Positions 1-34,397 of a DNA stretch of 34,397 nt are shown here, in pieces (position 1 is the stretch's first letter; each line of letters begins with the position of its first letter). The DNA lies in the IMG/VR virus record IMGVR_UViG_3300038307_000128, positions 1 to 34,397 of that record, one strand, 5' to 3'. Source of the DNA: a virus. Lineage: Duplodnaviria; Caudoviricetes. The translations under genes and the position numbers were made by a program. The notes beneath the pieces are model-generated. The model made no database searches. It was not told the DNA's origin and saw nothing but the letters and a program-made list of their open reading frames with translations.

Positions 1-151
1 TTTACTTTGAAAGTTGCAACTGAATGGGGAAGCACTGCTAGAGAATTGATACTTGCAAGGTGTACAAAGGAATGGGTAGATACTGAATGTACTTGGAATG
101 TGTACAAAGATAGTACGGCATGGACAACGGGTGGTGGTGTTGATGATACTG
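1..151. repeat. Terminal direct repeat (copy 1), circular overlap with 34247-34397
   Basis: Identical to 34247-34397 except A127 vs G34373. Confidence 0.97.
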
Positions 152-1245
152 CTTTGACCGAGCCAACTTATTCGGCAACCGTTGGTGATAGTTCGGGTGA
201 TATAGTTGTAGACATTACAAAGTTGGTCGTTGATGCAATTAAGCGAAGGGCGGGAAATCTTAACTTCATTATTTATATGCAGTCAACCCCTGCATCTACT
301 GCAATTGCAACTTACCATAGTGTCAACGCAACAACTCCAAGCAACAGACCTGCACTCGCTATGACAGTTGCAGACACAATTGTCTGGTCAGGCGTGGTTG
401 ACGATGGTGATGCTGATAACTTATTGAATTGGAACAATATCACGAGTGTAGGAAATACTCTTCCAACCAACAATGACTATGTTTACTTCAATAGTGGAAG
501 CGTAGACGTTACAGAAGGAACGATAAGTTGTGACTCAATGTTTATTAGTGAAGGGTATACAGGAAACATTGGTAGCACTTCAACACAGATAATAATCCGA
601 AGCGATGGTGACAGGTCAATAGATGCAGACAAGAAGTTAGTTATAAACAAGGGCGAAGGATTGTTTAGTTTGAAAGCATATACCTTGACAAGCCAAAGTG
701 TTTACATTTCAAAGTGCCAAGAAAATTGCAAGTACGAAGGCGTGGTGTCTTACAATTGTTATGTGAGTGGAACAAATGCGAACTTAGAAATTGTTGGTGA
801 ATCTAATCTTGTTGCAACAGGAACAAAAACAGGAACAAAAAACATTACAACAAGCGGAACTGTCACAACCATAATAGCGTTCAATACTAAGTTGACCGTA
901 TCAAATGGCTGCAATGATTTTACTCTTGGTGATGGTTCGAGAATGAATGTGACAAGTGGAGATATTGCACAAAGAGGCTCAAGTTACATAACAGACAACT
1001 CGTATGTTGATTTCCGTGGTGGCGAGATAGGCGCAGATACACATATCTTCAGTGGTACTTTAAGTTTCAAGAACAACGAGAACCCAAGCATTACAACAGA
1101 AGATATTTACTTGTGGAAGAATGGTTACTTTGACTCAAGAACCAACGTAGGTGCTTGGAATGATACGGCTTCCCCTTCGATAGATTGTAGGGGTGGTGGT
1201 AAGTTTGTTGTAGATGTTGGCAGGACTTTAACGATAGCAAACTGA
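1..1245 (+). CDS. 3' part of a ~476-aa tail/receptor-binding protein (N-terminal DNRLRE-like domain plus beta-rich domain) that starts at 34061 across the circular junction
   Basis: ATG at 34061 reads in frame through the overlap; W..TWN...W..GGG and YHS.NAT.PSNRPAL motifs typical of DNRLRE domains; last gene of the tail module. Confidence 0.65.
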   Translation, partial: FTLKVATEWGSTARELILARCTKEWVDTECTWNVYKDSTAWTTGGGVDDTALTEPTYSATVGDSSGDIVVDITKLVVDAIKRRAGNLNFIIYMQSTPASTAIATYHSVNATTPSNRPALAMTVADTIVWSGVVDDGDADNLLNWNNITSVGNTLPTNNDYVYFNSGSVDVTEGTISCDSMFISEGYTGNIGSTSTQIIIRSDGDRSIDADKKLVINKGEGLFSLKAYTLTSQSVYISKCQENCKYEGVVSYNCYVSGTNANLEIVGESNLVATGTKTGTKNITTSGTVTTIIAFNTKLTVSNGCNDFTLGDGSRMNVTSGDIAQRGSSYITDNSYVDFRGGEIGADTHIFSGTLSFKNNENPSITTEDIYLWKNGYFDSRTNVGAWNDTASPSIDCRGGGKFVVDVGRTLTIAN

Positions 1246-2021
1246 TGGCACAGTACGCACAGTTCGCTGCTATTAGTTGTACGCATTGTCCGTACCAATC
1301 GGAACGTGCAATTAAAAAACTGCTTGAAGAATTAAAGGGCAGAAATCTTACTCACTTTATTCACTTGGGAGATGTTGTAGATGCAGAAGCCGCTTCGGTA
1401 CACAACGACAACGAACCAGTTGGTCATACCTTGCACGATGAGTTTACTATTGCTTCGGATATGTTGCGTAGGATAAGGGAAGCGTTGCCAAACGACTGCC
1501 AGTTAATTTTGTTGGACGGGAACCACGATGATAATATCCAACGCCCAGATTCTAGAAGAATTAAATATGACTTGCGTGACTTATGCAACCCAAGAAAGAT
1601 GGACGGCATTGCAGATGAATACAAAAAATGGAAACACATCCCTTACCGTCATGGAGTACGAGGATGTTACAAATTGGGGGCGGTCATCTTTGCTCATGGT
1701 TACAGTGCCTCAGCAAACAGTGATGACATTGAGGCAATACAACTCGCAACTGCTTGCGGGGGTCATGCTCACAGACTCATTGTTAGAGGACATACTCACC
1801 GCCCAGTACCGCCAACCCAATGTAAGCGAAGTGCAAGAGTAAAGTTGCCATGGCATTATGCAAATGTTGGTTATATGGCGTTCGATGAGCGACCTGCATA
1901 TACTCATCGCTTCGACATAACGCAATGGGGAAGGGCTTGTTTGATTGGAGAAACTAAAATAGGACGAGCAGACCGCATTGGAAAAGATGGTTGGAAAGCA
2001 CAACTAATATCACTCGATTGA
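1245..2021 (+). CDS. Calcineurin-like metallophosphoesterase
   Basis: HLGDVVD, GNHD, AHG, GHTH motifs; first motif reads SCTH instead of SDxH. Confidence 0.85.
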   Translation: MAQYAQFAAISCTHCPYQSERAIKKLLEELKGRNLTHFIHLGDVVDAEAASVHNDNEPVGHTLHDEFTIASDMLRRIREALPNDCQLILLDGNHDDNIQRPDSRRIKYDLRDLCNPRKMDGIADEYKKWKHIPYRHGVRGCYKLGAVIFAHGYSASANSDDIEAIQLATACGGHAHRLIVRGHTHRPVPPTQCKRSARVKLPWHYANVGYMAFDERPAYTHRFDITQWGRACLIGETKIGRADRIGKDGWKAQLISLD

Positions 2022-2168
2022 TTTAAGGTCTAGTAACTAATAACTAAAAACATTGGGCGAGTCGTTCTGTTACAATGCCCTAGATATCGAAAGGAACGGA
2101 CTCCAATCGTCAAACGAGATAGGTAATGTTTTACCAACGAGGGGAGTCCAAAGTTTAAGGAGATGCCA

Positions 2169-3014
2169 ATGGCTCTCAAAGCGAAACAGCCGACAGCGAA
2201 GAACGCTCGGCTCAAGTTGTTTATGTATGGTGATGCAGGGGTGGGTAAAACTACTGCCTCTTGCGTACTACCTGCACCTTACATAATTGATACGGAACAA
2301 GGTACTAACAATTACTCGGAACTCATAACCAAGGCAGGTGGTGCTGTGTTCCAAACAACTTCAATGGATGAAATTATTGAAGAAGTAAGACAGTTGCGTA
2401 AAGAAAAGCACGACTACAAAACTTTGGTAATAGATTCATCCACACCCGCATACTTTGACTTGATAGAAAAGTGTGAGGAAAAAGTTGGCTCAGAGTTTGG
2501 TAGACACTATGGTGAAGCAAACAAATACATGAGGCGGTTAATTAACTTGCTCATGGATTTGGACATGAATGTTATCTTCACAGCACATAGTAAAGTTGTG
2601 TATGGCGATGATATGAAAAAGATGGGTACAACCTTTGACGGTTGGAAGCGTTTGGATTATATCTTCGACCTTGTATTAGAACTGCGAAAGATTACACCAA
2701 CAAACAGGAAGGCAAAAGTTGTGAAGACACGACTCGAAGGTTTCCCAGATGGCGATGTATTCGATTGGACTTTTGATGCGCTGTCTAAACGGTATGCAGT
2801 TACAGAAATGGAACGTGAAACTGTTGCGGTTAAAGTTGCGACAAAGAAACAGATTGAACAGATAAGAAAGATTGCCGAGAACATCAATGAAGGTAATGAG
2901 TTTGTTTCTAGTTGTTTGAAGAAAGCAAAAGTAACTGTGTTAGAAGATATGCCACATGACAAGGCAGACAAAATGATTGAAGCAATGAAAAAGAAAATAG
3001 GAGCAATTGAATGA
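2169..3014 (+). CDS. Sak4-like AAA ATPase / ssDNA-annealing recombinase
   Basis: Walker A GDAGVGKT, IDTE, Walker B LVIDS, FTAH; next to an SSB gene; AAGGAG at 2157-2162 favours ATG 2169. Confidence 0.8.
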   Translation: MALKAKQPTAKNARLKLFMYGDAGVGKTTASCVLPAPYIIDTEQGTNNYSELITKAGGAVFQTTSMDEIIEEVRQLRKEKHDYKTLVIDSSTPAYFDLIEKCEEKVGSEFGRHYGEANKYMRRLINLLMDLDMNVIFTAHSKVVYGDDMKKMGTTFDGWKRLDYIFDLVLELRKITPTNRKAKVVKTRLEGFPDGDVFDWTFDALSKRYAVTEMERETVAVKVATKKQIEQIRKIAENINEGNEFVSSCLKKAKVTVLEDMPHDKADKMIEAMKKKIGAIE

Positions 3015-3451
3015 TTGAATACAATCCAGAAGATGTACCTGAAACAAATGACTACGCCCCTTGGGAAAAAGGTAATTACGAATCTGAAATTATCGAAGCA
3101 GACAAAATGCAATCCAAAGCGGGTAACGATATGATTAGATTAAATCTTGTAGTCACTAATGATATTGGTGGCACGACTAGAATTTATGATTATGTAGTAA
3201 TTCCAAATACATTATGGAAGTTAAAAAGTTTGTGCCGTTGTTTTAGTATTGAGTTTGATGGCACACTTGATGAGAAAACATTGATTGGCAGACGTATTGA
3301 AATCCAAGTAGACATTGATAAAGGAAACGAAAAGTACCCACCTAAAAATATTGTGAAAAAATATATAGACGGCATTGGCGTTCAACCGAAAGTTGAAAAA
3401 CAAGAAGTTGCATCGACTCCCCCTGTGCCTGAAGATGATATTCCATTTTGA
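3011..3451 (+). CDS. DUF669-like single-stranded DNA-binding protein
   Basis: G.Y...I......SKAGNDMI motif, acidic C-terminal DDIPF tail, follows Sak4-like gene. Confidence 0.8.
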   Translation: MIEYNPEDVPETNDYAPWEKGNYESEIIEADKMQSKAGNDMIRLNLVVTNDIGGTTRIYDYVVIPNTLWKLKSLCRCFSIEFDGTLDEKTLIGRRIEIQVDIDKGNEKYPPKNIVKKYIDGIGVQPKVEKQEVASTPPVPEDDIPF

Positions 3452-3473
3452 TTTATACTAAGTTATCCTTTCG

Positions 3474-3510
3474 CTTGTGGGGTGGGAGAAATCCTGCCCT
3501 GCAAGTTTTT
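3474..3510 (+). terminator. Intrinsic terminator/attenuator hairpin
   Basis: CTTGTGGGGTGGGA-GAAA-TCCTGCCCTGCAAG (14 bp with G-U pairs) followed by TTTTT. Confidence 0.7.
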
Positions 3511-3539
3511 GGATAAGGCAAAGATGAAAGGACTTATTG

Positions 3540-4358
3540 ATGCCAAAGAAAAAAACAAACAAGATGCCCGCCATACTTTTTTATACAGGCGATTGGTTGA
3601 AAGACCCCGCTATAAGATGTTGCAGTTTAGAAGCAAGAGGATTATGGATTGAGATGTTGTGTCTTATGTATGAGTCACCTGTTCGAGGTTACTTGTCATT
3701 GACGAACGGAGTTGGCGTGTCTGACGTTCAGTTGGCTAGGATGGTCGGCGCATCGACTGAAGAAGTCAAACGCATCACAGACGAACTCAGAGCCTGTGGC
3801 GTGTTCTCAGAAACAAGTGAAGGTATTAAGTATTCAAGGCGTATGGTTTCAGATGAATTAGTTAGAGCCGATAAAAGTAAAGCGGGAAAGAAAGGAATGG
3901 AAAACCGTTATAACAAAACCGATAACAAACCATCTAACAGAGAAGTAACAGTTGTTGAATATGAATATGAAGATGAATCTGTAATTAACTCTTCTAATAA
4001 TTATTTAGTAAATAGAAAGTCAAGAGAAAATAATAAAGCAATTGACTTTGTATTAAATGCAATACCTAAAAACCGTTTGCAAAATCCTAGTAAGACACGG
4101 GTGCAGATTCGCAGGGTGTTAGATGTTGCAATTAGTAATGGTAAAGATGAGATGGATTGTGCGACATTGCTTGCCGAGCGTTTTGGTTTGTATTATAAGT
4201 CGCAAGAAGGTAGTGGTGAGTATTTTAAGTCACCGCACAAATGGTTAGAAGAAGATTGTCATTTAGTAGACCCAAGCGTTTGGGATTCACGAAAAAAACC
4301 TCAACCTACAAGTGGTTGGGATTCAGTAACGAAAGGAAATAAAAGTAATGAGTTATAA
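3540..4358 (+). CDS. Phage replication initiator protein (lambda O/YdaU-like organisation)
   Basis: N-terminal PAILFYTGDWLKDP...SLEARGLW..LC.M, YSRRMV.D, low-complexity linker with iteron-like repeats, C-terminal YFKSP.KWL. Confidence 0.7.
   Translation: MPKKKTNKMPAILFYTGDWLKDPAIRCCSLEARGLWIEMLCLMYESPVRGYLSLTNGVGVSDVQLARMVGASTEEVKRITDELRACGVFSETSEGIKYSRRMVSDELVRADKSKAGKKGMENRYNKTDNKPSNREVTVVEYEYEDESVINSSNNYLVNRKSRENNKAIDFVLNAIPKNRLQNPSKTRVQIRRVLDVAISNGKDEMDCATLLAERFGLYYKSQEGSGEYFKSPHKWLEEDCHLVDPSVWDSRKKPQPTSGWDSVTKGNKSNEL
3901..4020. other. Putative replication origin (iterons plus AT-rich tract) inside the initiator gene
   Basis: TAACA at 3911, 3923, 3935, 3946, followed by an AT-rich stretch. 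Confidence 0.5.
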
Positions 4359-4809
4359 ACACACACCAGAACGAATGAGGTATTTGGCTAAAGCCCATCC
4401 AGAGTTTGTTGAATCGTTAGAAAACAAAGCACCGCTCGTCTTACAAGACAAGACAGAGGTATATAGTTTTTTAACTGAAGATAATGTCTTGTACTCTGTG
4501 CATCTTACTTATGTTTATGCTTGCAAGCAAAGACACGACATAGAATCTCAGGTTGAAGGCAGGAACTTTATGGTTACTGGTTTGTATTGGATACCTAATG
4601 CAAGTCAGAATCCTATTGAGGTTGATGACTACGAAGAACTCACTCATAGATGTAATGAGTTTATGGAAATTAAGTTTGATATTGAAGATTGTTATACCAA
4701 GTATGATTTTGGTTATGAAGATGAAGAAGAAGAAGAAGAAATTGTGTATGGTAATAGACCAAGCGATAACCCTAACCCTGTAGACAACGAGAACGGACAC
4801 TACTTATGA
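4348..4809 (+). CDS. Hypothetical protein with acidic C-terminus
   Basis: ORF with GAAAGGA RBS, overlaps the initiator stop. Confidence 0.7.
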   Translation: MSYKHTPERMRYLAKAHPEFVESLENKAPLVLQDKTEVYSFLTEDNVLYSVHLTYVYACKQRHDIESQVEGRNFMVTGLYWIPNASQNPIEVDDYEELTHRCNEFMEIKFDIEDCYTKYDFGYEDEEEEEEIVYGNRPSDNPNPVDNENGHYL

Positions 4810-4949
4810 ATGATAAGAAACAAAAAGAAAGCGAAACTTTTAAGGCAATTGGTATGTTGATTGGATATGCTTTGGTAAATGTTACAAAGGGCGCATTCTT
4901 TGTACTCGGTGGTTACGTTGTGTTGCGATTGGTTGGTGTGTTGCAATGA
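4806..4949 (+). CDS. Small hydrophobic protein (47 aa, MNDKKQKESETFKAIGML...LVGVLQ), not in ORF track
   Basis: ATGA overlaps with both neighbours; hydrophobic C-terminal half. Confidence 0.65.
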   Translation: MNDKKQKESETFKAIGMLIGYALVNVTKGAFFVLGGYVVLRLVGVLQ

Positions 4950-5470
4950 ATGAAATAGAAACAACAATTGACAGGGGTGCCGAGTGGCGAAAGTCTGTTG
5001 AGTTAATGCAAGGTCTGTTTCCTAAATGGCAAACTTCAAATGAACAACTTCAATCGTGGAAGGAAAGATTTGGTATGTTGAATCCAGATTGGTTTCGTGA
5101 AGCATTGCATTTAACTTATCACACTTACAACAGCGACAGCCCAAAACCTAAATGGGTTGTTGAATGTTTTAGGCAAGTCAAGGCAGGGCATCAAGGTATT
5201 CCATTGACTGAGTCAGACGGTGCAACACTTCAACGCCAACAAGACCAACAAGAACAAGAGTTACATGAGTTGCAAGTTAATGCAGACAGAGAACACGCTC
5301 GCAACGAAGTTGCAACGTGGACACAAGAAGATGCAACACATTGGGCAACCTTGTTTGCAAAAAATTATAATGGTATGGTTTCTGAAAGGAATAAACTAAA
5401 CGACATAGCAACATGGTCGGACACCTTTACCCAGTTTGTTTTTGTGTTTAGGAAAATGCAGACGCAATAG
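4946..5470 (+). CDS. Hypothetical protein, possibly a helicase loader/inhibitor by position
   Basis: Translationally coupled ORF closing the replication operon; function is inference only. Confidence 0.6.
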   Translation: MNEIETTIDRGAEWRKSVELMQGLFPKWQTSNEQLQSWKERFGMLNPDWFREALHLTYHTYNSDSPKPKWVVECFRQVKAGHQGIPLTESDGATLQRQQDQQEQELHELQVNADREHARNEVATWTQEDATHWATLFAKNYNGMVSERNKLNDIATWSDTFTQFVFVFRKMQTQ

Positions 5471-5500
5471 CGAAAACAACCAACGCATTTGCTCACAATC

Positions 5501-5539
5501 AAAAACGCCCTGCACGTTCAATCGTCAGGGCGTTTTTTT
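5501..5539 (+). terminator. Intrinsic terminator, likely bidirectional
   Basis: AAAAACGCCCTG..ACG-TTCAAT-CGT-CAGGGCGTTTTTTT. Confidence 0.85.
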
Positions 5540-5627
5540 CATTTGCGTCTATATATATGTACGTGGTGCAGATTTATCTGCGTTTTTGGCGTAATAAATG
5601 CAAAAATCACGTTTTTTCGATATTTAC

Positions 5628-5657
5628 TTGCATAAATGACGATTATTGTTGTATCTT
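5628..5657 (+). promoter_or_regulatory. Putative sigma70-type early promoter
   Basis: TTGCAT (5628-5633), 18-nt spacer, TATCTT (5652-5657), just downstream of a terminator. Confidence 0.5.
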
Positions 5658-5673
5658 ATACAAATACAAATTG

Positions 5674-6103
5674 ATTCTTATCGAGTTTAGGCACTAACGG
5701 TTGGGAATGAAAAAGCCAACGAAGTACAATCACAAATCGCAAGTGGTGGTTGGAACAAAAGTCAAACAAGAATTCAAAAAAGGTTAGGCAGATTGGACAA
5801 TGACATTCAACCGCGAATCAAAGCGAAGCGAATCGAGTCAACAACTGTAACAATTTTTTTTGAGTTTGAAAGCGAACGGCGACACGTACAAGTAGCATCG
5901 AGAGAATTAACACATAGCGACAGAGATACGAATACGATAGTTGTATTCAACCCAACAAATGTAGCAACGCACTATTGCACCAAGACATTACGAGTAATTA
6001 AAAGTTACGAGTTGTAAAAGAATGTTATTTACAATCGGACAACACTTGTTAGTTGTAGTCGAGTGAACAAAGTGAAACTTGCAATTGCATAGTTGATAAG
6101 AAT
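5674..6103 (+). ncRNA. Candidate large structured non-coding RNA (~430 nt), family unassigned
   Basis: Hand-folded nested helices: 5674-5684/6093-6103, 5700-5705/5951-5956, 5770-5785/5852-5867, 5930-5948, 5972-5979/6086-6092, 6008-6037, 6043-6074; no credible ORF. Confidence 0.6.
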
Positions 6104-6147
6104 ATTGGATGCGTAAATTAAACATTCACAAACTTAGCAGGGGGATA

Positions 6148-6183
6148 AGTAACACGAGCCGAAAGGTTGGTGTTGCTATTTGT
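6148..6183 (+). terminator. GAAA-tetraloop hairpin, possible terminator or processing site after the candidate ncRNA
   Basis: AGTAACAC-G-AGCC-GAAA-GGTT-G-GTGTTGCT followed by ATTTGTT. Confidence 0.45.
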
Positions 6184-6233
6184 TAGTTAGTTAATTCACA
6201 AAAGCCGAAAGGCACAACGAAAGGAAACAAGTT

Positions 6234-6380
6234 ATGAAACTTACACAAGAACAAGTAAAAGAAATCGAAGTGGCAATCAAAGTTCTCACTGAAACACTCA
6301 GCGGTGCTAACACAGTTTCGATTGTTGCAATAGCCCAAGCACGTTTTACTTTGGAAGCAATGGTCGAAGATTTGAAGTAA
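6234..6380 (+). CDS. Small early protein (48 aa, MKLTQEQVKEIEVAIK...EDLK), not in ORF track
   Basis: GAAAGGA RBS, ATG 6234, TAA 6378-6380. Confidence 0.75.
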   Translation: MKLTQEQVKEIEVAIKVLTETLSGANTVSIVAIAQARFTLEAMVEDLK

Positions 6381-6438
6381 CTCGATTGCGAGGTGGGTTG
6401 CATTCTTCGGAGTGCAACCTTCCGCACAATTCGGTGCG
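6381..6438 (+). promoter_or_regulatory. Three tandem hairpins including a C(UUCG)G stem-loop
   Basis: CTCG-ATTG-CGAG; GGTTGCATTC-TTCG-GAGTGCAACC; CGCAC-AATTCG-GTGCG. Confidence 0.55.
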
Positions 6439-6475
6439 ACAAGAAACACAAACAATTCTTAGAAAGGATAAAACA

Positions 6476-6691
6476 ATGTTTACAGAATACACAGCAACAA
6501 TAACATACGCACCATTTGGATTAGAAGGTTTGACAATGAGCAACGTCATTGGTCGTACAAGAAAAGATGCACTTGCATTGGCAGTACAAACAATGACCGA
6601 GGTTGGCATCAGTCAAGGAATGGCAAAATGGGAAGCCGATGCAAATGCAAAGATGGCAAAGATTAGATTATCAAAAGTAAACAAACACTAA
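6476..6691 (+). CDS. Hypothetical early protein (71 aa)
   Basis: Start set by leader repeat copy 1. Confidence 0.75.
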   Translation: MFTEYTATITYAPFGLEGLTMSNVIGRTRKDALALAVQTMTEVGISQGMAKWEADANAKMAKIRLSKVNKH

Positions 6692-6716
6692 ACAATTCTT
6701 AGAAAGGAATAAAACA

Positions 6717-7151
6717 ATGATTACTAGAAAAGATTTGAACGCAATAGCAAACACACTAAACCAACGTATTCAACTTTACTTGAAGCAAGACGAGTTGGAC
6801 AAAGCAAAAGCAGTTTGGTTCACAGCAGAAAGAATGTACCACACAATGGTTTCACTAAATCCAAAAGTACAATACACAAAGTGGAAGGAAGCAGTTTGTG
6901 TTGGGTTTAGTTATAGCGAGTTGTTTGAAGACCAACGTGCAATGACTAACGCAGAATGCTTGGATACAGCAATGGCTTTGATTGATGCGGGATATGAAAT
7001 GGAAACAGTAACAATGGATGCCTTAACAACAGTTGACGAAAGTTGCCCAATAACAAGTAAGGATTGGGAAGTTGTTTTGGAACGAATGAATACATTGGAA
7101 CAGTGTGAACACTACGAAGCAATCGGACGAAAGTTAACAGAACGAAAGTAA
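6717..7151 (+). CDS. Hypothetical early protein
   Basis: Start set by leader repeat copy 2. Confidence 0.8.
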   Translation: MITRKDLNAIANTLNQRIQLYLKQDELDKAKAVWFTAERMYHTMVSLNPKVQYTKWKEAVCVGFSYSELFEDQRAMTNAECLDTAMALIDAGYEMETVTMDALTTVDESCPITSKDWEVVLERMNTLEQCEHYEAIGRKLTERK

Positions 7152-7180
7152 ACAAACAATTCTTAGAAAGGAATAAAACA

Positions 7181-7351
7181 ATGTTCGTAATAATAATAAT
7201 AAACGACAGTCATGACCCACAAGTCATAGGAACTTGGGAAACACGGAAAGAAGCAGAGCAAGCACTGCAACAGAAAAAAGATTCAATGACTGAACGAGAT
7301 TGGAAAGGCGTTACAGAAATAATGGTTACGGGAATATGGATGGTCAACTAA
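7181..7351 (+). CDS. Hypothetical early protein (56 aa, MFVIIIINDSHDPQVIGTWETRKEAE...), not in ORF track
   Basis: Start set by leader repeat copy 3; stop abuts copy 4. Confidence 0.75.
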   Translation: MFVIIIINDSHDPQVIGTWETRKEAEQALQQKKDSMTERDWKGVTEIMVTGIWMVN

Positions 7352-7377
7352 AACAATTATCTTGAAAGGATAAAACA

Positions 7378-7626
7378 ATGGCAGATAAAAAAGTAACGAT
7401 TGAACTACACGAAAGCGATTTGAAGTTTTTGATATACGCACTGGGGAAAGCCGAAAAGTGGCACATAGCAGTATCAAAAGAAACCACAGACCCAGACAAT
7501 GTAGCAACCAAGAAAGAGTTTCGAGAATGGCAACAGCATAAAATTGATAAGTGTTTTATGTTGGCGTGTGATTTAGAAAGCGACCATGAAGAACGAATCG
7601 AAATCCAGAAAGGAATTACACAATGA
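7378..7626 (+). CDS. Hypothetical early protein
   Basis: Start set by leader repeat copy 4. Confidence 0.8.
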   Translation: MADKKVTIELHESDLKFLIYALGKAEKWHIAVSKETTDPDNVATKKEFREWQQHKIDKCFMLACDLESDHEERIEIQKGITQ

Positions 7627-7775
7627 GTAAAACAATTAAAACAGAAACAACTTTTACAGAACTTCAAGCGAAATTGATACTTGCATTGCTTTTGCAACTC
7701 AAAGATAGTGAAGCAGGACAATTGGACAACTTTTACAATGGTGGTGTCGAAGACCATTGCAACAAGGCGTCTTGA
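7623..7775 (+). CDS. Hypothetical protein (50 aa, MSKTIKTETTF...), not in ORF track
   Basis: GAAAGGA RBS, ATGA overlap. Confidence 0.65.
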   Translation: MSKTIKTETTFTELQAKLILALLLQLKDSEAGQLDNFYNGGVEDHCNKAS

Positions 7776-7778
7776 ACT

Positions 7779-7991
7779 ATGAGAGCGTTAAAAGAACTGC
7801 AACGCAAATACAAGACATATCGAATAGCAAACCCACACCTTGAACCATTTGGGGTGTGGTGTTTGTTATGTGTTGAGTTTTATGGTTGCGACAAGGACGA
7901 AGCGATAGTAAAAGAATCTTGGGATAAGTTTCAGTCAGCCAAGAAAAAGGTACTAGGTAAAAAACAATTTAAGAAAAGGAAAAAGAAATGA
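7779..7991 (+). CDS. Hypothetical basic protein
   Basis: ORF tiling the operon. Confidence 0.6.
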   Translation: MRALKELQRKYKTYRIANPHLEPFGVWCLLCVEFYGCDKDEAIVKESWDKFQSAKKKVLGKKQFKKRKKK

Positions 7992-8155
7992 CTACTGAAG
8001 AATTAAAAAGTATACCCGTTGTTGATATGGCAGATGAAATTATTAAACAGCGAGTAATAAAAAAGAACAAAGAACATGAAAGAAAGTTTTTCCATAACAC
8101 TATGCGGTTAGGAAATGAATTAGTAAAGGTAAAAACACAGGTACTAGAAAAGTAA
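7988..8155 (+). CDS. Hypothetical protein (55 aa, MTTEELKSIP...), not in ORF track
   Basis: AAAGGA RBS, ATGA overlap. Confidence 0.65.
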   Translation: MTTEELKSIPVVDMADEIIKQRVIKKNKEHERKFFHNTMRLGNELVKVKTQVLEK

Positions 8156-8184
8156 ACAGGCGCAAGCCGAAAGGAATTACAGTT

Positions 8185-8607
8185 ATGAAAGAATCTATAT
8201 TCAAAGAAACAGTTTATGAGGATGCAGTGCGAAGTATGAAAGCACTTAATGGCAGAAACCCAGATGATGTATATGACGATGCAAGCGACATACTTGAGTT
8301 TATCAAACACCTTAACCCATTGGAATATGTGAGATGGTTTATGTTGGTTGGTTACTCGGAAGCAAAAGCAATCGAGTTGCTGAAGCGGGAACTTTGCGGT
8401 GAGCAATCGGTTTATGTACTCGACATTGAGGACAATACCAAGAGCGGGTTTGTTAGTACTGGGTACTCAATAGGTTTGACGTTCAAAGAGGACGAGTTGT
8501 TTGAACCAGACCATTGGTATTATGTTGTACCAGTAGGCGAGTACAAACCTGAAGCAACATTTGAAACTTACGGTGAAGCAAGGGAGTACGCCAATGCGAA
8601 TAATTAA
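8185..8607 (+). CDS. Hypothetical protein
   Basis: GAAAGGA RBS; leader resembles that of the 6234 gene. Confidence 0.75.
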   Translation: MKESIFKETVYEDAVRSMKALNGRNPDDVYDDASDILEFIKHLNPLEYVRWFMLVGYSEAKAIELLKRELCGEQSVYVLDIEDNTKSGFVSTGYSIGLTFKEDELFEPDHWYYVVPVGEYKPEATFETYGEAREYANANN

Positions 8608-8902
8608 AGAAGAAGATGCAAACACTATTGCCAAAGACGGAGTGGTGTTAGCACTAACAGAAAAGTTGCATAGGAAAGCCAGAGCAGAAAAGATAGCAAA
8701 GCGTGAAGCGCCGAAATGGAATGGAACACCTTTGCTTTGTATGTATGAAGTTGAAATTGCTAGTGGTCGTAAAGTCAAAAGGTACTTGCCATTGGTTCAA
8801 TACGTGCCAACAGACCGACAGTCAAAAGTGTTTTATGAACTGTTAGAAGAAACAAATCCCGAATTTATGAAAGGAATAAGTAATGATACACGTAATGCTT
8901 AG
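8594..8902 (+). CDS. Hypothetical protein
   Basis: AGGGAG RBS before ATG 8594. Confidence 0.7.
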   Translation: MRIIKEEDANTIAKDGVVLALTEKLHRKARAEKIAKREAPKWNGTPLLCMYEVEIASGRKVKRYLPLVQYVPTDRQSKVFYELLEETNPEFMKGISNDTRNA

Positions 8903-9080
8903 CGAAAAAGAAATTGGACAATTAACAGAAGCACTACATTGTACGCTTCAAATGTTAAAAGAAAAAGACCCAGAGAATGGTCATCACTTTGAAACTATGT
9001 ATCAAAGAGTAAAAGATAAATTAGAGGCAATTCAAAATTCTATTGATAAAGAAAGGGAATTAAGTAATGAAGTATCTTAA
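8883..9080 (+). CDS. Hypothetical protein
   Basis: GAAAGGA RBS. Confidence 0.7.
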   Translation: MIHVMLSEKEIGQLTEALHCTLQMLKEKDPENGHHFETMYQRVKDKLEAIQNSIDKERELSNEVS

Positions 9081-9228
9081 ATGGATATGGGAATTGGTAA
9101 ATGATTTGGCAGGGGCTTTAACACAAAGCGGATACGTTGAAGTATTGCCAGATGATAAAGACAAACACCGAGAAGATTATTTTGAAGGTGTTAGAAAAGA
9201 GTTAGAACAGTTAGAAGAAAACAAGTAA
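9067..9228 (+). CDS. Hypothetical protein (53 aa, MKYLKWIWEL...), not in ORF track
   Basis: AAAGGGA RBS, overlap with upstream gene. Confidence 0.65.
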   Translation: MKYLKWIWELVNDLAGALTQSGYVEVLPDDKDKHREDYFEGVRKELEQLEENK

Positions 9229-9257
9229 GCGTTTTACTTGTTACAGAAATTAGTATG

Positions 9258-9293
9258 GGGCTTGGTTACGTGGTGTAGCCAAGTCCTTTGTTT
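9258..9293 (+). terminator. Hairpin, possible weak terminator
   Basis: GGGCTTGGTTAC-GTGGT-GTAGCCAAGTCC then TTTGTTT. Confidence 0.55.
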
Positions 9294-9312
9294 ATGAAAG
9301 GACAAAAATATT

Positions 9313-10314
9313 ATGAGTCACGAAATAGAAAAACATGACAAGATAGTTGTTACAAAGAAACAGGCATGGCATGGCTTGGGTATCGTAGTTGAAGAAGCAC
9401 CAACACCATACCAAGCATTGCACATTGCAGGAATGAATTGGGAAGTTGGCACTTGCCCATTGTATGGTTTGGTTGAAGGCGAAGGTACACAAGAACCAAC
9501 TCGGGTAGTGTACGAAGACAGATATGGTTTGTATCGTAAAGACCTCAACCTAATGCTTGGCAATTGTTCTGAGCATTATGTACCAATCCAAAATATGCAA
9601 GTTGCGGATTTGATTTATGACGTAGCAGAAAGTGAAAACATAAAAGTTGAATCAGCAGGTTCATTAAAGAATGGTCAACGAATATTCTTTTTGGTTGAGT
9701 TAGGTTCTATGGGATTGCAGAATGGCGATGACGTTATCAAACAGTATGCGTTTTTTCATACTGGTCATGACGGAAAGACAGGTTTGAGCGTGAGACAAAC
9801 AAACGTCCGAGTAGTTTGTGCAAACACAGAAGCAATGGCAATGCGAGATTCAAGCATACGGCTACGGCACATGGGCGAGAACGCTTATGACCTTGAAGCG
9901 GTACGAGCAAAGTTGGGTGACATTAAAGCACAAGCATTATTGTTTGAGCGAACTATGGAGCAAGCCATTGAAACAGAATGGGATGATGCAATGATTAGTG
10001 AGTACTTTGTTAAGACATGGAAACAAGGTACAGGCAAACCGTTGCCAACAGACCCAAAGTCAAAAGCGTTTGCTAAGTTTGCAAACACAATGCAGACATG
10101 GCATGACTATGCAATGAAGCACGAGCATCAAGCGAACTGTCATGGCACAGCGTACTCAGCGTTCCAAGCAGTTACTCAATATGCAACTCACGATATGAAC
10201 GTGAAAGATATGGGCAACGGCAAAGACCAAGCAAGACAGTTGAATACATTGTTTGGTGGCGGTAGCAAACTTGGTGATTCAGCAGGTAAGAATTTAACAC
10301 TAGCACTTAAATAA
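9313..10314 (+). CDS. DUF932/DUF945 family phage/plasmid protein
   Basis: AWHGLG, Y.PIQN, ESAGSL..G.R.F, GHDG, TNVRVVCANT, GTAY.AFQAVT.Y..H motifs. Confidence 0.9.
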   Translation: MSHEIEKHDKIVVTKKQAWHGLGIVVEEAPTPYQALHIAGMNWEVGTCPLYGLVEGEGTQEPTRVVYEDRYGLYRKDLNLMLGNCSEHYVPIQNMQVADLIYDVAESENIKVESAGSLKNGQRIFFLVELGSMGLQNGDDVIKQYAFFHTGHDGKTGLSVRQTNVRVVCANTEAMAMRDSSIRLRHMGENAYDLEAVRAKLGDIKAQALLFERTMEQAIETEWDDAMISEYFVKTWKQGTGKPLPTDPKSKAFAKFANTMQTWHDYAMKHEHQANCHGTAYSAFQAVTQYATHDMNVKDMGNGKDQARQLNTLFGGGSKLGDSAGKNLTLALK

Positions 10315-10322
10315 GAAAGGCG

Positions 10323-10366
10323 TAGCAACAGCATCGGCAATAGTGTCGATGTCTGTTTGCTATTTT
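10323..10366 (+). terminator. Intrinsic terminator
   Basis: TAGCAA-CAG-CATCGGCA-ATAG-TGTCGATG-T-CTG-T-TTGCTA-TTTT. Confidence 0.7.
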
Positions 10367-10370
10367 AATT

Positions 10371-10715
10371 ATGAAGATAACAATTTACGAAGTAGATACG
10401 GGATACTTTATTGCAGACAATGTAGAGCATGGTAAAGAGTTTGGCACAGGCGAACTTAAAAAATCATTTACTAAGAAACGTGAAGCAGAAAAATGTTTTA
10501 GGCGGGAAACAAAGCGACTGCGTTGTGATGATGTAGATTGGTTTGCAGTTACATTAACTGAAAAAACATTTGACGGTTCACCAAGAGCAATAGTTGCAAC
10601 AGCAAATGGCAAAAGGCAAGTCGAGAATTGTGCAGTATCTACAAAAACACTAGATGCTTTTCAATTGACAGAACTCGAAGTAATAAAGCGAAGCAATGAA
10701 AGGATAAGAATATGA
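10371..10715 (+). CDS. Hypothetical protein
   Basis: ORF with ATGA overlap into the next gene. Confidence 0.65.
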   Translation: MKITIYEVDTGYFIADNVEHGKEFGTGELKKSFTKKREAEKCFRRETKRLRCDDVDWFAVTLTEKTFDGSPRAIVATANGKRQVENCAVSTKTLDAFQLTELEVIKRSNERIRI

Positions 10716-11110
10716 CTCAACATAATTTCTTTGAACAAGCGATAGTGAAAATGTTTACAGAACAAAATGACTTCAGGAAAAAGTATTACGATAACAATTT
10801 AGATAACCAAAAAGGAGTAATGCAACCAACATCATTAGAAGCATTAAAAAGTATTGACTGCATGAGCATAATGGAAAAAGTTTTGTGCGAGTTGAAGATT
10901 TTACAATCGACTGATGATGAGTTGGAACAACGTATGGGAATGCGACACCAAACAGTTAGTAGTTGTCGTAGAAAATGTGTAATTAAAGAATGGGTAGTAC
11001 CAACAGGAAAGAAACGACCAACACGTTCAGGCAGGAATGCAAATGTTTGGGAGTTGACTGACGAAGGTAAAGCCAAAGTAAAAACTATTTTAGAAAGGAA
11101 AGAACAATGA
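10712..11110 (+). CDS. Winged helix-turn-helix DNA-binding protein
   Basis: TDDELEQRMGMRHQTVSS.R...V.PTG..RPTRSGRNANVW. Confidence 0.7.
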   Translation: MTQHNFFEQAIVKMFTEQNDFRKKYYDNNLDNQKGVMQPTSLEALKSIDCMSIMEKVLCELKILQSTDDELEQRMGMRHQTVSSCRRKCVIKEWVVPTGKKRPTRSGRNANVWELTDEGKAKVKTILERKEQ

Positions 11111-11307
11111 GTAATATGAGTTACTGTAGATTTGAAAATACAACAAAGGATATGTGGGAATGTATTGATGCACTAGAAGAAGCAGATTGGAATATGGATA
11201 GTCTGAAACTAGATGCTTCAGAATATGAGCAACCCGCAATGGACAGGTTTATAAAACTGTGCAGACGAGTTGTAAAGGTTATGGGTGAAACAGATGAGCA
11301 AACTTAA
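11107..11307 (+). CDS. Hypothetical phage protein (NMSYCRFENT type)
   Basis: N-terminal MSNMSYCRFENT motif; TAGAAAGGA RBS. Confidence 0.75.
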   Translation: MSNMSYCRFENTTKDMWECIDALEEADWNMDSLKLDASEYEQPAMDRFIKLCRRVVKVMGETDEQT

Positions 11308-11491
11308 TGAAGTAGAAAAGACAATGATTGAGATTGCTTATGACAGTTGGTTATTTGCAGTTGCTACTCACCAAGACAATGAACTCATTGCTCACCACGC
11401 TAAACGATTCAAGTATCTTATTGATTGGATTGGTACAACATTAGAAATAGAAACTGAAAGGAAGCAAGATGGTTTGAATATATTGGCATAG
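11294..11491 (+). CDS. Hypothetical protein
   Basis: Overlapping ORF before the terminator. Confidence 0.6.
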   Translation: MSKLNEVEKTMIEIAYDSWLFAVATHQDNELIAHHAKRFKYLIDWIGTTLEIETERKQDGLNILA

Positions 11492-11516
11492 TAAATGGTG
11501 ATGGAATAGATTGAGG

Positions 11517-11558
11517 AAGCCCTCGTACAACTTAAATGTTGTGCGGGGGTTTTTTTTT
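11517..11558 (+). terminator. Strong intrinsic terminator ending the early operon
   Basis: CCCTCGTACAAC-TTAAAT-GTTGTGCGGGGG followed by 9 T. Confidence 0.9.
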
Positions 11559-11614
11559 GGTTTACACCTACTCGGACGGTCACAAAAGATACGATATTAG
11601 TTAGAGCGTATTAA

Positions 11615-12145
11615 ATGGAACTGACTAAAAGCATAATGGATGAAGTGTCGAAGATTACCTTGCATTGGGCAAGGCGTTTTAATTATAAGTACCCAAGATG
11701 GGAAGTTGATGAGTTACACAATGAAGCATTCCTAATAAGCGTTAGATTGCTTGAGCGAGATAAGTACAAGGCAGAAATATCTTCAATGGCTACCTTTCTA
11801 TGGAGAGCATTAGCATACGACATTGGACATAGATATAAAAAGGCAAACGCTCAAAGATATTTGACTTGTCCAGATGGGGTAAGGCGTTATCAGCAAAAAG
11901 AATTGAGCCAATGCAATCTAACCAAGGCACAGCAATACGAGTATGATAAAAAAAATACCGAAGATGACGTGCCATTAAGTTTTATTGATGTTAAAGTAGA
12001 ACACAATGAGTGGTCGTCTGGTAGGATTTATGGTCATAGTGAACAAGATTTACTTAGCCGAGGTATGAGTATTAAAGAACAGCGAAGTCAAGCAAAGGAG
12101 TTTAGAGAAAACTATGAACAGCAGAGCAAAAGGAGCGAGAGGTGA
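11615..12145 (+). CDS. Sigma-factor-like (region 2) transcription regulator, probable late-gene activator
   Basis: WARRF....EVDEL.NEAF......KY....SSMATFLW.AL resembles sigma70 region 2; sits at the start of the late region. Confidence 0.5.
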   Translation: MELTKSIMDEVSKITLHWARRFNYKYPRWEVDELHNEAFLISVRLLERDKYKAEISSMATFLWRALAYDIGHRYKKANAQRYLTCPDGVRRYQQKELSQCNLTKAQQYEYDKKNTEDDVPLSFIDVKVEHNEWSSGRIYGHSEQDLLSRGMSIKEQRSQAKEFRENYEQQSKRSER

Positions 12146-12446
12146 ACGGTACTTTGCTAATTGGTTGAAACAAACTTTTGGTTTGAATGCAAGGCGTGGT
12201 CAACAGTATTGTGGGTTGGCAGGTAACGCAGATGTAGTTGATGGCTTCCCAGATACTCATGCAGAAGTTAAGTTCGTTGAAAAACTTAACATTGATAAGG
12301 CAATGGAGCAAGCAGTAAGAGATTGTGGCGATAGTATCCCTTATGTTGCGCACAAGAAGAATAGATGTGAGTTACTAATTACTATTAGGGCAGAGGACTT
12401 GAAAGCGTTTAGCGAAAGTGTAATGAGTGTAACCAATGGCAAATGA
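12114..12446 (+). CDS. Holliday junction resolvase (PD-(D/E)xK)
   Basis: NSRAKGARGER, RRGQQY.G...ADV, H.EVK, A.EQA. Confidence 0.85.
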   Translation: MNSRAKGARGERYFANWLKQTFGLNARRGQQYCGLAGNADVVDGFPDTHAEVKFVEKLNIDKAMEQAVRDCGDSIPYVAHKKNRCELLITIRAEDLKAFSESVMSVTNGK

Positions 12447-12675
12447 GTATGACCCAACTAAGTCAATGAATGGTTGGATAGAGAATAAGAAATTAGTTCT
12501 ACACAGACTCGAGGAGATAGAACATCATGTACGAAGTATGGAAAAAAGGATTAGCAAGATTGAAAAAGATATTGCTATTCAAAACTCGCACACTAGAATC
12601 TTTGCGGGTATCATCGGTGCGGTTGCAGGTCTTGTTCCTGCTCTGCTTTCTATCCTTATGGCAAGTAGGATGTAG
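12436..12675 (+). CDS. Coiled-coil protein with C-terminal TM segment (holin/XhlA-like)
   Basis: Heptad coiled coil, then IFAGIIGAVAGLVPALLSIL. Confidence 0.55.
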   Translation: MANEYDPTKSMNGWIENKKLVLHRLEEIEHHVRSMEKRISKIEKDIAIQNSHTRIFAGIIGAVAGLVPALLSILMASRM

Positions 12676-13015
12676 TGCAATAGGTAAGGTGTTTAATCCT
12701 GCGCCAACGATGAGCGAACAGGTTGGGTATGTTGCAAAGGAAGTAAGTAGTGCAGGTAACGAACTCGCAATGCTTAGTTGGATAGGTGGTTTGGCAACGC
12801 TTGCGGGTATCGCTTCGCTTGTCATAACAAGGGGCGGTATGGGAATGCGGGCAATCGTGATTGGCGTTATGCTTATCGTTCTCAACTTCGCAGTAGCGAA
12901 CTACATGAGTTGGATATTAGTACCTGTGCTTGTTGCTACAGGCTTGATTAGTTTGGCGTGGTCATATAAGACCATCAAAGAAATGTTACATAACAAGGAG
13001 TGCAAGAATGGCTAG
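12617..13015 (+). CDS. Putative lipoprotein with about three TM helices (lysis-region membrane protein)
   Basis: GTG start gives MRLQVLFLLCFLSLWQVG-C lipobox-like signal; three hydrophobic segments; start uncertain. Confidence 0.5.
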   Translation: MRLQVLFLLCFLSLWQVGCSAIGKVFNPAPTMSEQVGYVAKEVSSAGNELAMLSWIGGLATLAGIASLVITRGGMGMRAIVIGVMLIVLNFAVANYMSWILVPVLVATGLISLAWSYKTIKEMLHNKECKNG

Positions 13016-13115
13016 TTTATTAGGAACAGTTTGGTTTGTTGGTTTAGTTGGTGTTGTTTGTTTTTGTGCAGGTGTTTATCTATCAGATAAAATTAAAAAC
13101 TTGCTTGGCAAATAG
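13008..13115 (+). CDS. Small single-TM protein (35 aa, MASLLGTVWFVGLVGVVCFCAGVYLSDKIKNLLGK), not in ORF track
   Basis: AAGGAG RBS, hydrophobic core, basic tail. Confidence 0.7.
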   Translation: MASLLGTVWFVGLVGVVCFCAGVYLSDKIKNLLGK

Positions 13116-13123
13116 AAATAGTT

Positions 13124-13378
13124 TTGCAAGCAATTAGAGTGAATCATTCAAACGCCCACATCCCGTCACCAACAAAGGAGTTGATGCTTGAGTTGGCTCG
13201 TGGTATACATTGCACAGTAGCAGGTATGGCAACTGATGATATGGGCGAGAAGCATGAACCGTTTGAAGGGTTGCCAGAGAATGTGCAACAGTATTGGATT
13301 GAAGGTGCAAAGTCGGCGTTCGCTATTATTGCAGTACACGGTGGTGGTCAAGTCGAGAAGATACCTGATGCCAAATAG
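13124..13378 (+). CDS. Hypothetical protein
   Basis: ORF between the membrane genes and HNH; start uncertain. Confidence 0.55.
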   Translation: MQAIRVNHSNAHIPSPTKELMLELARGIHCTVAGMATDDMGEKHEPFEGLPENVQQYWIEGAKSAFAIIAVHGGGQVEKIPDAK

Positions 13379-13706
13379 AATCAAGAACTTCTGTCGTGGT
13401 TTGAATTGCAACAACAAAGCAAACGTAGGCAGTACGTTGTGTTGTGACTGTGATAAAGAAAAGAAACAGCAACAACTAACTCCATCGGAACAAGGATATG
13501 ATTATCATTGGTCGAAGGTAAGTAAGTTAGTAAGACGTAACGAACCAGTGTGCAGAATGTGTAAACAAAAACTTGCAACAATGGTTGACCATATTGTTCC
13601 ATTGAAGCAAGGTGGCGAACGTCTTGCACTCGACAACTTACAACCATTATGTTTGCCATGTCATAACACAAAAACGAATAACGATAAGGCAAAGTATTCG
13701 TATTGA
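13368..13706 (+). CDS. HNH endonuclease (HK97 gp74-like packaging cofactor)
   Basis: GYD..W, EPVCRMC, VDHIVP...GG......NLQPLC..CHN.KT. Confidence 0.9.
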   Translation: MPNRIKNFCRGLNCNNKANVGSTLCCDCDKEKKQQQLTPSEQGYDYHWSKVSKLVRRNEPVCRMCKQKLATMVDHIVPLKQGGERLALDNLQPLCLPCHNTKTNNDKAKYSY

Positions 13707-13895
13707 ATCGCAACGCAAAAAGCGAGAGAATCGCAACATCGTACAAATGCCCTCAAATGCGTATTGCAATGCGTTATTAGATGTAATACTTTACGCATAT
13801 CTTAGACGCAGTACAATCGTCTGTGCGACCGTTTAAAAATCTTAATGACGAATGGCATTCCGAACCCCATGAAACGGCACACAGCCGCTCCTAGA

Positions 13896-14000
13896 CCCCT
13901 TAAACGCAAAGGGGGGGTATATTGCGTTTATAACTTGCGTTGTTTTTCGTAACGCCCGCCAACTCACAAAGAAATACACGAGTTTTATAGGTGGGGGTAG
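13896..14000. other. Putative cos packaging region
   Basis: Non-coding, downstream of HNH; G7 run (13911-13917) ~35 nt before GC-rich ACGCCCGCCAAC (13952-13963), a layout seen in HK97-like 3'-cos phages. Confidence 0.5.
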
Positions 14001-14056
14001 GCGATTTTTGGTATTCTTGCAAATGACCCACAACTGATGGCAAAAAGGAAAACAAA

Positions 14057-14608
14057 ATGAACACAAAAAAAACAAAGTTAACCGAGTTAGTTTTTGATAA
14101 TGAAAACGCAAGACGGCACAGCGAAGAAAATAAGTTTGCAGTTAAAACTTCACTTGAAAAGTACGGTCAGCAAAAACCAATTGTAATAAACGAAGACAAG
14201 AAAATCATTGCGGGAAACTGCACTGCGGTTGTTGCAAAAGAACTTGGTTGGGAAACCGTTGATACGGTTACAACAAAATTGACCGCCGAACAAGCGACTG
14301 CGTATGCAATTGCTGATAATAGAACGAGCGAGTTGGGTGAATGGGAAGGCGATGTCTTAAAGTTCTTGGTTGAGTCAAATGAAATAGATTTAGATTCAAT
14401 TGGTTTTGACGTTGACTCCTTTAACATTGCGACAGGGGAAATGAGTTGGGATGAAGAAGATAGACCAAATGTGGACGAAGAAGTGCAGGTGCCTACAGTT
14501 AAAATACAACTATCGCTTACTGATTGGGGCAGAAAACAAGAAGTAATAGATGCGATTAGTAATATGATTTATGATAATAGTTGGGGAGATTTTTTAGAAA
14601 TCAAATGA
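14057..14608 (+). CDS. ParB-like N-terminal domain protein
   Basis: NARRH, SL.KYGQQKPIV, IIAGN, AYAIADNR.SEL.EW. Confidence 0.9.
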   Translation: MNTKKTKLTELVFDNENARRHSEENKFAVKTSLEKYGQQKPIVINEDKKIIAGNCTAVVAKELGWETVDTVTTKLTAEQATAYAIADNRTSELGEWEGDVLKFLVESNEIDLDSIGFDVDSFNIATGEMSWDEEDRPNVDEEVQVPTVKIQLSLTDWGRKQEVIDAISNMIYDNSWGDFLEIK

Positions 14609-15606
14609 TGCCGTTCCCTAATATCTTGGCGTCCTATGCGTATTGCAGAAACAATAAAAAGTTTACGGATACGCTTTGTAAAATTGTCAAAGATGAAAGC
14701 ACGAACTTGCTAATAGATTCGGGAGCATATACCGCTTTTAAGATTGGCAAGCATATAGATATAGATGATTACATCGACTACATTAAATTGCTAAACGATT
14801 GTGGTGGTGCTTGGAATTATATTCAGTTAGATGTAATTGGAAATAAAGAAGCAACATGGAAAAATCTTGACTATATGTATGCAAAAAATGTAAAGCCGAT
14901 GCCAGTGCTTACAGTAGATATGGAATCTAGCGTTGCAAAGGGTTACATGGATTACAACGATTTTATCTGCATAGCAGGCGGTCAAAGAAGTTGGACTGGT
15001 GCAAAGCAATGGCAATGGAAGCGAGCGAATGAAGTAAATAAATTAACCGAAGGAAAAGCACGCTCACATTTTCTCGCTTTTTTGCAAATACCCGACTTGT
15101 ATGATTTGCCTCTGGAGTCAGCCGATGCTTCAACTTGGTTGGCAGGACAGCAATACTCAAGGATAGCGTGTTATATATCTGGCGGCAAAATGACTGGTTC
15201 GGATTTTTGGTTCAAAAAAAAATATCTTCCAAAAAATAAACTTGGCGAGCATCTAGTCAGGCATCTTGACAGAGATAAGATAACAAAAACTATTTGGAGA
15301 GATAAGTCGATAATGGCAACTGGTGGTGCATCTTACTGTTCTCTTAAAACAGCAACTTCGTTTGTTGCACTTTGCAATGATGCGAGAAAACGTAGTCGGC
15401 AAGTTTTTTTAGTAACGTCTAGTTCGCATGATATCGATAGTTTATATGTAGCATCGAAGTATGGTGATGATAAGGGCTACTTGGATTACTTCGGTGCAAA
15501 AGTTGAGTTTGATAAACTAAGAGCGTTAAGAAAAAACGATTTTAACAAATGGCAACGATATGTAACTGATGGAATAAAAGAATTGGGTGAAGTTAAACGA
15601 GATTAA
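14605..15606 (+). CDS. dpdA: DpdA-like DNA 7-deazaguanine transglycosylase (TGT fold)
   Basis: LIDSGAYT, I.ID.YI.YI, QLDVIG...T..N...M, PMPV, IAGG, H.L, S.D.STW; adjacent to queC/D/E and folE. Confidence 0.75.
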   Translation: MMPFPNILASYAYCRNNKKFTDTLCKIVKDESTNLLIDSGAYTAFKIGKHIDIDDYIDYIKLLNDCGGAWNYIQLDVIGNKEATWKNLDYMYAKNVKPMPVLTVDMESSVAKGYMDYNDFICIAGGQRSWTGAKQWQWKRANEVNKLTEGKARSHFLAFLQIPDLYDLPLESADASTWLAGQQYSRIACYISGGKMTGSDFWFKKKYLPKNKLGEHLVRHLDRDKITKTIWRDKSIMATGGASYCSLKTATSFVALCNDARKRSRQVFLVTSSSHDIDSLYVASKYGDDKGYLDYFGAKVEFDKLRALRKNDFNKWQRYVTDGIKELGEVKRD

Positions 15607-15610
15607 ATAT

Positions 15611-16189
15611 ATGAAAAACAAAAAAGTATTACTTTACAGTGGTGGTTTGGATAGTTGGTTGATAGATAAATTGTGGAAACCAGATGTAAAACTTCATCTA
15701 AAAATTGGCACAATGCAGAATGAGATAGAGTCATCAATCTTGCCCAAGGATGTAATTGTAAAAAAAATAAAGTTAGACGAGTATGTAATTGACGATGGCA
15801 TAGTTACAATACCGCTACGAAACTTAATTTTTCTTTGCTTGGCGGTGAACTACGGAAATGTGATTTGTCTTGGTGGAACAGCAGACGACTTGCACTATGA
15901 CAAGACATTGGGATTTATTAAAGATTCAGAAAACCTTTTCAATAGTGTCTTGAGTAAAGAAAAAAACGATAAAGATTTTAGCCAAAACATTAAAATTGTA
16001 ATGCCTTGGAAAGAGAAAACAAAAATACAAATACTAAAGCAATATATTGACGAAGGTGGTGATGCGAGAAGTGCGTACAAAAGTTCGTTTAGTTGTCACT
16101 TTCCAAAAAATAAAAAGGAATGCTGTGAATGTATCGCCTGTATTAAAAAGATAAACGCCTTTAAGGAAGTTGGATATGATTTTAGTTGA
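15611..16189 (+). CDS. queC: 7-cyano-7-deazaguanine synthase (short phage form)
   Basis: LLYSGGLDS PP-loop, IPLRNLIFL, SFSC...ECCECIAC Zn site. Confidence 0.85.
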   Translation: MKNKKVLLYSGGLDSWLIDKLWKPDVKLHLKIGTMQNEIESSILPKDVIVKKIKLDEYVIDDGIVTIPLRNLIFLCLAVNYGNVICLGGTADDLHYDKTLGFIKDSENLFNSVLSKEKNDKDFSQNIKIVMPWKEKTKIQILKQYIDEGGDARSAYKSSFSCHFPKNKKECCECIACIKKINAFKEVGYDFS

Positions 16190-17030
16190 TGCAATAGCAA
16201 TAGTGGGAACAGGGAATGTTGGAAGTTGTATTGCCTCTTTGATAGTATCAAAAGAAATATGCAACAAGTTATACCTAGTTTCGTCTACTGACAATACTAC
16301 TTCGGTTGAAGGTGTGCTTTGCGACTTGATGGGTAATTCTTCAGACATAGATATTGCAGTTGCGGGTTACAAAGAAGTTCAAAATGTTGACTTGGTAATT
16401 GTATGTTCTGGGATTGCTCAAAAAGAAAAGCAAAGCAGAAATGATTTGCTTGATGAGAACAAGAAAATAGTAAAAAAAATTGGCGATGAGTTAAAAAAAA
16501 TAAAATACAACAAGCGGGTTATAGTTGTGACTAATCCTGTGGACATCTCATCGTATTTATTGCAGAGGCAGTCGCAAATAAATTGTAAAAAAATAATAGG
16601 CGTTGGTACACTTATAGACCAAAATCGGCTCAGAAATATATGTAAAAAGAATATAGATATAGGCGAAGCAAAAATAGTTGGGGAGCATGGAGATTCAATG
16701 GTTTTAATACGAGCATCTAAAAAAAAGTTTTCAAGAGTTTTTGGAAAAGTTAAAAATCTTGTCTATGAAATTATTGACAAAAAAAAAGTAAGCAACTTGG
16801 GTATTGGTTTTACAGTAATTGAGTTAATAGAAAAATTGTTTTCGCCTTGTGTTTGCTGTGCGGTGCCATTTAGTTGTTATGACTATGAGCATGGCATATA
16901 CATTAGCAATCTGTACGACATCGGAAACAATAAAATTGAAAAGGTTAGTCATGTCTTATCAAAGCAAGAACAGCGAAGTTTTGACTTGAGCGTAGATGCA
17001 ATAAAGAAACAGATAGAAGAATGCGATTGA
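16176..17030 (+). CDS. L-lactate/malate dehydrogenase-family oxidoreductase
   Basis: IVGTGNVG, CSG..QK..QSR.DL...N, VVTNPVD, GTLID..R, GEHGDS. Confidence 0.9.
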   Translation: MILVDAIAIVGTGNVGSCIASLIVSKEICNKLYLVSSTDNTTSVEGVLCDLMGNSSDIDIAVAGYKEVQNVDLVIVCSGIAQKEKQSRNDLLDENKKIVKKIGDELKKIKYNKRVIVVTNPVDISSYLLQRQSQINCKKIIGVGTLIDQNRLRNICKKNIDIGEAKIVGEHGDSMVLIRASKKKFSRVFGKVKNLVYEIIDKKKVSNLGIGFTVIELIEKLFSPCVCCAVPFSCYDYEHGIYISNLYDIGNNKIEKVSHVLSKQEQRSFDLSVDAIKKQIEECD

Positions 17031-17058
17031 AAAAACAATTACCAAAAAGGAAACAAAA

Positions 17059-17475
17059 ATGATTTCTTGTACTAGGAAACTTTGGTTCTGTGCAGGGCAT
17101 AGAGTAAAAGGACATGAAGGGAAATGCAGACACCTTCACGGTCATAACTACATTGTCTACATAACAGCACAAGCAAGTTTAGATTCGATTGGTAGAGTTA
17201 TTGACTTTAGTGTATTGAAGGAACAGTTTGGTTCGTTTATTGATGACAACTTCGACCACGGTTTCCTTGTTTGGGAAGATGACAAGGAAGTGATTGATGT
17301 ACTAAAGAACATGGGTGAGCAAAAGGTATTTGTAATGCCAACAAACCCAACAGCAGAAAACATTGCACAATTCTTGTTAGATAACAGCGATGATATTCTC
17401 GACAACAAAGGAGTTGAAGTTACGATGGTAAAAGTATATGAAACAGAAAATTGCTTTGCGGTGGCAACACGATGA
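17059..17475 (+). CDS. queD: 6-carboxytetrahydropterin synthase
   Basis: F.AGHR...H.GKCRHLHGHNY, VIDF, FDH, NPTAEN, VYET. Confidence 0.95.
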   Translation: MISCTRKLWFCAGHRVKGHEGKCRHLHGHNYIVYITAQASLDSIGRVIDFSVLKEQFGSFIDDNFDHGFLVWEDDKEVIDVLKNMGEQKVFVMPTNPTAENIAQFLLDNSDDILDNKGVEVTMVKVYETENCFAVATR

Positions 17476-18107
17476 AGGGGTACTGGGTAAGCGAAATCTT
17501 TTACTCGTTGCAAGGTGAAGGCGTAAGGTCTGGTACTGCAAATGTTTTTGTGAGGTTCAAAGGTTGCAACTTAGAGTGTGCAATGGAAGAAGGCGAAAAG
17601 TCAATAGGTGGGTTTGACTGTGATACCGAGTTTGAGTCAGGTATTAAGATGTCGCCTCACGACTTGATGGATGCTTGTGAAGCAATGGTTGTAAAGCAAA
17701 CGAATAGTAACCACGTTCAGTTCAATGTAATCTTTACTGGTGGTGAACCTGCAATTCAATTGGACAAAGAATTAGTTTCAATGTTCAAGGAGAGTGGTTG
17801 GTATACAGCAATAGAAACAAATGGAAGCATGGACGTTTCAGATTTAGGTTTAGATTGGATTACAGTTTCGCCAAAGGTTGCGGAGCATTGCGTAAGACAA
17901 CTAACAGCAGACGAAGTAAAATATGTCAGAGGCAACCTGCAAGGAATACCTAAACCAAAGTGCAAGGCGAAGAACAAAGTTATATCTCCTGCGTTTAATG
18001 GTTTAGAAAAAAACCAAGATGCTGTTCTTTGGTGCATCGAATTAGTAAAGCAAAATCCAGATTGGCAACTAAGTGTGCAAGACCATAAGTTATGGAGAAT
18101 AAGGTAA
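17472..18107 (+). CDS. queE: 7-carboxy-7-deazaguanine synthase (radical SAM)
   Basis: EIFYSLQGEG, FVRFKGCNL.C...CDT, TGGEP, IETNG, WITVSPK, LSVQ.HK. Confidence 0.95.
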   Translation: MKGYWVSEIFYSLQGEGVRSGTANVFVRFKGCNLECAMEEGEKSIGGFDCDTEFESGIKMSPHDLMDACEAMVVKQTNSNHVQFNVIFTGGEPAIQLDKELVSMFKESGWYTAIETNGSMDVSDLGLDWITVSPKVAEHCVRQLTADEVKYVRGNLQGIPKPKCKAKNKVISPAFNGLEKNQDAVLWCIELVKQNPDWQLSVQDHKLWRIR

Positions 18108-18661
18108 TGAGTATAGGCGAAGAAGGTATTAGAGATTTACTTATTGAGATTGGACAAGACCCTGAAAGGGAAGGCATTGTTGATACACCAAAGCGAGTTG
18201 TAAAAGCAATGAAAGAAATGACTGCGGGTTATAACCAAAGCCCAAAAGAAATACTGAGTAGACAATTTGAAGGTGATAACTACGATGACTTAGTTATTGT
18301 GAGAGGTATTAGGTTTGCTTCCTTATGTGAACACCACCTCTTGCCTTTTGTTGGAACTTGTGCAGTTGGGTATTTGCCAAGAATAAAAGTTGTTGGCTTG
18401 TCAAAGTTGCCAAGGCTTGTTGAGTGTTATTCTAAACGGTTACAACTTCAAGAAAGAATGACTAGGCAGATAGCCAATGCGGTAATGATTCACTTAATGC
18501 CTAGAGGCGTTGGAGTTTATGTGCAAGCGACTCATCAATGCATGGCTTGCAGAGGTGCAAGACAACCCGATGCTGATATGGTTACAACAACTGTACTTGG
18601 GGAGATGCGAGAAAATCCTTCGCTCAAGTCTGAGTTTATTCAGGCGGTGCATCATGGATAG
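18107..18661 (+). CDS. folE: GTP cyclohydrolase I
   Basis: REG..DTPKRV, SLCEHHLLPF, GLSKL.R, RLQLQER, H.CM.CRG. Confidence 0.97.
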   Translation: MSIGEEGIRDLLIEIGQDPEREGIVDTPKRVVKAMKEMTAGYNQSPKEILSRQFEGDNYDDLVIVRGIRFASLCEHHLLPFVGTCAVGYLPRIKVVGLSKLPRLVECYSKRLQLQERMTRQIANAVMIHLMPRGVGVYVQATHQCMACRGARQPDADMVTTTVLGEMRENPSLKSEFIQAVHHG

Positions 18662-18676
18662 ACAAGGAGCAAACCA

Positions 18677-19330
18677 ATGTGCGGCAAAATGAAACTAATC
18701 AAAAAGAAAGGCTACTATTCGGGCGAGGTGTGGGAGTTCAATTTACCTGCGGGGCATTCATGTCCTTACGCTTGCAAATGTTTAACCAAAGCCGATAGAC
18801 AAACAGGCAAACAAACATCTGGTCAGCAAAGAACTTTTAGATGTTATGCCGCAAGTGCCGAGCGTTTTCCTGCGGTCAGAAAAAGCCGTTGGGCAAACTT
18901 TGAAGCACTCAAAGAAATGAAAAGCGAAAAAGAAATATATGTAGCACTTTTTCAAATGTTCACAGGAAAAGAAAGTGCAGTTCGTATTCATGGTAGCGGT
19001 GACTTTTTCAATCAAAGATACTTCAACGCTTGGGTACTTATTTGTCAACTAATGCCAGAGGTTGAGTTTTGGGCTTTTACAAAATCAATCCCGTATTGGG
19101 TCAACTGTGAGTATTCCATACCTAGCAATTTTACTTTAACTGCAAGTCGTGGTAGTTCTCACGACCATCTCATTGACAAGCACCAACTCAAAAACTGTGA
19201 AGTCTTTTTAACGAGCAAGGATGCGGTGGCTTCGGGGCTGCCGATTGATACAGACGATACCCTTGCAAGAGAATCAAGAATAGACTTTGCTTTGGTCGAC
19301 AACTACGAGAGGAAAGAACAGCATGGGTAA
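18677..19330 (+). CDS. GP88-like (radical-SAM-related) protein
   Basis: FNLPAG..CP.A..C...CYA, VRIH.SGDFF...Y..AW, FWA.TK. Confidence 0.75.
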   Translation: MCGKMKLIKKKGYYSGEVWEFNLPAGHSCPYACKCLTKADRQTGKQTSGQQRTFRCYAASAERFPAVRKSRWANFEALKEMKSEKEIYVALFQMFTGKESAVRIHGSGDFFNQRYFNAWVLICQLMPEVEFWAFTKSIPYWVNCEYSIPSNFTLTASRGSSHDHLIDKHQLKNCEVFLTSKDAVASGLPIDTDDTLARESRIDFALVDNYERKEQHG

Positions 19331-19805
19331 ACGTGGTCCGAAACCAACACCAACTGCGATGTTAAAACTTCGAGGTAGTTGGCGTGGCGATGTAAACAAA
19401 GACGAGCCAATGCCAGACATTGGTGTTCCTGAATGTCCAAAAGAAATAGAAGGCATAGCAAAAGATTGTTGGGATGAGTTAGCACCAATGTTAGTCGGCA
19501 TGAATGTTTTAACTGTCGCTGATGGGAAAGCGTTTGAGTTGTTATGTGTTACATTTTCTAATTGGAAACGAAGTGAAGCAATGTTACAAAAGCACGGTGA
19601 CGTTTATCCAATAAGGGATGCCAATAACAACGTGAAGTATTTACAACAGTCGCCTTATGTTGCAATGGCTAGAAACTTTGGCAAGGCATTTAAGGAAATG
19701 CTTTGTGAGTTTGGTTTAACTCCATCATCTAGGAGTAGAATTGTTACAGGTGGTGATAAGCAAGCAACAAAAGCAGATGAGCGAATGAAGTATCTATCGG
19801 GATGA
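19323..19805 (+). CDS. terS: Terminase small subunit (P27 family)
   Basis: MGKRGPKPTPT..LKLRG, SPYV, EFGLTPSSRSR. Confidence 0.92.
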   Translation: MGKRGPKPTPTAMLKLRGSWRGDVNKDEPMPDIGVPECPKEIEGIAKDCWDELAPMLVGMNVLTVADGKAFELLCVTFSNWKRSEAMLQKHGDVYPIRDANNNVKYLQQSPYVAMARNFGKAFKEMLCEFGLTPSSRSRIVTGGDKQATKADERMKYLSG

Positions 19806-21424
19806 CAGATAAAGAAACAGAAGTGGATTTGATGTTACCCGACTATAACCCTTACGACCAGTGCGGAGATAGTGAGTTTGAGATTGAAGTTGCAACGAGG
19901 GCTGTTGATTTTTTTTCTTTATTCTTAAAACATGACAAAGGCAAATGGGCGGGGCTACCCTTTCACTTATCGCCTTGGCAAGTTAGTGTTGTTGCAAATT
20001 TGTTTGGATGGATTCGTGAAGATGGTGCAAGAAGATATCGTTCTTCGTTGATTGAGTTGCCTAGAAAGACAGGCAAGAGTCATCTTTGCGCAGGGCTTGC
20101 TTTGTATTGTTTGGTTGCTGATAAAGAAGAAGGCGCAGAAGTTTATACCGCAGCCGCCGACCGTGACCAAGCAAGCATTGTGTTTGGTATTGCTAAAAGA
20201 TTTGTTGAAGCAGACGAATACCTTTCCAGAATGTGTACCGTTTATAGGAATGCAATTGTTGTAGAAAGTACAGGCTCGACCATGAAGGCGCTATCTTCTG
20301 ATGCCCGAACTGCTCATGGATTAAATGCTAGTGCTGTTATCTGTGATGAGTTGCACGTTTGGACAAAACCAGATGCTCGAGATTTGTACGAGGCACTTGT
20401 AACAAGTCAAGGAGCAAGACGGCAACCACTTACAATTTCAATTACCACAGCAGGAACAGCCGAGCCAACATTGTGGAAAGAAACTCACCAATACGCAGAA
20501 CAGGTAAGGGATAACGTAATTGAGGAAACTTCTTTTCTTCCTGCGCTGTGGTGTGCAGATAAAGATGAAGATTGGTCAGACCCAGAGGTGTGGCATAGAG
20601 TTAATCCTTCGCTTGGTATAACTACGCCTGTAGAATTTTACGAGCAAGAGTGTGCAAAGGCAAAAGCGTTGCCTTCTTATGCAAATGCTTTTAGGCGTTT
20701 GTATTTGAACCAACCTACTGAGGCATTAAGTCGTTGGTTGTCTATTGATGCGTGGGATGAGTGCGAAGAAAGATATACCGAAGAACAACTTGAAGGCAGG
20801 ACTTGCTATGCGGGTTTGGATTTATCTTCAACACTTGACTTGACAGCATTGGTTTTAATATTCCCAAGAACTGAAGAAGAAGGAAAGGGGTATGATGTAT
20901 TGCCTTTTTTCTTTATACCATCTGAAAATATAGAAAAAAGATACAAGCGAGATGGTGTGCCATATCCAAATTGGCGAGATGAAGGAAACATCTTTTGTAC
21001 TGAAGGAGATGTTATAGATTATGGCTATGTAAAAAATAAAGTTTTGGAATTAGGTGCAAGATACGATATTAAAGAGATAGCAATAGATAGATGGAATGCT
21101 ACTCAACTAGCAATCGCTTTAGAAAATGAAGGTTTTACTGTCGCTTACTTTGGTCAAGGGTATAGAAGTATGTCTGCACCTGCAAAAGAATTAGAAGCGT
21201 CAATCATAGGAAAACGATTTAGACACAATGGACACCCTGTACTTAAATGGAATGCAAGTGTATGCTCTGCCGAAGAAGATAGTGCAGGAAATATTAAACC
21301 ATCTAAAAAAAGAAGCAACGAAAGAATTGATGGTATAGTGGCTTGCGTTATGGGAATAGGTCGAGCAATAGCAAACAACGAAGGCACGAGCGTTTATGAG
21401 AATCGTGGCTTGGAGAGTTTATAA
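19802..21424 (+). CDS. terL: Terminase large subunit (HK97-like)
   Basis: L.PWQ, PRKTGKS, DELH, ITTAG, GLDLS...DLTA, RIDG. Confidence 0.97.
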   Translation: MTDKETEVDLMLPDYNPYDQCGDSEFEIEVATRAVDFFSLFLKHDKGKWAGLPFHLSPWQVSVVANLFGWIREDGARRYRSSLIELPRKTGKSHLCAGLALYCLVADKEEGAEVYTAAADRDQASIVFGIAKRFVEADEYLSRMCTVYRNAIVVESTGSTMKALSSDARTAHGLNASAVICDELHVWTKPDARDLYEALVTSQGARRQPLTISITTAGTAEPTLWKETHQYAEQVRDNVIEETSFLPALWCADKDEDWSDPEVWHRVNPSLGITTPVEFYEQECAKAKALPSYANAFRRLYLNQPTEALSRWLSIDAWDECEERYTEEQLEGRTCYAGLDLSSTLDLTALVLIFPRTEEEGKGYDVLPFFFIPSENIEKRYKRDGVPYPNWRDEGNIFCTEGDVIDYGYVKNKVLELGARYDIKEIAIDRWNATQLAIALENEGFTVAYFGQGYRSMSAPAKELEASIIGKRFRHNGHPVLKWNASVCSAEEDSAGNIKPSKKRSNERIDGIVACVMGIGRAIANNEGTSVYENRGLESL

Positions 21425-22984
21425 ATGGGAATTTTTAGTTGGTTAAAGTCAGAAGAAAAAGAAACTAGAGGTCAGTTAAAAAATCCTTCTTGGTGGGAGT
21501 CGGTGTTTACTGGTTCGTCAACAAGCGCAGGAATACGAGTGACAGCGGACAGTGCATTGCATCAGCCCGCTGTCTTTGCATGTGTCCGAGTAATTAGTGA
21601 AGATGTTGCATCGCTTCCAATAAAAGTTTACTCAAGAGTTTCAGACATGGTAAGGGAAGGTGTTGACTCACACCCTGTATCCAAATTACTAACAAAGAAA
21701 CCAAATGCAGAAATGACTCCCTTTACTTTCAAAGAAGTAATAACTGCACACGTTTTACTTTACGGTAATGGGTACGCAGAAATAGAAAAAGACAATGCGG
21801 GAAATGTAATTGGTTTATGGATATTACTACCTGAGAAAATGCAAGTTGGGATAGTTGACGGTGAAGTAGTTTATGTTTATAACTCAGGCAATGGTCAAGT
21901 AACTTATCCAAGTGATAGAATCTTTCACATAAAAGGTCTTGGGCATGATGGGTTAATTGGATACTCACCAATCGAGTACGCAAGGGAAACCATTGGCATA
22001 AGTGCTGCTATGGAAAAGAGTGGCGGTACATTCTTTTCAAATGCAAGTCGTCCGTCTGGAATATTATCTCATCCTGCAAAACTATCTGAGGGAGCCGCTA
22101 AACGACTTCGAGAAGGTTGGCAAGGAATGTACTCTGGTTCAGAAAATACAGGACGCACTGCAATCTTAGAAGAAGGTATGAAGTGGGAACAGTTATCAAT
22201 ACCACACTCCGATTCTCAATGGTTAGAATCAAGACAGTACTCGTTGCAAGACATTGCTCGTATGTATCGAGTGCCACCGCACATGATTGGCGACCTCAGT
22301 AGGAGTACCTTCAGCAATATAGAGTCACAGCAGATTGCTTATATGCAAAGTACTTTAATGCCTTGGTTGCGTAGATGGGAACAAGAAATTAACCGTAAGT
22401 TAATTGGTGACGATGAGCAAAAAGTTTATGCGGAATTTCTTGCAGAAGAACTGTTAAGGGGCAACACATTAGAAAGATACGATGCTTATAGGATGGCAAG
22501 AGAATCTGGTTGGCTTTCAGTAAATGACATCCGCAAAAGAGAGAACCTTAATCCAGTTGAAGGTGGGGATTCTTATATCCAACCACTTAACTTCATTGAT
22601 TCAAACTTGGCAAATGAAGTACAAGGTGGTGCGATTGAAGGCAGGGCTTGGTTGCATGATTCAGTTAAGAGGGCTGTTGCAATTATTAGAAACAGTTGTA
22701 CTCGCAAAATGGAAAAGATGACTGATGAAGAATGGCAAGAATGGCTGATTAACCAAGACACACAATTAAAAGAAAAGGTAGTTGAAATTATAGATGGCTC
22801 ATGTAGACAATTAGAACTAAACTCCTTAGACGTTGCTACTGTGCTAATCGAAACTTGCGAGTCAGCAATTAAAACATCCCAAACAAAAAAGCGTAGTTAT
22901 GAAAACTGTACAGCATGGGCAAACAGTTTTATGAATGAAGCGACCTTGGACATAATACTAAAACGGAGTCAAGAAAATGAATGA
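21425..22984 (+). CDS. Portal protein (HK97 family) with C-terminal extension
   Basis: AVFACVRVISE.VASLP, LLYGNGY, G.SPI, IAR.YRVPPH.IG, NIE.Q, NDIR..ENL.P. Confidence 0.95.
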   Translation: MGIFSWLKSEEKETRGQLKNPSWWESVFTGSSTSAGIRVTADSALHQPAVFACVRVISEDVASLPIKVYSRVSDMVREGVDSHPVSKLLTKKPNAEMTPFTFKEVITAHVLLYGNGYAEIEKDNAGNVIGLWILLPEKMQVGIVDGEVVYVYNSGNGQVTYPSDRIFHIKGLGHDGLIGYSPIEYARETIGISAAMEKSGGTFFSNASRPSGILSHPAKLSEGAAKRLREGWQGMYSGSENTGRTAILEEGMKWEQLSIPHSDSQWLESRQYSLQDIARMYRVPPHMIGDLSRSTFSNIESQQIAYMQSTLMPWLRRWEQEINRKLIGDDEQKVYAEFLAEELLRGNTLERYDAYRMARESGWLSVNDIRKRENLNPVEGGDSYIQPLNFIDSNLANEVQGGAIEGRAWLHDSVKRAVAIIRNSCTRKMEKMTDEEWQEWLINQDTQLKEKVVEIIDGSCRQLELNSLDVATVLIETCESAIKTSQTKKRSYENCTAWANSFMNEATLDIILKRSQENE

Positions 22985-23609
22985 AGAAAAAAACAAGGCA
23001 ATGGAAAAAGAAACTCGTATATGCAACGACTTACATCTTGCACATACTCGAAGTGAAGATGGTACTGAACCTGAAGCACCAAAGATTGTTGGGTACGCTT
23101 CTGTCTTTGACTCGATGTCCGAAAATCTTGGTGGGTTCAGAGAGTTAATACAGCGTGGAGCGTTTGCAGAATCACTTGCAAACAATGATGAGGTTCATGC
23201 TTTGTTTAACCATGACGATAATAAAATACTTGGTAGACGAGGTGCGGGTACTTTGAACTTGTGGGAAGATGACCATGGTTTAAGAGTTGAGATAGACCCA
23301 CCAAACACAACAGACGGCAATGATGTAGTCGAACTTCTGAGAAGGGGTGACTTAGTTTCGATGTCTTTTGGATTTTATAATATCAAAGACGATTGGGAAA
23401 CTAGAGATGGCGAGGACATTAGGACAATCAAAGAAGCAAAACTTTTTGATGTTTCAGTTGTAACTAATCCTGCTTACCAATCGACTGAAGTCAATGTCCG
23501 TTCTCATAATGAATATGTAGCAAGTAAAGAAATTGAGAATACAGACTTCGATGCTGTTGGTGAAACTATCGACTTGAGACTTCGACTACGTTTAGCAGAG
23601 GAAGCATAA
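22977..23609 (+). CDS. Prohead protease (HK97 type)
   Basis: GYASVF, LFNHD, GTL.L.ED..GL, MSFGF, L.DVSVVT.PAY. Confidence 0.95.
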   Translation: MNEEKNKAMEKETRICNDLHLAHTRSEDGTEPEAPKIVGYASVFDSMSENLGGFRELIQRGAFAESLANNDEVHALFNHDDNKILGRRGAGTLNLWEDDHGLRVEIDPPNTTDGNDVVELLRRGDLVSMSFGFYNIKDDWETRDGEDIRTIKEAKLFDVSVVTNPAYQSTEVNVRSHNEYVASKEIENTDFDAVGETIDLRLRLRLAEEA

Positions 23610-23713
23610 TGTCTTACAAAACCAAATTGAAACTGTTTGAGTTAGGCACGATGATACTTACCGTCTGTATAACTTCGTTCATTGTTTTGCTAGTTTGCAA
23701 GGCAACCCACTAA
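23609..23713 (+). CDS. Small single-TM protein (34 aa, MSYKTKLKLFELGTMILTVCITSFIVLLVCKATH), not in ORF track
   Basis: TAATG overlap with the protease stop, GAGG RBS, hydrophobic stretch. Confidence 0.5.
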   Translation: MSYKTKLKLFELGTMILTVCITSFIVLLVCKATH

Positions 23714-23877
23714 TGCTATACTGGTCAAGAATTATTGTGATATGCAGACCCGATATAACTGCCATTGCTTTTTTAGTTTTCTATTGTTACTATAATTAGT
23801 ACAGCCCGTTGGTTATTACTTGCCGTTGCAAGAATCGTTTTTTTTTACAACAACAACAAACACAGAGGAAAGACACT

Positions 23878-25089
23878 ATGTCACAATCAAAAGAAATGCG
23901 AGAACAACGGTGCAAACTTGTTGCCGATGCTCGAGCAATAATGGACAGTACGGAAACACTTGATGCAGAACAAAGACAGCAAGTAGATACAATGCTGAAT
24001 GATTCCGACCTTCTCAAGAAGGACATCGACAGAATAGAAGCAATTGATGCTCAAGAACGAGCATTAAAAGATTCAGCAGGTAAATCTGTTGAACTTGCAC
24101 TCGCAGAACCACAAGAAGAAGTACGGTCAGGTGTTGAATCAGAAGAATACCGAGATGCGTTTATGAAGTATCTACGCAAAGGCAATTCTAAAATGTCAAG
24201 CGCAGAACAACGTGTAATGGTTGAAGGTACAAATACTGCGGGTGGTTTTACTGCACCAATGTTTGCTTTTGGTCAAGCAACTTTGCAAGACATGATTATT
24301 GAAACAATGGATTCTGCACAAAACTTTACACAGTATGCGACCTCAATGCAAGTTGGTGGTCAAATTACAGTGCCAGTTCAAAATGCAGTTGGAACAGCCG
24401 CTTGGACAACCGAGAACGCTGCTTACAACGATTCAGAAACTACCTTCACTCAGTTAGTATTCTCGCCATACAAGGCAACGAGAATCCTAACAGTTTCACA
24501 AGAACTTCTTTCAGATGCTTATGTAAACATGGAAGGCTTCTTGGCAGGAATGTTTGGTCGGTCTTTTGCTACTTTGCTTAACACAGCCTTCATCTCTGGT
24601 GCATCTGCATCAACGACTTCACCAAGTGGTGTAATGAATGATTGTGATAATGGTAAGACAACCGCAACAACTGGCGTAATTGTTTGGTCAGAAATAACAG
24701 ACCTGTTCTATTCGTTGAAAGAATCCTATCGTGCAAATGGCACTTGGTTATTCAACTCAAGCACTGCAAGTTATCTTCGCAACCTAAACACAGGTACAGG
24801 TGGTGCATACATTTGGCAACCATCAGCACTTGTTGGTGAAGCAGATACGCTAATGGGTAGACCAGTAGCAATCAACGATGCTTGCGATGATTACGATGCA
24901 GGTGTTGGTGCTAGACCAGTATTGTTTGGTGATTTGTCTTACTACTGGATTACATATCAAAACGGTATGAACTTCCAACGATTGGATGAACTTTATGCAG
25001 CGTCAGGAAATGTTGGTCTGAAAGCAGACGTTCGTGTAGACGGACAACTTACATCAAGCGAAGCAGTTAAAGCAATTACATCCAGTTAA
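23878..25089 (+). CDS. Major capsid protein (HK97 fold, with delta domain)
   Basis: Coiled-coil N-terminus, GGF..P, VSQELL.D, YIWQP, TLMGRPV, FGD; GAGG RBS before ATG 23878. Confidence 0.95.
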   Translation: MSQSKEMREQRCKLVADARAIMDSTETLDAEQRQQVDTMLNDSDLLKKDIDRIEAIDAQERALKDSAGKSVELALAEPQEEVRSGVESEEYRDAFMKYLRKGNSKMSSAEQRVMVEGTNTAGGFTAPMFAFGQATLQDMIIETMDSAQNFTQYATSMQVGGQITVPVQNAVGTAAWTTENAAYNDSETTFTQLVFSPYKATRILTVSQELLSDAYVNMEGFLAGMFGRSFATLLNTAFISGASASTTSPSGVMNDCDNGKTTATTGVIVWSEITDLFYSLKESYRANGTWLFNSSTASYLRNLNTGTGGAYIWQPSALVGEADTLMGRPVAINDACDDYDAGVGARPVLFGDLSYYWITYQNGMNFQRLDELYAASGNVGLKADVRVDGQLTSSEAVKAITSS

Positions 25090-25100
25090 TGGATTGAACG

Positions 25101-25148
25101 GCTACACATGGGCAGGTGGACAATCGTGTTCGCCTGTCCAACCGTAGC
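25101..25148 (+). promoter_or_regulatory. Long hairpin after the capsid gene (mRNA stabilisation or step-down)
   Basis: TGGGCAGGTGGACA-ATCG-TGTTCGCCTGTCCA with outer GCTAC/GTAGC; no U tract. Confidence 0.6.
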
Positions 25149-25161
25149 AGGAGAACTGAAT

Positions 25162-25362
25162 ATGAAATACGAAGTATTGAAAGACGGCGTGGCAAAAGAT
25201 GGTCGCTCTTTTTCTGTTGGTGCAATAGTTGAACTTGATAAAGAATATGCTGAACATCTAGTGAACAAAGGGGTGGTTCGACCAGTAAACTTTGAAAAGC
25301 CAAAGCCAAAAAAGAATCGTGCAGTTTCAAAGCCAAGTGACTTAGAGCAAGCAGTTGAATAA
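25162..25362 (+). CDS. Small head-region protein
   Basis: AGGAG RBS; G..VEL...AEHLV.KG pattern. Confidence 0.7.
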   Translation: MKYEVLKDGVAKDGRSFSVGAIVELDKEYAEHLVNKGVVRPVNFEKPKPKKNRAVSKPSDLEQAVE

Positions 25363-25943
25363 TGAGTTATAAAAGTTTCAAAGTTACAACAGCACCTGCA
25401 GTTGAACCTGTAACAGTTGCAGAAGCAAAAACGCAACTGCGTATCGATGGCAGTAGTGAAGATACGCTGATTGGTAATTACATTACAGTCGCAAGGCAAA
25501 CACTCGAAGTTTTAATGCGTAGAGCGTTTATAACTCAAACGATAACTTTAAAGTATGATAGTTTTCCTTCACAAATAAGATTACCAAGACCACCTGCAAT
25601 AGCAGTTACAAGTATTAGTTATGTTGATACAGATGGTGCATCCCAAACTTGGGGTGGTTCAAATTATGTTCTTGATTCTCAAATTGAACCCGCAAGTATT
25701 CAACCTGCTTACAATGTCGATTTCCCAGATACAAGAACACAAGCAAATGCAGTGACTGTTGTTTATACCGCAGGGTATGGAACAGCAACGACTGATGTAC
25801 CCGAGTCAATTCGTTTGGCTATTCGTTTGTTGGTTGGTTCTTATTATGAGAACAGGGAAGCGACTTCTGTTGCAAAAGTAAATGAGTTACCGCTTGGAAT
25901 ACAAATGCTAGTTGCATCAAATGAAATACCAGAGGTGTTTTAA
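25362..25943 (+). CDS. Head-tail connector (gp6-like)
   Basis: EPVT.AEAK.QLRID...ED.LI, YTAGYG, VP..I..AI.LLV..YYENRE. Confidence 0.9.
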   Translation: MSYKSFKVTTAPAVEPVTVAEAKTQLRIDGSSEDTLIGNYITVARQTLEVLMRRAFITQTITLKYDSFPSQIRLPRPPAIAVTSISYVDTDGASQTWGGSNYVLDSQIEPASIQPAYNVDFPDTRTQANAVTVVYTAGYGTATTDVPESIRLAIRLLVGSYYENREATSVAKVNELPLGIQMLVASNEIPEVF

Positions 25944-26263
25944 TGCTTGCGGGAAGTATGAAACAGCGAGTAAGTATTCAATCTCAAAGTACAACTTTGG
26001 ATGGGTATGGTGAACCCGCAAATACTTGGACAACCGATTCAACAGTTTGGGCTTCAATCGTTCCACTAAGTGGAACTGAGCAACAAGTTGCAGAAGGAAC
26101 TACAGGTATAATTACTCACCGAGTTGTGATGAGATACAACACAGATGCTTCCCCACAGAAAAGATTATTATTTGGTTCAAAGGTTTTAGGAATCGAGTCA
26201 GTTATAAATACAAACGAGGCAGACAAGGAATTGCAATTACTTTGTAGGGAAGAAATAAACTAA
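25943..26263 (+). CDS. Head closure protein (SPP1 gp16-like)
   Basis: AG.M..RV.IQ.....D.YG....W.....WA...P.SG.E. Confidence 0.88.
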   Translation: MLAGSMKQRVSIQSQSTTLDGYGEPANTWTTDSTVWASIVPLSGTEQQVAEGTTGIITHRVVMRYNTDASPQKRLLFGSKVLGIESVINTNEADKELQLLCREEIN

Positions 26264-26934
26264 TGGTAGAAATACAAAATACAACTCTTGGTGTTGGTGG
26301 TTCTTTTGGTGGAACGAACTTTAATGTTGGCACAAGAAGTATGCAGACAGTTTCTATGGGTACAGGTGGCATTGTTGGTTTGAAGGCGTTGGATGATATG
26401 TTAGAAAGAATGCCCAAAAAGATTCAGCAGGCGATTATGAGAAGGGCAATGCAACAGGCACTAAAACCTTTTTACCAAGAAGCAAAAAGACTTGCGCCAG
26501 TACAGTGGCAAAGGTATGAGATATGGAATGAGGATGGTGGGTTTATGAGTGATGTCTTTAACCAAATAACTCGTAGGCGTAGGGGTAGGTTAAAGAAGTC
26601 AGTTAAACGAAGAACAAAAAGTAACAAGTGGGCGCACACATTTTCTGGTAACCTGTATTCAAACATCAAAAAGTTTAAGACATACTATTCCCACTTGACT
26701 GAATGGGGAACTCAAGGTCATTTCATAAACAATTACTTTGGGCATAAAGGTCACAAGAAATGGGTCAAAGGACAAAAGGCACAGAAGTGGATGACTAGAG
26801 CGTGGAAAAAAAAATGGAAAACATCAATGAGAAACTTCCAAAGAGTTATTAGGGCAGAAACAAAAAGACAGTTTAGAATTTATGTAATGCAACTAAAAAG
26901 TGAAGAAAGACGAGGGATGGTTTCGAGTATATAA
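26263..26934 (+). CDS. HK97 gp10-like neck protein
   Basis: GL..L...L, LAPV, G.LKKS, Y.HL.EWGT, AQ.WM..AW. Confidence 0.75.
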   Translation: MVEIQNTTLGVGGSFGGTNFNVGTRSMQTVSMGTGGIVGLKALDDMLERMPKKIQQAIMRRAMQQALKPFYQEAKRLAPVQWQRYEIWNEDGGFMSDVFNQITRRRRGRLKKSVKRRTKSNKWAHTFSGNLYSNIKKFKTYYSHLTEWGTQGHFINNYFGHKGHKKWVKGQKAQKWMTRAWKKKWKTSMRNFQRVIRAETKRQFRIYVMQLKSEERRGMVSSI

Positions 26935-26935
26935 C

Positions 26936-27346
26936 ATGGCAGACGAAATAGAAAAAGCAATTAGAAGTGTACTTGTTGCAGATACAGATGTCAACGATTT
27001 GGTGTCTGGTCGTATCTATCCTTACATGAGGCAACAGGGGCAGGACTTTCCTGCAATAGTTTATACTTTAGATTCAACAGAACCCGCACATGGTTTGGGT
27101 GGCTCGTTAGGTTTGACAAGGGTTAACTTAGCAATCGAGCAATGGGCAGAAACTTATAATGAGGCAAAGCAACTTGCAGAAAAAGTTAAAAATGCCCTAG
27201 ATAATTATTCGGGTACAAGTGAAGGCGTGGTAATAAAAAGTTGTTACCACGATAATGATAGTGGGAATGTTGACATTTCCCCAATTGGATTGGATAGAGG
27301 AATGTCCTCTATTGATAGTGATTATGTAATTTGGTATGAAAGTTAA
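26936..27346 (+). CDS. Tail terminator (DUF3168-like)
   Basis: LVSGRIYP, PAIVY, A.TY.EA..LA..V..AL. Confidence 0.8.
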   Translation: MADEIEKAIRSVLVADTDVNDLVSGRIYPYMRQQGQDFPAIVYTLDSTEPAHGLGGSLGLTRVNLAIEQWAETYNEAKQLAEKVKNALDNYSGTSEGVVIKSCYHDNDSGNVDISPIGLDRGMSSIDSDYVIWYES

Positions 27347-27365
27347 AAACAAGGAGTAACCCGAA

Positions 27366-27746
27366 ATGGGAGCAGTAACATCAAACGGAACAACAATAAC
27401 AGTAGACAGTCAGTTAATCGGTGACGTAGTATCTATAGCCGCTGTATCGGTATCAGTCGCAACAATAGACTCAACAGACTTGGACTCAACGTGGCGGACT
27501 TTCATTGGTGGAATTAAAGATGGCGGCGACTGTAGTTTTGAGATAGCCTATGACCCAAGCGACACCGCACACCAAGCATTGGAAGCAGATATTGACGGTG
27601 GAAGCAAGACAGTAAGCATTGCTTGGAGTGATGCAACGACTTGTACTTTTAGTGCAATAATTACTTCTTTCTCCCCAAGTGCTGCGATTGATGATAAACT
27701 AACTTGTAGTGTAGGAATGAAAATTACAGGAGCAGTTACTTTCTAA
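27366..27746 (+). CDS. Tail tube protein
   Basis: ID.T.LDS.WR.FI.G.KD.G...F...YDP, KITG; position. Confidence 0.85.
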   Translation: MGAVTSNGTTITVDSQLIGDVVSIAAVSVSVATIDSTDLDSTWRTFIGGIKDGGDCSFEIAYDPSDTAHQALEADIDGGSKTVSIAWSDATTCTFSAIITSFSPSAAIDDKLTCSVGMKITGAVTF

Positions 27747-27759
27747 AATGGAGATATGA

Positions 27760-28113
27760 ATGCTAGACAAAAAAACTATCCTTAATGCAGATGACCTTCC
27801 ACGAGAACAAGTCGCTGTTCCACAATGGGGCGGAGATGTTTTTGTGAGAACATTAACTGGCACAGAGCGAGATGAGTTTGAGCAATCGTGCCTGACTTCA
27901 CGTGGCAAGAACAAAGAAATGAATCTTAAAAACATTAGGGCTCGACTGTGTGTTCTTTGTATTTGCCAAGAAGATGGTATTCGCATGTTCGATGCTAGAG
28001 ATGTTGATGCCCTTGGTAAAAAAAGTTCTTCAGCACTTGACTTGATATTTTCTGTAGCCCAAAAACTGAATGGGCTATCTGGGGAAGATACTGAGGAACT
28101 AGCGGGAAACTAA
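27760..28113 (+). CDS. Tail assembly chaperone (gpG-like)
   Basis: V.VPQWGG.V.VR.LTG.ERD.FE; ends in a slippery site. Confidence 0.85.
   Translation: MLDKKTILNADDLPREQVAVPQWGGDVFVRTLTGTERDEFEQSCLTSRGKNKEMNLKNIRARLCVLCICQEDGIRMFDARDVDALGKKSSSALDLIFSVAQKLNGLSGEDTEELAGN
28104..28110 (+). promoter_or_regulatory. Programmed -1 frameshift slippery sequence G GGA AAC
   Basis: XXXYYYZ heptamer right before the stop; -1 frame is open to 28442. Confidence 0.85.
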
Positions 28114-28442
28114 AGAGCCGTCCAGAACGGCAATTTTATTTTAGGTTAGCATTGGAATTGGGCATGACGGTAAAAGAATTACTTTCTAGAATTGACTCAA
28201 AAGAACTTGCTGAATGGTCTGCATTTTTTTCTATCGAACCTTTTGGATACTTTAGAAGTGATGTGCAGTGTGGGGTAATTGCTAGCACTATTGCAAACTG
28301 CAATAGGTCTAAACATTCTAAAAGTTTCACCCCAACAGACTTCATGCCCTTTGGTGTAAATTCCGAGCAAGAAAAAATGACAGGCGAACAAATGAAAACA
28401 GTAATGATGGGCATAGCGGAAAACCAAAGCGGGAAAAAATAG
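28104..28442 (+). CDS. Tail assembly chaperone frameshift extension (gpT-like)
   Basis: -1 frame KLKSRPERQFYFRLALELGMTVKELL...EW.AF..IEPFG. Confidence 0.85.
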   Translation, partial: GKLKSRPERQFYFRLALELGMTVKELLSRIDSKELAEWSAFFSIEPFGYFRSDVQCGVIASTIANCNRSKHSKSFTPTDFMPFGVNSEQEKMTGEQMKTVMMGIAENQSGKK

Positions 28443-28443
28443 C

Positions 28444-30765
28444 ATGGCAACAATAGGCAATCTTTGGATAAACATAAAAGCAAACACTAAGAGTTTACAA
28501 CGTGGTGTAGGTGGTGCTAAAAACTCACTAGCCGCTTTTGGAAAGTTTATGATGAACCCAGCAGTTCTTGGAATTGCTGTTCTCACTGTTGCAATTGTTG
28601 CATGGGTAAAGTTAGGCAAAGCAATAGTAAGTGGTTTGAAATCTGCAGTACAAGAATCTATGAAGTTTAACCAATCAATGGCAAAGGTTGGTGCTGTCAC
28701 AATGTCTACAGGCAAGGACTTTGATTTAATGAGGAAGAAGGCACTTGAATTAGGTAGAACAAGTGTCTTTACTGCTGACCAAGTTGCAGGTGGTCAACTT
28801 GCATTGGCAAAGGCAGGTCTTACATCAAGCGAAGTGAATGAAACAATTGAAGCAACTGCACACTTAGCCGCTGCTGCAGATATGGACTTGGCAGAAGCAA
28901 GTGGTGTTGTGGTAAATGCTATGCGGGCGTTTAATTTGACCGCAGAAGATACTACACATATTGCAGATGTTTTTGCTTTAACAATGTCCAGAAGTAATAC
29001 AACAGTTCTTGAGCATGCAGACGCATTGGCTTACGTTGCACCAGTTGCTCGTTCACTAGGTTTCTCACTGGAACATACTTCCGCTATGATTGGTGTTCTT
29101 GCAGATTCAGGTATTAAAGGTTCGATGGCAGGTACAGGTTTAAGGCGTGTAATGTCTGCACTTGCGACTGAAATTGAAACGCATGGTGTACAAGCATTAG
29201 ACAATTGGATAACAGCAGGACACACAGTTAGCGAAGATTTACTTAAGTTTGGCTTGCGTGGTTTTAATGTAACTCAAGTGCTTGCGCTTATGAGAAAGAA
29301 GATGCTTGCGCTTGGTCAAGAAACATTGACCGCTTCTGACATTGTTAAGAAGATGGCAGAGATGAGAATGGATACTTTGGAAGGCGATTTTATTAAATTA
29401 AAATCTGCAGTTAGTGGTTTGAAAATTGTTGTAGGTGACGAACTCGAACCTGTTATTAGACAAGTAGTGCAAATATCGACTCATGCAGTAAATGCAATAA
29501 CTGCGGGCTTTGTAGAATGGGTTAAAAGTGCAGACGATGTTGAATTATCCATGAAAGATTTAGAACTCATTGTCCGTGGTATATTCATAGGTACCCAAAT
29601 GGCAATCCAATCTATGATACAACTTTTCAATGAGCAAATAAGAGAGGCGAGGATATTATTAAATATAGGGCAAGTTATTGCCAATGCGATAGAGTTGATA
29701 TCTGAACTTGCTTCTGGTTCGTTTGTAGGTACTGGAATGGAGTTTAAGGATATAGTAACAGACTTAAAAGATATTGGCGATACAGTTCAAAAGGGTTGGT
29801 TCGGTAAACCAAATGAGTCAATAGATAAGTTGTTTGAAGAAATTATAAAAGCGTTTGATTCAGGAACTAAAGAACTTGACGAAAAAGTAAAAGCGTTTTC
29901 TGATAAGTCTGGCAACCAATTCTTGGAGTCGCTTGGATTGACTTCCAAGGGCTTGGCGCAAATGGATGAGGCAACCGCAAAGATTCTAGACAAGATGTCT
30001 ACATGGCGTGACAAGTTAGACGATGAGTGGCTGTTCGCAGGTTGGGAAAAATGGGAAATAGATGCAGACAAAGCAATTGAAGTTTTAGAAAAAATGGGCG
30101 GTGAAACAAAAGCAATTGCAGAAATTTGGGAGATGATTGATTTTAAAAATCACATGGATGACCTACTAAAAGTAGAAGCACAAATGGAAAAGATGAAAGA
30201 TGAAGCACAAAGTATTTTTGAATCTGTGATGACTCCTTTTGAAAAACTTGAATCTGAAAAAGCAAACTTGAGTAAATTGTTTGCCGAAGGCGTTTTATCA
30301 GATGAAACATACAACAGGGCTTTGAAAAAATTAGAAAAAACATTGGAAGATAGTGAAGCAAAAGTAAAGTTAGGCGTAGATGAAAAAGCAATACAAAAAG
30401 GGTTTACTGTTGGTTTGCAAACTGCGATGGGTACAGTTAAAATTGCAGGGGAAGTAAATAGAACAGAACAACTTGCACAGAAGTCCTTGCAAGTACAAGA
30501 GAATATGAACCGTTTGAATGAGGCAATGGTCGGCAATACAAAATCTACATCCGATGCATTGGCAGGAACAGTCAAAACTGATGTCGATGGTTTAAAAGAA
30601 AAAATTACATCGGCATTAAGTAATGCAACTATAACAGCAAGTATTACAACCGCAACTTTAGAAGGTGTAATTAAAGATGGCAATGAAATACTAAGAGATG
30701 GTTTTATGGCTGTAGTAAATGAAGTAAAAAATATTTCTAATGAAACAACGAGTCCTTTAACATGA
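28444..30765 (+). CDS. Tape measure protein (TP901-family core)
   Basis: A.ELG..S.FTA.QVA, L.YVAPVA..LG, GIKGS.AGT.L, DTLEGD...LKSA. Confidence 0.93.
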   Translation: MATIGNLWINIKANTKSLQRGVGGAKNSLAAFGKFMMNPAVLGIAVLTVAIVAWVKLGKAIVSGLKSAVQESMKFNQSMAKVGAVTMSTGKDFDLMRKKALELGRTSVFTADQVAGGQLALAKAGLTSSEVNETIEATAHLAAAADMDLAEASGVVVNAMRAFNLTAEDTTHIADVFALTMSRSNTTVLEHADALAYVAPVARSLGFSLEHTSAMIGVLADSGIKGSMAGTGLRRVMSALATEIETHGVQALDNWITAGHTVSEDLLKFGLRGFNVTQVLALMRKKMLALGQETLTASDIVKKMAEMRMDTLEGDFIKLKSAVSGLKIVVGDELEPVIRQVVQISTHAVNAITAGFVEWVKSADDVELSMKDLELIVRGIFIGTQMAIQSMIQLFNEQIREARILLNIGQVIANAIELISELASGSFVGTGMEFKDIVTDLKDIGDTVQKGWFGKPNESIDKLFEEIIKAFDSGTKELDEKVKAFSDKSGNQFLESLGLTSKGLAQMDEATAKILDKMSTWRDKLDDEWLFAGWEKWEIDADKAIEVLEKMGGETKAIAEIWEMIDFKNHMDDLLKVEAQMEKMKDEAQSIFESVMTPFEKLESEKANLSKLFAEGVLSDETYNRALKKLEKTLEDSEAKVKLGVDEKAIQKGFTVGLQTAMGTVKIAGEVNRTEQLAQKSLQVQENMNRLNEAMVGNTKSTSDALAGTVKTDVDGLKEKITSALSNATITASITTATLEGVIKDGNEILRDGFMAVVNEVKNISNETTSPLT

Positions 30766-31682
30766 GTATCCAATACAAAGAACTTTTAGAATCCAGAACT
30801 GTGAATAGAGATGGCGAGTCATTTACTGCATCAAGGACTTTTCTTGTTTATGATAGTACCGAAAGTGCAAAACTAACCGCAACGCAAGCAGTCAACTATC
30901 ACGGGGGCGTTTCTTTTTCAACTACTCACCCAGAAATTAGTTCAATTTATGCGAATAGTTTTACAGTAACGCCAATGCCCGAAAGGAGATACACCTACAA
31001 GATAGTTTGGAGTTACGCAGAAGAAGCAGATGACCATGAAGACGAAGATGATAATACATCTGTAGACCCAGATGATGATGGTGGCATACTCGACCCACCA
31101 ACAGGTGACGAGCAAGAACAAAGTTCGGGTGAGGCGGTTGGCGATGACGGGGTGAGCGAAGATGAACCAAGTGGTGATGACTCAGATACCACAAGGCAAT
31201 TCAACGGTGTTTCTATAACCACAGGTCTTGCGTTGGTTGATGGTTTCGTTGCAGGTGCAACAATTCCAAGTGATGGCACAGAAGTAGAAACAGCAATTGC
31301 AGATGGAACGGTTGTACACGAAGGCGGTGAGCCTGTAACCGTTCCCATTCCCACAACAGAAATATCTTTAAGCGAAACTAGGTGGGGCGCATACTTTTAC
31401 TTTAATGACGTACAAACAAAAGCAGGAAAAAGAAACGAAAGTTCCTTTTTTGGCTTTGATGCGGGGAGTGTTATCTTTAAGGGTATGTCTGTGCAACGGC
31501 AAGAGTATGACAAGTGGGATGTCACTTATACTTTCGCTTGGGATGCTTGGAGTCACATGAGGCAAGTTCCAAAAAGAACAGAGGACGGTGACACAGATTG
31601 GAATGATGATGACCCCGTAACTTTGGATATATTTTTCAAACAACCATTTCCTGATACAGTGAGTTTCAGTTTTGCGCCATGA
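30762..31682 (+). CDS. Putative distal tail/baseplate protein with acidic insertion
   Basis: First gene after the tape measure; beta-rich; D/E-rich loop. Confidence 0.5.
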   Translation: MSIQYKELLESRTVNRDGESFTASRTFLVYDSTESAKLTATQAVNYHGGVSFSTTHPEISSIYANSFTVTPMPERRYTYKIVWSYAEEADDHEDEDDNTSVDPDDDGGILDPPTGDEQEQSSGEAVGDDGVSEDEPSGDDSDTTRQFNGVSITTGLALVDGFVAGATIPSDGTEVETAIADGTVVHEGGEPVTVPIPTTEISLSETRWGAYFYFNDVQTKAGKRNESSFFGFDAGSVIFKGMSVQRQEYDKWDVTYTFAWDAWSHMRQVPKRTEDGDTDWNDDDPVTLDIFFKQPFPDTVSFSFAP

Positions 31683-32221
31683 CTAAAGGACAATACCCAA
31701 CAATAAACAAAGGTCTTGGAAACCTTAGCCCAGATTTATGGCGTAGGCTCATGACGATGTTGGAAAAGTTTGAGCAAAAAGATAAAGATGAAACAAGTGC
31801 AAAAGGTAAAGGCAAAGGCAAAAGTTTTTTCCTTGCAAAACTTACAGGTGCTAAAAATGTAAAGTTGGATAGCAACCGTTACATTTACAAATGGACAAAG
31901 GTAAAAATTAGTGGCGTTCATGCAGACGGATATTTAGAGTTTGAAGATATGAGTACAACAAGTACTATTGGTGGGGATGATTATGCCAATGGTGCTTACA
32001 ACATAATTGAAAGCGTGAATACAGACACGGTAACATCAACAGGTGTAGACGAAGATGGTGCTACTTTTCCTTCTGGTTATACATTGCAAGCAATAGGCGG
32101 TGGTGATAACGATACTTTGGATGGGGCAGTTACACAATACTTAGAAACAGTTGTGATGATGTGGTCTACAGGCGGAAGATATTTATTCAGTGCTACTAAC
32201 AGTTATGACGGGAGTTGTTGA
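31679..32221 (+). CDS. Putative tail tip protein
   Basis: ATGA-coupled ORF in the tail module. Confidence 0.5.
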   Translation: MTKGQYPTINKGLGNLSPDLWRRLMTMLEKFEQKDKDETSAKGKGKGKSFFLAKLTGAKNVKLDSNRYIYKWTKVKISGVHADGYLEFEDMSTTSTIGGDDYANGAYNIIESVNTDTVTSTGVDEDGATFPSGYTLQAIGGGDNDTLDGAVTQYLETVVMMWSTGGRYLFSATNSYDGSC

Positions 32222-32929
32222 ATGAGCAATCTAATTCTATCCACTTGCAACTGCGGTGTTATTTGCGGTTCTTGTGTTAGTGGAATTGCAAACAGTGGTT
32301 GCACAGGCGAGTCACCCGATTGTCCAAACACACTTGCTGTAACTTTTACAATTCCCGCATGGACAAAAGTTAATGCAGATTGCCCCGATGGTACTGTCCT
32401 TGACCCAACGGAATACCCCGAATGGACAGGCACTATTACAGTTACAAGGGCAGATACAAGTGGCAATCTTAGTTGTAAGTATTCTGGTTCAGTTACAGAA
32501 ACAATAAGTTTATTTGTTCCCAATTGCGTTCCACCTGCCTACGGTTCAACTTGTACAACGCGGTCAATATCTGTTGAACTAAACAGGGGCGGTTTGAATT
32601 TGTTTACTTCGTGGGCGCTTGTGGATACATGTATGATTTCTGCGGGAACAGTTCCCACAACAGATGAACTTACAAGTACGTGGCAGTGTGGTGACCCATT
32701 AGCAGATTGTAATTGCAGAGGCGTTGGCGTTGCAATAGTTGACGATATTTGCTTGGCTTCAGGATACGAGCATGGTTTTTCGATTGGGTACAATTCGGGC
32801 GAAGCAGAATGCGGTGATTCAGTTCCTTGCTATACGCAGTATGGTGGAGAATGGACTATACAAAACTGGTGGGGCAGGTTGCACGCTTCCAACATCCCAC
32901 AACAAATATCTTCGGTCACTATCTCATGA
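32222..32929 (+). CDS. Cysteine-rich putative tail protein
   Basis: 17 Cys in 235 aa; tail module position. Confidence 0.5.
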   Translation: MSNLILSTCNCGVICGSCVSGIANSGCTGESPDCPNTLAVTFTIPAWTKVNADCPDGTVLDPTEYPEWTGTITVTRADTSGNLSCKYSGSVTETISLFVPNCVPPAYGSTCTTRSISVELNRGGLNLFTSWALVDTCMISAGTVPTTDELTSTWQCGDPLADCNCRGVGVAIVDDICLASGYEHGFSIGYNSGEAECGDSVPCYTQYGGEWTIQNWWGRLHASNIPQQISSVTIS

Positions 32930-33237
32930 AAGTAAACTGTGAACATTGGCAAGAATGCAAAGTAACTGGTGGCGGGTGCTGTTCAATTGGTGAGTATGAC
33001 AAGCCATCTTTTGGTGTATGTTTGCTTGCTTGTGCAATGAATACAAATAAGCAAGATGAAAGTTTATCTGTTAAAGAATTGGAAAAGTTTAAAGAACGCT
33101 CAAGGGGTTTTGGTGATACAGTAAAGAAGTTGATAGGCAAAGTCACACGTGGCAAAGCAAAACAATGTGGTGGATGCAAAAAAAGACAAGCGGTATTGAA
33201 TAGCCTAATACCATACAAGGATAATAAAAATGGGTGA
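32926..33237 (+). CDS. Small Cys-rich protein
   Basis: ATGA overlap; SRGFGDTV...CGGCKKRQ..LN motif. Confidence 0.6.
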   Translation: MKVNCEHWQECKVTGGGCCSIGEYDKPSFGVCLLACAMNTNKQDESLSVKELEKFKERSRGFGDTVKKLIGKVTRGKAKQCGGCKKRQAVLNSLIPYKDNKNG

Positions 33238-34060
33238 CGTAAAAACATGGGTATCTACAGATGGAAATTGGAACACAGCAGGAAGTTGGTCGCCTTCTGG
33301 TGTACCTGTTGCAACGGATGACGTTTACTTTGTTAGTGGAAGCCAAAGTGTAACTACTGGTGCATCGTCATCGGTTGTTCTTAACAGTTTGAACTTTGGT
33401 ACAAAATGGACAGGCGATACAGTAGTACTTACAACGAGCGCGACAACGGTTGACTATGCAAACAAGGTAGGCACTGTAATTCTTGAAGGAACTTACACAA
33501 CGGTTAATGTCCAAGCAACAGCATCAGACAATCCTGCGCTGAAGTTTGATACGTCAACCATAACCACTTTAAGAATTACGGGTGGCTCTGGCACTATTTA
33601 TATTGACGAGAACTCAACAGTTTCTGGTGCAATCAATATGGTTGGTTGCAAAGGTGCAAGGTTAGAAATACAAACAGGTGCAACCGTAAGTGCTGCGGAT
33701 ATTACAATTGATGCAGGGAAGGTTCTTACTTATGAACAAATTGATACGCTTACACAATTTGGTGGTATCGTTACTTTTGCAAACAGCGATGGAACAACAA
33801 ACACAGTTACATTATACAAAGGCATAATCAAATACAAACCAACTTCAACTGCTGTACTCACTACGCTTGTTGCTTATGGCGGTTACTTCGATATGCGGGG
33901 TTGCAATTCACCAAGCCATACCATTACAGACGCAACAATCTATTCTGGTTCTATGATTGATGAAAGAAATGGTTTATCAAATTGCACTTTCACTAATCCA
34001 ATTTTAAGTAATGGCGGTGTCTTTATGCCTGACCTTGGCAGAAATATAACGGTAACATAA
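33230..34060 (+). CDS. Beta-rich tail/adhesin-like protein, paralogue of the C-terminal domain of the junction-spanning gene
   Basis: GNW.TAG.WSPSGVP...DDVYF; T/G/V-rich; C-terminal D.GR..T. Confidence 0.6.
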   Translation: MGDVKTWVSTDGNWNTAGSWSPSGVPVATDDVYFVSGSQSVTTGASSSVVLNSLNFGTKWTGDTVVLTTSATTVDYANKVGTVILEGTYTTVNVQATASDNPALKFDTSTITTLRITGGSGTIYIDENSTVSGAINMVGCKGARLEIQTGATVSAADITIDAGKVLTYEQIDTLTQFGGIVTFANSDGTTNTVTLYKGIIKYKPTSTAVLTTLVAYGGYFDMRGCNSPSHTITDATIYSGSMIDERNGLSNCTFTNPILSNGGVFMPDLGRNITVT

Positions 34061-34397
34061 ATGGCAACAACTACAACAATCAATCCAACTTCAGATACTA
34101 GGATGTTTGAAAACTCACCTGACACCAACTATGGTTCTGCGGCTTTGGTGAAGATTGGCTATGCAACGGGAACAGGAAAAATGGATAACTCGGTATTCCG
34201 TTTTGATGTTTCAAGTTACAACGCTGAAGATATTGTTTCTGCTGTGTTTACTTTGAAAGTTGCAACTGAATGGGGAAGCACTGCTAGAGAATTGATACTT
34301 GCAAGGTGTACAAAGGAATGGGTAGATACTGAATGTACTTGGAATGTGTACAAAGATAGTACGGCATGGACAGCGGGTGGTGGTGTTGATGATACTG
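34061..34397 (+). CDS. 5' part of the DNRLRE-domain tail protein (continues into 1-1245)
   Basis: MATTTTINPTSDTRMFENSPDTNYGS...FRFDVS...IVSAVFTL, in frame with the ORF at position 7. Confidence 0.75.
   Translation, partial: MATTTTINPTSDTRMFENSPDTNYGSAALVKIGYATGTGKMDNSVFRFDVSSYNAEDIVSAVFTLKVATEWGSTARELILARCTKEWVDTECTWNVYKDSTAWTAGGGVDDT
34247..34397. repeat. Terminal direct repeat (copy 2)
   Basis: Matches 1-151 with one mismatch. Confidence 0.97.

Follow-up and report, generated by a model that had tools for sequence, protein, structure and literature searches.

The locus and its limits

The window, by which the whole analysed stretch of 34,397 nt is meant, is a 34.4-kb virus record that is 43% complete. 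It encodes Sak4, SSB and a replisome organiser-like protein upstream of the element described here, a 7-deazaguanine cluster and an HK97-type head-tail module. The 7-deazaguanine DNA-modification cluster (14581-18661) comprises tRNA-ribosyltransferase-like, QueC, QueD, QueE and GTP cyclohydrolase genes. The best terminase matches (43-46%) are to gut Bacillota phage records, and the Sak4 matches stay below 36%. Parts of the window are present at 99% identity or more in runs X2 and X3 (the possible source run X1 was left out), and relatives that are 90-99% identical to it are present in runs X4, X5, X6, X8 and X13; all of these runs are seawater or marine metagenomes from separate studies. Contigs were compared from 8 of the 24 runs listed for the window, the other 16 holding small shares of it, and parts without coverage in the compared contigs were not counted as absence. 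No RNA run is among these 24, which bear on expression neither way.

Behind the replication module lies a stretch of 712 nt (5471-6182), the largest in the window without ORFs of at least 80 aa; the preliminary description had likewise placed the largest gap here. Two further stretches lack such ORFs (8903-9312 and 11111-11614) and have strong terminator-like hairpins at 9257-9287 and 11513-11556. The features of the locus are listed here; carriers and non-carriers are related loci with and without the RNA, and clades A and B are introduced below.

4946..5470, + strand: gene for a 174-aa protein that closes the replication module; a constant upstream marker whether or not the RNA is present
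5514..5533, + strand: predicted terminator-like hairpin with T run, which would insulate the promoter from the replication operon
5628..5657, + strand: predicted sigma-70-type early promoter (-35-like 5628-5633, 18-nt spacer, -10-like 5652-5657)
5665..6178, + strand: conserved structured RNA including its 3' hairpin, about 510 nt
5671-6179, + strand: unit missing from the empty allele (run X14 contig)
6148..6184, + strand: terminator-like hairpin (6148-6177) and its T tail, weak in clade A, T5 in clade B
6204..6236, + strand: early-gene leader with a small GNRA hairpin, a GAAAGGA ribosome-binding site and the start of the first small gene (6234-6380)

The unit is put at about 510 nt because conservation runs from 7 nt behind the -10-like hexamer, where the first conserved column lies in 9/9 sequences, to the hairpin at 6148-6177. 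A structured RNA had earlier been proposed at 5674-6103, beginning some 15 nt after a promoter-like element. The RNA and this spacing were borne out (the -10-like box ends 16 nt before 5674), but the limits were too narrow, and the 3' 75 nt with the terminator-like hairpin had been missed. The predicted promoter was not picked up by a consensus scan of the window; at the same place the non-carrier L091 has TTGACA-17-CAATAT. In L087, another non-carrier, an ATG stands 7 nt after a TATAAT box (~5005-5020), which suggests a leaderless first gene and would support the estimated start point of the RNA. At the other end, a 14-bp hairpin with a T run precedes the first gene in all 4 clade B members that reach that far, while terminator scans left the weak-tailed hairpin of clade A unflagged. 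No second promoter was seen upstream of 6234, by eye or by scan. The leader at 6204-6236 occurs in non-carriers too. The 174-aa protein has no PHROG family, and its 17 other relatives come from metagenome-type sources and bear no functional name.

Homologues and the conserved fold

The 5' block shared with the window was first seen across otherwise divergent marine contigs. An 18-letter scan of metagenome contigs gave 15 loci, which nhmmer divided into 8 true homologues and 7 chance matches, and five DNA-pattern scans of viral contigs recovered only the same two carrier contigs (2/2, 2/36, 2/2, 2/13 and 2/12). BLAST searches yielded just 1 and 5 short chance matches in a phage collection and none in plasmids. 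Among GTDB genomes the RNA motif had 0 matches and the upstream 174-aa protein 0 out of 20 candidates, and a covariance model of the 5' domain revealed no third clade in 16 related records. Clade A consists of the window, L056 and L047 (partial), with 94-95% identity; L056 has the same sequence as two IMG/VR carriers. Clade B consists of L046, L049, L050, L051, L053 and L059, which are 77-99% identical to each other and 56-62% to clade A. Since L051/L059 and L050/L053 are near-duplicate pairs (97-99%), the comparative set of 9 sequences (the window and 8 homologues) amounts to only two clades and about seven haplotypes. Between the clades the overall nucleotide identity of the RNA (0.585-0.595) hardly exceeds the value for the upstream gene (0.56-0.58), and the longest invariant run is 32 nt in the RNA versus 6 nt in the gene. 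Among the 6 full-length members 234 of 526 columns are invariant.

The checks proposed for the structured RNA included folding energy against shuffles and a comparison of homologues. The first gave no support: the window stretch alone reached a folding z of -1.15 on the + strand, with 12/100 shuffles as good, and of -0.63 on the - strand. As the window alone folds no better than shuffles, the case rests on the homologues. Over 79 anchored pairs (673 cells) 98.5% of the cells are paired and 25 pairs show two-sided changes, compared to 35-42% paired and 0-4 two-sided when partners are slid by 1-3; the helix list was chosen on the same 9 sequences, and the shuffle controls that follow ignore relatedness. 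With unedited MAFFT alignments, clade B alone was 97.4% paired and had 8 two-sided pairs versus 3.2±1.2 (0/500 shuffles), even though L046 breaks 7 rod pairs in a region that it aligns poorly, and the cross-clade blocks had 7 versus 3.0 (0/500 shuffles). A blind helix scan found 26 helices versus 11±5 (0/200 shuffles) and 7 two-sided pairs versus 1.0 (1/200). On the reverse strand the same scan counted 24 helices, with 7 two-sided pairs, and folding z-scores favour the plus strand in 4 of the 6 full-length members and the minus strand in 2. The reverse-strand signal being comparable, the strand call rests on the orientation of promoter and terminator and on 76 G-U cells. The reading frame at 5793-6017, which might have been the conserved entity instead, has no PHROG match and is broken in 7/8 homologues, open in L056 only. 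A large RNA under selection for structure, its fold kept across two distant clades, is well supported by these comparisons, in line with the proposal of RNA-level selection on the + strand behind the promoter.

The fold model was built from single-sequence folds, RNAalifold on clade B and an anchored clade-to-clade comparison, and contains the following elements.

5671..5910, + strand: 5' domain closed by P1 (5671-5679/5902-5910), paired in 9/9, with wobble-type changes only
5681-84/5898-5901, + strand: extension of P1 in clade A
5689..5720, + strand: 32-nt invariant block with hairpin P3 (5700-04/5716-20) and its 11-nt purine-rich loop
5727..5752, + strand: hairpin P4, 4/5 anchored pairs two-sided; longer and branched in clade B
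5770..5867, + strand: long arm P5 with the invariant loop 5815-5822 at its tip
5879..5887, + strand: 3-bp triloop hairpin (RNAalifold), one pair two-sided in L046
5891-5898/6022-6029, + strand: predicted long-range pseudoknot or kissing pair, 8 bp in 9/9
5943..6105, + strand: 3' domain, a long irregular rod ending in hairpin P10 (6009-6036)
6106..6128, + strand: hairpin P11 with a conserved 11-nt A-rich loop, 3/4 anchored pairs two-sided

P3, P4, P5, P10, the rod and the triloop hairpin fall on identical anchors whether a clade A member or the clade B consensus is folded. P10 is the clearest case, having conserved words on both sides while 6/7 pairs changed two-sidedly between the clades, and its loop carries the strand 6022-6029 of the predicted pseudoknot. 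That pairing was also found by the blind scan; it has three one-sided changes between the clades and none that is two-sided. A third form of P4 was read off a loose end in run X13. The ends of the RNA fold differently: in clade A P1 is extended, and in clade B there are P2 and a 5'/3' helix in competition with P11. Several strands have two conserved partners each; for instance, 5671-77 can pair with 5904-10 or, within the invariant loop of P5 (5815-5822, complementary to the RNA's own 5' end at 5671-5677), with 5815-21, and 5943-48 with 5930-35 or 6100-05. These double-partner strands may represent folding intermediates or contacts between copies. Of 230 unpaired positions, 123 are A and 109 are invariant. 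Two early candidates, a T-loop at 5872-5880 and a GUC/GAC helix, were dropped as incompatible with the triloop hairpin, one pair of which changed two-sidedly.

About half of the hand-drawn fold in the preliminary description proved wrong. Its quoted sequences lie where it placed them, and its 16-bp helix with four G-U pairs (5770-5785/5852-5867) was confirmed and is kept by the homologues together with the GCAG and TTG extensions, as is the hairpin near 6009-6036 (then drawn at 6008-6037). Its GCAA-loop hairpin (5728-5751) survives as a hairpin at 5727-5752, with the register 5733-5746 and a compensatory change of C-G to U-A. Other elements were lost to sequence variation. The proposed closing pair GTTGGG/CCCAAC is G.G in L056 and 4 runs, the invariant partner being 5716-5720; GTAC/GTAC is A.C in 4 runs as well as in L056 and L047; in the loop-E motif, GCC or AAG replaces the GAA half in 3/6 clade B members; the pseudoknot 5746-54/5806-14 is broken in L047, L056 and runs X4, X5, X6 and X8; the closing stem 5674-84/6093-6103 is A.C in X8 and X13 (unphased) and absent in clade B; and CTAT/ATAG is U.U in X8 and X13. 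Of 16 pairs touched by run variants, 8 stayed paired in the hand-drawn fold; in the comparative model, which was fitted with the variants in view, 15/17 did so, and variants on separate contigs cannot be phased. The pseudoknot 5891-98/6022-29 and the optional nature of the unit were both absent from the earlier drawing.

Presence and absence among related phages

Carriers that reach far enough share one order, namely replication gene, promoter, RNA, hairpin, GAAAGGA leader and small genes that mostly differ; clade B carriers have one more ORF between the replication gene and the promoter. The first downstream gene differs among 5/6 full-length carriers (the window and L046 share one). Seven viral loci have the upstream protein: 2 carry the RNA, in 4 the promoter leads straight into the leader or start codon, and 1 ends too soon. 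The non-carriers L087, L088 and L090 are without the RNA at this slot, L087 and L088 being near-duplicates. L091 is 94-98% identical to the carrier L051 over ~2 kb up to the start point, then diverges and has no RNA; its empty site does not resume the 3' flank of the carrier. The 5'-domain model matches 2/16 related records and 0/4 of the records that are at least 90% complete. A contig of run X14 (a single record, depth 4.6) joins the clade A promoter end directly to 6180. The joint amounts to the loss of 5671-6179, with TTG at either end (3-nt microhomology), so that the RNA and the hairpin leave together. Two other joints, at 5726/6142 (run X4) and 5679/6197 (run X6), span the RNA, the sequence in between being unknown; they reflect either additional alleles that are empty or shortened, or a clade that has diverged further.

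Neighbouring slots vary as well. Upstream of the promoter, a nuclease-like ORF of ~160 aa was recognized by eye in L046, L050, L051, L053, L059 and L091, two non-carrier lineages have a different ORF of 125-134 aa there (L087 4525-4929; L090 4503-4880), and in clade A the slot is empty. Early genes of carriers and non-carriers alike are preceded by a second, small element, intergenic, whose ends are fixed and whose central hairpin varies (18-70 nt); copies lie at 6386-6445 in the window, at 3055 in L046 (reverse strand), at 2276 in L050 and at 5463 and 5839 in L091. It is possibly a small new cis-regulatory RNA motif; Rfam gave only freshwater-2 at E 6.6 for the window copy and nothing for L091. 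A 30-nt leader with a ribosome-binding site is repeated almost exactly in the window (~6447-6478, 6689-6719 and 7153-7183), and such repeats could drive cassette shuffling among relatives. The idea that the RNA pairs with these recurring leaders was rejected, such pairing being inconsistent across clade B by eye.

Possible roles and comparison with known RNAs

The reading that we favour, at a probability of about 0.55, is that the RNA belongs to a new family of large, pseudoknotted, stand-alone phage RNAs, carried as optional early cargo and likely serving as a decoy or scaffold. Its dispensability, the changing downstream genes, the 32-nt invariant block and the A-rich loops favour a stand-alone product over gene-specific control. 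The RNA would be the first product transcribed from the predicted early promoter and would be released at 6178 by its own leaky terminator, with partial read-through feeding the small early genes. The 5891/6022 pseudoknot would compact the two domains, and the invariant A-rich loops may form a binding surface, possibly between copies as in the ROOL and GOLLD cages. While the host is being taken over, the RNA would act in trans, serving as decoy or scaffold. Since it stands first in an exchangeable series of small early genes, our guess is that its target is most likely a host RNA-binding or defence protein. A bolder version, which is speculative and improbable, sees an RNA-only phage effector of 510 nt, made before any early protein and swapped like an anti-defence gene. 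It would assemble with itself through invariant loops (5815-5822 with the 5' end of another copy), and its pseudoknot loop would set terminator read-through, coupling folding to early-gene expression.

The main alternative is that the RNA is a cis-acting attenuator or riboswitch-like leader, in which segment 2 (6022-6031), from the P10 loop, has two possible partners. Bound to segment 1 (5891-5898) it would let the terminator form; bound to segment 3 (6146-6154, at the 5' base of the terminator) it would permit read-through into the early genes, and a ligand or protein would pick the state. This is unlikely but deserves to be taken seriously. The pairing of segments 2 and 3, detected in the blind scan, spans 9 bp in 6/6 sequences, 6 of its pairs being variable, and obstructs the hairpin base. 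The terminator is part of the cassette, no second promoter is seen before 6234, and a terminator between promoter and early genes fits an attenuator equally well. In addition, a 456-nt leader with an attenuator has been published for pLS20 (PMC13401043). However, the 2:3 pairing is not above its shuffle control (201/500), and its duplex (-5.6 to -9.1 kcal/mol) is weaker than the hairpin (-14 to -18). The downstream genes are mostly unrelated between carriers, close relatives run the same slot without the leader, and most of the invariant bases belong to the 5' domain, at a distance from the switch. The zipper-type attenuator of pLS20, cATT, resembles the marine-phage locus in its leader of ~450-500 nt from promoter to first gene, its long imperfect stem, its 3' terminator and an upstream segment complementary to the 5' arm of the terminator (PMC13401043). 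At the marine-phage locus that segment sits at the tip of the rod and not at its base, which leaves no zipper extension; moreover, no conAn-type gene follows, the energies are unbalanced and the element is dispensable in relatives.

A processive antiterminator like put, EAR or conAn2, in which RNA polymerase, bound by the emerging transcript, is taken past the 6148 hairpin and later terminators, appears quite improbable. As with HK022 putL, the RNA stands directly after the early promoter, at the very start of the early transcript, and is followed by a pause or termination site, in this case a terminator-like site directly 3' of it; put is a ~70-nt RNA with two stems (PMC9378689), against ~510 nt for the marine-phage RNA. 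Carriers show no excess of downstream terminators for an antiterminator to overcome: terminator-like sites other than the RNA's own number 0, 2, 0, 1, 1 and 0 in carriers (1.1-3.6 kb) versus 1, 2 and 1 in non-carriers (3.5-3.6 kb). Furthermore, the cassette brings its own terminator, and the empty allele loses both.

Still less probable is a catalytic or selfish RNA, either a ribozyme processing the early transcript or an intron-like element spreading into early promoters. Clean presence and absence, the microhomology at the junction in one contig and the 234/526 invariant columns would suit it, and large ornate RNAs are often catalytic (PMC5737381). Against it, Rfam shows no match to an intron, RNase P, tmRNA or self-cleaving ribozyme, the junctions, judged by eye, misfit the group I and II splice-site rules, and the element is found at one slot in one phage group only, with an L091 empty site that does not have the carrier 3' flank. 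That there is no functional RNA at all, but a DNA element (origin or packaging site) or the small 5793-6017 gene, is scarcely tenable: the folding z of only -1.15, the open frame in L056 and the replication module just upstream are outweighed by the broken frame in 7/8 homologues without PHROG match, the G-U-tolerant two-sided changes in 25 pairs and a complete relative that lacks the element.

The preliminary description had offered the GOLLD/ROOL class or a new family as alternatives, and the searches speak for the latter. Rfam 15 found nothing at gathering score in the window (11 chance-level matches at E≤10) and no match at E≤1 in 4 clade B loci. The GOLLD model (RF02032, conserved 3' domain) had 0 matches at E≤10 and the ROOL model (RF03087) none either, the control sequence for the ROOL search also matching nowhere. 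Neither ARAGORN nor Rfam gave a signature of tmRNA, RNase P, group I or II introns, T-box or known riboswitches, and 0 tRNA genes were found in the window and the 8 carrier loci, most of which are short. Resemblances to cobalamin, T-box, RNase P and tmRNA motifs had no Rfam support. A new family of the ROOL/GOLLD size class that is a member of neither is, by the tests run, well supported. Large ornate RNAs of bacteria and phages are few, and those with a known job tend toward unusual chemistry or large assemblies. To our knowledge ROOL and GOLLD still have no assigned function. In the literature searched, which left most subscription papers outside, no description of the RNA family was met, and four motif strings occurred in 0 papers. 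The viral structured-RNA candidates of PMC10690425, in the part available, are at most 151 nt long, and a fragment of the marine-phage RNA may be among them.

The sources on ROOL (PMC5737381; PMC12286853) describe a phage-carried RNA of 581 nt on average, close to the ~510 nt found here, with multiple stems, pseudoknots and A-rich conserved loops, whose function is unknown. Both ROOL and GOLLD form RNA-only homo-oligomeric cages (PMC12286853). At the level of description, ROOL has six multistem junctions as well as three pseudoknots, compared to one supported pseudoknot and two invariant candidates in the marine-phage RNA, and few highly conserved bases, in contrast to the 32-nt invariant block. 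GOLLD (RF02032) is likewise a large ornate RNA of phages and prophages with known marine members (PMC12286853), but its 800-nt form is longer, and its 3' part is the most conserved whereas here it is the 5' part. ROOL and GOLLD often lie beside tRNA genes, while the marine-phage RNA has no tRNA neighbours in the sampled loci. Unlike ROOL, as these sources portray it, the RNA belongs to a marine phage group, stands at the start of an early transcript and forms an optional cassette with its own terminator. With it, the ROOL/GOLLD size class gains a new fold, found in circumstances that those RNAs lack: near-identical phage pairs with and without the RNA, precise natural boundaries and two clades for a usable covariation model. 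These properties suit it directly to cryo-EM, SHAPE and in vitro termination assays, and the family offers a way to ask whether large RNAs serve phages as optional early effectors.
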